Source: an uncultured delta proteobacterium
GTDB taxonomy: Bacteria > Myxococcota_A > Polyangia > Polyangiales > Polyangiaceae
Assembly: GCA_963841435.1 (NCBI GenBank)
Contig: CAWJCS010000006.1
Coordinates: 608,001 to 672,000 of the forward strand
Length of the DNA stretch: 64,000 nucleotides
Direction of reading: 5' to 3'
In this document: positions 1 to 64,000 of the stretch, piece by piece
Numbering within the stretch: the stretch's first letter is position 1
Layout: each line of letters begins with the position of its first letter
Program-made: the position numbers and the translations under genes
Notes under the pieces: model-generated
Seen by the model: the letters and a program-made list of their open reading frames with translations, nothing else
Told to the model about the DNA's origin: nothing
Database searches by the model: none

Positions 1-2279
1 AAGCGGGCGAAGATGGGCACGCCGTCGCTCGAGGGGCTCGTCACGTGGCCGAACTCGGTGTTGAGCTTCAAGACGAAACCGTGCCCGAGCGGGTAGTAGA
101 AGCGCCCGAGCAGCCGGTGCCGGAGAAACTCGTTCGTCGAGCCCAGGAAGCTCGCGGCGAGCTCGGTAGACCCGTAGAGATAGATCCCCGACGTCGGGAA
201 ACAGTCGATTGTCACGCGTGTCGTAGGTGAGCCCGGGGCGGACGCTCGACGTGAAGCCGTCGTTGAACAGGTTCGCGAGCGGCAGGCTGCGAAACACGCT
301 CACGCGCGAGGAGGTGCCGAGCAGCGTCGTTGACGGCTGAGTGGAAACGTCGTCTTGCTCCGCCGTGTAGGTGAGCGAGACGCTCAGCTCGGGGTCGATG
401 ATCGGGTAGCCGAACGTGAGGGCGCCGCCCACGCTGCGCTGCGAAAAGTCCTGATAATTGCGCAGCTGGTCGTAAAGGTCGATGTTCGCGCTGAAGGGGC
501 TGTCGAGCAGGTACGGCTCGTAGAACTTGAGGTCGATCTGGCGGCGCAGCCCGGAAAGCTGGCCCTGGAGCGACAGCGACTGCCCGTTGCCGAACAGGTT
601 CGCCTGCTGGATCTGCGCCGTGACGATGAAGTTTTCGACGCTCGAGAAGCCGGCGCCGACCTGGAAGGTCCCCGTCGGCCGCTCGCTCACCTCGATGTAG
701 ACGTTCATCTTGTCGGGCGCGGAGCCCTGCTCGGTCGAGATGTCGACCCGCTCGAAGTAGCCGAGCGCCGTGATGCGACGCTTCGACCTGTCGAGCCGCG
801 TTTCGTGGAACAGTCTGGCCCTCGGTGACCTCGAGCTCGCGGCGGATGACCTTGTCGCGCGTCTTGCTGTTGCCGCGCACCTCGATGCGCTCGAAATAGA
901 CGAGCGGCCCGCGTTCGACCGGGATGACGACGTCAACCTCCTGCGTCGCGGGGTCGAGATTCGTCTGCGGGGTGGCGTCGACGTTCGCGTAGCCGTGGTC
1001 GCGGTACAGCGTGCGGACGGCCTGAAGGTCCTCGAGCAAAGCGGCGCGGTTGAAATAGTCGCCGGATTTGGCCCGCACCATCATGCGCAGGTTGCGGCGC
1101 CCGTCGATCGGCTCCACCTCACTGTCCGTCGGCGCCGCGCTCGTACACTCGAAGCTGACGAATCCGGTAGCGTGGGCCCTCGTCGATGGTGATCGACACC
1201 TCGATGCCGCTGCGGTCGGGCGTCAGCATGATGCGCGGCGTGCCGATCGACACGGCGAGAAAGCCACGGTCGTAGTAGAGCGCGCTGATCACGGCGACGT
1301 CGCGCTCGAAGGCATCCTGTCGGAAGGGGCCGCCCGAGCCGAAGACGAAGAAGCCCGAATTGCCCGTGAACATCAGCGGACTGCAGCTCTTCGGTGGAAA
1401 CGTGCTCGTTGCCGATGAAGGTGATCGCGCCGAACGCTGACCTGGTCGTGCTCGGTGATCTTGAACTTGACGTTGACCTCGCCCTCGCCCGACGGAACGA
1501 CGCTGCTCTCGACCTCGGCGAGGAAGTAGCCCTTCTCCGCGTACATGTCGCGGATCTTCTGGACGCTGCGCCGGATGGCGGGGCGGCTCAGGACGTGTCG
1601 CCTCCTTGATCTCGACGCCTTCCTTCAGATCGTCGTTTTCGATCTCTTTGTTGCCCTCGAAGACGAGCTTGGCGATGCTCGGGCGCTCACGCACGAGCAT
1701 CCGCAGCCGCACGCCGTCGTCGCGCCGGTCGAGGTCGACCTCGATGTCGTCGAAGAAGCCGGAGGCGTAGAGCTCGCGCACGTCGTCGGTGAGCGCTTCG
1801 CTCGAAAAGGGCGAGCCGACGCGCTCCTTCAGGTAGGTGCGCACGTCGTCGGCCGTGACGCGACGGTTGCCGGCAACGTCGATCGACAGAATGGGCAGTC
1901 CCTCGGCGAGCTCGGCCTCCGTCGGTGGGACGACCGCGACGGGCGCTTCTGGCTCTTCCTCCTCGGGCGTCGAGGCGGGAGTCGAGCCGGGCGAAGCGCC
2001 GGGCTCCGCCTTGGCGGGTTCGGCGCTCGGAGCGGGTGGTGCATCCGCGGCGGGTGCGGCGGATGGAGCCGCGGGCGCCGCGGCCGGAGCGCGCGGACGT
2101 TGCGCTCGACCCGGGGCCGCGCGCGTCGGGGCAGCGGACGCCGATGGCGCCGCGGGCGCCGGCCGAGGCTGGGCGCTCGCCGAGGGCGAGGCCGAAGCGG
2201 CGGGCGGACTCGTCTGTGCGCGGAGGGGCGGCGCAAAGAGGACGAGCGACGCGATGAGAAGAAAAGTCGGGGCGCGCAC
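1..2279 (-). CDS. bamA: Outer membrane protein assembly factor BamA (3' part beyond window; reading frame broken by five +1 insertions, probably sequence errors)
   Basis: Signal peptide from GTG 2279 and Pro/Ala linker, then POTRA motifs (IDVAGNRRV, LYASGFFDDI, IEVRGNSKTRDKVIRREL). The barrel start (ERPTGTFQVGAGFSS, NLFGNGQ, YDTRDNRLFPTSG) is readable by switching frame at about 1595, 1426, 1377, 1121 and 814. Confidence 0.92.
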
Positions 2280-2434
2280 GCGGGGCCCCCGGCGATAGCC
2301 CAGAGCCGGGCCTTTCTCAACCCCGAAGGCCGGATTTCCTTTACGAAATCGGCGCCGAGCGCGCCCGGTCCGCCAGGTCGGCCCAGAGCGAGGCGTGCCG
2401 CCCCGGCGGAGTGCCCAAGGGGCGTAAAGCGTGA

Positions 2435-4339
2435 TCAAACGTCGAGATCTTCGGCCTCGTCGGCGCGGTCCATGATGAAGCGGAAGCGAGCGCTAGGGTC
2501 CTTGCCCATGAGGTCGCCGACGACGCGATCCGTTTCGAGCGGGTCGGCAATCGACACGCGCAGCAAACGCCGCGTGCGGGGGTTCAGCGTCGTCTCCCAG
2601 AGTATTTTGGGCATCATCTCGCCGAGCCCCTTGAAGCGCGTGATTTCCGGCTTCTGGTTGCCCTTCACGTGCTCCTTGATGATCTTGTCACGGTCCGGCT
2701 CGTCGGCGGCATAGTAGCTCGCCTGTCCGATGTCGATGCGATAGAGCGGCGGCACGGCGACGAACACGCGCCCGTTCTTGATGAGCTCGGGGAGGTGTCG
2801 GTAGAGGAACGTGAGCAGCAGCGTCGTGATGTGGTGGCCGTCGGAATCGGCGTCGGCGAGCAGCACGAGGCGCTGGTAGCGCAGGCGCGCGAGATCGAAG
2901 CCCGCGCCCACGCCGCAGCCGAGCGCCGTCACGAGATCCTGGAGCTCCTTGTTCTCCAGAACCTTCGCCGTGGAGAGGCCCTCCGTGTTCAGCACCTTGC
3001 CACGCAACGGGAGGATCGCCTGCACGCTGCGATCGCGACCCTGCTTGGCGGAGCCGCCCGCCGAATCGCCCTCGACGATGAAGAGCTCGGTGTTCTCGCG
3101 ATTCGTGGCCAGGCAATCGCTGAGCTTGCCGGGCAGCGTGAAGCGCCCGCTCGTCGCGCTCTTGCGCGTCACTTCGGCGGAGGCCGCCCGGGACGCTTCC
3201 CGGGCTCGCGCCGCGAGGATCACGCGCGCGACGATTTGCTCGGCGACGCTGCGGTTCGAGTTCAGCCATTGCTCGAGAGCCGGGCGCACCCAGCCGTCGA
3301 CGAGCGATTGGAGCTCGGGGTTGTTCAGTCGATCCTTGGTCTGACCCTGGAACTGCGGGTCTTTGATGAAGACGCTGAGGATGCCGACGAGCCCCTCGCG
3401 CACGTCCTCCGCAGACAGCGCAACGCCACGCGGCAACAGACCGTGGGTATCGATGTAATTGCGCACCGCCTTGACGAGGCCGGCGCGAAGCCCGTTTTCG
3501 TGCGTTCCGCCGCTGCCCGTCGGGATGCCGTTGACGAAGCTCCGCACGCGCTCGTCGGTGGCCTCGGTCCAGCGTAGTGCCACCTCGAGCCGCATCTCGT
3601 CGTCGCGGGCAAACGAGAACGGCGTCTCGTGTACGCCGGCTCGTCCGCCTTCCTTCACGAGCCGCTCGAGGAACGCGACGACGCCGTCGGCGTGAGAAAA
3701 TTCGTGCTTTTCCTTGCGGGTCTCGTCGTTGAAGCGGACCGTGAGGCCGCGGTGCAAATAGCTCGTGATCTCGAGCCGCTCGCGGATCGTGTCGGGGTTG
3801 AAATCCGTGCGCGGGAAGATCGTGGGGTCGGGCCGGAACTTGATGGTCGTACCGGTGCCACGCGCTGCGCCGACGCGCTTGAGCTTGGACGCGACCGCAC
3901 CGGCCTTGAACTCCATGCGCCATTCGGCGCCGTCGCGCTTGACGGTGGCGATGAGCTCGGAGGACAGCGCGTTCACGACCGACGCGCCGACGCCGTGCAG
4001 GCCGCCGGCCGTCTTGTAGCTTTCGTCGTCGAATTTTCCGCCAGCGTGCAGCGTCGAGAAGATGATCTCGAGAGCGGACTTCTTGTGCTTCGGATGGATG
4101 TCGACGGGGATGCCGCGCCCGTCGTCGGTGACGGTCACGGATTGGCCGTCGGCGTGCAGCGTGACGTTGACTTGCGTGGCGTGGCCGTTCATCGCCTCGT
4201 CGACGCCGTTGTCGACAATCTCCCAGACGAGGTGGTGCAGGCCCGCCGCGCCGACGCCGCCGATGTACATGCCCGGGCGTTTGCGGACCGGCTCGAGGCC
4301 CTCGAGCACGGTGATGCTTTCCGCCGTGTATTTCGGCAT
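2435..4339 (-). CDS. parE: Type IIA topoisomerase subunit B (ParE-like / short GyrB)
   Basis: LEPVRKRPGMYIG, EIVDNGVDE, GGLHGVGASVVNALS, EGDSAGG, PLRGK, DADSDG, RFKGLGEM; 634 aa, no GyrB insertion. Confidence 0.85.
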   Translation of the reverse strand: MPKYTAESITVLEGLEPVRKRPGMYIGGVGAAGLHHLVWEIVDNGVDEAMNGHATQVNVTLHADGQSVTVTDDGRGIPVDIHPKHKKSALEIIFSTLHAGGKFDDESYKTAGGLHGVGASVVNALSSELIATVKRDGAEWRMEFKAGAVASKLKRVGAARGTGTTIKFRPDPTIFPRTDFNPDTIRERLEITSYLHRGLTVRFNDETRKEKHEFSHADGVVAFLERLVKEGGRAGVHETPFSFARDDEMRLEVALRWTEATDERVRSFVNGIPTGSGGTHENGLRAGLVKAVRNYIDTHGLLPRGVALSAEDVREGLVGILSVFIKDPQFQGQTKDRLNNPELQSLVDGWVRPALEQWLNSNRSVAEQIVARVILAARAREASRAASAEVTRKSATSGRFTLPGKLSDCLATNRENTELFIVEGDSAGGSAKQGRDRSVQAILPLRGKVLNTEGLSTAKVLENKELQDLVTALGCGVGAGFDLARLRYQRLVLLADADSDGHHITTLLLTFLYRHLPELIKNGRVFVAVPPLYRIDIGQASYYAADEPDRDKIIKEHVKGNQKPEITRFKGLGEMMPKILWETTLNPRTRRLLRVSIADPLETDRVVGDLMGKDPSARFRFIMDRADEAEDLDV

Positions 4340-6768
4340 CAGCGTGCTTCCTCGAGCGGCGGGGGCGCAGACGGCGGCTCGGCGACGACGCCGACGAGGC
4401 TCCCGCGCTTGATGATCTCGCGACCGCGGCCGCCGCGGCTCGTCTTCTCGTAGCTCGCGGTGCCCACGCGCTGCTCGCCACCCATCGACGTTTCGACGAC
4501 GAGCACGTCACGTGGGCCCTTCGCGGCCTTGAAGCCGATCACGGCGTCGTCGCCCTCCAGCTTGATCAGCGTCACGCCCTTGCCCGGTCCGGAGAGGAAG
4601 CTCACCTCGCCGGCCTTGCACAAAAGTGCCCTGCGGCCGCGCGTGACGGCAATCAGCGTCTCGCCGCCGCGCAGTCGTTCGACGCCCACGACCCGAGCTC
4701 CGTCGGCGACGCGCGCGAAACGCCGGCCCGCGCGCGTGCTCGGCGTGGCGAGCGGCTCGAGCCCGAAAGCGAGCGCGAAGCCGTCGCTCGTGGCGGCCAC
4801 GGCGTAGGTGTCGCCCGGCTTTTCCGGCGTCGAGCCGAGCTTCCCCGTGACGCGCGGATCGAGTGAGAAAGCTGCGACGATGCGCTCGCCGTCCTTGAGC
4901 TTGAAGAGCTTCTGGATGGGCTCGCCGTAGCCGCTCGTGGCGGGCACGTCGATGATGCGGGCGCTGTAGGCGGTTCCGAACGAGGAGAGGAACACGATCG
5001 TCGCCTTGGTGGAGCCGACCTCGCAGGCGAGCACCGAATCGCCCTCGCGCAGGCGCGTGGCCGCGGTGTCCTTGATCTCCTTCTGACGTTTCACCCAGCC
5101 GTCGGTCGTGAGAAGCACGTAGGCGTCCTCGGCGACGATCAGGTCCTCTTCGGAGTAGATCGCCTCCTCGTGGTCGGTCACGATGGCCGTACGGCGCTTC
5201 GCGTTCTTGCCGAGGCTCTCCTGGGTTTCGACGAGCTCGCGCCGGACGATCTTCCAGCGACCCGAGGTCGCGGCGGCCGTTCCGCCCAAGAGTGCGCGGA
5301 TTTCCTTGGCACGCCGCTTCTTCTCGTCGAGCTCCTTCTTGATGACGAGGATTTCGAGCCGAGCCAGGCGATACAGCCGAAGCTCGAGGATGGCGTCGGT
5401 CTGCTCGGCGTCGAGCGAGTAGCGCGCCATGATGGTCTTCTGCGCGTCGGCCTTGCCGTCCGATTTGCGGATGATCTTGATGATGGCGTCGAGCGCGTCG
5501 AAGACTTTGGCGAAGCCCGCGAGGATGTGGATGCGCTTGTCGAGGCCTGCGAGCTCGTTGGCGAGTCGCCGGGTCACGACGTCGAGCCGGAAGTGCAAGA
5601 AATGCCAGAGCACCGATTGGAGCTCCAGGCGCTCCGGGCGGCCGACCTCGGGCTTTTCCGTCGGCACGAGGCACGTCATGTTGACGGCGAAGCCGTTCTG
5701 CAGCGGCGTGTGCTTGTAGAGGTAAGCGAGCACGAGATCGGTGTCGGCGTCCTTCTTGAGCTCGAGCTCGATCGAGACGTCGTCGGTCGAAACGTCACGC
5801 ACGTCGAGCAGCATCGGCAATTTGCGCTGCAGAGCGATCTCGGCGATGCGTTCGACGACGGTGCTCTTGCTCACGCCGTAGGGAATGCTCGTGATCTCGA
5901 CGAGCTTGCTCGCGCGTCCCTCCTTGCCGAGGCGGTACGTCCCGCGGACGCGAATCGTGCCCTGGCCGGTCTCGTAGATGCGCTTGAGCTCTTCGGCGCT
6001 CGAGATGACCTCACCACCGGTCGGAAAATCGGGACCTTTGATGGTGCGGCAGAGCTCGCGCGACGAAAGCTGTTTGCCCTCGACGAGCGCGTCGAGCAGT
6101 CGAAGCGCGGCGGCGCAGACCTCCTCGGGATTGTGCGGCGGCACGTTGGTCGCCATGCCGACGGCGATGCCCGTCGTCCCGTTAACGAGCAGGTGCGGCA
6201 GCTGCGCCGGCAGCACGATCGGCTCGGATCGGGTCCCGTCGTAGTTCGGTCGGAACGGTACGGTGTCCTGGTCGAGCTCGTCGAGCAGGCGGCTCGCGAG
6301 CGGGGCCAGGCGGCACTCCGTGTAGCGCATGGCCGCCGCGGGGTCGCCGTCGAGGGACCCGAAATTGCCGGAGCCGTCGACGAGCGGCACGCGCAGACTG
6401 AAGGGTTGCGCCAGGCGTACGAGCGCGTCGTAGATCGCCTCGTTGCCGTGCGGGTGGTACCCGCCCATCACGTCGCCCACGATCTTCGCGCACTTTCGGT
6501 GCTTGGCGTCCGGGCCCATGCCCTGTTGCCACATCGTGTAGAGGATGCGGCGCTGCACGGGCTTCAGGCCGTCGCGCACGTCGGGCAGCGCGCGGCTCGT
6601 GATGACGCTGAGTGCGTAGTTCAGGTAGCGAGCCTGGGCGAGCTCGTGCAGCGCTACGCCCTCTTCGACGAAGAGCCCGAGCTGCGAGGGGGCGCCTTTC
6701 TCCGAGCCGGCAGTGCGGCGCGGCCGCTTGCCGGATCCGGAGGTTTTCGATTTGCGTCGGGTCGCCAC
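4339..6768 (-). CDS. parC: Type IIA topoisomerase subunit A (ParC-like)
   Basis: [18 protein letters not shown], catalytic [15 protein letters not shown]. First C-terminal blade lacks the GyrA-box. GTG start; stop overlaps the parE start. Confidence 0.82.
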
Positions 6769-6805
6769 GCGCGGCGGTCACCGCTACGGGGTCGTGGAGC
6801 TAGCG

Positions 6806-8188
6806 TCAACCCCGATATTCTTCGACCTCGATCCCGTAGCGCTTCATCCAGCGATGGACCTGCATGCGCGCCTTGCCGAGCTCCCGGCCCACGGCCGCCA
6901 CGTTGCCCCGGTGGACGTCGAGCAGGCGTCGGAGCTCGTCCTCCGGGGGCGCGCCCTGCGCCGGGGGCGCGGGCCGGTAGGGCGCCGCGGGGCGCTCACG
7001 CAGGCCGTATCCCTCCATGGCCTCCGTCACCGCGTCGGGCAGGTGTTCGGGCAGGAGCACCGGCCCGCTCGCGAGCGCCACGGCGCGCTTGATGCAGGCC
7101 TCGAGCTCGCGAACGTTGTAGGGCCAGTCGTAGTTCAGGAGCGCCGTCATGAAGGGGAAGGTCGGCTTGAGGTCCGGACGCCCCTGCCTGCCGAGGAAGC
7201 TCGTGACCAGCGCGAAAATGTCCTCCTTGCGCTCGTAGAGCGGCGGAAGGTCGAGCTTGTACTCGTTGAGTCGCCCGAACAGGTCTTCGCGAAACTTGGC
7301 TTCGCGCTGCAGCTTGCCGAGGTCTCGGTGCGTCGCGCCGACGACGCGCACGTCGACGGGCTCGGGAGACGTCGAGCCGAGCGGCAGCACCTCGCGCTGC
7401 TGGAGCACGCGCAAAAGCTTCGCCTGCGCTTCGAGCGGCATGTCGCCAATCTCGTCGAGCAGGAGCGTCCCTCCGTCGGCGGCGCGGATGAGGCCCGGTT
7501 TGTCGCGTTCGGCGCCCGAGAACGCCCCCCGCTTGTAGCCAAAGAGCTCGCTCTCGAGGAGGTTGCCGGGGATGGCCGCGCAGTTGACCGCCGCGAATCG
7601 ACCCGAGCGACCGCTCAGGCGATGGAGCTCGGAGGCGACCACTTCTTTGCCCGTGCCGCTCGCGCCGAGAAGCAGCACGTTGAGTGGGGCGGGGGCGACG
7701 CGTTCGAGCTCCTCGAGCACCAGGTCCATCTGCAAGCCGCCGACGAGCGCTCCGCTCTCCCGAGCGCGACGGGTCGCCGAGCCCGTCATCGTGCCGTCGA
7801 TGCGATACCGCGCATACTCCTCGGCCCCTTCGTCGACGAGCTTGACGATGGCATCGCCCACGCGCAGCTCGTCGAGCGGCTCGATCTCGGCTTCGCTCAC
7901 GGGGTGACCGTTGACGAGCGTTCCGTTGCGGCTGCCGAGGTCGCGCACGACGAAGCCCGTTCCCTCGCGGCGCACCTCGGCGTGGCGCCGCGAAACCGCG
8001 GTGACGGGCAGCACGATATCGGCGTCGGCGTCCCTTCCGAGCGTCAGGGGCTCGCGACCGAGCGGCCACGCCGCGGGCAACGCTTGGTACTCACCGGCAT
8101 AAAGCAGCACGAGGCCCGGCGAGCCACGCGGTCGGTCCCACCGGCCCGGGTGGAACTCTTGCATCTCGTCGGTGCGCTTCTCGTTCAT
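6806..8188 (-). CDS. FHA-domain sigma-54-dependent transcriptional activator
   Basis: FHA motifs (LGRD...VSRRHA...DLGSRNGT), Walker [36 protein letters not shown]-terminal Fis-type HTH. Confidence 0.93.
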
Positions 8189-8327
8189 CGGCGGCGGCCA
8201 CGTGCCCGGGTCCCGGCGCGTGCGCCGGCCTCAGTCTGCCACGCTCTCGGCCCGCCGGGCGTCTGACCGTCGGCCCGCCCGCCGACCCCCAGGCGCGCGC
8301 CGGCCCGGGGGACGCTACGCTTCGCCC

Positions 8328-9167
8328 ATGATCCCCCCGGACGCCGAGCCCCGCCGGTCCCTCGATGTCGCCGCCGTGCAGCTTTCGTCGGGTGCCGACG
8401 TCGGTAAAAATCTCGAGGACTGCGCACGGCTCGTGGGTGAGGCCGCGTCGCGCGGCGCGAAGCTCGTCGTGTTGCCCGAGAACTTCGCCTTCATGGGACC
8501 CGACGCCGACCGCCGGATCCACGCCGAGATGCTCGGCGACGAAGCAGCGCCGATCCAGCGCGTGCTCTCCACGCTCGCGAGACGACACGCCATCACGCTC
8601 GTCGCTGGCGGCATGCCCGAACGCACCGACGACGGCGTGCCACCGTTCAACACGGCCCTCGTTCACGACGAAAGCGGCGCGCTCGTCGCGAGCTACCGGA
8701 AGGTCCACCTCTTCGACGTCGACCTCGCGGACGGGACGAAGCTTCGTGAGTCGGCGACGACGACGCCGGGCGCCTCCGTGGTGGTCGTGCCCGTGGGCGG
8801 TTTCACGGCCGGCCTTTCGATCTGTTACGACCTGAGGTTTCCCGAGCTCTACCGGGCGCTCGTCGACCGGGGGGCGGAATTGCTGCTGGTTCCGGCGGCG
8901 TTCACGCTGCACACGGGCAAGGATCACTGGCACGTGCTCCTGCGCGCGCGCGCCATCGAGTCGCAGTGCTACGTCGTCGCGGCGGCTCAGTGGGGCAAGC
9001 ATCCGCTAGGCCGTCAGAGCTACGGCCATGCGCTCGTCGCGGATCCGTGGGGCACGGTGCTTGCCGAGGCCGCAGACGGCCTCGGCTTCGCTCTCGCGCG
9101 CGTCGAAGGGCGGCGCCTCGCCGAAGTGCGTGCGTCCCTGCCGAGCCTCAGCCACCGGCGACTCTAG
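8328..9167 (+). CDS. Carbon-nitrogen hydrolase (Nit1/deaminated glutathione amidase-like)
   Basis: Catalytic E-K-C triad motifs LPEN, YRKVHLFD, ICYDLRFPE; also RARAIESQ. Confidence 0.92.
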   Translation: MIPPDAEPRRSLDVAAVQLSSGADVGKNLEDCARLVGEAASRGAKLVVLPENFAFMGPDADRRIHAEMLGDEAAPIQRVLSTLARRHAITLVAGGMPERTDDGVPPFNTALVHDESGALVASYRKVHLFDVDLADGTKLRESATTTPGASVVVVPVGGFTAGLSICYDLRFPELYRALVDRGAELLLVPAAFTLHTGKDHWHVLLRARAIESQCYVVAAAQWGKHPLGRQSYGHALVADPWGTVLAEAADGLGFALARVEGRRLAEVRASLPSLSHRRL

Positions 9168-9264
9168 CCGCACGGGGCACGACAGGAGCAGTCGCCGCGG
9201 GGCCAAGCCCCGCTCGCCGAGACGTGTGATTCTCGGCTTCGTCGCCACGAGCCCCCCGTAGAGC

Positions 9265-10260
9265 TCACAGATGCCGCTTGGCGATCTCGGTCCAGGTGCC
9301 GGACGGCTCGAGCATGATGTAGCTCTTCCAGTACGGCCGCGCCTTCTGGGATTCGCCCACCTGCTCGTAGGCCATCGCCAGGTTGAAGTAGGCGTCCGAA
9401 AACTTCGGGTCGCTCTCGATGGCGCCGAGGAAGAGGGGGATGCTCACGTCGGGGTCGCCGCGCTCGAGCATCACGTAGCCAAGGTTGTACTGCGCCTCGG
9501 GTTGGCGCGGATCGATCTCGAGCGCTTTCTTGTAGAGCTCCTCGGCCGCGGTGCCGTCCTGACGTCGGAAGCGGATGTTGCCGAGGTTCGTGTACGCGAT
9601 GGCGAGCCACGGATCGAGGGTGATGGCCTCGCGATAGAGCCGTTCCGCCTCGTCCATGGAAAAGGGCTCCTCGTCGAGCTGGCTTGCCCTGAGGTAGAGC
9701 TCATACGCCGTGCGCGCCCGCTCGCGCCCCGCCGAGGGCCGGAGCACGCGCACGACGTCGTCGCGCAGCGTTTTCACCTCGAAGTCGAGCAGCATCTGCC
9801 CCGTGAGCGGCTCGAACACGCCGTCCTGGCTGCGCACGACCACGCGCTGCCCGTCCGAGACGATGCGAAGCTCCTGGAGCGGCCGCGTGACTTTCGGCAG
9901 CGTCCGCCTGAGCGCCGACACGGCGCGCGTGACGTCGCGGAGGCGAACGCGCTGCGACAGCAAGGACTGCGCCGTCCGCACCGCGATCAGATCGGAGAAC
10001 GTGTAGGCGCGCCGCCCGCGACGCCGCGCCGTGGGCGACACGACGCCGGAGCGGTCGAGCGTGCGGAGCCGCGCGGCCGTGATGCCGAGCAAGCGCGCGA
10101 TCTCGCCGAACGTGAACAAGTCGGTGAGCGGCTCACGACTAGCGTCACCGAGCGGAGCCGGTCCGGCGCCACCGTGATCCACGCGTTCATGCCGGCGTCC
10201 GCCACCGGGGCCAAACACGACGTGAATGATTTTTTCGTCGCGTTGCTTCTTGCGACCCAT
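9265..10260 (-). CDS. MerR-type HTH plus tetratricopeptide repeat protein
   Basis: FTFGEIARLLGITAARLRTLDRSGVVSP...YTFSDL, followed by TPRs (AYTNLG, AQYNLG, AYFNLA). Start could be 10299. Confidence 0.85.
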   Translation of the reverse strand: MGRKKQRDEKIIHVVFGPGGGRRHERVDHGGAGPAPLGDASREPLTDLFTFGEIARLLGITAARLRTLDRSGVVSPTARRRGRRAYTFSDLIAVRTAQSLLSQRVRLRDVTRAVSALRRTLPKVTRPLQELRIVSDGQRVVVRSQDGVFEPLTGQMLLDFEVKTLRDDVVRVLRPSAGRERARTAYELYLRASQLDEEPFSMDEAERLYREAITLDPWLAIAYTNLGNIRFRRQDGTAAEELYKKALEIDPRQPEAQYNLGYVMLERGDPDVSIPLFLGAIESDPKFSDAYFNLAMAYEQVGESQKARPYWKSYIMLEPSGTWTEIAKRHL

Positions 10261-10465
10261 GGCGCTGCGATCCGAAACGTCGCCTATCAGTCTGTCCATG
10301 CGGCTCCCGTGTCAAGAGGGACGCGGGTTCCGAACCGCGAGCCGACGTGCACGCCTCACAAAGCACTCGCGCACGCACCACGACGGCCGTCCAGGGTGAA
10401 GTGGTGCCGGAACGAGTTCACTCTTGACGCGCGCGACGCGCGACGCGGCGAGCACACCGCTTGCG

Positions 10466-10954
10466 TCAGGCACCGCGCGTGCCTCGTTTCGGCTCCTCGA
10501 CGTCCGTACGCCGCGGCGGCATGGGAACTGCGTCCCTGAAAACGCGCGCTTCCACGTCGACGTCAACCCGGATGCCGCGTGCGTCGTGACGCACGGCGAG
10601 CTCGGCGCGGACGCGCCCGAGCGGCCCACTCGAGCGAACCTGAGCCTCGAGGCAGGCGATGCGCACCGCGCGGATCCGCGCATGGGGGTCCGCGGCGACG
10701 AGCTGGGCGATTTCGGTGCCGAGCTCGTCGGGGACGGCGCCACCCCGGGACGCGAAGGGCAAGAGCACACTCGTCGACCCGTAATACGTCGCTCCGTCAG
10801 GTTCGTCGCGCGTCGCCCCTTCGCTCATCACGTCGGCGCACTCGAAGAGCTCGCGCAGCCTGTAGTCGTTGCTACGCCAGAGCTCGAGCGTGCGGCGGGC
10901 GAGCAGCGGTGCGCCGCGGGCTTTGCGCAGACCCGGCCCTTTGAGCTTACGCAT
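10466..10954 (-). CDS. Hypothetical protein
   Basis: ATG 10954 (MRKLKGPG), GC3-rich coding pattern, fills the gap between genes. Confidence 0.7.
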   Translation of the reverse strand: MRKLKGPGLRKARGAPLLARRTLELWRSNDYRLRELFECADVMSEGATRDEPDGATYYGSTSVLLPFASRGGAVPDELGTEIAQLVAADPHARIRAVRIACLEAQVRSSGPLGRVRAELAVRHDARGIRVDVDVEARVFRDAVPMPPRRTDVEEPKRGTRGA

Positions 10955-11143
10955 GTTGCGTGCCTTGGGGTCGATCCCTCCTGGGAGCCGAAGGAGTCGC
11001 TCTGCCGGGGCCGAGCATGACGTGATCGTACGTCGACGGACCACTGTGCTTGCAAAAAGCGCGTGAAACGGCGGACGCCGTGACCGGAATATTGGCCCAA
11101 CGGACGCCGATGCTCTGTGATCGCGGCGCAAGGAGAATCCAGC

Positions 11144-11482
11144 ATGCCGACTCAGAGCTACCGGGGCCCCGAGCGTCGTCTTTATCGCCTCTACGTGACG
11201 CGCAACACCGAGTATCACTTCCGCGGCGAACGCTGCGTCGCCGTCCGCGACCGGCGCACCGGGAGGTGGCTCGACGCGCACCTTGCCATCGACCGCAAGC
11301 TCGCGGGCGGCGTGCGCTTCCATCAAAACGGGGTTGCCGTGCCTTCGTGCTCCAACCCCGAGGTCGGCGAAGCGCTCTACTTCGACGACGAGGGACGCGA
11401 GCTCATCACGAGCATCCTCGCGAGCATCGAGCGCCCTTCCAAGCAGGTCGTCGAAAGCTACCTCGACCGCGCTGCGAGCTGA
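11144..11482 (+). CDS. Hypothetical protein (myxobacterial TRNTEYH-motif type)
   Basis: AGGAG RBS at 11131; ERR..YVTRNTEYH...CVAVRDRRTG; coding-like codon usage. Confidence 0.8.
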   Translation: MPTQSYRGPERRLYRLYVTRNTEYHFRGERCVAVRDRRTGRWLDAHLAIDRKLAGGVRFHQNGVAVPSCSNPEVGEALYFDDEGRELITSILASIERPSKQVVESYLDRAAS

Positions 11483-11648
11483 GGGCGAGACCTGGTTCGA
11501 GCGGCGTTCTTGCTTGTTCAACCAGTTTCCTCAATGCGCGTAAGGACTTGCACTCCACCGACCACATACGCGGCTGGGTGCGAAGCGGGGTTCGCGGTTC
11601 AGCATCACGCTGCCCCGCGATCTTCCGTGTTTTTCGAGGACCGTTGGG

Positions 11649-11666
11649 TCGGCACCATTTTTGAAT
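11649..11666 (+). promoter_or_regulatory. Possible sigma-54 -24/-12 promoter
   Basis: TCGGCACCATTTTTGAAT has GG-N10 spacing with TTGA instead of TTGC; about 20 nt upstream of ATG 11687. Confidence 0.35.
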
Positions 11667-11686
11667 CCAGGGCCGACCAGACACCC

Positions 11687-11875
11687 ATGAACGACACGAC
11701 CCTCCCGACGACGCGCACCGGAGATCCCGACGCGGTGGCAACCTTGGCGCGGACTATTTACCGCGAGTTTCGGGCTGGGGGCTTCAATGAGCGGGACGTG
11801 ATGGCCCTCGCGGGGGAGCTTTTGGACCTCGTGGCGCGCGACGTGGGTGGAGATCGCAGCCCCCAGCACGGCTAG
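11687..11875 (+). CDS. Small helical hypothetical protein (62 aa)
   Basis: MNDTT...TLARTIYREFRAGGFNERDVMALAGELLDLV, amphipathic helix pair with high GC3. Confidence 0.7.
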   Translation: MNDTTLPTTRTGDPDAVATLARTIYREFRAGGFNERDVMALAGELLDLVARDVGGDRSPQHG

Positions 11876-11959
11876 CTCCGCCCGGCGATCACCCGCCACT
11901 CGAGCCCGACCCCGGGCTCGTGATTGACACGAGGGTACCCGGTTGGACATGGTTGTGCC

Positions 11960-13741
11960 GTGATTTCACCGGGTTCCGGAGCCAAGGCCCCAAGCTTCGC
12001 GGTGTTGATCCACGAGAAGGGGGGCTCCGAGCGCCGGGAGCGCTTTGCGAGCGCCGAGATTAGCGTCGGCCGCGTCCAGGGCAACGACATCGTCCTGCCC
12101 AAGGGCAACGTGTCGAAGCGGCACGCGCGGGTGCTCTATCGCGACGGCCGCTTCATCATCACGGACCTGAACAGCACGAACGGCACGTACGTGAACCGTC
12201 GCCGCATCACGCAGGCGACCATCGTCAGGGAAGGGGACAAGATCTACGTCGGCGACTTCGTTCTGAAGATCGAGCCGGCGCGGGCGGGTGACGAGGCCGA
12301 GCCCTCGCTCGAGCCCGAGTCCGCCCGTACGACGTCGCGCAGCGACTCGCAGCCCCCGTCGGTGCCGGAGAGCCCCTCGTACGCCGGGCGCGGCAGCATC
12401 CCGGACGAAGTGCCGGGCCGCCCGACGACCATGTCGCTCGAGCCGTCCACCCCGGCCGCCACGCCGCGGGGCTCGGAAAGCGCCGAGCTTGCCGAGCACA
12501 CGGAGCCGAGCGAGGTGATTGGCGCGCTCGTCGCTAGGGTGGCCGAACGCCTCGGGCCCGGCCGCGATCTCGGTCGGCCCGGCGACGCGCCGCTGCAGCA
12601 AACCGTTGACCGGCTGCTTCAGGAGACCTGGGCCCAGATGGAGCACGAGGCCGTCGGCCTCCCCGCCGATCGGGTGCTCGGGCGCGCTCGCGCGGAGCTC
12701 GTCGACCTCGGGCCGCTCGGGGATCTCATCGCCGACGAAAGCGTGCTCGAGATCGGCATCCCGCGCTTCGACCGGCTCGTCGTCGCCCGCGCCTCGCGCC
12801 CGACCAGCGTCGAGCCGGGCTTTTCGTCGGAGCTCTCGCTCGGCTGGGCCTTGCACCGGCTCTGTGAGCAAGGTGGCGCGCCGCTGCGCGCCGGCGAAAC
12901 GTTTTTCGAGCGCCGCCTTTCGGGTGGCCTCGGCCTACAAGGGGTGCTCGCCCTTGGTCCGGCGGGGGCACTCGCTCACCTGCGCCGCCCCAAGCGTCCG
13001 TTGCATTCGCTCGAGGATCTGCTGCGGCGCGGCACGCTATCGCGCGCCATGGTCTCTTTCCTCCAACACTGTCTCGTCGCGCGCCTGAACTTGCTCGTCG
13101 TGGGACCGCGCGACGGCGGCGCGGAGGTGCTGCTCGGCGCGCTCGCGATGTCGCCGGTCGACGGCACGCCCGTCTGGGTATCGGAGGCGAGTCAGGCTCC
13201 GCTGCCGGGCATGCCTCGCCTCGACCCCTCTCAGCCCGCCGAGCGACTGCAGCGCGCGCTGCGCCTCGCCGCCCGCCTGCCGGGAACCCGCCTCATGGTC
13301 GATCTGATGCAGCCGGGCATGATGGGCGCCGTCGTCGAGGTCACGGGCGAGGGGACGGACGGCGTGGTCGGGTCGCGTACCGGCGCCGGCCTCGGGCGCG
13401 CCCTCTCCCGCCTCGCCGTCGAGCTCACCGCTCAGGGCCTCGCGCCGAACCTCGCCTCGGCCCGCGAGCTCGTGGCTGGCTCGTTCGACCTCGCCATCGA
13501 GGTGCTAAAGCTCCGCGACGGCCGCCAGCGTGCGGTGCGTATCGCGGAGATCCAGGGCGCGGGGTTCGAGAGCTTCCAGCTGAGCGACATCTTCAGCTTC
13601 GTCGCCGACCGTACTGCCGCTGGCGGCGTCATCGAAGGAACGTTCGTCTCGAGCGGCACCGTCCCCCGCATCGCCGAAGCCATGCGTGCGCGCGGCGTTC
13701 AGCTCGAGACGGCGCTGTTCTCGCGCCCGATGTCGCGCTAG
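11960..13741 (+). CDS. FHA domain fused to a degenerate CpaF/TadA-type ATPase fold
   Basis: FHA (VGRVQGND, VSKRHA, DLNSTNGTYVN). C-terminal half has CpaF landmarks (GPLGDLIADESVLEI, SLEDLLRRGTLS, LRDGRQR..IAEI) but Walker A reads GPRDGGAE. Start uncertain. Confidence 0.8.
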   Translation: MISPGSGAKAPSFAVLIHEKGGSERRERFASAEISVGRVQGNDIVLPKGNVSKRHARVLYRDGRFIITDLNSTNGTYVNRRRITQATIVREGDKIYVGDFVLKIEPARAGDEAEPSLEPESARTTSRSDSQPPSVPESPSYAGRGSIPDEVPGRPTTMSLEPSTPAATPRGSESAELAEHTEPSEVIGALVARVAERLGPGRDLGRPGDAPLQQTVDRLLQETWAQMEHEAVGLPADRVLGRARAELVDLGPLGDLIADESVLEIGIPRFDRLVVARASRPTSVEPGFSSELSLGWALHRLCEQGGAPLRAGETFFERRLSGGLGLQGVLALGPAGALAHLRRPKRPLHSLEDLLRRGTLSRAMVSFLQHCLVARLNLLVVGPRDGGAEVLLGALAMSPVDGTPVWVSEASQAPLPGMPRLDPSQPAERLQRALRLAARLPGTRLMVDLMQPGMMGAVVEVTGEGTDGVVGSRTGAGLGRALSRLAVELTAQGLAPNLASARELVAGSFDLAIEVLKLRDGRQRAVRIAEIQGAGFESFQLSDIFSFVADRTAAGGVIEGTFVSSGTVPRIAEAMRARGVQLETALFSRPMSR

Positions 13742-13784
13742 CACGCGCCCGGCAAGCAGCGCTCGAGGCGCGGGCTAGTCCGCG

Positions 13785-14309
13785 CTACTCCGCTTGCACG
13801 TCACGCTGCTCTTTGCGAGCCTGCGCGAGCTTTCGCCCCATCATGCGCTTCTTCAGGGCGTTCAGCTTGTCGATCATCAGCACGCCGTCGAGGTGGTCGG
13901 TCTCGTGCTGAATCGCGACGGCGAGCAGCCCCTCCGCCTCGAGCTCGAAGGAGCGACCCTCGCGGTCGAGGGCGCGCACCTTCACACGCTTGGCGCGCTT
14001 GATCTCTTCACGCACTCCTGGAAACGAGAGGCAACCCTCGTCCCACGCGACCTGGCCGTCCTTCTCGAAAATTTCAGGATTGATGAACACCCTGAGATCG
14101 CTCGGTTCGTCTTCCTCGGCGCAATCCACCACGAAAATCCTGTGCATTTCCCCGATTTGCGTGGCGGCGAGGCCACAGCCGGGCGCCGCGTACATGGTCT
14201 CGGCCATGTCGTCGACGAGCGTCTGGATTTCCGGCGTCACCGCCGCGACGGGGTTTGCGACCTCGCGCAGGCGCGGGTCGGGGTACTCGAGAATCGGTCG
14301 GATTGCCAC
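13785..14309 (-). CDS. def: Peptide deformylase
   Basis: GCGLAATQ, EGCLS, QHETDHLDG. Confidence 0.97.
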   Translation of the reverse strand: MAIRPILEYPDPRLREVANPVAAVTPEIQTLVDDMAETMYAAPGCGLAATQIGEMHRIFVVDCAEEDEPSDLRVFINPEIFEKDGQVAWDEGCLSFPGVREEIKRAKRVKVRALDREGRSFELEAEGLLAVAIQHETDHLDGVLMIDKLNALKKRMMGRKLAQARKEQRDVQAE

Positions 14310-14344
14310 GCTAAAAGCAATCTAACACCGGTCTCCGAGGTGCG

Positions 14345-15475
14345 CTACTGGCCGCCCGCGGGAGGACGCGCCGCTTTCTTCGGAACGACGAGCGGACCCC
14401 ACACGTACGCGTCCGAGCCGCAGAGCTCCCAGTGCGCGGGGTCGATGCGCGGCGCGTCGGGCGGGCTCTCGGGCCCGGCCCAGTCCACGGCCCCCGGGCG
14501 GCCGCGCGGTCCGAGCAGGACCGGCGCGACGAATACGTGCAGCTCTTGCGGGAGCTGGGCCGCGAGCAGCGAACCGGCGAGCTCCGCGCCGCCCTCGCAC
14601 AGCACGTTGACGACCTCGCGCGACGCGAGCTCGGTGAGGATGGCGAGTGGGTCGCAGCGGCCCTCCGCGGTCGCAGCGACGCGGATCACGCGCACGCCGA
14701 GTGCCTCGAGCTCCTCGGCGGCGGAGCGCGGCGCCGCGGACGTCGTGATCACGCAGGTCGGCACCTGCTGTGCGGTCTGCACCACCTGGGCCGTGGGCGG
14801 GATCCTGAGCTTGCTGTCGACGATCACGCGGATCGGGTTGCGACCCGGCACGTCGCGCACGGTGAGGCGGGGATCGTCGGCGAGCACGGTGGCGACGCCG
14901 ACGAGCACGGCGTCGTGCTGGGCGCGCAGCTGGTGCACGCGCGTGCGGGACTCCGAGCAGGTGATCCACTTCGACGCCCCCGTGCGGGTTGCGATGCGCC
15001 CGTCGAGCGAAACGCCGAGTTTGAGGGAAAGGTAGCTCTTGCCCGTCGTGATGAAATGACTCCACGGCCGAATGAGCTCGAGCGACTCGGCCTCGAGCAC
15101 GCCGACCTTCACCTCGACGCCCGCGGCTTCCAGGCGCTCGAGGCCGCCGCCCTTGACGCTCGGATTCGGATCGCGGCAACCGACGACGACCCGACGCACG
15201 CCCGCCGCGAGGATCGCATCGACGCACGGCGGTGTCCTGCCGTCGTGGTTGCACGGCTCGAGCGTCACGTAGAGCGTCGCACCCCGCGCTTTCTCGCCCG
15301 CGCCCGCGAGCGCCACGATCTCCGCGTGGTCGGCGCCGGCGGCCGTGTGGTGACCCTCGCCCACGACCGCGTCGCCGAGCACCACCACCGACCCCACGTG
15401 TGGGTTCGGCGACGGATCACCGTGGCGCCCGAGCTCGAGCGCGCGTTGCATGAAGGCGGGTTCGGCGTCCTTCAC
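14345..15475 (-). CDS. ribD: Riboflavin biosynthesis deaminase/reductase
   Basis: PNPHVG, HAE, TLEPCNH..RTPPC, SLDGRIA, DDPRLT, EGG. Confidence 0.96.
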   Translation of the reverse strand: MKDAEPAFMQRALELGRHGDPSPNPHVGSVVVLGDAVVGEGHHTAAGADHAEIVALAGAGEKARGATLYVTLEPCNHDGRTPPCVDAILAAGVRRVVVGCRDPNPSVKGGGLERLEAAGVEVKVGVLEAESLELIRPWSHFITTGKSYLSLKLGVSLDGRIATRTGASKWITCSESRTRVHQLRAQHDAVLVGVATVLADDPRLTVRDVPGRNPIRVIVDSKLRIPPTAQVVQTAQQVPTCVITTSAAPRSAAEELEALGVRVIRVAATAEGRCDPLAILTELASREVVNVLCEGGAELAGSLLAAQLPQELHVFVAPVLLGPRGRPGAVDWAGPESPPDAPRIDPAHWELCGSDAYVWGPLVVPKKAARPPAGGQ

Positions 15476-15942
15476 GGCTGTTTGTCGCCCCGTGCTTGCA
15501 TCATGTCATCCATTTCCGCCATGAACTCGTCGATGTCTCGGAAGGACTTGTAGACACTCGCGAAGCGCACGTAGGCGACGCCGTCGAGCTCCTTGAGCCG
15601 CGCCATCACGCGCTCGCCGACGGCGCCCGAGGAAATCTCCTTCTCGCCCCGCTCGGCGAGCTCGCGCTCGAGCTCCGCGGCGGTCTCCTCGAGCCGATCC
15701 GTCGCGATCGGACGCTTGTTGCAGGCGATACGCAGGCTGCGCAGGATCTTGTCGCGCTCGAACGGTTCGCGCTGGCCGTCGCGCTTCACTACGACCGGTA
15801 AGGCGTGCTCGACGCGCTCGTACGTCGTGAAACGCCGCTGGCAGGCGTCGCAAGCACGCCGGCGCCACACGGCGGTACCCCCGGCTGCGTCGCGGGAGTC
15901 CACGACGCGGCTCTCCATGGCTCGACAGTAGGGGCATTGCAT
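15472..15942 (-). CDS. nrdR: Transcriptional repressor NrdR
   Basis: MQCPYC..VVDSR..RRRAC..C..RFTTYE, ATP-cone, AYVRFASVY. Confidence 0.97.
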   Translation of the reverse strand: MQCPYCRAMESRVVDSRDAAGGTAVWRRRACDACQRRFTTYERVEHALPVVVKRDGQREPFERDKILRSLRIACNKRPIATDRLEETAAELERELAERGEKEISSGAVGERVMARLKELDGVAYVRFASVYKSFRDIDEFMAEMDDMMQARGDKQP

Positions 15943-16008
15943 GAAAGTCCGGGGACGACGGGTCGCGAGCTCCACGGCACGGGAGCGCGACCGGGAGCTT
16001 AGCGACCT

Positions 16009-17253
16009 TCAGCCGTCGAAGGCCGAGTAGACGAGGCAGGCGTTGGTGCCGCCGAAGCCGAAGGAATTCGTGAGGACTTTCCGGACTCGTCGCTCGCGCG
16101 CCTTGAGCGGCACGAAATCGAGAACGCAGTCGGGGTCCGGATCCACGAGATTGATGGTGGGCGGGATGACGCCGGTTTCGATGGCTTTCAGACACACCCC
16201 CGACTCGACCGCGCCGGCGGCGCCGAGCAGGTGCCCCATCATGCTCTTCGTGGAGCTCACCCACAGCTTCTTGTCGAGCGCGTGGGCCCCGAACACGTCG
16301 CTGATGGCCCTCGACTCCTCGGTGTCGCCCGCGGGCGTCGAGGTGCCGTGCGCGTTGATGTACTCGATCTGGTCGGGGTTCAGCTTCGCGTCCTTGAGTG
16401 CCAGGCGCATCGCCCGCGCACCGCCCGCGCCGTTCGGCGAAGGCTTGGTGATGTGGTACGCGTCGCTCGTCGCGCCGTAACCGATCACCTCGGCGAGGAT
16501 GCGCGCGCCGCGCCGCTTCGCGCGCGTGAGCGTTTCGAGCACGAGCGTGCCCGCGCCCTCTCCACACACGAAGCCGTCTCGCCCGCGGTCCCAGGGTCGG
16601 CTCGCGCCGGCCGGGTCGTCGTTGCGGCGGCTCAGGGCAAACATCGCGCTGAAGCCCGCGATGCCGATGGGCGAAATCGTGGCTTCGGCGCCGCCGGCGA
16701 CCATGACGTCCGCATCACCGCGCTGCATCCAGCGCAGCGCCTCGCCGATGGCGTGCGCGCTCGAGGAGCAAGCGCTCGTGTGCGAGAGCGTCGGGCCGCG
16801 CAGGCCGTGCGCGATCGACACCTGGCCCGCGGCCATGTTCGCGATCAGCGAAGGGATGAAATAGGGGCTCACCTTGCCGGGGCCCTTGTGCTCGAGCGTC
16901 AGCGTGCACCGCTCGAGGTTCTCCAGGCCCCCGAGGCCCACTCCGATGAAGACCCCGGCCCGTTCTCGCTCCTCTTCGCTGAGGTCGAGCTGGGCCTGCT
17001 CCATCGCCATCTTCGTGGCGGCCATCGAGAAGGGGATGAAGCGGCCGACCTCTTTGATCTTCTTCTTCTCCATGAACTCGGCGGGCTCGAACCCCTTCAC
17101 CTCCGCCGCGATGCGCGTCGCGAACGCCTCCGTATCGAAGAGCGTGATCGGTCCTGCGCCACTCTCGCCTTTGACGAGCGACTGCCAGCTGGCATCGACT
17201 CCGATGCCATTCGGCGTGACGAGGCCGAGGCCAGTAACTACGACGCGCTCCAT
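16009..17253 (-). CDS. fabF: 3-oxoacyl-ACP synthase II
   Basis: [31 protein letters not shown]. Confidence 0.97.
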
Positions 17254-17322
17254 GCCCTACTTCTGGGACGGCCCGCGCTCGGCCAGGGCCACGTCGGGCC
17301 CGTGGGCCGAGCCAGCGGGAAC

Positions 17323-17571
17323 CTAGCTCGCGAGATGCTTCTCGATGTAATCGACGGCGTCCTGGACGGTGCGGATCTTCTCCGTGTCCTCGTCGGGGAT
17401 GTCGATCTCGAAGGCTTCTTCGAAGGCCAGCACCAGCTCGACCAAGCCGAGGGAATCGGCTCCGAGGTCGTCGATGAACGTCGACTCGGGCTTGATGTCC
17501 TTTTCGTCGACGTCGAGCTGCTCCTTGATGATCCGCTTTACTTCGGCCGTGATGTTGCGACCTTCAGCCAT
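17323..17571 (-). CDS. acpP: Acyl carrier protein
   Basis: [29 protein letters not shown]; lies in the fab operon. Confidence 0.96.
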
Positions 17572-17659
17572 GGTGCCTCTTTCGTTCTGGGGCGCCTCTA
17601 CACCAGCGAGTTGCCCGCTTGCATGCGTTTTTTGTGGATAGCAAGTCAATCCCCAACAA

Positions 17660-18412
17660 TTACATGTACATCCCACCGTTGACGCGGAGGGCATGTCCGG
17701 TGACGTAAGCCGCTTCGTCCGAGGCCAAATAGGCAACGGCGGCGGCGATTTCCCGCGAGGTTCCCGTGCGGCCCACGGGGATTGCAGCCACGGTCCGCTC
17801 CCGCTGCTCGTCGGTCATGCCGCTCGTCATGTCGGTGTCGACGAAGCCGGGAGTGATGGCGTTGACCGTGATGCCGCGCGATGCGTACTCGAGCGCGAGG
17901 CTCTTCGCCACACCGAGCAGCGCGGCCTTCGACGCGGCGTAGGCCGTCTGGCCGGCGTTGCCGCGCTCGCCGACGACGCTCGACATGAAAATCACGCGCC
18001 CTGCTTTCGCCCGCATCATCACCTTGATCGCCGCGCGAGCGCAGGCGACCGAGCCTTTGAGGTTCACGGCGAGGGTGCGCTCCAAGTCTTCTTCCTTGAG
18101 GCGCAGGAGCAGCCCATCGATGGACACACCGGCGTTCGCCACGAGGATGTCGAGGCGACCCAGGCGCTTGGCGAGCTCCGCGATCGCGGCTTCGGCGGCG
18201 ACGGTTTCGGAGATGTCGAGGCGCAGCGCCTCGGCGCTCCGGCCGAGCCGCTGAACACTTTCCACGGTTTCGCGCGCGGCGGCCTCGTTGCCGACGTACG
18301 TGATGACGACGTTGGCGCCTTGCTCGGCGAGCGCTTCGGCCGCAGCCCGGCCTATGCCGCGCGAGCCGCCGGTGACGAGCGCCACCTTTGAGCCGAGGTC
18401 GAACAAGGCCAT
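17660..18412 (-). CDS. fabG: 3-oxoacyl-ACP reductase
   Basis: [36 protein letters not shown]. Confidence 0.96.
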
Positions 18413-18764
18413 GAGCGGCGGCCTGTTTAGCACGCCCGGCCTCCGTGCAAAGCGAGATTGTGGCGTCGGGCGTCCTCCGCCGCCTCGGTGCGAAGGCGGG
18501 TACGCTCCCGCGCGGAACTGGTTCTACCGCTTCCGCGGCGATGCTGGGCGCTCCATTCAGGGCAGCCCGGGGCTCGTCGAAGAGCAAAGCTCCCGCTCGA
18601 AACGGCCCGAGCTGCGCGTCGAGCCGGTGCATGCCGAGCCGGCGCCCGCCCCCACGTCCCGGCCTGCCGGCACTCCGGCCACGCGACGGGCGCGGCGGAA
18701 AACCCATCGCTCGTGATGGGCTCGAGCATCGTCGAAGCGGGCGCACCACCGTGGAAGCGGTGCA

Positions 18765-19706
18765 CTAGGGGAGAAAGGCGCGTACCTCCGAGAAGCGCTC
18801 GGGGTCGAAGCACCCGAGGACGCTCACGCGCTTGTCGATGCGCTTCACGAGCCCCAAAAGCACCTTGCCCGGGCCGATCTCGAGCGCTCGTGTCACCCCC
18901 GCCTCGGCGACGTATTGAATCGAGGCGTCCCAGCGCACCGGTCGATCGATCTGGGCGACGAGCAGCGCTCGCACGCGCGTGCGGTCCTGGTTCGGCGCCG
19001 CATCGACGTTGGCGACGACGGGAAACGCGAGCTCGCCGATGGTGATCGTCTCGAGCGCCTCGTCGACGGCGCGCGCCGCGGGCGCCATGAGCGCGCAATG
19101 AAACGGCGCGCTCACCTTGAGCGGGATGCCCTTGAGCTTCTGCTGCTGGGCAAGCTCCACGGCGCGGCTCACTGCGCCCGCAGTACCCGAGATCACGATC
19201 TGGCCCGGCGCGTTGAAATTCGCAGGGGAGAGTACTTCTCCGCCCGCGGCTTGCTCGCAGAGCGCGGCGATCGCTGCCGGGTCACCGCCCATGATCGCGG
19301 CCATCGCGCCCTGTCCGGGTGGTACCGCCGCCTGCATCGCGCGGCCGCGCAGGTGCACGAGCCGCACGGCGTCCTCGAGCTCGATGGCGCCGGCAGCAAC
19401 GAGCGCGCTGTACTCCCCGAGCGAGTGCCCGAGCGCGAAGCGCGGTGCCGGCAGGTCCGGTAGCGCCTCGCGCAGTGCGGCGAGCGCGGCGATGCTCGCC
19501 GTCACGATTGCCGGCTGCGCGTGCTCGGTGAGCGTGAGCTCTTCCTGGGGGCCCTCGAAGCAGAGCTGGGAGATCGAGTAGCCGAGCGCCGTGTCGGCTC
19601 GCTCGAAGACCTCGCGTGCGGCCTTCGACGCCGCGACGAGCGCGCGTCCCATCCCCACTTCCTGCGTTCCTTGTCCGGGAAAAAGCCAAGCAACCACGAT
19701 GTTCAC
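18765..19706 (-). CDS. fabD: Malonyl-CoA:ACP transacylase
   Basis: LFPGQG, GHSLGEY, SAPFHC; GTG start overlaps the fabH stop. Confidence 0.96.
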   Translation of the reverse strand: MNIVVAWLFPGQGTQEVGMGRALVAASKAAREVFERADTALGYSISQLCFEGPQEELTLTEHAQPAIVTASIAALAALREALPDLPAPRFALGHSLGEYSALVAAGAIELEDAVRLVHLRGRAMQAAVPPGQGAMAAIMGGDPAAIAALCEQAAGGEVLSPANFNAPGQIVISGTAGAVSRAVELAQQQKLKGIPLKVSAPFHCALMAPAARAVDEALETITIGELAFPVVANVDAAPNQDRTRVRALLVAQIDRPVRWDASIQYVAEAGVTRALEIGPGKVLLGLVKRIDKRVSVLGCFDPERFSEVRAFLP

Positions 19707-20698
19707 ATCCTCACGAGCGCGCTCCCCCACGAGATACCCGCTCCGAGCGCGCACATCAACACGGTGTCGCCCGGGCGAATGCGACCGTCACGCACGCCTT
19801 CGTCGAGGGCGAGCGGGATCGAGGCGCTCGACGTGTTGCCGTAGCGCTCGATGTTGAGCACGAAACGCTCGAGCGGGATGCCGAGGCGCAGCGCGACCTG
19901 ATTGATGATGCGGAGGTTCGCCTGGTGCGGCACGACCCAGCGCACGCCGTTCGCGTCGAGCCCGGCCGCATCGAGCGCGGCGCGGGAGGCCGCCGTGAGA
20001 TTCTTGACGGCGACCTTGAAAATGTCCGACCCCACCATGAAGACCTTGTTGCGCTGGGCGCGCAGGCCCTCGACCGTGAGCGGCTCGCGGCTGCCACCAG
20101 CCGGGATGCACAGCGAGTCCGCGAGCGAGGCGTCGGTGTAAAGGCGCGTGGAAAGCACGCCCCTGCCGTCGTCGCCCGCCGGCGCGACGATGGCCGCTCC
20201 GGCGCCGTCACCAAAGAGGACGCAGGTCACGCGGTCCTGCCAGTTGAGGATGCGGCTGAGGAGCTCGACGCCGACGACGAGGATGCGCCGGTGCGTCCCG
20301 GTCTTGATGAACTGGTCGGCGATCGACAGGCCGTAGAGGAATCCGGCGCAGGCCGCGGAGATGTCGAAGGCGGGTACGGAGCGGGCCCCGAGCCTTCGCT
20401 GCAGGTAGGCGGCGCAGGCCGGCATCGGCAGATCCGCCGAGATCGTGCCCACGATGATCATGTCGAGGTCGGTCGGCTTCAGGCCCGCGGCATCGAGGGC
20501 GCGCCGGGCCGCCTCGAAGGCCATATCGCTCGCGGTCTCGTCTTCGCGAGCGATGCGGCGCTCGCGCATACCCGTCCGCTGCTGGATCCACTCGTCCGAG
20601 GTGTCCACCATGCGCGCGAGGTCCTCGTTCGTGAGGACGCGCTCGGGCGCGTAGGCTCCCGTGCCGACGATTTGGCTGCCGGGCCGCTCACTGCCCAT
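19703..20698 (-). CDS. fabH: 3-oxoacyl-ACP synthase III
   Basis: AACAGF, LFGDGAGA, PHQANLRI, GNTSSASIP. Confidence 0.97.
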   Translation of the reverse strand: MGSERPGSQIVGTGAYAPERVLTNEDLARMVDTSDEWIQQRTGMRERRIAREDETASDMAFEAARRALDAAGLKPTDLDMIIVGTISADLPMPACAAYLQRRLGARSVPAFDISAACAGFLYGLSIADQFIKTGTHRRILVVGVELLSRILNWQDRVTCVLFGDGAGAAIVAPAGDDGRGVLSTRLYTDASLADSLCIPAGGSREPLTVEGLRAQRNKVFMVGSDIFKVAVKNLTAASRAALDAAGLDANGVRWVVPHQANLRIINQVALRLGIPLERFVLNIERYGNTSSASIPLALDEGVRDGRIRPGDTVLMCALGAGISWGSALVRM

Positions 20699-20810
20699 GG
20701 CCGCTTCCTACGATCGCCGCCCGACCGGCGTCACCTAAAATGGTTGAACCACGTTCGGCCGGCTGGCCGCCTGCGCCGTGGAGGCGCTCGTCCCGCCAGA
20801 GGGGCGTGAC

Positions 20811-20999
20811 CTAGCCCGTGGTGTCGATCTTGATGACCTCGCGCGCCTTGTAGTGGCCGCAGGAGGGACAGACCCGGTGCGGCACCATGGGCGCCGAGCA
20901 GTTCGGGCACGGCACGATGTTCGGCGCGGTCACCTTGTCGTGCTGCGCACGACGCATGTTGCGTCGGCTACCGCTCTTTCTGCGCTTCGGTACGGCCAC
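20811..20999 (-). CDS. rpmF: 50S ribosomal protein L32
   Basis: MAVPKRRKS..RRA, CPNC...HRVCPSCG. Confidence 0.97.
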   Translation of the reverse strand: MAVPKRRKSGSRRNMRRAQHDKVTAPNIVPCPNCSAPMVPHRVCPSCGHYKAREVIKIDTTG

Positions 21000-21001
21000 G
21001 G

Positions 21002-21649
21002 CTACTCCTTTTCGGCCTGACCCCGGAGCCGCTCCAAAATGCCCTGGAGTGGCTTCAACCGGGGATCGATGGGCTTCGACGTTTCGGTCGGCCCAGCGAG
21101 GGGGGCGGAGCTTATGCTTTCTTCCGGCGAAGGCAAGTCGGAACGCCGCGGGTAGGGGGGGATTTCGAGCAGGATGAACTCCCTCACGAAGGGGTCGAGG
21201 ATGATTTCCTCCCCTGAGTAGGTATCTCGCGCCGCGTCCTCGTCCGAGAGCTCGGGCTCGAGCTCGCCCCGCCCTTTTCTCGGGCGTCCCTTGGCAGCGG
21301 TCACGCGATCAGCGGGGGCTTTCTCGCTGGTTTTCTTCAGTTTTTTGCCGCGAGCCGCTGGCTCCGCGCTGGGCTCGAGCACGAGGAGGACCTCGGGCTC
21401 GAGGTCGAAGGTGAGCGGCTCGAGCGTGACGACGCACGGGACCGTCACTTGAACCCGGCAGCGACCGCGGACGAGCACGTCACGCTCGTTCTTCATGAGC
21501 TCGAGGGAGAGGGTCCCCGCCTGGCCCCCCGGGGCCGCGTCGCTCTCGGCGAGCGCGCCGCGGAGCCAGCCCTCGGAGATTTCGAAAGTCACTCGGCGCG
21601 GCCCGTGCTCGAGGTCGCTCAGCTTGACGACGAAGCTCGGAGTCGCCAC
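21002..21649 (-). CDS. yceD: YceD/DUF177 family protein
   Basis: Immediately upstream of rpmF; PCVVTLEP, LDPFVREFILLEIP, IDPRLKPL. Confidence 0.88.
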   Translation of the reverse strand: MATPSFVVKLSDLEHGPRRVTFEISEGWLRGALAESDAAPGGQAGTLSLELMKNERDVLVRGRCRVQVTVPCVVTLEPLTFDLEPEVLLVLEPSAEPAARGKKLKKTSEKAPADRVTAAKGRPRKGRGELEPELSDEDAARDTYSGEEIILDPFVREFILLEIPPYPRRSDLPSPEESISSAPLAGPTETSKPIDPRLKPLQGILERLRGQAEKE

Positions 21650-21715
21650 GCGCCGAGCCTAGCACGGCACGCTGACCGTCGCCGGGGCCAGTCGCCTGGG
21701 TTAGCGTCCGACACG

Positions 21716-23044
21716 ATGCCTCGCTGGCTCGCGCCAGACGACCCGCGGCGGCGCCTCGTGCTTGCGAGCGCCGTGTACCTGCTGACGACGGGCGTCTTCC
21801 TGCTCACGGCGGCGCCTGCGACGCTCGGCGGCCACACGCCGTACGACCACTTCGCCTTGCTCGCCGAGGCCTGGCTCGACGGACGGCTCGATCTTGGCGG
21901 CGCGCCGCCCGCCTACGCCGGCATGAACGACTTCGCGCGTTTCGACGGCCGCTGGTACGTGCCGTTCCCGCCGTTCCCCGCGCTGCTGCTGCTGCCGTTC
22001 GTCGCGCTTTCGGGGTCGGCCGAGGCGCTCCCCGACGGTCTCGTGTTCCTACTGCTCGCAGGGGTCGCGCCCGCGGTGCTTTGGCTTGCGCTGGAGAAGC
22101 TCCGCGCGATGAGGCGCAGCCCGCGCAGCGAACGGCAGAACCTCGGGCTGTCGCTGCTGTTCGCCTTCGGCACGGTCTACTTCTTCACCGCAGAGCAGGG
22201 CACGGTCTGGTACGCCGCGCACGTCGTGGGCGCCGGGCTCGCCGCGCTCTATCTGCTCTTTGCGCTCGACGCCGAGCGTCCGGTGCTCGCTGGCATCGCG
22301 CTCGGCCTCGGGTTCGCCACGCGCGCCCCGCTGCTCTTCGCGGTGCCGCTGTTCGTGTCCGAGTTGTGGCGAAAATGCGTGCCCTCGGACTTCTGCTCGC
22401 TCGACGCCCCTCGAAGGGCGCTCGAGCTGCTCGATCGTCCGCGCTTCGTCCGCGGGATGCTGTGCTTCCTCGCTCCGATCGGCGTCGTATTTTGCGCGAC
22501 GCTCTGGCACAACCAGGCCCGCTTCGGGGACCCCTTCGAGGTCGGTTACCGCTACCTCGAGGTGGTGTGGCGATCGCGCATCGAGAGGTGGGGGCTCTTT
22601 GGCTACCACTATCTCGGGCGAAACCTCGCCGTGGTGCTCACGAGCTTGCCCTGGCTCGGCGACCCCGTCACACCCTTCCGCATCAGCGCGCACGGGCTCG
22701 CGCTCTGGGTCACGACGCCCGCCTACCTCTACCTTCCGTTTCCCAAGTTGCGCCGCGCGCCGCACCTCGCGCTCGCCGTCACGGCCGCCGCCGTCGCCCT
22801 ACCGAGCCTATTTTACCAAAATTCGGGCTGGGTTCAGTTCGGCTACCGATTCTCCAACGACTACGCCGTCTTTCTCTTCGCGCTCCTCGCGATGGGCGGG
22901 AGGCGCTTCGGTCTCTTGTTCGGTCTCCTGGCCGCCTGGGCGGTCGGGCTCAATGCCTTCGGTGCGCTGACGTTCAATCGCGAGAGTGGGGCAGGTGTGT
23001 ACGTGATCGAGCGCACGCAGCGCGTCATCCATCAGCCCGACTGA
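21716..23044 (+). CDS. Polytopic membrane protein, putative GT-C-type glycosyltransferase
   Basis: About 10 hydrophobic helices; YVPFPPFPALL, GTVWY, NQARFGDPFE.GY, GWVQFGYRFSND. Confidence 0.7.
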   Translation: MPRWLAPDDPRRRLVLASAVYLLTTGVFLLTAAPATLGGHTPYDHFALLAEAWLDGRLDLGGAPPAYAGMNDFARFDGRWYVPFPPFPALLLLPFVALSGSAEALPDGLVFLLLAGVAPAVLWLALEKLRAMRRSPRSERQNLGLSLLFAFGTVYFFTAEQGTVWYAAHVVGAGLAALYLLFALDAERPVLAGIALGLGFATRAPLLFAVPLFVSELWRKCVPSDFCSLDAPRRALELLDRPRFVRGMLCFLAPIGVVFCATLWHNQARFGDPFEVGYRYLEVVWRSRIERWGLFGYHYLGRNLAVVLTSLPWLGDPVTPFRISAHGLALWVTTPAYLYLPFPKLRRAPHLALAVTAAAVALPSLFYQNSGWVQFGYRFSNDYAVFLFALLAMGGRRFGLLFGLLAAWAVGLNAFGALTFNRESGAGVYVIERTQRVIHQPD

Positions 23045-23128
23045 CGAGGGTGCGGGGCCGAGCGCGCTCTCGTGCCCGAAGCGGCCGAAAGAATGCTAAG
23101 AGGGGCGCAAGAAAAGGAGTCAACACCC

Positions 23129-23557
23129 ATGGCGATTCGTAGCTCCAGTGCTCGATGGGAAGGTGATCTGAAGAGCGGCAACGGGACGATGACGGTCGGC
23201 AAGGACCGTTACACGGGGCCGTTCAGCTTCGCGACGCGCTTCGAGGACAGCCCGGGGCTGAACCCCGAAGAGCTCGTCGCCGCGGCGCATGCCGGCTGCT
23301 TCTCGATGGCGTTTTCGAACGGCCTCGCCAAGGCGGGCTTCACGCCGCGCCAGGTCTCGACGCGCGCCGACGTGCACTTCGGCCCGGACCCCGCCGGCGG
23401 CGCTCACGTCTCCAAGATCGAGCTCATCAGCGAAGCGGACGTGCCGGGTATCGACAACGCGAAGTTCCAAGCGCTCGCGGAAGAGACCCGTCTCGGTTGC
23501 CCCATCAGTAAGCTGATGAAGGCCGAGATCGTCGTCAAGGCGACGCTGAAGAGCTGA
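23129..23557 (+). CDS. osmC: OsmC-family peroxiredoxin
   Basis: WEGDLKSGNG, NPEELVAAAHAGCFSMA, CPIS; AAGGAG RBS. Confidence 0.95.
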   Translation: MAIRSSSARWEGDLKSGNGTMTVGKDRYTGPFSFATRFEDSPGLNPEELVAAAHAGCFSMAFSNGLAKAGFTPRQVSTRADVHFGPDPAGGAHVSKIELISEADVPGIDNAKFQALAEETRLGCPISKLMKAEIVVKATLKS

Positions 23558-24350
23558 CCTTCGGCGCGGGCCTCTTGGCTTTCGCTGCTGGCCCGCGCTG
23601 AATCGTCACGCTTTCGATGACGGGCGGCTTCACCGGCCGCTCGCCCTTCACCTCAACGCTCGCAAGCTTCGCGATCACGTCGTCGGGCGTGCACGAGCCG
23701 AAGATCGTGTAGCTCCTGTCGAGGTGCGGGGCGGCGGCGTCGGTGATGAAAAACTGCATGCCGTTCGTGTTGGGGCCCCGGTTCGCCATGCACATGAGGC
23801 CGCGGCGGTCGTGCTTGGCGCCCGACCAGATTTCGTCGGGGATCACGTAGCCGGGCTCACCGCCGCCCGTGCCGAGCGGGTCACCTCCCTGGATCATGAA
23901 GCCCTTGATGACGCGGTGAAACTTGGTCCCGTTGTACGCGAGGTTTTTGACCCACTCGCCCGTCGGCGCGCGGTAGGGGCGTAGACCGCGCGCGAGCCCG
24001 ACGAAGTTTGCGACGGTGAGCGGCGCCTTGTCCTCGTAAAGCTCGCACTCGAGCGTGCCGAGGTCCGTCTTCAGTGTCGCCATGAGCGGGCCCTTGCCCG
24101 AGAGGCCCTGGGTGGCTTCTTCGAGCGTGAACGAGCCGTGCTTCGGATCGCCGCCCGGCGCCAGAGCCGCGCCGGCGGAAGCCGCGGGCACCGCTTCCTT
24201 TGCGGTGCTCGCAGTGGCGGCCTGCTTCGGCGGCGACGGGGGCGGCGGTGGGGTGTCCCCGGTGGACACGGGCTCGGGCGGCGTGGACTGGCACGAAACG
24301 GCGAGGAGCGAAGCGAGACCGATGCCATGCACGAGACGAACGAGACGCAT
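23535..24350 (-). CDS. Cyclophilin-type peptidyl-prolyl isomerase, lipoprotein
   Basis: Lipobox LAVSC; APLTVANF, FHRVIKGFMIQGGDP, MANRGPNTNG.QFFI. Confidence 0.93.
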   Translation of the reverse strand: MRLVRLVHGIGLASLLAVSCQSTPPEPVSTGDTPPPPPSPPKQAATASTAKEAVPAASAGAALAPGGDPKHGSFTLEEATQGLSGKGPLMATLKTDLGTLECELYEDKAPLTVANFVGLARGLRPYRAPTGEWVKNLAYNGTKFHRVIKGFMIQGGDPLGTGGGEPGYVIPDEIWSGAKHDRRGLMCMANRGPNTNGMQFFITDAAAPHLDRSYTIFGSCTPDDVIAKLASVEVKGERPVKPPVIESVTIQRGPAAKAKRPAPKVSSSASP

Positions 24351-24438
24351 AAGAGAGCCTTTCGAGTGAGCGGAACGGATCACGAGAGGCGCGGGCAGGA
24401 AACGCCCCGACGCGAAGTCAAATCACCGGCGACGGTCG

Positions 24439-25116
24439 TCAAGGGCCCGAGAGCTCGATGTCGGTTGCCATGCCCGGCTCGACGCCGTGGCGCCGAGACC
24501 ACCCCGCATTGACCTCCAGCACGTAGGCGGCCGGGCAGGGGACCGAGCGGGGCGCTTCGTTCAACACCGGGACCTGCTCGAGGATTCCGGCGACGTGCCC
24601 ATCCTTGGCGAGGAACAGCATGTCGAGCGGGATGCACGTGTTCTTCATCCAGAAGACCCGGTGGCCCTCGGCCGGCCAGGAAAAGAGCATGCCCTTTTCA
24701 CGGCCGAGGTTCCTTCGGTACATCAGGCCGCGCTCGGACTCGACCGGCGTCCGGGCGACCTCAACGTCAATCGTCGGCGCCCCGGGCGCGTCGGGAAAGG
24801 CGACTTTGCCCTTCTTCATGACGGGCGGCGAGGAGGCGGGATCCTTGGGGCAGCTGGTCGCTGGCTTGGCCGTCGGCGGGGGCTCGGCCCGGGGCACGAC
24901 GCAACGGCCCGCGTCGAGGGTCGCCGGCGGGTTCGGCGCGCCTTGCGACGCCGCGGTGGCCGCTGGTGCGGAGCGCGTGACGGCGGCGTTCGCGGGGATG
25001 GTTGGTGGCGTGCTCGGCTGCACGGGGTCCGGTGTGGGAGCCGGCGCAGGCTCCTCGACTCGCTGACAGCTCGAGCCGAGTAGCGCGGAGATGGCGAGCA
25101 GGAGCGGGGCGCGCAT
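24439..25116 (-). CDS. DUF192-domain lipoprotein
   Basis: Lipobox-like LGSSC; EVARTP..RGLMYR, GMLF, FWMKNT.IPLDMLF, VLEVNAG. Confidence 0.9.
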   Translation of the reverse strand: MRAPLLLAISALLGSSCQRVEEPAPAPTPDPVQPSTPPTIPANAAVTRSAPAATAASQGAPNPPATLDAGRCVVPRAEPPPTAKPATSCPKDPASSPPVMKKGKVAFPDAPGAPTIDVEVARTPVESERGLMYRRNLGREKGMLFSWPAEGHRVFWMKNTCIPLDMLFLAKDGHVAGILEQVPVLNEAPRSVPCPAAYVLEVNAGWSRRHGVEPGMATDIELSGP

Positions 25117-25198
25117 GCGCTCGCGTTCTACCACTTTGTCACGGCGATTCGTGGACCTCGATTGCGAGGCTCTTCGGCTCGGCTATAAGTTCAGCGTG

Positions 25199-25819
25199 AT
25201 GTGGTCGGGGCGCTTTCTTAGGCTCGAGGTCGGCGCGCGGGCTCTTTTCGGGCTCGGCTTCGTCTGGCTCGTGCTCGGTGCCGCGCCCGCGTGCAGTGGC
25301 CATTCCGAGACCATCTTCCTCGAGCCTGCCGCAGGAGCGGCCGGCAGCACGGCGGGCTCGGGCGGTCGTGGCGGCGCGGGCAGCGGAGGCAGCGCCGGCG
25401 CGAGCGCCGGTCGCGACGCCGGCGTGCCCGACGACGCCGATACGGACGCCGACGACCCGTATCACGAGCCCCCGTGCCCCGACGAGCCGGCGCCCCCGGG
25501 TGAGGTCGATTGCGACATCTTCTCCACGCCTTCGGGGTGTCCTGAGGGAACGGGTTGCTATCCGGACCTCGTGCATCCGTTCGGCGATGGCTGCGACCAG
25601 CAGACGCTGAGCCTCGTGTGCCGCCCCGCCGGCCTCGGTGTCGAGGGGGACCTGTGCGGCATCGGAACGGGCGGCTGCGCTCCCGGTTACACGTGCATCG
25701 TGGGGGCGGAATCGGGCAAGCGCTGCCTGAGAGTGTGCGATCCGAACGGAGGGCTCCGGTGCCCCGCGGGGTCGATTTGCGGCGAGACCGACGCGGACGG
25801 CATCGGGGTTTGCTCGTGA
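25199..25819 (+). CDS. Cys-rich lipoprotein
   Basis: Signal peptide ending APAC, Gly/Ser linker, then Cys-rich modules (CAPGYTC, CPAGSIC). Confidence 0.8.
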   Translation: MWSGRFLRLEVGARALFGLGFVWLVLGAAPACSGHSETIFLEPAAGAAGSTAGSGGRGGAGSGGSAGASAGRDAGVPDDADTDADDPYHEPPCPDEPAPPGEVDCDIFSTPSGCPEGTGCYPDLVHPFGDGCDQQTLSLVCRPAGLGVEGDLCGIGTGGCAPGYTCIVGAESGKRCLRVCDPNGGLRCPAGSICGETDADGIGVCS

Positions 25820-27417
25820 GCCGGGCGCGGCTCCTCGCGTTTTCCCTGCTCCTCGTCTGCTCCGCCTGTGGAAGGACGGGTCTTTGGAGCTTCGGCGAGG
25901 AGGGCGGCAGCGGGGCTCAGGCAGGCACCTCGAACGCGCCCGTCAACGAATGCTCGTACGACACCGATTGTGCGCCGAGCGGCCCCTGCGTCGTCGCACG
26001 TTGTGAGCTGTCGCTCGAACCGAGCGAGCACCTCGCGTGCGTACAAGAAGCGGTTGCTTGCGACGACGGTGACGCCTGCAGCCTCGACCAGTGCAACCCC
26101 GAGACCGGTGCGTGCGAGCACGAGCGCCCGGGAGATTTCGACGGTGACGGCTTCCTCGGCGTCGCGCCGCGTGGCACACCGCCATCTTGCGGCGGTGACG
26201 ATTGCGACGACTCCGACCCGCGCATCCATCCCGGCGCGCCCGAAACGTGCGACGGCAAAGACGAGAACTGCAACGGCATCATCGACGACGGCGCGGTGTA
26301 CGTGCCGGCGGCGTCACCCGTCCGGCTCGTGCCCGCCGTTTCGCGCTCGCAGCACGGCGGCATCGCCTTCGACGGCGACGCGTACGGTGTCACCTACACC
26401 GACAAGGCGGATTCGAACCGCGATCGCAGCTTCTTTTCCCTCTTCGACGAAAATGGCGCCGCGTTGGGCGACCCCACCCCCGTGAGCGAGATCAACGCCG
26501 ATACGTACGCCGGGGCCCTGGCGTTCTCCGGCGGGAGCTTCCTCACGGCGTGGGCCGATGCCCGCCAGGCGGGAAACTACGAGATCTACGCGACCCGATT
26601 CAGCAGCAACGCCGAGGAGCTCCAGGCCGATCTTCGCCTCACCGAGGCCCCCGACTTCTCGCTCCGGCCCGTGGTGGCGTGGACGGGCAACGACTACGTC
26701 GTCGTGTGGGAGGACCATCGCACGGAGCGCGACGACGGCAACGTGAGGGTCTTCGGGCGGCGCCTGTCGAAGCTCGGCACGCTCGACGGCATGGGCGGCG
26801 AGGTCGAGCTCTCGGCTCCGGACGAATCGGGGCAGTATCCGGCGTTTGCGCTCGGCGAGCAGGTGATCGGCGTCACGTACGCCGTGCTCGATCCCGTGAC
26901 GGACGTCTCGCGGGTGATGTTTCGAACGGTCGATTTCTCGCTGGGAAATCCCTCGCCGCCGGTCTCGCTCGGCGAAAACGCCCAGGAGCCGAGCATTGCC
27001 TGGCTGGGCGACCGTTTCGTCGTGGCTTGGCACACGGGAACCGTCGGGAGCTGGGGGAGCGCGATCCTGGGCGCGACCGTCGACGAGCGTTCGGCGGTGC
27101 TCGCGAAGGGGCCGCTCACGGCGGGTGACAGCTATGCCCGCTCGCGGACGCTCGTTTCGCTCGGTGACCGCGTCGGGCTCGTGTGGTCCGGCGCCGGGGT
27201 CGACGGCAACTACGACCTTTACTTCGAAATCCTGTCGCGCGACCTCGGCGTCGTTCAAGCGCGCCAGACGCTGGCCACCGGTCCCGGATTCTCGGTCGAT
27301 CCACTCGCGACGCTCGGACCCGACGGCGACATCGCCGTCCTGTTCGACGAGAACGACACGCCGCGGCTCGACTCGTACTTCGTGCGCTTGAGCTGCCGGA
27401 TCTTCTCGCTCCGCTGA
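25816..27417 (+). CDS. Lipoprotein with MopE-like metal-binding repeat and beta-rich C-terminal repeats
   Basis: GTGA overlap with the upstream gene; CSAC lipobox; CDDGDACSLDQC; DCDDSDPRIHPGAPETCDGKDENCNGIIDDG; repeated 'AW.G..Y.VVW.D' blades. Confidence 0.82.
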   Translation: MSRARLLAFSLLLVCSACGRTGLWSFGEEGGSGAQAGTSNAPVNECSYDTDCAPSGPCVVARCELSLEPSEHLACVQEAVACDDGDACSLDQCNPETGACEHERPGDFDGDGFLGVAPRGTPPSCGGDDCDDSDPRIHPGAPETCDGKDENCNGIIDDGAVYVPAASPVRLVPAVSRSQHGGIAFDGDAYGVTYTDKADSNRDRSFFSLFDENGAALGDPTPVSEINADTYAGALAFSGGSFLTAWADARQAGNYEIYATRFSSNAEELQADLRLTEAPDFSLRPVVAWTGNDYVVVWEDHRTERDDGNVRVFGRRLSKLGTLDGMGGEVELSAPDESGQYPAFALGEQVIGVTYAVLDPVTDVSRVMFRTVDFSLGNPSPPVSLGENAQEPSIAWLGDRFVVAWHTGTVGSWGSAILGATVDERSAVLAKGPLTAGDSYARSRTLVSLGDRVGLVWSGAGVDGNYDLYFEILSRDLGVVQARQTLATGPGFSVDPLATLGPDGDIAVLFDENDTPRLDSYFVRLSCRIFSLR

Positions 27418-27429
27418 GCGGCTTCGGCT

Positions 27430-28347
27430 TCAGGCCCTGCGCAGGCGGGGTCGCCCGGCCTGGTGCACCTTGCCCGGCAGGGCGCGGCCCACGAGCGTTT
27501 CCGCCACGCGGCCGGCCTCGATGAGCCGATCGAGATCGACGCCCGTCTTCACGCCCATGCCCTCGAGCATGTAAACGAGATCCTCGGTGGCGAGGTTGCC
27601 GGCGGCACCGGGCGCGTAGGGGCAGCCGCCCAGGCCGCCGACCGAGGCGTCGAAGTCCCGCACGCCGAGCTCCAGCCCGACGAGGCAATTGGCGAGCGCC
27701 GTGCCGCGCGTGTCGTGAAAATGGAGCGCCAGGCGTGATGGCTCGTGCTCGGCGAGGAACGCACGCACGATGTCGCGGGTCTGCTTGGGGGTTCCGACGC
27801 CAATCGTGTCGCCGAGCGAGACCTGATAGCAGTCGAGCTCGATGAGCTCGCGCGCGATGGCGAGCGAGCGCGCCACCGGGACGTCACCCTCGTAGGGGCA
27901 ACCCCACACCGTCGACAGGTACGCCCTCACGCGCAGACCGGCGGCGCGTGCCGGAGGGACCACCTCGCGGAAGGTGTCGAGCGACTGCTCGATGGATTTG
28001 TTGGTGTTCTTCCGGTTGTGGGTCTCGGATGCCGAGAGAAAGACGGCGATTTCCTGGATCCCCGCGTGCAGCGCGCGCTCGAGGCCCGTGGCGTTCGGCA
28101 CGAGAGCGCTGAACGTCACGCCCTCGGGAGGCGGCAGCGCCGCGATCAGCTCGTCCGCATCGGCGAGCTGCGGAACCCAGCGCGGCGACACGAAGCTCGT
28201 GACCTCGATGCGCCGCAGCCCCGCCGCGACGAGCGCGCGGAGCAAACGAAGCTTGTCGGGTAACGAAAGCGGCGCGGCTTCGTTCTGCAGCCCGTCGCGC
28301 GGCGAGACCTCGACCAGCGACACCTCGGCCGGAAGCGCGTCGAGCAT
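27430..28347 (-). CDS. Hydroxymethylglutaryl-CoA lyase
   Basis: EVSPRDGLQNE, SLGDTIG, HFHDT, GLGGCPYAPGA.GN.ATED. Confidence 0.95.
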   Translation of the reverse strand: MLDALPAEVSLVEVSPRDGLQNEAAPLSLPDKLRLLRALVAAGLRRIEVTSFVSPRWVPQLADADELIAALPPPEGVTFSALVPNATGLERALHAGIQEIAVFLSASETHNRKNTNKSIEQSLDTFREVVPPARAAGLRVRAYLSTVWGCPYEGDVPVARSLAIARELIELDCYQVSLGDTIGVGTPKQTRDIVRAFLAEHEPSRLALHFHDTRGTALANCLVGLELGVRDFDASVGGLGGCPYAPGAAGNLATEDLVYMLEGMGVKTGVDLDRLIEAGRVAETLVGRALPGKVHQAGRPRLRRA

Positions 28348-28377
28348 GCCCTACAGTGTAGCTCCCCGCGGCCCGGC

Positions 28378-29826
28378 TCACACGTCGAGCAGGCGCATTT
28401 GCCGCTGACGCGGGTGTGGCACGAACGCAATCGGGTACTCTCCCGACCAGCACGCGTGACAGAAGGCGCCGTCGCCGAGCGGCTGCCCGGCGACGGGCAG
28501 CGAGCGGTGGGTGCTGCGCCCCGTCGCCTCGGTGCGCGCCGCAATGACCGCTTCCTGCATGCGGTCGAGCGAGAGGTACGCCAGGGTATCGCTCGTGATG
28601 TACTGGTTGATCTCCTCGACGGAGTGCGACGAAGCGATGAGCTCGCCGCGCGTCGGGGTGTCGATGCCGTAGTAGCAGGGCCACTGCGTGGGGGGGCTCG
28701 AGATGCGCATGTGCACCTCGCGCGCGCCCGCGTCGCGCAGCATCTTGACGATTTTGCGGCTCGTGGTTCCGCGAATGATGCTGTCGTCGACGACGACGAC
28801 GCGCTTGTCGCGCAGAGCGGCGCTCACGGGGTTGAGCTTCAGGCGCACGCCGAAGTGCCGGATGCTCTGCTGCGGCTCGATGAAGGTGCGCCCGACGTAG
28901 TGGCTGCGCACGAGCCCGAGCTCGAACGGAATGCCCGCCGCCTCGGCGTAGCCGATCGTCGCCGGCACACCGGAGTCCGGCACGGGCACGACAACGTCCG
29001 CTTCGATCCCGTGCTCGAGGGCGAGCGCGCGCCCGAGGTTCTTGCGCGCTTCGTAGACGCTGACGCCGTCGAGGTTCGAATCCGGCCGCGCGAAGTAGAC
29101 GTATTCGAAGATGCAGGTCTTGCGCCGCTGCTCGACGAACGGGTGCATGCTGCGAAGCCCCGTGCGATCGATGATGGCCATCTCGCCAGGCTCAACGTCG
29201 CGAAAGTAGTCCGCGTCGATCAGATCGAAGCTCGTCGGCTCGCTCGCGACCACCCAGGCGCCCGTCTCGCGCAGCTTGCCCAGGCACAGCGGGCGAATGC
29301 CCATCGGATCGCGCACGGCGATCAGCGCCTGGGTCGTGAGGCAGAGCAGCGAGTAGGCGCCTTGCACCTGCGACAGCGCGTCGGCGACGCGGTCCTCGCT
29401 GGCGCGCTGCGTGCTGATGGCGCAAAGGTGCACGATGACCTCGGTGTCGCTCGTGCTCTGGAAGATCGAGCCGCGCGCCTCGAGCTTCTCGCGGAGCGCC
29501 TCGGCGTTCGTGAGGTTGCCGTTGTGGGCTACGGCGATCGAGCCGCGCGAGTAGTCCACGGCGATGGGCTGGGCGTTCTTGAGCATCGAGCCGCCGGCCG
29601 TCGAGTAGCGCACGTGCCCGATGGCGACGGTGCCGCGCAGGCGGGCGATCTGGTCGGGTGGAAACACGTCGATGACGTGTCCCATGCCTCGGTAGGCGGC
29701 GAGCTGATTGCCGTCCGAGGTGACGATGCCCGCGCTCTCCTGCCCCCGGTGCTGCAGCGCATGCAGCCCCAGGTACGTGAGGTTGGCCGCTTCAGGGTGG
29801 CCGTAGATGCCGAAGACGCCGCACAT
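28378..29826 (-). CDS. purF: Amidophosphoribosyltransferase (Fe-S type)
   Basis: MCGVFG, LQHRGQE, GHVRYST, VDDSIIRGTT; Cys ligands in CIFE, PCYYG and CHAC. Confidence 0.98.
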   Translation of the reverse strand: MCGVFGIYGHPEAANLTYLGLHALQHRGQESAGIVTSDGNQLAAYRGMGHVIDVFPPDQIARLRGTVAIGHVRYSTAGGSMLKNAQPIAVDYSRGSIAVAHNGNLTNAEALREKLEARGSIFQSTSDTEVIVHLCAISTQRASEDRVADALSQVQGAYSLLCLTTQALIAVRDPMGIRPLCLGKLRETGAWVVASEPTSFDLIDADYFRDVEPGEMAIIDRTGLRSMHPFVEQRRKTCIFEYVYFARPDSNLDGVSVYEARKNLGRALALEHGIEADVVVPVPDSGVPATIGYAEAAGIPFELGLVRSHYVGRTFIEPQQSIRHFGVRLKLNPVSAALRDKRVVVVDDSIIRGTTSRKIVKMLRDAGAREVHMRISSPPTQWPCYYGIDTPTRGELIASSHSVEEINQYITSDTLAYLSLDRMQEAVIAARTEATGRSTHRSLPVAGQPLGDGAFCHACWSGEYPIAFVPHPRQRQMRLLDV

Positions 29827-30050
29827 CAGGGACCCGTGTGGGTAATTGGGGGAGAGTGTTAGCAGATATTTTCCTCGGCTCCGGCTCGGCGCACGAAACG
29901 TGCGCCCGCGCGCGTCCGCGTGGGGCGAAACCGAGGTGCCGCCCGCGATTTCTCGGCTTCCCGGCCGGTGCTCGGATGCCCCGGTCGCTCGAAAGCGCGT
30001 GAAGAGGGCTCGTCATGCCACCTGGCTCCGCTATTCTCGGGGGCCAAGCA

Positions 30051-32978
30051 ATGGGCGCCCTCGACGACCTGCTCTCGTCCTGGCGAGCGAATCCTGACGC
30101 GGACTCCACGGTCGCGCTCTGCGCGTACCTCGGCGCCTCGGGCCAGGATCAACTCGTTCGCGAGGTCGGCAAGACTGCCGAGACCTGGCACGCGCGCGAC
30201 GTGACCGTGATGCTGTCCGTGGGGCGCATGTACCTCGACGCCGCGCTCCTGCCCGAGGCGCAAGCGGCGCTCGTGACGGCGGGTAAGGCGGACGCCGCGA
30301 GCCCCAAGCCGTTTCGCTACCTCGGCGAGGTGCTCTTGCGGCGCGGCGACGCGCTGCGCGCCGAGAAGGTGCTGGCACGCGCCATCCAGCTCGGCGCGTA
30401 CGATGCCGAGGCCCAGCACTGGCACGATCGCGCGTCGTTTTACATCCCGCTGCAGAAGCGCATCGGCGCGCCCGCCGTGGCGACGGAGGTTGCTCGCGCG
30501 CTGCCGGTACGCTTGTCAATCCCGCCGCCCGCGATGCGACCCGAGCCGTTCCGCAGCGACGAAATCACGAACCCTCGGGCCTCGGACCCGCTGCCCCGCT
30601 TCGACTCCACCGAGGAGATCAGCCAGGTCGAGGAAATCGGCGCTCCCACGCCGCAGGTGACGCCCGGCGCGCGCCCGGGGCGCCGGACCATGCTCGGCGG
30701 AGCCGCGCCGAGCCGCGCCGCCGCACCCCGCTCGCGCTCGGCCGGCCCACCTCAGCCCGTGGCGCACCACACGCTTCCGTCGCCGCCGCCGCCGCGCCCG
30801 CCGAGCGCCGAGGAGATCGACGTGGAGCCGCTCGACAACGTCCCCCACTTCGCAACCTCGCCGAATGGCGCACGGCGCATGGAAAATCCCTTCGATGCTC
30901 CGACGAACCCCTTCGACGCCCCGACGCGCCCCGCGGCGCTGCGCGGCTCGGTCAATCTGCCTTCGCCCGGGCGTGTGCCCTCGGCGCGTAGGGTGGGCAC
31001 CACTCAGCCGGAGCCGTTCCCGGCGTTCGTGGGGGACATGGCGCCGCGCAGCGACGTGCCGACGCAGCGCTACGACGTGGGCCAGGGGCCGGGGCCGAGC
31101 GTCGTGCTCGAGCACCTCGCGCGCGTCGGCGTGTTCGAGCCCGGCGGTGGCGCCCAGCCTGCGTGGGAGCAGGCTCCGCGCCAGAGGTCGCGCGGCACGT
31201 GGGTGATCCTCGTCGCAATCGTGCTCCTTTCGGGCGGCGGCATCGGGGGCTGGCAGTACGCCAAGCAGATCAAGGCCGAGAAGGCGGCGCACGCCGTCGC
31301 CCTCACGAAGGAGGTCGACGGAATGCTCCACGGCGGCAACGTCGCGGCCCTCCGAGCCACCGACAAGAAGCTTTCGGAGGCGTTCGAGCTCGACTCGCTG
31401 AGCCAGCGCGCTGCCCGCCTGTGGCTCGAAAATCGTGTGCTCCGCGCGCTCTTGCTCGACGAGGAAACCAAGGGCATCGATTCCGCCATCCACCGCGGCC
31501 ACACCGTCGGGCTGCCGGAGAAGGACCTGGCGTTCGGACGCATGGCGTCGTTCCTCGTCGAGGGAGACCTCGCTGGCGCCGTGGCGCAGCTGCCGAAGTG
31601 GGACAAGGAAGCCGGGCGCGATGCCTTCTACCAGCTCGCCGCGGGGGCCGTGCTCGAGCGGGCCGGCGATCTGCGCGCCATCGAACGCTACGAGGCGGCG
31701 CGCTCGCTCGACCCGAAGCTCGTGGCCGCCGACATCCTGTTGGCTCGCCTCGCGCTCTTCGAGCTCGGCAAGGAGCGAGCTCAACCGGTCATCGACGCGC
31801 TCAAGGCCAAAGTCGGCGAGACCGCGAGCGTGCGTGCGCTGCGTGCGCTCGCCTGGGTCGTGAGCGCCAATCGCGGCGACGAGCCTCCCTCCGACGCTCG
31901 GCTCTCCGAGAAGGACGCCGCGGAGCTACCGGCGCCTCTCGCGCCCATCCCGCACATGCTCGACGCCGCGCTCGCGGTGCGCGCCGGTGACCACGAAAAG
32001 CTCGGCCAGTCGCTCGACGCAGCGATCCGCATGGCCGACAGCCCGGCGCTCGCGGCGGGGCTCGGCTTTCTCGCCATCGAGGCCGGGGACGAAACGCTCG
32101 CGCGCAAGGCCGCGCTGCGGGCCGTCAGCTTTGCGGCGATGTATCCGCGCGCGCGCACCCTCGCCGCTCGCGTGGCGCTGCTCGGCGGGCGCGTCGACGA
32201 GGCGGAAAAGGCGGTCGAGCAGCTCGATCCCACGAGCGTCAACGTGGCGGTGGTGCGCGCGGTCGCCGGCTACGAATCGCTCGAGCCCGCGGACGTGGAC
32301 GCCGCGCTCAAGGTGCTGGGCGACGCGGCCACCGAGCGGACCTTCTCGGCGCTCGCCGCGGGGTCCGGGGTGCTGCTCGGCACGCACTACCCGCCCCCGA
32401 CCGAGCTCGACGCGCTCAAGGATCCGAGCGTGCCCTGGGGCGAGCTCGTCGTGCTCGACACGCTGCTCGATACCGGCAACCTCGCGGGCGCCGAGGCGCT
32501 GCTCGGCAAGCGCAGCGGCGACGCGCTCCGACCGGTTCACCTTCTGCGCAAGGCGCGCCTGCTGCGCTACCAGGGCAAGCCCAAGGAGGCGGTCGAGGCG
32601 TCGGACCTCGCGCTCGAAGGCAGCGTCACGGCGCCGCTCCTGCTCGAGCGCGCCTACGACCTCGTCGCCGCGGACGACCTCAAGGGTGCGCGGACGCTGC
32701 TCGCCAGGTACCCCGTCGTGCTCGGCACGCTGAGCGGCTGGCTCGCGGCGTTCATCGACGCCCACGAAAAGGACAAGTCGACGCTCGCGCAGGCTGCCGC
32801 CCGCGCCGCCAAGCTCGACCTGCCGCTCGACGCCTCGCCCCTGCTCATCCGGCTCCTCGCCCTGCGGGCGCTCGTGGTCACGGGCGACAAGCGCGCGAAG
32901 CCCTACCTGAACGTGCTCGCGCACCGGCAGCCGAAGCATCCCGAGGTAGCCCAGGCAATTGCCGATATGACGCGCTGA
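30051..32978 (+). CDS. Bitopic membrane protein: N-terminal TPR-like, Pro-rich linker, TM helix, periplasmic TPR-like repeats
   Basis: YLGEVLLRRGDA.RAE TPR; PPPPRPP linker; TM WVILVAIVLLSGGGIGGW; Ala/Leu helical repeats. Confidence 0.8.
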   Translation: MGALDDLLSSWRANPDADSTVALCAYLGASGQDQLVREVGKTAETWHARDVTVMLSVGRMYLDAALLPEAQAALVTAGKADAASPKPFRYLGEVLLRRGDALRAEKVLARAIQLGAYDAEAQHWHDRASFYIPLQKRIGAPAVATEVARALPVRLSIPPPAMRPEPFRSDEITNPRASDPLPRFDSTEEISQVEEIGAPTPQVTPGARPGRRTMLGGAAPSRAAAPRSRSAGPPQPVAHHTLPSPPPPRPPSAEEIDVEPLDNVPHFATSPNGARRMENPFDAPTNPFDAPTRPAALRGSVNLPSPGRVPSARRVGTTQPEPFPAFVGDMAPRSDVPTQRYDVGQGPGPSVVLEHLARVGVFEPGGGAQPAWEQAPRQRSRGTWVILVAIVLLSGGGIGGWQYAKQIKAEKAAHAVALTKEVDGMLHGGNVAALRATDKKLSEAFELDSLSQRAARLWLENRVLRALLLDEETKGIDSAIHRGHTVGLPEKDLAFGRMASFLVEGDLAGAVAQLPKWDKEAGRDAFYQLAAGAVLERAGDLRAIERYEAARSLDPKLVAADILLARLALFELGKERAQPVIDALKAKVGETASVRALRALAWVVSANRGDEPPSDARLSEKDAAELPAPLAPIPHMLDAALAVRAGDHEKLGQSLDAAIRMADSPALAAGLGFLAIEAGDETLARKAALRAVSFAAMYPRARTLAARVALLGGRVDEAEKAVEQLDPTSVNVAVVRAVAGYESLEPADVDAALKVLGDAATERTFSALAAGSGVLLGTHYPPPTELDALKDPSVPWGELVVLDTLLDTGNLAGAEALLGKRSGDALRPVHLLRKARLLRYQGKPKEAVEASDLALEGSVTAPLLLERAYDLVAADDLKGARTLLARYPVVLGTLSGWLAAFIDAHEKDKSTLAQAAARAAKLDLPLDASPLLIRLLALRALVVTGDKRAKPYLNVLAHRQPKHPEVAQAIADMTR
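30885..30926 (+). repeat. In-frame 21-bp tandem duplication (NPFDAPT x2)
   Basis: aatcccttcgatgctccgacg followed by aaccccttcgacgccccgacg. Confidence 0.75.
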
Positions 32979-33083
32979 GCGAGGCGCCCCCGCTCGCCCT
33001 AGAAACCGGCCGGCGAATAACGGAAAACGAGCGCGCCCCGCCGGCTATTCGCCGTGTTTCGGACCACGCCGGCCGAACAGCCG

Positions 33084-33131
33084 GTGCATAAAAATAAAGC
33101 GCTCATCGATGTTTCGAAACAATTGAGACAT
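33084..33131. promoter_or_regulatory. AT-rich putative operator region
   Basis: TGCATAAAAATAAAGCG (GC-N11-GC, like Fis-family activator sites) and perfect palindrome TGTTTCGAAACA at 33110-33121. Confidence 0.45.
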
Positions 33132-33236
33132 TCGGGTGCAACGCCGTACCCAGTACTCCGGCCTTGCTGGTCCGGCCAGATGCCGGGGCGGCGCGCCGGC
33201 GGATGGTCCGCCGCCCTTGACACTCGGAGACGTGTA

Positions 33237-34118
33237 ATGCGCCTGACCTCTTTGATCTACAGCCACGCCCTCGCGCTCGCCGGAGCAAGCCTCGTGTGCT
33301 CCGTCGCCTTGGCCCAGGAGCCAGCACCGGCCGCCCCGCCGGCAGAAGCAGCCCCGGCCGCCGCACCCGCACCCGCACCCGCCGCGGAGCCAGCTCCCAT
33401 GGCAGCCGAGACTGCCCCGATGCCCCCGCCCGAGGCGGCTCCAGCGCCCGAGATGGCACCCCCGGCCGAGGCCCCCGCTCCCGCCGAGGAGGAAGAGGAG
33501 TTCCCCGCGGCCTGGTTCCGCATCGACTCCGACGGCCTCGGCCTTCAGCTCTGGGCCGGTGCCACTCACTCGCTCACCGACGGGGTCGGGCTCGCGTCCG
33601 ACATCTACGTGGCGGGCTACTCCGGCGAGTTCGACATCGGCCCCGCCATCACGGCTGGTCCCATGACGATCACGCCCATGATCGGCGTCGTCTTCGACTG
33701 GAGCACCAAGCGGATGTCCTCCATCGTGCCGCAGCTCTTCGTCATCGGCGGCCCCGAGCCGATCTACACCGAGCTCTGGCTGCAGTGGTTCGACGACGCC
33801 GCCTTCAAGGACCCGGGGCTCGACAACAGCAGCTACCTGTACGGCCGCCTCTTCGTCGACTACCTCGCGCACAAGTACATCGCGTTCGGCCCGCAGCTCG
33901 AGATGAGCCTCGCGCTCAACGACGCCGCAAAGGTGCAGCTTCCTGACGAGACGGAGCCGAAGCCCCTCGCTTCGCTCGTCGTCGGCGGCAACGTCATGCT
34001 CACCAGTTACGGCAAGAACAACACGCTGCTCGGCTTCCTGGGCTACGAGACCAGGAGCGCCGACGTCCCGCTGCAGCGTCATCTCGCTGGTCGTCTCACC
34101 TTCGTTCACAACTTCTGA
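33237..34118 (+). CDS. Exported protein, probable small outer-membrane beta-barrel with Pro/Ala/Glu-rich N-terminal arm
   Basis: Signal peptide ending ALA-Q; alternating amphipathic strands; C-terminal GRLTFVHNF beta-signal. Confidence 0.75.
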   Translation: MRLTSLIYSHALALAGASLVCSVALAQEPAPAAPPAEAAPAAAPAPAPAAEPAPMAAETAPMPPPEAAPAPEMAPPAEAPAPAEEEEEFPAAWFRIDSDGLGLQLWAGATHSLTDGVGLASDIYVAGYSGEFDIGPAITAGPMTITPMIGVVFDWSTKRMSSIVPQLFVIGGPEPIYTELWLQWFDDAAFKDPGLDNSSYLYGRLFVDYLAHKYIAFGPQLEMSLALNDAAKVQLPDETEPKPLASLVVGGNVMLTSYGKNNTLLGFLGYETRSADVPLQRHLAGRLTFVHNF

Positions 34119-34127
34119 AAACGCTTA

Positions 34128-34168
34128 CCGGGCGGCGCGGGAGCTATCCTGACTCCCGCGCCGCCCGG
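34128..34168. terminator. 16-bp GC hairpin between convergent genes
   Basis: ccgggcggcgcgggag, 9-nt loop, ctcccgcgccgcccgg. Confidence 0.75.
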
Positions 34169-34275
34169 CCGATTACCTTGGCGTGCCCTGCCGTCCGCCG
34201 CGACGCCAGCCGCCCCGCACGCCCTCCGCCAAAAGTTCAGAGGCCGCCCGCCGCCCGGAGCTATCCCCAAGACAG

Positions 34276-35409
<1,134 letters not shown>

Positions 35410-35534
35410 GGTGGCAAGCTCCTTCGATCGTCGAAGAAGGGCAAGCGCGGGCGCCGTAGGCGTCCCCCGCCTGACCCGACATGGGGGTCTTGGAAGAGCG
35501 GATCGCGATCGTCGCGAGCCGCAGCCATCCAAAC

Positions 35535-35555
35535 AAAAAAGCCCGCCGAACGGGC
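35535..35555 (-). terminator. Putative intrinsic terminator between pilB and pilT
   Basis: Minus strand GCCCG-TTCGG-CGGGC followed by TTTTTT. Confidence 0.6.
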
Positions 35556-35649
35556 GCCAGCCGCACCTGGGCTCGCGGGGCGCCGGGGTTTTCGGTCAGG
35601 GCGCAAAAGACCCTCTGACAAGACTCGACTCATCCATGCATCTCCCCCG

Positions 35650-37353
35650 TCAGTCCGCCATCGTCACTCGCATGATCTCTTCGGGCGTCGTGATCCCCTC
35701 CAACACCTTGCGGATGCCGCTCATGCGCAGCGTGCTCATGCCCCGCTTGATCGCGCCGACCTTGAGCTCGGCAGCCGACGCGCCCTGCAGCACCATCTCC
35801 TTTAGCTCGTCCGTGAAGCGCATCACCTCGTAGAGCGCGACGCGGCCCTTGTAGCCCGTGTTGCTGCAGGTCGCGCAGCCGGCACCCTTGAGGATCTTCG
35901 CGTTCGCGGCCTGTTCCTCGGAGAAGCCCATGGCGAGCAGCGTCTCGGCTTCGACTGGCTCCTGCTGCTTGCAGTCCTGGCAGACCTTGCGCGCGAGACG
36001 CTGGGCGAGGACCAGATTCACGCTCGCCGTGATGAGGAACGGCTCGACGCCCATGTTCAAGAGGCGCGAAATGGTCGCGGGGGCGTCGTTCGTGTGCAGC
36101 GTCGAGAGCACGAGGTGGCCCGTGAGCGCGGCCTTGACCGCGATCTCCGCGGTCTCGAAGTCGCGGACCTCGCCGACCATGATGATGTCCGGATCCTGGC
36201 GCAAGAACGAGCGCAGGCTCATGGCGAAGTTGAGCCCGATATCGTCGTGCATCTGCACCTGGTTGATGCCGTGGAGGTTGTACTCGACGGGATCCTCGGC
36301 GGTGCTGATGTTGACGGCCGGCTTGTTGAGCTCGCTGAGGCCCGAGTAGAGCGTCGTGGTCTTGCCCGAGCCCGTAGGGCCGGTCACGAGCACCATGCCC
36401 CAGGGCTGGTTGATGGCCCATTTGAAGTCGGCGAGTGGCTCGAGGTCGAAGCCGAGCTTCGTCATGTCGAGCTGCAGGTTGCTCTTGTCGAGCAAGCGGA
36501 GCACGACCTTCTCGCCCCACATCGTCGGCAGGACCGAGACGCGGAAGTCCATCTCGCGGCCCTTGCCGAGCTTGAGCTTGATGCGCCCGTCTTGCGGCAG
36601 CCGGCGCTCGGCGATGTCGAGCTGGCTCATGATTTTGAGTCGGCTGACGAGCGCGTTCTTGAGCTTGAGCGGCGGTGTCATCTCCTCGTGGAGCACGCCA
36701 TCGACGCGGTAGCGCACGCGCAGTCGTTTCTCGTAGGGTTCGAGGTGGATGTCGCTCGCGCCCTTGCGAATGGCGTTCAGGAGCAGCACGTTGACGAGGC
36801 GGACGACGGGCGCATCGGCGCTCGCGCGCTCGAGCTCCATCGCGTTGATTTCGTCCTCTTCGGCGCTGAAATCGATGTCGTCTTCGTCGAGCTGGAAGTC
36901 GGCCATCACCTCGTCGTAGGAGGGGCCGGCGCTGTAGTAGCGGTCGATGGCCGCCTGGATGGCCGCTTCGCTCGCGACGACGGGCTCGACGCTGTAGTTC
37001 GTGAGGAACTTAATGTCGTCCATCGCGTTCAGGTTCGTCGGATCGCTCATGGCGACGATCAGCGACTGACCCGAGCGCGATACGGGGATGATGCGATGCT
37101 TCTCGCAGACATCGCGCGAGACGAGCTTCACGACTTCGGGGTCGATTTCGTACTCGTCGAGGTTGATCGCCGGGAGGCGATACTGCGACGAGAGAAAATT
37201 CGTGATCTCGCCGTCGGAGACGAACCCGAGCTTGGCGAGCGTGTAGCCGAGGTTCTGCCCGGATTTCTTTTGCTCCTCCTGGGCCTTGCGGAGCTGCTGT
37301 AAGCTGATGAGCTTCTCGCGGACGAGCAGCTCACCCAGGCGACTCTGAGACAT
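35650..37353 (-). CDS. pilB: Type IV pilus assembly ATPase
   Basis: MshEN-like RLGELLV start; ASDIHLEP, ERRLPQDGR, GPTGSGKTTTLY; CxxC/CxxC zinc motif. Confidence 0.96.
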   Translation of the reverse strand: MSQSRLGELLVREKLISLQQLRKAQEEQKKSGQNLGYTLAKLGFVSDGEITNFLSSQYRLPAINLDEYEIDPEVVKLVSRDVCEKHRIIPVSRSGQSLIVAMSDPTNLNAMDDIKFLTNYSVEPVVASEAAIQAAIDRYYSAGPSYDEVMADFQLDEDDIDFSAEEDEINAMELERASADAPVVRLVNVLLLNAIRKGASDIHLEPYEKRLRVRYRVDGVLHEEMTPPLKLKNALVSRLKIMSQLDIAERRLPQDGRIKLKLGKGREMDFRVSVLPTMWGEKVVLRLLDKSNLQLDMTKLGFDLEPLADFKWAINQPWGMVLVTGPTGSGKTTTLYSGLSELNKPAVNISTAEDPVEYNLHGINQVQMHDDIGLNFAMSLRSFLRQDPDIIMVGEVRDFETAEIAVKAALTGHLVLSTLHTNDAPATISRLLNMGVEPFLITASVNLVLAQRLARKVCQDCKQQEPVEAETLLAMGFSEEQAANAKILKGAGCATCSNTGYKGRVALYEVMRFTDELKEMVLQGASAAELKVGAIKRGMSTLRMSGIRKVLEGITTPEEIMRVTMAD

Positions 37354-37604
37354 GGGTTCGGGGGATCCTTCTCTTCTGCCCGGCGGCCGAAGGGCGACCG
37401 ACCCGTGAGGCTAGCAGGCACCGGGTTCGGCCCTTCAGCCGAAAAGGCCCGCCGCCGCGGGCCCCTCTTGACGAAGCCGAAATCTGGCCAAAGATTCCTG
37501 GCAAAGATTCCTACATCGGGAAAGTGCGCCTTTCTTCGCCGCCCGGTCGGCGCTAGAGCGACCCGGCCCGACAGGCCCCGAACGACCCCGAGCGGATCCG
37601 AACG

Positions 37605-38789
37605 ATGCCCAAGACCTACAGCGACCTTTTTGCCGATCTCAGAAAGAGCGTCACCGTCCTCCCTCTCGAGGAGCTCAAGCGGCGCTACGACACGCGTGCC
37701 GAGCGCCCCTTCACGCTCGTCAACGTGCGGGAAAAGGAGGAGTTTAGAAACGGGTACATCCCGGGCGCCATCCACTTGCCGCGTTCGTACCTCGAGCAGC
37801 AGTCCGAGCAGAAGCTCCCCGACAAGGACGCGGACCTGATCCTTTACTGCGCCGGGGGCAACCGCAGCGTGTTTGCGGCAAATTCTCTCGCCGAGCTTGG
37901 GTACAAGCATGTCGCCAGCGCGAACCCCGGCTTCGTGCGGTGGAAGGATCTCGGCTATCCGACCGAGCTCCCGCCGCAGCTCACCCCCGCGCAGCTCGAA
38001 CGCTACTCGCGCCACATTCTTTTGCCCGAGGTTGGCGAGCGCGGCCAGGAAAAGCTCCTCAAGGGCCGCGTGCTTTTGCTCGGCGCGGGTGGGCTTGGAG
38101 CCCCGGCCTCGCTTTACTTGGCTGCCGCGGGTGTCGGTACGATCGGCGTCGTCAACGCCGACACGGTCGATGCGTCGAACCTGCAGCGGCAGATCGTCCA
38201 CGCAACGTCGCGCCTCGGCATGCCGAAGGTCGACAGTATGGAAAAGGCGCTCGTCAACCTGAATCCCGACGTGAAGGTCGTCAAGTTCCAGGAGCGGCTG
38301 TTGAGCACCAACGTGGATCGCATCTTCGGCATGGGCTGGGACGTGATCGTCAACGGCTGCGACAATTTCCCGACGCGCTACCTCGTCAACGACGCCTCGC
38401 TCTTCCACAAGATCCCCGTCGTGCACGGCAGCATCTTCCGCTTCGACGGCCAGGTGACGACGTTCATGCCGTGGCAGGGGCCCTGCTATCGCTGCCTCTA
38501 CCCGGAGCCACCGCCGCCCGAGCTCGCTCCCTCGTGCGCCGAGGCCGGTGTGCTCGGCATCCTGCCCGGCATCATCGGAACGCTACAGGCAACCGAGGCC
38601 ATCAAGCTCCTGCTCGGCAAGGGCGACCTCTTGATGGGGCGCCTTTTGACTTACGACTCCTTGAAGATGACGGTGAGGACCTTGAAGCTCCGGCGCGACG
38701 AGGCCTGCCCGGCGTGCGGCAAGAACCCGACGATCAAGGAGTACATCGACTACGAGGGCTTCTGCCTCGCGCCCGGGCTGGCTGGGTGA
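37605..38789 (+). CDS. moeB: Rhodanese-MoeB/ThiF adenylyltransferase fusion (MoeZ-like)
   Basis: N-terminal rhodanese (YCAGGNRS); ERYSRH, GAGGLG, SNLQRQ, CYRC, SCAEAGVLG, CPAC. Three conserved Asp read as Asn (see findings). Confidence 0.93.
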   Translation: MPKTYSDLFADLRKSVTVLPLEELKRRYDTRAERPFTLVNVREKEEFRNGYIPGAIHLPRSYLEQQSEQKLPDKDADLILYCAGGNRSVFAANSLAELGYKHVASANPGFVRWKDLGYPTELPPQLTPAQLERYSRHILLPEVGERGQEKLLKGRVLLLGAGGLGAPASLYLAAAGVGTIGVVNADTVDASNLQRQIVHATSRLGMPKVDSMEKALVNLNPDVKVVKFQERLLSTNVDRIFGMGWDVIVNGCDNFPTRYLVNDASLFHKIPVVHGSIFRFDGQVTTFMPWQGPCYRCLYPEPPPPELAPSCAEAGVLGILPGIIGTLQATEAIKLLLGKGDLLMGRLLTYDSLKMTVRTLKLRRDEACPACGKNPTIKEYIDYEGFCLAPGLAG

Positions 38790-39026
38790 CCGGCGTTTTG
38801 CGCCAGTAGCTCCGAGGACGCCGGCGTCGCGCCGGAGGGGGCTTTGCGGCCGTCCGGATGGGGTCGTGGGACGGCCGTGGTCCGGCCGCGCGCCCGAGGG
38901 GTGAGGGGCGGCTCAACCACGCTGATGCGTGGCTCAGCGAGCCATGGCGCTCGAGCGGAGAGTGCGGGTAGACTCGTGCCCCGTCCGTCGGCGGCGTCGC
39001 CCCCTCGAACAAGGAGTCCCTCTTCG

Positions 39027-39713
39027 ATGCGCACAACTACCCTTCGCTGGCTCGCTCCCCTCGTTGCTCTGACCGCCGCCGCCTGCGGCGGTGACGACAA
39101 GCAGGCCAACACGGGCCAGCCGGGCCAGGTGCAGTGCCCGCCGGGGCAATACTTCGACGGGCAGTTTTGCCAGACGCAGGGCGCGACGCCGGGTGCACCG
39201 GGCGTGACCGCCGCCGCGCCGCCCGCTGGGACCGCAGCACCGCCTCCCACGGCCGCGACGGCCGCTCCGCCTCCCATTCCGGTTGCGACCGCGGCTGCCG
39301 GCCCAACGGCGACGCCCATCGACCCCGCGGCTGCCGCCGCTGCGACGCAGCTGCTCGCGCCGCTTGCTCAGCAGAGCGCGCCCGGCGCGAAGCCTGTCGG
39401 CTCCGCCATTGCCGGACAGTTCCAGCAGGGTCAGTCGCTCGAGGGTCAGGTCCAGATGCAGGCGAACAAGTGCTACACGGTGATCGGCGTCGGCCTGCCG
39501 CCCGTCGCCAACCTGGACATTCAGCTGGCGCCCTTCATCGCGATGCCGGGGCTACCCGCCGCCGTGCTCGCGCAGGACCAGACCGTCGGCCCCCAGGCCA
39601 TCATCGGCGAGAAGCAGAGCTGCTACAAAGCGATGCTCCCGATGCCCATGAAGGTGATCGTCACGGTGTCGCAGGGCTCGGGGGTTGCTGCGGTTCAGGT
39701 CTACGAAAAGTAG
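39027..39713 (+). CDS. Lipoprotein with Pro/Ala linker and beta-sandwich-like C-terminal domain
   Basis: AAGGAG RBS; lipobox AAAC; NKCYTVIGVG; GSGVAAVQVY. Confidence 0.8.
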   Translation: MRTTTLRWLAPLVALTAAACGGDDKQANTGQPGQVQCPPGQYFDGQFCQTQGATPGAPGVTAAAPPAGTAAPPPTAATAAPPPIPVATAAAGPTATPIDPAAAAAATQLLAPLAQQSAPGAKPVGSAIAGQFQQGQSLEGQVQMQANKCYTVIGVGLPPVANLDIQLAPFIAMPGLPAAVLAQDQTVGPQAIIGEKQSCYKAMLPMPMKVIVTVSQGSGVAAVQVYEK

Positions 39714-40701
39714 TCCGGTCGAGGAACGAGAACGCCGGCCAGGTCGGCATGAGGCCGTCGCGCGCGCGACGTTCGGTTTCCCAGCGCGTGACCCGCACGG
39801 CGAGCATCTGGGTCAACGTGGCGAGCAGGAGGCCCGCGACAACGTCGACGACCCAGTGCCAGCGCAAGAACATCGTCGCCACGATGATGTTGACGCAGAA
39901 AAACGACGCGACCGGCCAGGTGTAGCGGTAAGGCATGCGGTTTCGGTGCCTGAATAAATAGAGCACGAGGAAGGTCGGCGCCGCCGTGTGGAGCGACGGG
40001 AAGATGTCCTTGAGGGCGCCGCCCTCGGCGACCGTCTCCATCACGACGTCGAGCCACAGGCCGTCGGGGAGAGTGTGCTTGAACTGGGAGGCGACGGCGC
40101 GGATCGGTCCGAACCCGGGCACGAGCATGTAGAGCGTGTGCCCCACGCAGAAGACGAACATCAACCCGAAGGTGAACTCGCCGAGCGGGCGTGGGTCGCG
40201 CGCGAGGAACAGAATCGGCAGCACGTGCGTCGCGAGCACGAAGAAGTAGCCGAAGTAGAAGTAGGCGAACCACTCCGTGGTCACGGGAGTGACGAAGGCG
40301 TCGAGCGACAGCGCCGGCTCCGCGCCGAACAGCGCCACGCCGAGGTGGTGGAGCTGGAGGTCGAGTGAGCTCGGATTGACGAGCGGCAGGAGCTCGCGAA
40401 AGAAGAAGTACGAGATTTGCACGCTGCCGTAAATGGCCACGCGGTAGAGCAGCGGTGCGAAGAAGCCGTGGCGAAGGAGGCCTGCGCGGACGCTGGCGAC
40501 GACCGGCAGGAACACCACGAGCAGCGCACCGACGCGTAGGGCGCAGGCGCGCTGCACGGGTCCGGCGGGCGCCAGCGCGACCGCGACGTTGAGCGCGACC
40601 AGGTAGAGGAAAACGAGGATGTCTTGGGCGCCGACGCTCGCGACGGTCCGCTGCCACGCGGTCGTCGGGCGAGCGGGGACGGCGGCGACCGCTTCAGTCA
40701 C
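39661..40701 (-). CDS. PAP2-superfamily membrane protein, AUR1/inositol-phosphoceramide-synthase-like
   Basis: Multiple TM helices; LYMLVPGFGP, FPSLHTA, LRWHWVVDVVAG. Confidence 0.8.
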   Translation of the reverse strand: MTEAVAAVPARPTTAWQRTVASVGAQDILVFLYLVALNVAVALAPAGPVQRACALRVGALLVVFLPVVASVRAGLLRHGFFAPLLYRVAIYGSVQISYFFFRELLPLVNPSSLDLQLHHLGVALFGAEPALSLDAFVTPVTTEWFAYFYFGYFFVLATHVLPILFLARDPRPLGEFTFGLMFVFCVGHTLYMLVPGFGPIRAVASQFKHTLPDGLWLDVVMETVAEGGALKDIFPSLHTAAPTFLVLYLFRHRNRMPYRYTWPVASFFCVNIIVATMFLRWHWVVDVVAGLLLATLTQMLAVRVTRWETERRARDGLMPTWPAFSFLDRTTFRRPEPQQPPSPATP

Positions 40702-41377
40702 GTCGGCTCCTCGAAGGCTCTGGGGCGGCGGCGGCCTCGAGCCGCTCCCCCGGCGAGTCGGGGGAGGGGAGCGCGACCCGCGGCCGACCGCTCGCAACAT
40801 AGCTCAGCGAGGCGGCGTCGGTCACGGTGCGGGTCGCGAGATCCCGCAGGACGAGCTCCGTGAGCAGCGCCTCCGCGCGCGCGTCGCTCAGCCTGAGCTG
40901 GGCGGCGAGCTCGGGCGCCCCGACCGCCGCCCCCTGGGCACCGAGGATCTCGCGGGCGAGGACGAGCTCCGCCTCGTCGAGCGCCGCCTCGAACGCGCGC
41001 TGGTGCTTCCTTCCACGCCCGACCACGGCGACACCGAGCAAGAGGGGAACGAGGGCCACCGACAGCGTGATCAGCAGCGAAAGGGCGCCGCCCCCCAAGG
41101 CCACGAGGGCGACGAGCGCAGCCGCGAGGCCCAGGGCCCCGAGGCTCGCCAGCGCCGCACCGGCCGCGACGAGCACCCCCGCACGAACGCGGACGGCTTC
41201 GGCGCGGATGAGCAGTGCTTCTTCGGCGTGCGAGCGCTCCGGGAGCGGCGGATCGACGACGAGGCGCGGGCCCCCGCACGCGGGGCAGCGGTAGCGATCC
41301 GCGGCGGCGGGCTCCGGGGCCGTGACCGCGCGGCAGTGCGGGCAGCGGTCTGGCTCGGGAACCATCCCGGTCACCAT
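40694..41377 (-). CDS. Membrane protein with N-terminal zinc-ribbon (CPHC/CPAC) and C-terminal wHTH-like segment
   Basis: Two CxxC motifs, two TM helices, APELAAQLRLSDARAEALL. Confidence 0.7.
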   Translation of the reverse strand: MVTGMVPEPDRCPHCRAVTAPEPAAADRYRCPACGGPRLVVDPPLPERSHAEEALLIRAEAVRVRAGVLVAAGAALASLGALGLAAALVALVALGGGALSLLITLSVALVPLLLGVAVVGRGRKHQRAFEAALDEAELVLAREILGAQGAAVGAPELAAQLRLSDARAEALLTELVLRDLATRTVTDAASLSYVASGRPRVALPSPDSPGERLEAAAAPEPSRSRRD

Positions 41378-41560
41378 GGCGACGCTGCCTAGCACGATCC
41401 AGGGCCTCTAGCGCATCCCGCCACCTCGCGACGGGCGGGACGCCCCCGAGGGCAGAGCTCGAGCCGCGCTTTCGAAGCGGCGCCGCGGGCGAAGCCCGCG
41501 CCGAACCAGCGAAGCTGGTCGTGGGATGTGCTCATGCCGAGGCTTGCCAACGGGCCGACA

Positions 41561-43330
41561 ATGGATGCTAAGAACACACGCGCCGTGCGTGCCAAATTCC
41601 CGGTTTCGACGCTGACCGCAACGCTCCTCGCACTCTCGGTGGCGCCTGCGGCGCGGGCCTTCCCGGGCTTCATGGCAAGCAAGGGCAAGCCGCCCGTCGT
41701 GCATTCGACGCACATCGTGGTGATGAAGAAGGGCCCGAGCACGGTCGTCACCTTGATGCCCGACTACCAGGGCTCGCTCGAGCCCTTCGTCATCGTTCTC
41801 CCCGTTCCGGCAGACGTCACGGCCGATCACGTCGTCACGCTCAAGCGCGAGTACGTGGATCACGCCGATCAGATCAGCGCGCCCCGGTTTCACGAATTCT
41901 GGGAGCAGGATCCATGCGACCCCGGGCCGCCCGAGCAGGAGTGGCAGCGTGACCTGCGCGTGACGGGCAGCGGGTTCCTCGGGGCGCCTGCTCCCGGTGG
42001 TGGCGAGCACAAGGTAGCCAAGGAGCTGCTCATCGATACGCAGGTGCGCACCAAGGAGGGCGAGTACACGATGAGCGTGCTGCCTGCCGGTACCTCGCCG
42101 CTCGGCTGGCTCAAGGAGCACGGGTATCGAGCCCCGCCCGGAACCGATGCCGCGATCGCGCCGTACGTCAGCGCGGGCAACGCCTTCGTCGCTGCCGAAG
42201 TTGACGTGAAGCGCATCGAGCTCGTCGGCGGCGATCGCGCGCAACTCTCGCCGATCCGCTTCTTCACCCAGGAACCGTACGACACGCTGCCCGTGAAGCT
42301 CGGCATCGTGAACGCGCCGGCCAACGACCTTCAAGAGATCGTCGTCTACACGCTCGATCCCGACAAGCGCTACGAGGTCCAAAACTACAAGACGATCACG
42401 CCGCCCACGAACATCGAGGTCGACTTCGACGTGAAGGAGCGGATGGGGGAGTTTTACAATTCGCTCTACGATCGCATCCTGGCGAAGAATCCCGACACCG
42501 TGCTGCTCGAGTATGCGTGGTCGTTCGAGGGCTGCGGTCAGCCGTGCGCCACCGTCCCGTTCGAGCTTTCCGAGCTCTTGAGCCTGGGCGGCGATGTGTT
42601 CGAGCGCGCGGTGTCGGAAGAAGAGCTGAATCCGAAGCCTCCGGCGCTGACCGCGGAAGAGAAGGAGCTCGATAAGGAGCTCCTGAAGCCCCTCAAGCCC
42701 AAGGAGCGGCGCAAGAAACAGAAGGAGCTCCAGGAGGATCGCGAGAAGGTCGCGCGCATCAAAGCGCTCGTCGAGCGCAACAAGTACGTGCTCACGCGCC
42801 TCCACTTCCGCTTCGGTAAGGCCACGCTGCCGCGCGATCCGAAGCTTGCGCCCGCGAACGCGCTCGAGGGCGGCATCGCACTGCCCAAGGGGCAGAAGCG
42901 CGAGGCGAACATGGCCGTCGTGGCGGCCAAGGAGAGCAAGCTTCAGACGCGGTACAACAACTTCCACAACTGGAAGCCCGTCATTCACTGTCCTTCGCCG
43001 GATCGCTGGCGGTGGGGCAAGTCGCCGCCGGACTACCGGGGTCTGCGAAAGACCTGGATCGCGGACGATCTGACGCGCAAGAGCCGCACGCAGATCAACG
43101 CACAGAAGATGATTCTCACCCCGCTGCCCGAGCTCGGCCTCGGGCCGGGCTTCGAGCCGAAGGATGCCGGTGCCGACGCCGCCGACGCCGGCGAAGCTCC
43201 GAGCAGCAAAAAGACGTGCGGTTGCCGCGTGCCGGGTGGGGGTCGCGTTGCGGGGGCGCCGCTCTTCTTGGTGCTCGGTGCCGCGCTCGGCCTGGGTCGC
43301 AGCATCCGTCGCCGTGCCCGGCGACGCTGA
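41561..43330 (+). CDS. DUF2330-like protein with MYXO-CTERM sorting signal
   Basis: Signal peptide then AFPGFM; F.IVLPVP; EFWEQDPC; LEYAW; LTRLH; C-terminal CGCRVPG-TM-RRR. Start uncertain. Confidence 0.85.
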   Translation: MDAKNTRAVRAKFPVSTLTATLLALSVAPAARAFPGFMASKGKPPVVHSTHIVVMKKGPSTVVTLMPDYQGSLEPFVIVLPVPADVTADHVVTLKREYVDHADQISAPRFHEFWEQDPCDPGPPEQEWQRDLRVTGSGFLGAPAPGGGEHKVAKELLIDTQVRTKEGEYTMSVLPAGTSPLGWLKEHGYRAPPGTDAAIAPYVSAGNAFVAAEVDVKRIELVGGDRAQLSPIRFFTQEPYDTLPVKLGIVNAPANDLQEIVVYTLDPDKRYEVQNYKTITPPTNIEVDFDVKERMGEFYNSLYDRILAKNPDTVLLEYAWSFEGCGQPCATVPFELSELLSLGGDVFERAVSEEELNPKPPALTAEEKELDKELLKPLKPKERRKKQKELQEDREKVARIKALVERNKYVLTRLHFRFGKATLPRDPKLAPANALEGGIALPKGQKREANMAVVAAKESKLQTRYNNFHNWKPVIHCPSPDRWRWGKSPPDYRGLRKTWIADDLTRKSRTQINAQKMILTPLPELGLGPGFEPKDAGADAADAGEAPSSKKTCGCRVPGGGRVAGAPLFLVLGAALGLGRSIRRRARRR

Positions 43331-43334
43331 CTCG

Positions 43335-44474
43335 CTAGAATGGCGCCGTCACGCCCCGCGCGTTTCGTGCCGCGAAGTACGAGCGTAGGACGTCTCGTGC
43401 GACCTCCGCTCCCTTGCGGCGCCACACGGCGCCGTTTTCGAGCAGCACGCTGACGACGACCGTCGGGTGGCGCGCGGGGGCGAACCCGATGAACCAGCTC
43501 GCGGTCTCGTCGCCGTCGTCGGGGGCGAGCGTCCCCGTTTTGCCCGCCACCTTCACGGAGGCGAGCAGCGGGTGCCCGAGGTCGTCGTAAAAGGCGTTGC
43601 GGGCCGTGCCGCTCTCGACCGTCACCTCCATCATGCGCTCCAGGCGGTGCGCCGTGAGGGCGCTGATGGCGCGGCCGGTCGTCTCGAGCTCCGCGGGCGC
43701 GTCGGCTCCCTCGCTCCGAGCGAGTCGGAACCGCGGTGAAAGCCCGCCCGTGGCGACGACGGCCGCCAGATAGGCGCCCCCGAGGGGCGTGAGCGTCGTG
43801 CCGCGGAAACCCGCGGCCGTGCGCGCGAAGTCGAGGTCGCCGTAGGGGACGTCGAGCGTGCCGACGAGCACGGGGAAGTCGAAGGGAAGCTCGTGATTGA
43901 ATCCGATCCGTTCGGCCACCTCGAGTAGGTCGGTGCGCAGCAGGCGGTGCGTCGCGAGCTGAGCGAACGCGGCGTTGCGGCTGTGCCCGAGCGCTTGGAA
44001 GAACGAGCCGCAGCGGATGTCGCCCTCGCGCGGGCGATCGAGATGGCGTCGCTCGATGCTGCGCAGGCCGCCGGCGATGCACACCCGGTCACGTGGTTGG
44101 ACGTTGCCGCGTTCGTAGAGCGCCACGGTCGTCACGACCTTGAACACGCTCGCGGCTGGAGCGCTCGGCGTCGTGACGACGGAAGGCCCGCGCCCGTCGC
44201 GTCGCCGGTCCGCCCACGCGAGGATGTGACCCGTCGTGATGTCCACCGCGACGATGGCACCAGCCACGGGACGCGCGCGCTCGAGCAGGCGTTCGGCGTC
44301 GGCCTGCAGCGCCGGATCGAGGGTTAGCCGGGCCTTCGAGCCGGCGAGGCGCCCCACGACGACGCCGTCGAGAGTCTTCGCGTGGGAGAGGTCCACCCGG
44401 GGCGAGCTGCCGGAGCGATCCGGGGCGGCTCCGAGGAGCAGCAGGCCTAGGCAGGCGACCCGAGCTCGTCGCAT
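43335..44474 (-). CDS. Penicillin-binding protein, transpeptidase domain
   Basis: SxxK (ASVFK), SxN (SRN), KTG; SWFIGFAP. Confidence 0.9.
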   Translation of the reverse strand: MRRARVACLGLLLLGAAPDRSGSSPRVDLSHAKTLDGVVVGRLAGSKARLTLDPALQADAERLLERARPVAGAIVAVDITTGHILAWADRRRDGRGPSVVTTPSAPAASVFKVVTTVALYERGNVQPRDRVCIAGGLRSIERRHLDRPREGDIRCGSFFQALGHSRNAAFAQLATHRLLRTDLLEVAERIGFNHELPFDFPVLVGTLDVPYGDLDFARTAAGFRGTTLTPLGGAYLAAVVATGGLSPRFRLARSEGADAPAELETTGRAISALTAHRLERMMEVTVESGTARNAFYDDLGHPLLASVKVAGKTGTLAPDDGDETASWFIGFAPARHPTVVVSVLLENGAVWRRKGAEVARDVLRSYFAARNARGVTAPF

Positions 44475-44602
44475 CGCCCACTCGTAAGGCCGTTCCCCCT
44501 TTGGTGCCAACTTCCGAGGGCTTCATATTTTGCCTTATGGTTTCAGTAGCTTGAAGAGGATTGCCGGCCTAACGGCCGCCATGGGAGCGCACGTTCTTGG
44601 CA

Positions 44603-44637
44603 TCATGTAGTCAAGAGACCTACCATTGACTACATGA
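44603..44637. promoter_or_regulatory. Perfect 12-bp inverted repeat overlapping the PilZ start codon
   Basis: TCATGTAGTCAA-gagacctacca-TTGACTACATGA. Confidence 0.65.
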
Positions 44638-44972
44638 ACGGGACCGCCAGACGTCAGGTCGGAATGCGAGCCAGGACGGATTTTCGAGTGACGGCACGTT
44701 GGGGGCACAAGAGCCTCAGCTGCCGCGGCATCGAAGTTTCGCCGGGCGGGATCGTCCTCGACTCGGGCCTGCGCCGGTTGGGGACACCGCTCTGGATCTG
44801 GCTCGAGCTCGAGCTACCCGAGCGCGTGCGGCCGATGCGGGCGCTCGCACGGCCGGTCTGGACGCTGGGCTCCCAACAGGCGCTGCGCTTCGTGCGCATC
44901 TCCGACGCCGATCGTCTCTCACTCGCCGAGCACGTGGACCTCGCCGCTCGCCGCGGCATGGTCCTGAACTGA
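44634..44972 (+). CDS. PilZ-like single-domain protein
   Basis: Arg-rich start (RRQVGMRAR), EVSPGGI (D/NxSxxG variant), LELELP..ALARPVW..ALRF. Confidence 0.72.
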   Translation: MNGTARRQVGMRARTDFRVTARWGHKSLSCRGIEVSPGGIVLDSGLRRLGTPLWIWLELELPERVRPMRALARPVWTLGSQQALRFVRISDADRLSLAEHVDLAARRGMVLN

Positions 44973-44979
44973 GGTGAAC

Positions 44980-46017
44980 ATGAAATCGTCCACCCGACTT
45001 GCCGCTCGCCTGATTCGCGCGAGCATCTGCACCACGTCGCCGGCGCTGATGAGCGGCTGTGTGGCCGCCAAACACTACGACGAAGCGCGTTCGGTGGCCG
45101 AGAGCGAGATGGCGGCCCACCAGCATGCTCAAGCGAGACTCGGCGCGGCGCTCGAGCGTGTGCGCTCGCTGGAGCAGTCACTCGACGAAAAGGAGCAGGC
45201 GCTCGCGCAGAAGGACCACGAGCTCGATGCGGGGCAGTCCGTCGTCGCGCAGTCGAAGCTCGAAGCGACGGTCGCTATGAGCGAGAAGCGGGCCGCGAGC
45301 GAGCTCGTCGATCAGCTGCGCGGAGAGCTCGCGCGCACGGGCGACCATTTGAGCGTTTTTTCCCATGAAAAGCGCGACCTCGAACAAGCGCTCGTGCTCG
45401 CCGAGCAGCGCTTGACCACCGCCGAGCGCGCCGAACGAAGCTTTGGCGAGCTACTCGAGGTGACGAGGGACCTGGCGCTTTCGCTCGGCGAGCCGCTCGG
45501 CGCTGGCCTGCTCGCACTCGGCACGCACGCTAGCGGCGTCAGCCTGTACCTGCCGAACGAGCGCGTCTTCGCGGGCGAGACCGACCAGCTACTGGCCCAG
45601 GCCGAGCCCTACCTCGCGTCGTTCGCTCGGGTGAGTGGGCGTCATCCGACACTTCGCGTCCTCGTGCTCTCGAAGGACCCGGGGGCGAGCTCGGCGGCCC
45701 GCGCCGACCGCATCAAGCTCGGGCTCACCGAGCTCGGGGTCGCAGACGAGCGCATCACGCTGGACGTAACGCCCGCGGAACCGTCACCGGCCGACGCCAC
45801 GGCTCCGAGCGGTATCGCTCCGGATGCGACCGCTCCTCTTGCTGCGGATGCCCCGGTCAACGGCGCCGCGCCAGAAGCTCCCGAGCCCACCGAAGAGGCC
45901 CCCGCGGCGGCGCCCGAGGGCCCCGGTGACTCGCTCGCCCCGTTGCCCGAATCGTCGGCACCCGAGCCGCACGCCCAAAGCGCGCTCGGCGGCTACGAGC
46001 TCGTGCTCACGCCTTGA
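44980..46017 (+). CDS. Lipoprotein with coiled coil and degenerate OmpA/MotB-like C-terminal domain
   Basis: MSGC lipobox-like; long heptad region; LPNERVFAG..., SAARADRI...GV...RI. Confidence 0.72.
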   Translation: MKSSTRLAARLIRASICTTSPALMSGCVAAKHYDEARSVAESEMAAHQHAQARLGAALERVRSLEQSLDEKEQALAQKDHELDAGQSVVAQSKLEATVAMSEKRAASELVDQLRGELARTGDHLSVFSHEKRDLEQALVLAEQRLTTAERAERSFGELLEVTRDLALSLGEPLGAGLLALGTHASGVSLYLPNERVFAGETDQLLAQAEPYLASFARVSGRHPTLRVLVLSKDPGASSAARADRIKLGLTELGVADERITLDVTPAEPSPADATAPSGIAPDATAPLAADAPVNGAAPEAPEPTEEAPAAAPEGPGDSLAPLPESSAPEPHAQSALGGYELVLTP

Positions 46018-46020
46018 GCG

Positions 46021-46779
46021 TCAGGCGCGCGTGCCGACGCTGCGCCCGCCGTCGACCACGATCTCTTCGCCCGTCACGAAGCTTGCGCCCGCGAGGTAGA
46101 CGACGGCCTTGGCGACCTCGTCGGCCCCGCCCGTGCGCCCGAGCGGGATCCGCGCCACGAGCCGTTCGACCTCGGCGCTCGAGAGCGTCTCGGGCGGCAG
46201 GACCGTCCCGGGCGCGACGGCGTTGACGCGCACGTCCGGCGCGAGCTCGAGAGCGAGCGTGCGCACGAGCTGACGGAGCGCGCCCTTCGAGACCACGTAC
46301 GGCAGGTAGTTCTTGAAGGGCGCCGTGGCGCTGGTGCAGGTGATGAACACCATCGAGCCGCGGCTCGCGCGGAGCGCGGGCGTCAGTCGGTGCGCCAGCG
46401 CGAACGGCGAGGCGAGGTTCAGCGAAAGGCTGCGGTCGAACGCGGCGTCATCGAGGGTGTCGTACTCGAGGCGCTCGAAGCTCGCAGCGCTCGCCACGAA
46501 CAGATCGAGCCCGCCGAGCGCGGCGACGCTCGCGTCGGCCAGGCGCCGGGCCTCGTCGCGCGAGCCGAGATCGGCCTGTAGCACGTGGGCTTCGCCGCCC
46601 GCCTCGCGAATCGTGCGTGCCGTCTCGTCGGCGCCCGCGCGGCTCTGATGGTAGTGGACGACGACGCGCATCCCTTCGGCGGCGAGCGCGAGCGCGATGG
46701 CGCGCCCCACGCGCTTGCCGGCGCCCGTGACGAGCGCGCGCCCATCGACGAGGGGGCGTGGCCTTTCCGGGGCGTTCAT
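46021..46779 (-). CDS. SDR oxidoreductase, pteridine reductase/FolM-like
   Basis: TGAGKRVG, VVHYHQS, YVVSK, VRVNAVAPG, VDGG. Confidence 0.88.
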   Translation of the reverse strand: MNAPERPRPLVDGRALVTGAGKRVGRAIALALAAEGMRVVVHYHQSRAGADETARTIREAGGEAHVLQADLGSRDEARRLADASVAALGGLDLFVASAASFERLEYDTLDDAAFDRSLSLNLASPFALAHRLTPALRASRGSMVFITCTSATAPFKNYLPYVVSKGALRQLVRTLALELAPDVRVNAVAPGTVLPPETLSSAEVERLVARIPLGRTGGADEVAKAVVYLAGASFVTGEEIVVDGGRSVGTRA

Positions 46780-46789
46780 GCCCCCGAGA

Positions 46790-47509
46790 CTACAACGTGA
46801 GCGTCACCTTCGCCGGCCAGCTGCCGGGGGACGGAAAGCTCGCGCTCTCGAGCACCGAAACCAGGCAATCGACGGCCGCGTCGCCGGCCTCGTCGGGCGG
46901 CGCCACGCCGGCGGCGAGCACGCGGCCGTCGGTTCCTACGTAGAGCGTCGCCTCGTAGTCACCGTGGCGCCCGTCCTTGCACCTCGACACCTCGCCGAAC
47001 ACCTTCTGCAGGCCCGGAGCCGCATCGCGCTTCTCCCAGAACGTCGGCTCGCGGACGTCGTTGGGCGGGTCGAAGGAGAAGGACTTTCGCGCGAGGCCGT
47101 GCTCGCCGCCGACGGGCCGCGGCCACGTCTTGCCGCGCAGAGCGTCGAGCATGCAGCGTTCCGTCTCGCGATCGCCGAGCGTGGAGTGCTCGAGGTGCGC
47201 GTGGTCGACGCGCCCGCGCATGTCGATCTTCAGGTAGAAGCTCACCGTCCCACCGAGGAACTCGACGCGCTCGGCGCCGTGGCGCAAGCAGCGCTCGAGG
47301 GTGCTCACCGACGACGAGAACGTTCGATCGACCGCTTCCTCGTTCAAGCCGCCGATCTCGCTCGTGGCGCGGATGCCTTGCTCTTCGGCCTCGGGGCCCG
47401 AGGAGTCGATGTTCGCGGCCTTGGGTGGCGGCTCGCTCGAGCCACCACAGGCGACGAGGAGGACGGCGGCGAGTGTCAGGGGGGCGAAGCCAGAGCGAAG
47501 TCTCGACAT
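46790..47509 (-). CDS. Lipoprotein with two AgmX/PglI (TonB-C-like) domains
   Basis: LVAC lipobox; GGLNEEAV...RC...STLGDRETERC...WPRP; second copy GRVLAAG...VDC...FPSP. Confidence 0.75.
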   Translation of the reverse strand: MSRLRSGFAPLTLAAVLLVACGGSSEPPPKAANIDSSGPEAEEQGIRATSEIGGLNEEAVDRTFSSSVSTLERCLRHGAERVEFLGGTVSFYLKIDMRGRVDHAHLEHSTLGDRETERCMLDALRGKTWPRPVGGEHGLARKSFSFDPPNDVREPTFWEKRDAAPGLQKVFGEVSRCKDGRHGDYEATLYVGTDGRVLAAGVAPPDEAGDAAVDCLVSVLESASFPSPGSWPAKVTLTL

Positions 47510-47565
47510 GATCGGGCGCGTTCGTAGCGCGAAGGACTCTCCCCGACAATCCGGGTGCGCGAGGC

Positions 47566-49536
47566 TCACTCTTCGTGGCCGCGGAGCCTTGCAAGGACGT
47601 TCAAATCTTCCAGGGTCGAGATGTCGCCCTGCGCCTCACGCCCGGCAGCGACGTCCTTGAGCAGCCTGCGCATGATTTTCCCACTGCGGGTCTTTGGAAG
47701 ACCTTCGGCGAACCGAATGTCGTCGGGGCGCGCAAATTTTCCGATTTCCTTCGCCACGTGCTCGGCGAGCGCCTTCTGCATCGAAGCATCGGCCAGGTTT
47801 CCGGGCTTCAAGGTGACGAACACGACCAGGGCCTGCCCCTTGATCTCGTCGGGTCGCCCCACGGCGGCCGCCTCGGCGACGGCGGGATGCGACACGAGGG
47901 CGCTCTCGATCTCGGCGGTGCCGATGCGGTGACCGGCGACGTTCAGCACGTCGTCGATGCGGCCGACCACGTGATAGTACCCGTCGCGATCCACGTGGGC
48001 ACCGTCGCCCGTGAAGTAGGCGCCGGGGATCTCGGAGAAGTATTGCTTCTCGTAGCGCGCGTCGTCGCCCCACACCGTGCGGAGCTGGCTCGGCCAGGGG
48101 CGCTTGATGACGAGCAGCCCGCCCTGTCCGTCGGGTACCTTGACGCCGCCCATGCCCACCACCTCGGGGACGACGCCGAAGAAGGGAAACCCCGCGGCCC
48201 CGGGTTGCGCGGCATGCGCGCCGGGCAGCGTCGTCAAGAGGATCGACCCCGTCTCGGTTTGCCACCAGGTATCGACGATCGGGCAGCGCTTCTTGCCGAT
48301 GTGCTCCTGGTACCACATCCAAGCTTCTGGGTTGATGGGCTCGCCGACGCTGCCGAGCAGCCGCAGGCTCGAGAGATCCGAGCGCGCGGGCCATTCGGTG
48401 CCCGCGCGAATGAACGCGCGAATCGCCGTGGGAGCCGTGTAGAGGATGGTGGCCTTGTGATCCTCGATGATGCGGAACAAGCGCCCCCAGTCGGGATGAT
48501 TGGGGGCTCCCTCGTAAAGCAGGCACGTCGCGCCGTTCGAGAGCGGCCCGTACACGATGTAGCTGTGGCCGGTGACCCAGCCAACGTCTGCCGTGCAGAA
48601 GTAGACGTCGTCGTCGCGCAGGTCGAACACGTACTTCGAGGTCACGTGCGCTCCGGCGAGGTAGCCCGCTGTCGTGTGCAGCACGCCCTTCGGTTTGCCG
48701 GTCGAGCCCGACGTGTAGAGGATGAAGAGCGGATGCTCGGCGTCGACGATTTCGGCGGCCTTGCCTCCATCGGGGTCCGTGCCCGAAACCGCGGCCTCCC
48801 AGTCGAGATCACGGCCAGGCTTGAGCGTGATCGGAGCGCGCTCGGGCCCGACGCGGCGGCAGACCAGCACCTTCTCCACGCTCGGCGTCCCCTCGAGCGC
48901 CTGGTCGACGGTGGCCTTCAGCGGCACGATCTGGCCGCGGCGGTAGGCGCCGTCCTGCGTCAAGACGAGCTTGGCTCCGGAATCGTTGATGCGGTCACGC
49001 AGCGACTCCGCTGCGAATCCGCCGAAAACTACGGTGTGCGGCGCCCCGACGCGCGCACACGCGAGCATGGCCACCACGACCTCGGGGATCATGCCCATGT
49101 AGATGGCGACGCGATCACCCTTCTTCACGCCGAGCCCGCGGATGACCGCGGCGAGCGCCACGACCTTCTCGTGGAGCTCGGCGTAGGTGAGCGTCAGCGT
49201 GTCGCCCGGCTCGCCCTCCCACACGATCGCGCGTGCGTCGCGGCGCGGTGTCGTGAGGTGGCGATCGAGGCAGCTCTCCGACACGTTCAGTGTCGCGCCG
49301 AGGAACCATTTGCAAAACGGCGGGTTTTCCTCGACCAGCTTCGTGAACGGCGTGCGGAACACGAGGTCCGCGGTCTCGCGGCGCCAGAAGGTTTCGGGTG
49401 AGTCGATGCTCTCGCGGTAAAGCTCGAGGTAGCGCTCCTCCGACGGGATGCGGGCGCGTGCCGAAAACTCGGGGCTGGGCGCGAAACGGCGGCTGTCCGA
49501 CGAATGTGTCTCGATGGCGCGTGTGTCGATGCTCAT
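47566..49536 (-). CDS. acs: Acetyl-CoA synthetase
   Basis: [40 protein letters not shown]. Confidence 0.97.
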
Positions 49537-49563
49537 CGTCCTCTCCAAGTCGAGGAGCGTACC

Positions 49564-51036
49564 CTACGGTGGTGCGCCCCATTCGCTGTATCCGCCCCGT
49601 ACGCCGAGGCCGATGAAACCCAGGGTTTTTCCGCCCGGGAAGGCCGAGCGCCCGTTGCGCTCCGCGTTGATACCACGCGTCCCATCCACGAGAGCGAAAA
49701 GATCCAGGCCGAACAGGAATTTTCTCCAGTTCGATGCCACGCCGAGCTCCACGAGCAAGTAGGGATCCACGCCCGGCTTTTGCCCGGGGCGGAGCCGCAG
49801 CTCGTGCCACACGATTCCTCCGCCGATGCCTCCCGCCACACGTAGCCGATCAGCTGGCGTCATGACGCGGAGGCTCGGCCCGAAGCGCGCCCAGCGCACG
49901 CGGTAGTCGATGCCGCACTGTGGCTCGCCCGATGCTCCGCTCGCCTCCGGGTCGCACGCGTTCTTCACCGAAAGCGAACCGAGCTCGAGCAGGGCATCCA
50001 CACCGACGTTCGGACGCAGGCGTCGCCCAGCCCGCAGACCGAAGGCGCCCGAGAGCGACCGCGCGCGCGAGAGGTCGAGCCCGAAGGCCGCCGCGCCGGT
50101 GCCCTGCACGTTGAACGACAGGAGGCCATAGTATCCGACCGGTGGTTTGGGTGAGGGGGGCGCCGGCAGGGCGCCTTCGGCGACGGGCGGTGGCAGCGCT
50201 CCCCGTTCGGCATGGCCGAGCTTGCCTTCAATCTGGAGACGCTCGCCAACGTCGACGCGAACGCGATCCTCGAACGGCTCGAATCCGGCGCGATACACCT
50301 GCACGAGGTGATCGTCGCCGGGCGCCACCGGGCCCACCCAGTGCCCGAGCGCGACAGCCTTGCCGTCGATGGCGATCGCGGCCGCCGGATCGCTCGCGCG
50401 CACGTCGAGGAAGCCGAGCACGGGCTCGAGCGTGAGCGCGACTGGCAGGTCGAGCTGTCCCCCCGCGACGCGCACCGTCCGCGTCGCGCGCGCGTAGCCG
50501 GGAGCCTCGGCGACGAACGTGTGCTCGCCAACGTTGACGCGCACGGCGACGAGCCTCTCTTTGTCGGGGAGGGGCTGCCCGTCGAGCGTGACCTTGGCGT
50601 CGGCCGGCGTCACCGTGACACGAATCGAGCCGACGAGCGCTCGGAGCTCGTCCCGCGCCAGACGTGCCGCGGTACGCTCGGCGTCCGAGAGCTCGGCGTC
50701 GTGGCGCGTGAGCAGCCGCGTCAGGGTGTCCGCCGCCTCGCCATAGCGGAACAGCGCCTTCTGACAGAGCGCGACGTTCTGCAGTGAGCCGGGACCGGGT
50801 TTTTCTTCGTACGCCGCCTCGAACTCGGCGAGCGAGCCGGCGTAGTTGCCGTCGCGATACAGGCGGATGCCCGCCTTGAAGTGCGCGCGGGCTCGCTCGG
50901 TGGCGGCCTTTGCCGGATCGACCTCGGGCACGGGGGACGCCGGCTGCGCCGGGCTCGCGGGCTTCTCCTCCGCACGCGCCTCGTCCCACGAAAGAGCAAC
51001 GAACAGCACGGCCGCGACCACGGCCCAGGAACGCAT
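49564..51036 (-). CDS. TPR + PEGA domain exported protein with beta-barrel-like C-terminus
   Basis: Signal peptide; ARAHFKAG..Y..G.Y..SL.EFE.AY; PEGA (VTPADAKVTLDG...GEHTF..EAPGY). Confidence 0.85.
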   Translation of the reverse strand: MRSWAVVAAVLFVALSWDEARAEEKPASPAQPASPVPEVDPAKAATERARAHFKAGIRLYRDGNYAGSLAEFEAAYEEKPGPGSLQNVALCQKALFRYGEAADTLTRLLTRHDAELSDAERTAARLARDELRALVGSIRVTVTPADAKVTLDGQPLPDKERLVAVRVNVGEHTFVAEAPGYARATRTVRVAGGQLDLPVALTLEPVLGFLDVRASDPAAAIAIDGKAVALGHWVGPVAPGDDHLVQVYRAGFEPFEDRVRVDVGERLQIEGKLGHAERGALPPPVAEGALPAPPSPKPPVGYYGLLSFNVQGTGAAAFGLDLSRARSLSGAFGLRAGRRLRPNVGVDALLELGSLSVKNACDPEASGASGEPQCGIDYRVRWARFGPSLRVMTPADRLRVAGGIGGGIVWHELRLRPGQKPGVDPYLLVELGVASNWRKFLFGLDLFALVDGTRGINAERNGRSAFPGGKTLGFIGLGVRGGYSEWGAPP

Positions 51037-51068
51037 GGCACCTTTTTAGCAGGCACCTGCCGTCAGGG

Positions 51069-52391
<1,323 letters not shown>

Positions 52392-52454
52392 CGGCGCTCG
52401 GCCGACAGCGTAACCCTTCTTGGACGGCGCCGCAGCGCGGCCGCCCCACCGGCG

Positions 52455-52721
52455 CTACTTCTGCTTCGACTTCGCGGCAGACGAAGCGATGCGGGAGGTC
52501 ACGCGCCCAGCGGTCTTCTTTGGGACGACGCCCTTGCTGGCGGCGCGGGCGAGAGCGCGCTCGGCCGTCAGCACGAGCTCCTTGGCGCCCGCCTCACCGG
52601 CCTGGATGGCGTGGCGCGCCTTCTTGAGGACCGTACGCAGGGAGCTCTTGACGGCTCGGTTGCGGGCCGTGCGCGTGATGCGCTGACGGTTGCGCTTTTG
52701 GGCGGAGGGATGATTGGCCAT
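52455..52721 (-). CDS. rpsT: 30S ribosomal protein S20
   Basis: MANHPSAQKRNRQ...RNRAVKSSLRT...AASKGVV.KKTA.R..SR. Confidence 0.96.
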   Translation of the reverse strand: MANHPSAQKRNRQRITRTARNRAVKSSLRTVLKKARHAIQAGEAGAKELVLTAERALARAASKGVVPKKTAGRVTSRIASSAAKSKQK

Positions 52722-52731
52722 GGTGTGCTCG

Positions 52732-52899
52732 TCAGGTCGCCTTGCCCGGCTTCGCGTCCGGGGCCTTCGGGTCGTAGCCCTCGGGTTGTAGCGGGAACTT
52801 GGGGGTGCCACCGCGGGCCGCTGCGCGCTTGCGCGCTGCCCCGGCGCCACGCGCGCGAATGTTGCGGCGGCGTTCGGTTTGACGGGTCGAAGAAACCAT
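52732..52899 (-). CDS. Small basic protein (55 aa), not in ORF track, upstream of rpsT
   Basis: MVSSTRQTERRRNIRARGAGAARKRAAARGGTPKFPLQPEGYDPKAPDAKPGKAT; mostly G/C third positions; stop 10 nt before the rpsT ATG. Confidence 0.72.
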   Translation of the reverse strand: MVSSTRQTERRRNIRARGAGAARKRAAARGGTPKFPLQPEGYDPKAPDAKPGKAT

Positions 52900-52921
52900 G
52901 GGGGGGCCTTTGGGGCCCGCG

Positions 52922-52949
52922 ACTATGTCACCAAGCGCCCCATTGTCAA
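52922..52949 (-). promoter_or_regulatory. Sigma-70-type promoter for small ORF-rpsT
   Basis: Minus strand TTGACA, 16 nt, CATAGT, with extended -10 TG. Confidence 0.6.
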
Positions 52950-52993
52950 CAAGGCGCGGGGCCCTGCTCGCCAGGGGGCGGCTCGCGCGGCCC

Positions 52994-54280
52994 TCACGGC
53001 GGCCGGACGGTCACACCCAGGCTGAAGGTCGGCGCCGCGAAGGGCTGCACGCGGGCCTTCCTGAGCGCCGACTCGATGCATGCCGCAGCCGGCGTGCCCT
53101 GCGCGGGCCCCCCGACCGAGACGCTGGAGACCTCTCCGCTCGACCCGAACACGAGGGTGGCGCTCGAGGGTTTGGGCTCGCCCGCGATGCACGAGCGGGC
53201 TGCGCCGAGCACCGCACCCACGGCGGCCTGAGCGGCACCGGCGGACGGGCGATCGGCGATGCCGCTGTCGCGATCGAGCTCCGCTGGCTTGAGCCCCGCG
53301 GGCTCCCGTGTGGTGGGCTTCGGCGTCGCGGTCGCGGCCGGTTGGTCCTCTTCGAGCACGACGCGCTCCGCGGCGACGGCGCGATGGCTCGGCGAGGGCG
53401 CCGCGTGTGCGTCGGCGACCGGGGCGATCGCACGCTCGGGGCGCGGCAGCGCGTCGAGCGCGACACCGCGAGGCTCCGGCGCGGTCGTCGCGACTTCCGC
53501 CGTCGTCCCCTCGACGTACGCCGGCTCGCTGGCTGCGCCCTTGCCCGGTGTGCTCGTCACCGTCGGGCGCGGCCCGCCGAGCGAGGCCGGGGCCGGCTCC
53601 GGTGCGCGGGCCGTAGCGATCGCGACGGTTTGCGGCTGGCGCTGGCTCGCGATGTACAGGCCGAACCCGGCCGCGAGCCCCACGGCGGCGATCGCGACGC
53701 CAATCCACGGTCCGCGAAGATCGGTCACGCGCTGCGCGTGCGCGGGCCTCACCGTCGTCGCGGCTCGGGCCGACGGCGGTGGCGGCGCTTCCGGCGCCGG
53801 CTCTGCCTGCGAACGCTGCTTCGAGGCGAGCGCCAGTGACTCTTTCGCGATGCTCGCCTTCTCGGCCGACCCACGGCGCGCGACCGACGCGCGCGCGAGG
53901 TCGGCAAGACTCACGGTCTCGCGCGCGCTCTCCGGCTCCGCGCCAGCCTTGGCGACGGCACGCGCGGGCTCTGCAGTCGGCGCAGACTCCGCGGTCGCCG
54001 CGAGCTCTGCAGTCGGCGCGAGCTCTGCAGTCGGCGCGAGCTCTGCAGTCGGCGCAGACTCCGCGGTCGGCGCGGGTTTCACCTCGGGTCCCTCCATGGC
54101 CGCCTCGAGCTCCGTGATCGGCGCCGCGAGGAGCGCCTCGTCGGTCTCACCCGCCGCGCCGAGGCGCTCGCCGATGGCCCGCCCGAGCCCGTCCCAGTCC
54201 GGCTCGCGGAGCGGCAGCTCGGCGGCCATGAGCTCGGCGCGCACGATGAGCTCGCGGTCCGGCAAATCGTCGTCGCTCAT
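52994..54280 (-). CDS. Bitopic membrane protein coupled to ECF sigma (putative anti-sigma) with C-terminal TonB-C/AgmX-like domain
   Basis: ATGA overlap with the sigma stop; TM WIGVAIAAVGLAAGFGLYI; ARSC...F..SG.V..V.V.G......ACI...R.ARV.PF. Confidence 0.75.
   Translation of the reverse strand: MSDDDLPDRELIVRAELMAAELPLREPDWDGLGRAIGERLGAAGETDEALLAAPITELEAAMEGPEVKPAPTAESAPTAELAPTAELAPTAELAATAESAPTAEPARAVAKAGAEPESARETVSLADLARASVARRGSAEKASIAKESLALASKQRSQAEPAPEAPPPPSARAATTVRPAHAQRVTDLRGPWIGVAIAAVGLAAGFGLYIASQRQPQTVAIATARAPEPAPASLGGPRPTVTSTPGKGAASEPAYVEGTTAEVATTAPEPRGVALDALPRPERAIAPVADAHAAPSPSHRAVAAERVVLEEDQPAATATPKPTTREPAGLKPAELDRDSGIADRPSAGAAQAAVGAVLGAARSCIAGEPKPSSATLVFGSSGEVSSVSVGGPAQGTPAAACIESALRKARVQPFAAPTFSLGVTVRPP
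53966..54074 (-). repeat. In-frame 18-bp tandem repeat, 6 copies of A(P/A)TAE(S/L/P)
   Basis: APTAES-APTAEL-APTAEL-APTAEL-AATAES-APTAEP; identical gagctctgcagtcggcgc units on the + strand. Confidence 0.9.
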
Positions 54281-54867
54281 GCTTCCTCGAGATCTTGTGT
54301 GTGGCCGCGCGACGCCAGGTAGGCGCGCAGCTTGCGGCGCGCTTCGTGGACCCGCCACGCGATCGTTCCTTCGGGGCAACCGAGCACCTCGGAGGCCTCG
54401 GCGTGCGACAGCCCGTCGATGCCCACCAGAATCAGCGTCGTGCGCAGCGTGTCGCTGAGCTCGTTCATGCCGTCGAGCAACGCGAGAGCGAGCTGTCGAT
54501 CCGCCGTCTGCTCGGCAGGGCTCGCGGGGCTGCCGCGCGCCTCGACGAGCAACCCCTCGATGCGTGAATCATCGGGCGGCGACGACGTGCGTTGCGTCTT
54601 GCGCGAGCGGAGGGCGTTGAGCGACAGGTTGACAGCGATGCGGTAAATCCAAGTGAACGGCTCGCTCCGCCCGTCGAAGCGCGAGAGCGCGCCGTAGGCC
54701 CGCACGAAGGTCTCCTGCGTCACGTCCTCGGCTTCCGAGGCACTGCGTAGGAGGTGAGCCGTGAGGCGGAAGATCCTGCGCTGGTGGCGTCGAACCAGGG
54801 CGCCGAAGGCTTCTGCGTCACCGCCGCGGGCCGCCTCCACCAGCTCTCGGTCGGATTGATGAGGCAT
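54277..54867 (-). CDS. ECF RNA polymerase sigma factor
   Basis: DAEAFGALVRRH, AEDVTQETF, F.TWIYRIAVN, GLSHAEASEVLGCPEGTI..RVHEARRKL. Confidence 0.94.
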   Translation of the reverse strand: MPHQSDRELVEAARGGDAEAFGALVRRHQRRIFRLTAHLLRSASEAEDVTQETFVRAYGALSRFDGRSEPFTWIYRIAVNLSLNALRSRKTQRTSSPPDDSRIEGLLVEARGSPASPAEQTADRQLALALLDGMNELSDTLRTTLILVGIDGLSHAEASEVLGCPEGTIAWRVHEARRKLRAYLASRGHTQDLEEA

Positions 54868-55024
54868 GTGGGCCGCTCTGCGCGGGCGAAAAACCGCACT
54901 CTGCGGCACGAAAAGATAGTTCAACACCAATCGGTTCGACAACCGGCGCGCCGCATTCTTGGCTCCGGGTGCTTTACGCCCCCTTCGCGAGCCCTGCGCC
55001 GCGCTTCCGGCCCCCCGCCCGGCC

Positions 55025-56989
55025 TCAGCTCCCCCCGTCGCCGCCGTCTTCGTCGGCGGCGGCCGAGGGCTCGGGGCCGGCGAGCGACGCGAGCTTGCCC
55101 TTCAAGAGGTCGCCGAGCGTTCCGAAACCGCCCTCGGCCTTGAGCTTCTGGCGGTACTCGCGGTGTGCGCGGCGCTCCTCGTCGTCCTTGTAACCCCGGA
55201 TGCTGAGCTTGGGCTCACCGGAGCGCGGATCGACGTCGAGCACCTTGAGGTCGAGGACCGTGCCCGGCTTGAAGCCCTTCCGGAGGTCGGTGCCGCGCGG
55301 CGTGCCGGTCTGCCCGGCGGGTATGAAGCCCCGGGCGCTGCGACCCGTCACGCCGAGAACGCGCACGACGACGCCGGCGCTCTCGCCCTTGACCACCGCA
55401 GCCTTGATCAGAGCGCCGCGCGCAATTTTCTGACGGGGCTCGTCGGCTTGCTCCGGTGGCGGCGCGAGGTGCACGCCGATCTTCTTGGTACGAACGTCGA
55501 AGTACTGGACGACGACGTCGATGTCCTGGCCGTCCTTGAGTACGTCGCGCGGGTGCTCCACCCGCTCGAACGACAGGTCGGTGACGTGCAGAAGCGCGTC
55601 CATGCCCGGCTCGAGCTCGATGAACGCACCGAACTTCTCGAGCCTGGTCACCTTGCCGGTGTGCCGCGAGCCGATGGCATACTTCTGACGCGCCTGAGCC
55701 CAAGGATCTTCGACGAGTGCCTTGCGGCTCAGCCAGATCTTGCCGCGCTCGTCGATGCCGAGGATCTTCACCTCGATGCGATCGCCGTGCTTGAACGACT
55801 CGGCGAGGTTCGGGCGCGGGTCGTGGCTCGCCTCCGACACGTGAACGAGGCCTTCGACGTTCTCCGCGTCGGGCAGCGCGACGAACACGCCCCACTCGAC
55901 GACCGTGCGCACGACGCCGGCCATCACTTGCCCTTCGTTCAAGAGCCCGAGCGCGTGTTTGCGTCGCTCGTGCGCCTCCGCTTCCAGCATGGGGCGCCGC
56001 GTCACGACCACGTCGCGCCCCGCCTTGTCGAACTGCGCGATCTTGAAGTCGAGGCGCTGCCCGACGAGGGACGCGAAGTTCGCGTTGGCCGGGTGCAGAT
56101 CCAGCCCGGAAGCCGGCGCGAACGCGCGCACACCCCCCACGTCGACCTCGACGCCGCCCTTGATGACGCCCGTGACCAGGCCGGAGACCAGCGTGCCGTC
56201 GTGCGACGCCTGCTCGAGCTTGGGCTTCGTTTCCTCCTCGCGCAGGGGCTTGCGCGTGAGCACGACGAGGCCGCCACGAATGCCGTCGGCGTGCACCCGC
56301 GCCACGAAGCGGTCGCCCGGGGAGGGGACGAGGTCGTCGGCCTCCATCTCGGAGCGGTCGAAGATGGCGAGCGCCTTGCCGGAAAGGTCCACCATCACGG
56401 CGGAGTCGAGCACGGCGGTGACTTTGCCGAACACCTCTTCGCCGACGTGGAACGGAGCGCGATCGCTCGCGCGGTGACGCGCGGGTTGTTTCTTCGCAGG
56501 GCGTTCGCCCCTGGCGGCGCCATCGGCGGAGGCGGCTCCCGCGTGCGCGCCGGGCTTCTTCTTGCGGCGCCGCTTGCGCTTCGCTTTGCTGCCCGGGGCA
56601 CCGGGCGCGACACTCTCGAGCGTCGCGGGCGGCTCGTCGTCGCCCGAGCTTTCCGATCCATCCGAGGCCTCGGACGGTTCGCTCGTGTCGTGCGGGGGCC
56701 TGCTCGTGTCCGCTCCGCCCGGCGCGTTCGGGTCCGCGCCGCTTGGCGTGACCGCAAGAGCCGCGCTCTCGGAGCCACGCTCCGGCGTCGCGTCCGGTGG
56801 CGCGACGTAAGCGGCCGGCTCGGCGCTCACCTGTGCGCCGTCGCTTGCTGGCGCCCCGCTGTCGCCGCCGTCGAGCGCGGGTGGGCCGTGCGACGCCTCT
56901 TGCGAAGAGTCACCGTTCGCGCCGGGCGCGTCCGCCGGCGCCGGGCTCGCCGCGCCGCGGCTTTCGGTTTCGGGCTGGGTCGTGCTCAT
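55025..56989 (-). CDS. S1-domain RNA-binding protein (RpsA-like) with long disordered N-terminus
   Basis: About 5 S1 repeats (RAFAPAS, WGVFV..EGLVHVSE, FGAFIEL..LLHVTDL); C-terminal FGTLGDLL. Confidence 0.88.
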   Translation of the reverse strand: MSTTQPETESRGAASPAPADAPGANGDSSQEASHGPPALDGGDSGAPASDGAQVSAEPAAYVAPPDATPERGSESAALAVTPSGADPNAPGGADTSRPPHDTSEPSEASDGSESSGDDEPPATLESVAPGAPGSKAKRKRRRKKKPGAHAGAASADGAARGERPAKKQPARHRASDRAPFHVGEEVFGKVTAVLDSAVMVDLSGKALAIFDRSEMEADDLVPSPGDRFVARVHADGIRGGLVVLTRKPLREEETKPKLEQASHDGTLVSGLVTGVIKGGVEVDVGGVRAFAPASGLDLHPANANFASLVGQRLDFKIAQFDKAGRDVVVTRRPMLEAEAHERRKHALGLLNEGQVMAGVVRTVVEWGVFVALPDAENVEGLVHVSEASHDPRPNLAESFKHGDRIEVKILGIDERGKIWLSRKALVEDPWAQARQKYAIGSRHTGKVTRLEKFGAFIELEPGMDALLHVTDLSFERVEHPRDVLKDGQDIDVVVQYFDVRTKKIGVHLAPPPEQADEPRQKIARGALIKAAVVKGESAGVVVRVLGVTGRSARGFIPAGQTGTPRGTDLRKGFKPGTVLDLKVLDVDPRSGEPKLSIRGYKDDEERRAHREYRQKLKAEGGFGTLGDLLKGKLASLAGPEPSAAADEDGGDGGS

Positions 56990-57058
56990 GGTCGTCGCGG
57001 CGCTGGGGCTATAGCCTGCCTCTATTGTCCTGCCAACGCGGGCGAGCGAAAGGCCTCA

Positions 57059-57931
57059 TCAGCGCGTGATCGGTAGCCGGCGGTTCACGCCGCCGCTGCG
57101 GTCGATCCCCACCACGGCCGCGCCGCCTTGGCGTCGCAGCTCTGCCACGAGGCTCTCGGCGACCGCTAAAAAAGCCTTGCCGGAGGCCGAGCCAGGCGCC
57201 GCCTCGACGACGGGTGTCCCGGCGTCGCCCCATTCGCGGATGCTCTGCTCGAGGGGGATCTGCCCGAGCAGGGGCGCCCCGGCGAAGTCCGCGATGCGCT
57301 GCCCGCCGCCCGTGCCGAAGGGCTCGTGACGTTTGCTGCAGCCGTCGCAGATGAAATAGCTTTCGTTCTCGACCACCCCGAGCACGGGAATGCCGACCTT
57401 CTTCGCCATGCTCACCGACTTGTAAACGTCCTGCAGCGCGACGTCCTGAGGGGTCGTCACGATGACGGCACCCGTGCTCCGTACGCGTTGCGCGAGCGTG
57501 AGGGCGATGTCGCCCGTGCCTGGCGGCAGGTCGAGCAGGAGCACGTCGAGCTTGCCCCACGCGACGTCTTTCAGGAACTGGAGCAACGCGCCGTGCAGCA
57601 TCGGACCACGCCACACGACGGCGGCTTTCGGGTCGTCGAGCAGGAAACCGATGCTCATCAGCTTGATGCCGTGACGCTCGGGCGGCACGATTTTCTGGCC
57701 GTCCGTCTGCGGCTGACCGTGCACGCCGAACATCGTGGGGATGCTCGGCCCGTAGATATCGGCGTCGAGCAGGCCGACGCTCGCGCCGAGGCGCTTGAGC
57801 GCGAGCGCCAGGTTGGACGCCACCGTGCTCTTGCCCACACCGCCCTTACCGCTCATCACGAGCACGACGGCGCGCGCCTCCGGCACCGGATCGTCGGCGG
57901 CGACTTCGCGCTCCGGAAGCTCGAACGGCAT
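57059..57931 (-). CDS. mrp: Mrp/NBP35 Fe-S cluster carrier ATPase
   Basis: SGKGGVGKST, DADIYGPS, WRGPM, DLPPGTGD, CDGC. Confidence 0.94.
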   Translation of the reverse strand: MPFELPEREVAADDPVPEARAVVLVMSGKGGVGKSTVASNLALALKRLGASVGLLDADIYGPSIPTMFGVHGQPQTDGQKIVPPERHGIKLMSIGFLLDDPKAAVVWRGPMLHGALLQFLKDVAWGKLDVLLLDLPPGTGDIALTLAQRVRSTGAVIVTTPQDVALQDVYKSVSMAKKVGIPVLGVVENESYFICDGCSKRHEPFGTGGGQRIADFAGAPLLGQIPLEQSIREWGDAGTPVVEAAPGSASGKAFLAVAESLVAELRRQGGAAVVGIDRSGGVNRRLPITR

Positions 57932-57937
57932 GGGCGC

Positions 57938-57966
57938 TCCGTAGGCCCAGGTGCCGGTGCTGTCAA
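57938..57966 (-). promoter_or_regulatory. Sigma-70-type promoter placing +1 at the mrp start (leaderless)
   Basis: TTGACA, 17 nt, TACGGA, then 6 nt to ATG 57931. Confidence 0.5.
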
Positions 57967-58331
57967 ACGCAGCGATTTCCCGCCGCCGGCGTGGGGCGCG
58001 CACGAAATATCGACCGCCCCCGGCGATGCCAAATCGACACAACCGGACATCGGGCGTCGCGGGGAGCGCGGTTTCAACACGACTCGATCCGAGAAGCGCG
58101 GGAGAGCGCGAGAGGGCCACGTGGCGCTCCTCGTCGCGCCGGCCCCCCGACCGAGCAAATGTCGGTAAATGTCGGACGTTTGCGCCACGAGCAAACTCTT
58201 GGCAAACGCCGAGCGAAGCTGGCTATCCTGCCGAATTGCGGCGCGGGTTGCATCGCCCCGCCGACAATTCCGTCGAACACTCGGGTCCGAACCTTCGTCG
58301 GACGAACATGAGACGCACAAGGAGCACTTGC

Positions 58332-59531
58332 ATGACGTATTTCCGTGGATTGAGGTTCATGGCTGGACCGGTGGCAGCGGCCGTTCTTTCGGCGCCGCTG
58401 TTCGTGGGGTGCGGTGGGGACGGCAACAGCCTGACCGGGGGCTGCGAGGCGGACATCGCGGCGAAGGCGGACGCCTTCTCGGCGTCGGTCAACGCGCTCG
58501 CGTCCGTGTCGGCGCAGATGAAGGCGAGCCTGTACGTGGCCTGCGCCCACATCGCAACCGATCTGAATGCCACCGACGCGCCCGATCCGTCGGCCACTGG
58601 TGTGAGTGACGACGAGCTCACGGGGGCCTGCAACCTCGCCGCCAGCGCCATCGCGAGCGCCAAGGCAAGCGTGCAGGGAAGCCTGGAGGTCATCTACGTT
58701 CCGCCGAAGTGCGAGGTCGCCGCTTCCGCCCAGCTCAACTGCGAGGCCAGCTGCAACGTCAACGCACAGTGCCAGCCTGGCAGCGTGGAAGTGCGCTGCG
58801 ATCCCGGTGAGATCAGCGGCAAGTGCGAGGGCACCTGCGAGGGCTCGATCTCGTGCGAGGGAAGCGCCACCGTCGCCGCGAAGTGCGAAGGCACCTGCGC
58901 TGCCGAGTGCACGGGCACCTGCGAGGGGACCTGCAAGGGTTCTTGCGACGGCACCTGCTCGGCCATGGATGGCGAGGGCAACTGCGCCGGCACCTGCGAC
59001 GGCGAGTGCACGGGCTCGTGCAGCGCGAAGTGCACCGGCACCTGTTCGGGCTCGTGCGAGCTCGACGCTAACGCGAGCGTCACGTGCGATGCCCAGGCCT
59101 CCTGCAAGGGCGGCTGCTCGGTCGCGTACAAGGAGCCGAAGTGCGAGGGCGAGCTCCAGCCGCCGAGCTGCGACATCGACGCCGACTGCGAAGCCGGTTG
59201 CAAGGGCCAGGCGCAGTTCAAGGCGACCTGCACGAAGCCGGAGGTGTCGGTCGTCGCGATGGGCAGCGCGGAGCTGAGCGCGACGCTCGAGGCGAACATG
59301 CCTGCCATCTTCCAGGTCGCCGCTCAGGCCGAGCTCGTCGTCGATGCGGCGGCGGACGTGGCGGCGCGCGCGGCGGCAGTCGGTGGCGAGGTCGCTGCTA
59401 GCGTGAGCTGCGTCGCCGACTACGGCGCGGGCTTCGTGGCAGAGCTCCAGGCGTCGGCGCAGGCGTCGGCGTCGGTGAGCGTGTCGGTCATGGCGAGCGC
59501 GTCGGTGAGCGGCGAGGCCACCTCGAGCTGA
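58332..59531 (+). CDS. Cys-rich lipoprotein with CxGxC tetrapeptide repeats
   Basis: AGGAG RBS; FVGC lipobox; CEGTCEG/CTGTCSGSC run flanked by Ala-rich helices. Confidence 0.85.
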   Translation: MTYFRGLRFMAGPVAAAVLSAPLFVGCGGDGNSLTGGCEADIAAKADAFSASVNALASVSAQMKASLYVACAHIATDLNATDAPDPSATGVSDDELTGACNLAASAIASAKASVQGSLEVIYVPPKCEVAASAQLNCEASCNVNAQCQPGSVEVRCDPGEISGKCEGTCEGSISCEGSATVAAKCEGTCAAECTGTCEGTCKGSCDGTCSAMDGEGNCAGTCDGECTGSCSAKCTGTCSGSCELDANASVTCDAQASCKGGCSVAYKEPKCEGELQPPSCDIDADCEAGCKGQAQFKATCTKPEVSVVAMGSAELSATLEANMPAIFQVAAQAELVVDAAADVAARAAAVGGEVAASVSCVADYGAGFVAELQASAQASASVSVSVMASASVSGEATSS

Positions 59532-59645
59532 GGCACCGCGCGTTAGCGGAGCGTGACGAGCCCGCGGCCGCCCCGAGGGGGTCGACCGCGGGCTCACTCC
59601 CGCCGCGCGAAGCTCGCGCGCGAACGGGGAGGTGACCGAGCCTCG

Positions 59646-60764
59646 CTAATTGTTCCAGCAGCCGGACTGCTGGGACGCGAGCGGCGAGCTGCCGTTTGCG
59701 TCGCCCGCGAAGCAGTGCTTCGCGAGGACGCTCGTCTGATTGTTGGGGTCGTCGTAGCAGAGCATCGCCACGCCACCCGGGCTGTTCGGGCAGCCGTTCG
59801 CGCCGTCGCAGACGCCTTGAGTGCTCCTGATGCCTTCGCAGCTGCAGCTCACGTCGAGATCGACGCACCAGCGCTCGCCCGTGAACGTGGAGCCCGTGCA
59901 GAGTCCCGTCGGGCAGTCGGCGTTCCGGACGCAGGGCTCGCAGCTCTTGCCGCTGCCGTGGCACGCGCCGAAGCGATGGGCACAGGTGGCGACACCGAGC
60001 GTCTCGTCCCAGACGCCGCACTCCGTCGCCGCGCCCCAGGGGCAGGAGTCGGTCATGGGGTCACAGAGCTTCGTGCAGATTTTCTCGCCCGAGGCGTCGC
60101 GCGCGCAGATCTGGTCGGGTAGCGCGAGGCAGTCCGAGTCCTTCTCACAGCTTGCACAGAAGCCTCGCCGCACGCAAAAGTTCGCGACCTCGGTCTCGCT
60201 CAGGCGCACGCGATCGCAGATCAGCCCAGCGGGGCATTGGTCGTCGCTCTCGCAAGGGGCGCTGCAGTACGAGTCGAGGTCGCCCTCGCCCGCTCCGAGG
60301 CACAAGAAGCCCGCGGCCTGGTTGCACTCGGTATTGGTCGGGCAGCGCGTGTAGTACTCACCGCTCGGGAGCGGCGTTGACGACGGCGCGCAAAACGTGC
60401 CGAGCATGCCCCGACCGGACACCATGAGCGTCTCGCACGTTCCCGCGCCCGCGCAGTCGAAGTGCGTGTGGCACGGATGGCGGCACTGCTCAGCGACGCA
60501 CGCGAACCCGTGAGCGGTGTCGCACGTTGCGTCGGAGGAGCATGGATTGAAGCGACCGCTGCCGCCGCCCGAGCCGCCCGTGCTCCCGGGCGACGCTGTA
60601 TCGATGCCCTCGCAGCTCGGGTCGAGACACGCGTTCGGACAGGCGTTACCGATGCACGGCTCGCTCGAGCAGCCAGCGGCTGAAACACCGGTGACTCCGA
60701 GCACGAGGAAAACCCCGAAGAGGGCGCTCCGCTCGCGCTCGAAGCGCCACTTCCGCTCGGTCAT
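59646..60764 (-). CDS. Cys-rich lipoprotein (repeated CxxDxxC modules)
   Basis: AAGC lipobox; PCESDDQCPAGLIC, PCVRNADCPTGLC and similar modules. Confidence 0.85.
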   Translation of the reverse strand: MTERKWRFERERSALFGVFLVLGVTGVSAAGCSSEPCIGNACPNACLDPSCEGIDTASPGSTGGSGGGSGRFNPCSSDATCDTAHGFACVAEQCRHPCHTHFDCAGAGTCETLMVSGRGMLGTFCAPSSTPLPSGEYYTRCPTNTECNQAAGFLCLGAGEGDLDSYCSAPCESDDQCPAGLICDRVRLSETEVANFCVRRGFCASCEKDSDCLALPDQICARDASGEKICTKLCDPMTDSCPWGAATECGVWDETLGVATCAHRFGACHGSGKSCEPCVRNADCPTGLCTGSTFTGERWCVDLDVSCSCEGIRSTQGVCDGANGCPNSPGGVAMLCYDDPNNQTSVLAKHCFAGDANGSSPLASQQSGCWNN

Positions 60765-60806
60765 CGGTGGAAGCTTCCGCTACCACAGGTTGGCATTCAA
60801 GGGCAC

Positions 60807-60834
60807 TTGACCCCCGGGTGGGCGACTATAAGAT
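60807..60834 (+). promoter_or_regulatory. Sigma-70-type promoter, probably leaderless
   Basis: TTGACC, 16 nt, TAAGAT, then 7 nt to ATG 60842. Confidence 0.5.
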
Positions 60835-60841
60835 TTGAGTT

Positions 60842-61558
60842 ATGGCGCTTCGGGTGTGGCCGGCCTTGCTTGCGCTCGCGCTCGCCCCCGCGTGCTCGAG
60901 CGAGCCGCTCGCGCCGGGCACGAGCAGCGTGGTCGCGGAGCCTCAGGCGACGGCCACGTCCACGCCGCCGCCGGCCGACACGTCGGCCTTCCAGCCGCTC
61001 GCCGACTATCCGCCCGGGCCCTACGGCCGCGGCGTCGGCGCGGTGATCCAAAACCTGACCTTCCTCGGCTGGCGTGATCCAGTGGCGGCCGGCTACGACG
61101 CGGCGCTGCTCGAGACGGTGAGCTTGTCGGATTTTTACGATCCGACGGGCACCCGCACGAAGATCATCGTGCTGAACGCCTCCGCCGTTTGGTGCTCCGT
61201 GTGCCGTACCGAGATGCACGACATCCAGCGTGACGGCACTTACCAGGCGTACCTCGCGCGCGGCGCGCAGCTCATCGGGGCGCTGTTCGAGGACGAGCTC
61301 GGCGGGCCCGCCGCGCCGAAGGATCTCTCGCTCTGGGGCGCGGCGTCCGTGCGCGCCATCGAGTTTCCCATGCTGCTCGATCCCGGCTTCAAAACCGGCG
61401 TCTACTTCACCTCGGATGCCACGCCGATGAACCTGCTCATCGACGCCACGACCATGCGCATCGTCAACGTGATGATGGGCTACGACGCGACGCCGGGATC
61501 AGGCCTCTGGGGAATGGTCGATCGAGAGCTCGCGCGGCGGGCCGCCGCCGCGCCGTGA
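60842..61558 (+). CDS. Thioredoxin-fold (redoxin) lipoprotein
   Basis: LAPAC lipobox; VSLSDFYDP; AVWCSVC; FPMLLDP; cis-Pro TPMN. Confidence 0.85.
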   Translation: MALRVWPALLALALAPACSSEPLAPGTSSVVAEPQATATSTPPPADTSAFQPLADYPPGPYGRGVGAVIQNLTFLGWRDPVAAGYDAALLETVSLSDFYDPTGTRTKIIVLNASAVWCSVCRTEMHDIQRDGTYQAYLARGAQLIGALFEDELGGPAAPKDLSLWGAASVRAIEFPMLLDPGFKTGVYFTSDATPMNLLIDATTMRIVNVMMGYDATPGSGLWGMVDRELARRAAAAP

Positions 61559-62070
61559 CGCGCGCCACCATCGTTTTGCTGTTCGCCGCGCTCGGGTGCG
61601 CTCCTCGGACGGGCCCCGACGCGGGGGCGACTGCCGCAATGCGCGGGCAGGCGCCCGATTTCGAGCTGCCGCTCCTGCGTGGTGGCAGCGCACGCCTCTC
61701 CGACCACCTCGGTAGAGACGTCGTGCTCGTCGATTTCTGGGCGACCTTCTGCGAGCCCTGCCTGCTCGCCATGCCCGAGCTCGACCGCCTCTACGCGAAG
61801 TACCGCTCGCGCGGCCTCGTCGTCTTCGGCGTGTCGGTTGACGAGGCAGCGGCCGCCGGGCGCGTGCGGAGCGAGGTCAACAAGCTCGGCGTCTCGTTCC
61901 CGATCCTGCTCGACCAGGAGACGCGCGTGCTTTCCCTCTACAACCCGCGCGCGACGGCGCCGTACAGCGTGCTCATCGGTCGCGACGGCCGCGTGCTCGG
62001 CCGGCGCGAGGGATACACCAGCGGCGACCGAGAAGAGCTCGAGCGCGAGATCGTGCTCGCGCTGCACTGA
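61555..62070 (+). CDS. TlpA/ResA-family disulfide reductase lipoprotein
   Basis: GTGA overlap; LGC lipobox; APDFEL, DFWATFCEPC, FPILLD. Confidence 0.9.
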   Translation: MTRATIVLLFAALGCAPRTGPDAGATAAMRGQAPDFELPLLRGGSARLSDHLGRDVVLVDFWATFCEPCLLAMPELDRLYAKYRSRGLVVFGVSVDEAAAAGRVRSEVNKLGVSFPILLDQETRVLSLYNPRATAPYSVLIGRDGRVLGRREGYTSGDREELEREIVLALH

Positions 62071-62107
62071 GGTGCGTGTTCGTCGCTGCTCCGCGCGGGT
62101 GCTGCGC

Positions 62108-63976
62108 TCAAAACGTCAGGCTCGCGTCGAGGCGCATCCCCTCGAAGCCCGGCCGCACCTGACACACGCCGCCGACGCAGCGCAGCGAAGAACGGCGCTG
62201 GCCCACGAAGAGCGCCACGCTCGAATCCGGCGTCGGGCGCACCTTGACGCTGCCGTTGACGTAGAAGTCCGGGGGCAGGGGATCGGTATTGTACTCGATG
62301 CCGACGCCGAACGAGAGGCGCGACCCCACCTGTAGACCCGTGAGGTGCTCGCCCTCGAACCAGCGGCCCGTCGGGCTGCCGAGCGCGCGGCGCCGGCGCC
62401 GATGGAACCCCTGGAGCTCGAGCGCAAACGTCTCGTCGAGCGCCTGCACGACGTCGTAGCGGACGTAAAGCTCGCGGTAAAAGACGTGCGTCGTGCCGTC
62501 GCGAGCCGCGAGCGGCGCGTCCGCGCGATCGAAACGCGTGCCGGCAGTGACCGTGCCGCGCGTGCGACCGTCCGTGCCCTTGAGCTCGAAGCCGGACGCC
62601 AGATCGAGCACGCGGTTCCGATTGTCCCGGCTGGTGTCGCAACGGTCGTTCGACACGGTTTCCGCGAACGTCTCGTAGTAGCCGACCCAGCCGAACGCGG
62701 TTGCCCTGCGCGCGAGGGCTGCGTCGCCGCGTGCGCGGCCTCCCGTGACGCAGGTGTTGAAGTTGTCGAATTCGGTGTCGACGAAGGGGTCCTCCGTCGT
62801 GGGCGGCGCGCTCCACTCGAGCAGCGAAAACTCACGTGCTCGCCCGACGTCAACGTTCGCGCGCAGCGGGAAGAAGCGGCGATAGTGCTTCGCTTCGAGC
62901 AACACGAAGAAGGGCTCGAAGGCGAGGCTCGTGCTCAAGTACAACGCGTGGCCCGCGGGCAGCCTCGCGTCCTCATCGGTCTGCTCGAGCTTCTGCCAGG
63001 CGCCCTCGAAGTAAATGGCGACCTTTCCGTCATCGGTCGCTCCCTCGATCGATTGGCTCAACGTGGCGACGCGGTCGGCGCTCCGCACCGGGTCGGGCGA
63101 AAGCGCCGGCTTTCGCCACAAGAACGAGCCTTGCGACCCGAGCGTCACGGGCGACACCCCGAGCTTCAGCTGGCCCCCGAGCAGGCGGTCGGGCGCATAA
63201 GTGCAGCTGAGGAACGTTTCGCAGCGACCCGTGTCGGGCGCAAAATCCGTCGCCACGGCGCGCGGCATGCCGGCCTCGGTCACGACCAAAAAGCCGGGCA
63301 GGGCGCTCGAGTGGACGCCGAGGTAGCGGCCGCTACCCTCGTCGATGCGCAGCGGATTCGGTGAGCCGCCGAGCGCCGTGATTTCGACCCTGAGGGGGCC
63401 GACGTGGCGCGATCCCGACACGCGCACGCCACGGATGCTGTCGTCGCTCGAGAGCTCGTCGCGCTTGCGCACCGAGAGCACCAGCCCGCGGCCGAGCTCG
63501 GCGTAGAAGTCGCCGACCATGACGTCGATGTCGCGCGTGGCGTACCCGGCGTAGAGCTTCGCCGGGTAGGTCCAGTTGATGTAGCGATTCGAGAGCTCGT
63601 GCCCGCTCTCGTAGACCTTGCCGCGGAAGTACTCTGCGTCCGAGATGCCGTCCGGAGCCGCTTTTCGCCCCTCGACGAGGCTGAGTCCCGCGCGTGTGGG
63701 GTCGGGCGAGGTGTAAAACCAGGCGCTGTCGAGACGCAGCCCGAAGCGGAAGTCGCCCTCGTTGCCCTGGACGTTCAGGCGGTTGAGCCAAGCGCCCCAG
63801 TCGTCGTTGACGACCGTGGCGACCTGGTTGGGCGATTCGTCGCGATTGTCCCAGGCATAAAGGACGCTCGTCGAGTCGGTGACATCGAGCTGGATCGGCG
63901 GCTGGGGCTCGGCGGCGAGCGCTCCAGAGGCGAACACGGAGCAGAGCGCGCTGCCCCCCGCGAGCAGCCGGCGCAC
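62108..63976 (-). CDS. Outer-membrane beta-barrel protein, DUF6029-like
   Basis: Signal peptide; VGDFYAELGRGLVLS; C-terminal GQRR..LRCVGGVC...PGFEG.RL...TF ending in Phe. Confidence 0.7.
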   Translation of the reverse strand: MRRLLAGGSALCSVFASGALAAEPQPPIQLDVTDSTSVLYAWDNRDESPNQVATVVNDDWGAWLNRLNVQGNEGDFRFGLRLDSAWFYTSPDPTRAGLSLVEGRKAAPDGISDAEYFRGKVYESGHELSNRYINWTYPAKLYAGYATRDIDVMVGDFYAELGRGLVLSVRKRDELSSDDSIRGVRVSGSRHVGPLRVEITALGGSPNPLRIDEGSGRYLGVHSSALPGFLVVTEAGMPRAVATDFAPDTGRCETFLSCTYAPDRLLGGQLKLGVSPVTLGSQGSFLWRKPALSPDPVRSADRVATLSQSIEGATDDGKVAIYFEGAWQKLEQTDEDARLPAGHALYLSTSLAFEPFFVLLEAKHYRRFFPLRANVDVGRAREFSLLEWSAPPTTEDPFVDTEFDNFNTCVTGGRARGDAALARRATAFGWVGYYETFAETVSNDRCDTSRDNRNRVLDLASGFELKGTDGRTRGTVTAGTRFDRADAPLAARDGTTHVFYRELYVRYDVVQALDETFALELQGFHRRRRRALGSPTGRWFEGEHLTGLQVGSRLSFGVGIEYNTDPLPPDFYVNGSVKVRPTPDSSVALFVGQRRSSLRCVGGVCQVRPGFEGMRLDASLTF

Positions 63977-63977
63977 G

Positions 63978-64000
63978 CTACTTCGCGGCCTCGCGCCGGC
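63978..64000 (-). CDS. Probable 3' end of an upstream gene (..RREAAK*)
   Basis: TAG at 63978-63980 lies 1 nt before the GTG of the barrel gene; only 7 codons are visible. Confidence 0.3.

Follow-up and report, generated by a model that had tools for sequence, protein, structure and literature searches.

The 239-nt gap that precedes rpsT in this Polyangiaceae genome raises the question of whether it holds a gene and, if so, whether the gene product works on the ribosome. The sequence-only reading of the window (the whole 64,000-nt stretch analyzed here) had proposed that the gap contains a hidden ORF, missed by gene callers, whose very basic product would be a lineage-specific ribosome-associated protein co-expressed with S20.

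The small ORF and its relatives

A clean ORF of 55 aa is present in the gap, on the minus strand at 52732-52899 (ATG to TGA, stop codon included; start ATG at 52899, TGA at 52734-52732), and its translation is identical to the peptide reported earlier. It belongs to an uncharacterized Myxococcota small-protein family. The range first given for the feature, 52732-52949, comprises the ORF together with its leader and promoter. ORFs of this size are unremarkable here: the window, with a G+C content of 0.69, contains 411 ORFs of at least 55 aa in six frames, and an ATG ORF of at least 55 aa arises in 161 of 5000 shuffles (~3%) of the gap upstream of rpsT. Third codon positions are mostly G/C, as had been claimed; as evidence this is weak, with G+C values of 0.71/0.67/0.78 by codon position against 0.64/0.57/0.86 in rpsT, and the third-position excess is small. 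Such figures would suit a frame that is not a gene: a chance product of high G+C where the DNA specifies a non-coding leader RNA for rpsT. Since ORF size alone is within chance, gene status was judged by comparison across genomes.

The frame was found directly upstream of rpsT in 22 of 23 same-genus loci (own genome included), and the 23rd locus has 29 nt of upstream sequence. S20 in these loci is merely 55-67% identical; the frames have 50-59 codons, start with MVSSTRQ(T/S)ERRR and contain TP.F..HP.GY. Across the family, an ORF of 50-73 aa was recovered from 73 of 75 loci, the other two being a locus that was too short and one that failed the start pattern used. The 70 unique coding sequences differ in length by whole codons (in-frame indels); their third positions vary freely, and at invariant residues all synonymous codons occur (Ser3: TCG 23, TCC 22, TCT 21, TCA 3; Thr5: ACC 25, ACG 25, ACT 13, ACA 6; Gly41: GGC 30, GGG 19, GGT 17, GGA 4). 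Mean column identity in this set is 0.77/0.78/0.60 at codon positions 1/2/3. The median pairwise dN/dS, for which a value below 1 had been named as a check, is 0.36 (1800 usable of 2415 pairs), and together with the conserved frame and the synonymous variation this marks the ORF as a true coding gene on which purifying selection acts.

When 1.84 billion representative proteins were searched exhaustively with an HMM, 171 clusters (50% identity) were returned at E <= 0.001, which also argues against a chance ORF. As to a leader RNA, an Rfam scan of 52300-53300 at a permissive E-value threshold gave chance-level matches only (best score 18.7 bits against a gathering score of 35, in an unrelated family), and RNAalifold on 23 of the long leaders described below yielded 0 consensus pairs, so that a conserved leader element is not demonstrated. 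The frame kept in relatives and the codon-level data refute the chance reading, to which we assign a vanishingly small probability. Judged from these codon patterns, it is at least nearly certain that the small ORF is a real, translated and selected gene.

The distribution of the family was surveyed with profile A1, made from 110 of 120 listed homologs, ten with longer annotated N-termini being left out. This profile matched 291 of 301 genomes of the family Polyangiaceae (198 of 200 high-quality genomes; 86 of 89 genera) and 186 of 201 genomes of the order Polyangiales (22 of 24 families), tallies that include the unpublished genomes G316, G292 and G424, one matching genome each; no other result depends on these three. 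Matches in both sets are nearly always one per genome, and the genome studied here likewise has a single match. At the level of the phylum Myxococcota, A1 matched 114 of 301 genomes and the broader profile A2 148 of 301; about half of the sampled phylum has no detectable homolog, and among the genomes searched, A2 gave no match in some lineages (f33, 0/26; f47, 0/19; f48, 0/10). These counts agree with the proposed clade specificity, the protein being limited to Myxococcota lineages. Being single copy and near-universal within its clade, it resembles the clade-specific small ribosomal proteins in this respect.

The ORF is less hidden than the sequence-only reading supposed. The exact protein and 157 relatives of 30-97 aa are already in a public protein collection, where those relatives that have a name at all are called 'hypothetical protein'; by record title and protein name, the close relatives belong to Polyangiaceae and Polyangiales. 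Identical proteins carry the label 'hypothetical protein' in Sorangium cellulosum, Sorangium spp., Chondromyces crocatus, C. apiculatus, Polyangium aurulentum and Minicystis rosea; gene callers therefore do find the small ORF, contrary to the earlier claim, though no name is given. Our literature search on myxobacterial small and ribosomal proteins, the Sorangium proteome, and locus tags and accessions returned no mention of the protein. The locus tag is absent from one supplement of the So ce836 RNA-seq paper (PMC10128143), whose other supplements might hold expression values. The family is uncharacterized and near-universal in Polyangiaceae and Polyangiales.

Promoter, leader and initiation region

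The TTGACA/extended -10 promoter described just upstream of the small ORF was confirmed, with matches at 10 of 12 promoter positions. Its -35 hexamer TTGACA lies at 52944-52949 (minus strand), and the extended -10 element TGaCATAGT at 52922-52930 (minus strand) consists of TGa, the end of the 16-nt spacer, and the -10 box CATAGT (52927-52922). This sigma-70-like site is the sole one in a 1-kb region, where 50 shuffles gave a mean of 0.0. In 56 of 69 related loci, a TTGACA-N16/17-(C/T)A..(T) pair, perfect or nearly so, lies no more than 90 nt from the start codon, compared with 8 of 1380 shuffles; these conserved promoters score at least 9/12 and mostly read TTGACA-N17-CATAGT/CATATT.

Between the -10 box and the ATG, the 22-nt 5' leader reads CGCGGGCCCCAAAGGCCCCCCC (52900-52921, minus strand), and transcription of the operon would start at about 52915. 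The leader contains AAAGG, a weak Shine-Dalgarno (SD)-like sequence, at 52911-52907. An SD-like 4-mer at -17 to -5 of the small ORF occurs in 47 of 69 related loci, compared with 14% of random positions. In several loci lacking such a 4-mer, the -10 box is just 10 nt from the ATG; this distance was seen in seven of the 69 promoter-scanned loci and in the Sorangium-type loci, and it predicts a leaderless or nearly leaderless mRNA.

Other upstream regions differ in layout. In the 60 nt upstream of the small ORF in loci L191-L195 (genomes G149, G086, G151, G126 and G110), only a G+C-rich 10-mer, often GCGCGCCCCC, separates the promoter TTGACA-N16/17-TAGAAT/TAGACT/TATGAT from the ATG, which predicts mRNAs with either no leader or one of 3-4 nt. 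L083, L084, L087, L091, L095, L098 and L110 share this promoter layout, and the arrangement of promoter and ATG is seen again in the distant relatives L201 and L205. At the other extreme, 35 loci have leaders of ~40-60 nt, for example L015:1915-1963(-), L040:1654-1705(-) and L046:1657-1700(-). Each of these starts with CCC(T) and individually folds into a 5'-proximal G+C hairpin, the sequences of which differ; 13 of the 35 have a stretch of 4-7 T after the hairpin, just 5' of the SD (CGAGG/GAAGG).

The start of the reading frame has features of its own. Codon 2 (52894-52896 in the window), Val2, is GTT in 53 of 70 unique coding sequences, a rare codon type at 69% G+C, and A/T-ending codons (CAA, GAA, ACT, TCT) are frequent among the first nine codons. 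This pattern suggests nucleotide-level selection on the start region. Codon usage of the small ORF as a whole is nearer to that of 18 ribosomal-protein and elongation-factor genes than that of any of 3078 background ORFs, and its resemblance to this set falls at the 96th percentile of size-matched chunks (rpsT, 99.9), a comparison limited by the weak codon bias of this genome.

Linkage to rpsT and the start of S20 synthesis

The gene for ribosomal protein bS20, rpsT (88 aa; PF01649, 72.5 bits against a cut-off of 29.5), occupies 52455-52721 on the minus strand, stop included, with its ATG at 52721-52719. As had been noted, 10 nt (52722-52731, minus strand) separate the TGA of the small ORF from this ATG, and the spacer is without a canonical SD. 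The two-gene arrangement, the promoter and the spacing bear out the proposed co-expression with S20 from one promoter in this genome. On this layout, the small ORF and rpsT form a predicted operon of two genes, the small ORF first, under a sigma-70 promoter that is close to the consensus.

To describe the linkage in relatives, we used several samples. In a sample of 119 unique family loci, biased towards close relatives, rpsT is at most 150 nt downstream in 95, and at most 25 nt downstream in 76 of these 95. Of the 95 linked loci, 38 have a spacer of 1-10 nt, 37 one of 11-25 nt, 19 one of more than 25 nt and a single locus one of -1 nt, with junctions of the types TGATG, TGAGCCATG and, in Sorangium-type loci, a TAG overlapping the AGGAG for rpsT. 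The closest named MAG loci are linked in 77 of 78 cases, as are all five large complete genomes with proteins identical to the Sorangium, Chondromyces, Polyangium and Minicystis records. Spacers of 42-59 nt in L023, L027 and L029-L031 carry a short hairpin (GACGC-loop-GCGTC type) directly after the small-ORF stop, which might fix the proportion between the two cistrons or serve for processing.

Among 40 Polyangiaceae genomes, chosen from the profile-match list to span genera and hence not random, 21 have rpsT directly downstream, and 19 have no rpsT within 1.2 kb. Neighbors of the unlinked loci vary (34 of 53 ORFs scanned), CstA being present in 5 of 20; no class IV aminotransferase was found near these loci. 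A tree of 70 unique peptides falls into two halves (support 99/92) and is otherwise weakly resolved because it is based on 56 columns only. All 39 members of one half are linked; the other half contains 20 unlinked and 11 linked members. The tree needs four changes of linkage state, and well-supported branches force a minimum of two of them.

Outside Polyangiaceae, an S20 gene was found near the small ORF in none of 30 loci from other families and classes. Neighbors there were surveyed by scanning 58 of 107 picked ORFs. In several Polyangiales families, genes for a TPR protein of ~1000 aa and a class IV aminotransferase precede the small ORF in the same orientation; in other classes the neighbors are holB, SppA and an unnamed, conserved divergent 278-aa protein that matched no family in NCBIfam. 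EF-P, RF3, TruA and Dus occurred once each. The TPR-aminotransferase pair stands 5' of the small gene in L052, L058, L059 and L061, Aminotran_4 alone in L057, and the TPR protein alone in L053 and L060. We take the aminotransferase and holB contexts to resemble the pabC...holB region of E. coli. Co-encoding with ribosomal or translation genes thus comes to 95/119 unique loci in the biased family sample, 21/40 across genera and 0/30 outside the family. Synteny with rpsT, the main argument for a ribosomal role in the sequence-only reading, is therefore confined to part of Polyangiaceae and gives way to non-ribosomal neighbors elsewhere. Because the genes are unlinked outside the family and in 19 of 40 genomes inside it, the linkage could reflect promoter sharing without a common function.

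These distributions also bear on whether the small ORF is a regulatory leader peptide (uORF) that serves solely to control translation or transcription of rpsT. The small ORF does fill the rpsT leader and end 10 nt before the rpsT start, and linked rpsT genes have no room for a promoter of their own and use ATG. Against this, the same protein is encoded apart from rpsT in 30 of 30 non-family loci and 19 of 40 family loci, selection acts at the amino-acid level over the whole sequence with synonymous sites free, and the gene is near-universal as a single copy. A uORF of rpsT would stand only before its regulated gene and be largely unconstrained in sequence, and neither is the case here. Since most lineages encode the small protein away from rpsT, it is not a leader peptide in our judgment, and we consider that role very improbable.

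The rpsT start codon varies with linkage. We compared start codons over loci L009-L038, L039-L050, L071-L195 and L206-L210. All 100 unique linked loci start rpsT with ATG. Among 14 loci scored as not linked, it starts with GTG in 9, TTG in 1 and ATG in 4, most of these ATG cases being linked loci whose small ORF escaped the search pattern; in confirmed unlinked loci the start is GTG or TTG in 10 of 11, a correlation that may rest on few evolutionary events because kin are not independent. In five unlinked family genomes that were examined, rpsT starts with GTG in all, and four of the five have an rpsT promoter of their own, TTGACA-N16-TA..(G/T)T, with a leader of 33-74 nt.

In PMC10931766, rpsT of E. 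coli is described as monocistronic, with S20 autoregulation believed to depend centrally on the weak UUG start of the gene. The downstream gene, bS20, is the same in both systems, and the stand-alone rpsT of Myxococcota resembles the E. coli arrangement: it has a promoter to itself, a leader, and a start codon of the weak GTG/TTG type. Linked Polyangiaceae rpsT differs in being a second cistron with ATG, mostly 0-25 nt behind the small ORF. From the 10-nt spacer without an SD and the switch of rpsT from GTG/TTG to ATG, we infer coupling: in linked genomes, S20 initiation would be handed to termination-reinitiation from the small ORF, and the small protein and S20 would consequently be made in step. 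Translational coupling is thus the likely mode of rpsT initiation here.

The protein and its possible function

The 55-aa protein has a mass of 5.9 kDa and no Cys. The claim that it is very basic proved correct, with a pI of 11.72 and 14 K+R against 4 D+E; 10 of the 14 basic residues fall within the first 31 positions. Family members have a pI of 10.3-11.8, and Cys occurs in 1 of 70. AlphaFold2, given the family alignment, models a single helix over residues 4-30 and an extended tail (mean pLDDT 79.7, pTM 0.39). Small size, strong basicity, the predicted helix and tail, and a build without a Cys-based fold are all features of small ribosomal proteins.

The family core reads M-[VA]-S-x-T-x-x-T-x-x-R-R ... 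G-[KR]-x-x-K ... G-T-P-x-F-P-[IV]-H. A set of 96 diverse members shares MVSxTxxTxxRRxxKxxxxGKxxK......GTPxFPIHPE, in which F35 is invariant and at least 90% retain T32 and P33, and the PEGYDPKAPDAK tail is typical of Polyangiaceae members. Proteins of 51-59 aa from further Myxococcota families (L196-L205; f26, f28, f36 and f44) have only the N-terminal module in common, MAS.T..T...RK.K....G..RK, and C-terminal halves of two other kinds, ..RIQSEK.LE.ALGE.. and ..ST.SAAELF..LGEPG.PAP. They point to a wider superfamily of small basic proteins.

As had been supposed, the protein falls in no known family. The window protein matched none in Pfam or NCBIfam at E <= 10. With the 96 diverse members, the best Pfam E-value was 0.015 and no ribosomal-protein family was matched, the sole ribosome-named Pfam entry being RAMP4 (2 members, E 0.27); NCBIfam gave nothing for these members either. 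Sequence-profile searches of the PDB with A1 and A2 gave a best E-value of 9.7 in one case and 0 hits in the other, and Foldseek of the model against the PDB a best E-value of 7.4. In the ESM Atlas, only unnamed clusters were reached at 0.96, and the nearest named one (bL32c, 0.80) was at chance level.

The searches of Pfam, NCBIfam, PDB and Foldseek showed no homology to the bTHX, bS22 or bL37 families of small ribosomal proteins. bTHX (Thx) of Thermus and relatives is very small, highly basic and clade-restricted, with little globular fold, and is found on ribosomes. The family studied here is alike in size class and charge and differs in sequence. E. coli Sra (stationary-phase ribosome-associated protein, rpsV), a basic protein of ~45 aa that is loosely ribosome-associated and not essential, offers a model of a non-core ribosome-associated small protein. 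In contrast to Sra, no ribosomal Pfam family is matched among the 96 members at E <= 1, and the small gene has a strong housekeeping-type promoter. Actinobacterial bS22 and bL37 are lineage-specific small ribosomal proteins of late discovery (PMC6133939, PMC10081302 and PMC10085706). According to its title, PMC10081302 places bS22 at 16S helix 44, which bS20 also contacts (PMC10931766). Unlike these two, the family has a hypothetical ribosomal location, and the PDB profile searches were empty of homologs though mycobacterial ribosomes are in the PDB. Our literature search, which included cryo-EM of the M. xanthus ribosome, found no myxobacterial ribosome structure.

In our preferred reading, the small protein may be a clade-specific ribosome-associated protein of the Thx/bS22/bL37 kind, possibly on the 30S subunit, whose N-terminal 27-residue basic helix would bind rRNA. 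Consistent with this are its small size, basic charge, predicted helix and tail, single-copy near-universality, housekeeping-type promoter, ribosomal-protein-like codon usage and inferred coupling to a primary 16S-binding protein. Against it speak the non-ribosomal neighborhoods in other families and in part of this one, the lack of homology and the absence from about half of the phylum. We hold ribosome or rRNA binding to be plausible, at somewhat below an even chance. Replacement of a missing small ribosomal protein was also considered and rejected for seven of them: S21, L30, L36, L34, L35, L33 and L32 are all present in the genome, and with respect to these the small protein would therefore be an addition, not a replacement.

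Alternatively, the protein may be a non-ribosomal housekeeping small basic protein, binding the nucleoid, DNA or RNA in general, behind whose strong promoter rpsT came to lie. The linkage would then date to the ancestor of part of Polyangiaceae and be a convenient co-expression with no shared complex. In most lineages the gene stands alone with its own promoter, its older neighborhoods are non-ribosomal, rpsT has its own promoter at four of the five unlinked genomes' loci, and members L050, L051 and L101 carry Lys/Ala/Pro-rich tails as on histone-like proteins, all of which agree with such a role. It accounts less well for the tight spacing (often 3-12 nt, once a TGATG overlap) and the changed rpsT start, which suggest selected stoichiometric coupling, and for the tree half whose 39 members are linked without exception. 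This is the main rival, and we rate it only slightly below the ribosomal reading.

A more specific form of the ribosomal reading was also weighed. It holds that the small protein is a new ribosomal protein of much of Myxococcota, bound to the small subunit near bS20 and 16S helix 44, and that its Sorangium-type gene controls S20 synthesis by coupling, in place of autoregulation through a weak start, with a single regulatory site for both proteins. Taken as a whole, this proposal is rather unlikely, although it deserves consideration.

The conserved tail allows another interpretation, that the protein is an adaptor or regulator acting on a protein partner through GTPxFP[IV]H(PEGYD), with the basic helix just a tether. 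The tail motif is the most conserved part (invariant F35; T32 and P33 as above) and is predicted to be extended with a pLDDT of ~75-80, as is often the case for short linear motifs, and the distant relatives keep the N-terminal helix and differ in the C-terminal half, as if a partner module had been exchanged. However, conserved gene neighborhood suggests no partner, and conserved extended tails are typical of rRNA-threading ribosomal proteins as well. We regard an adaptor role as improbable.

Sorangium/Chondromyces-group myxobacteria are major sources of natural products. The small gene is near-universal, single copy, strongly promoted and everywhere 'hypothetical', and because its apparent operon with S20 is present in cultured model genera, it is a concrete and cheap target. 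If ribosomal, the protein would add a phylum-level ribosomal protein and provide an example of ribosomal-protein autoregulation rewired through an upstream cistron; if not, it would still be an uncharacterized core small protein of a large bacterial lineage. The ORF also offers a clean benchmark for small-ORF calling in high-G+C genomes.

Several observations were made on neighboring and related genes. At L107:1387-1731(+), S20 itself has a C-terminal Ala/Lys/Pro repeat tail (115 aa in total), similar to the tails on the small proteins of L050, L051 and L101. Upstream of the operon in the window (52994-54379 and 54277-54942, both minus strand) are genes for a 461-aa protein that matched nothing in Pfam and for an ECF sigma factor; the 461-aa protein may be an anti-sigma partner, because its C-terminal 55 residues are conserved in relatives. 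Downstream of rpsT lies a gene for a Ser/Thr protein kinase (51069-52391, minus strand). The same window contains rpmF (ribosomal protein L32; PF01783, 88.7 bits) at ~20829-20996 on the minus strand, far from the small ORF.
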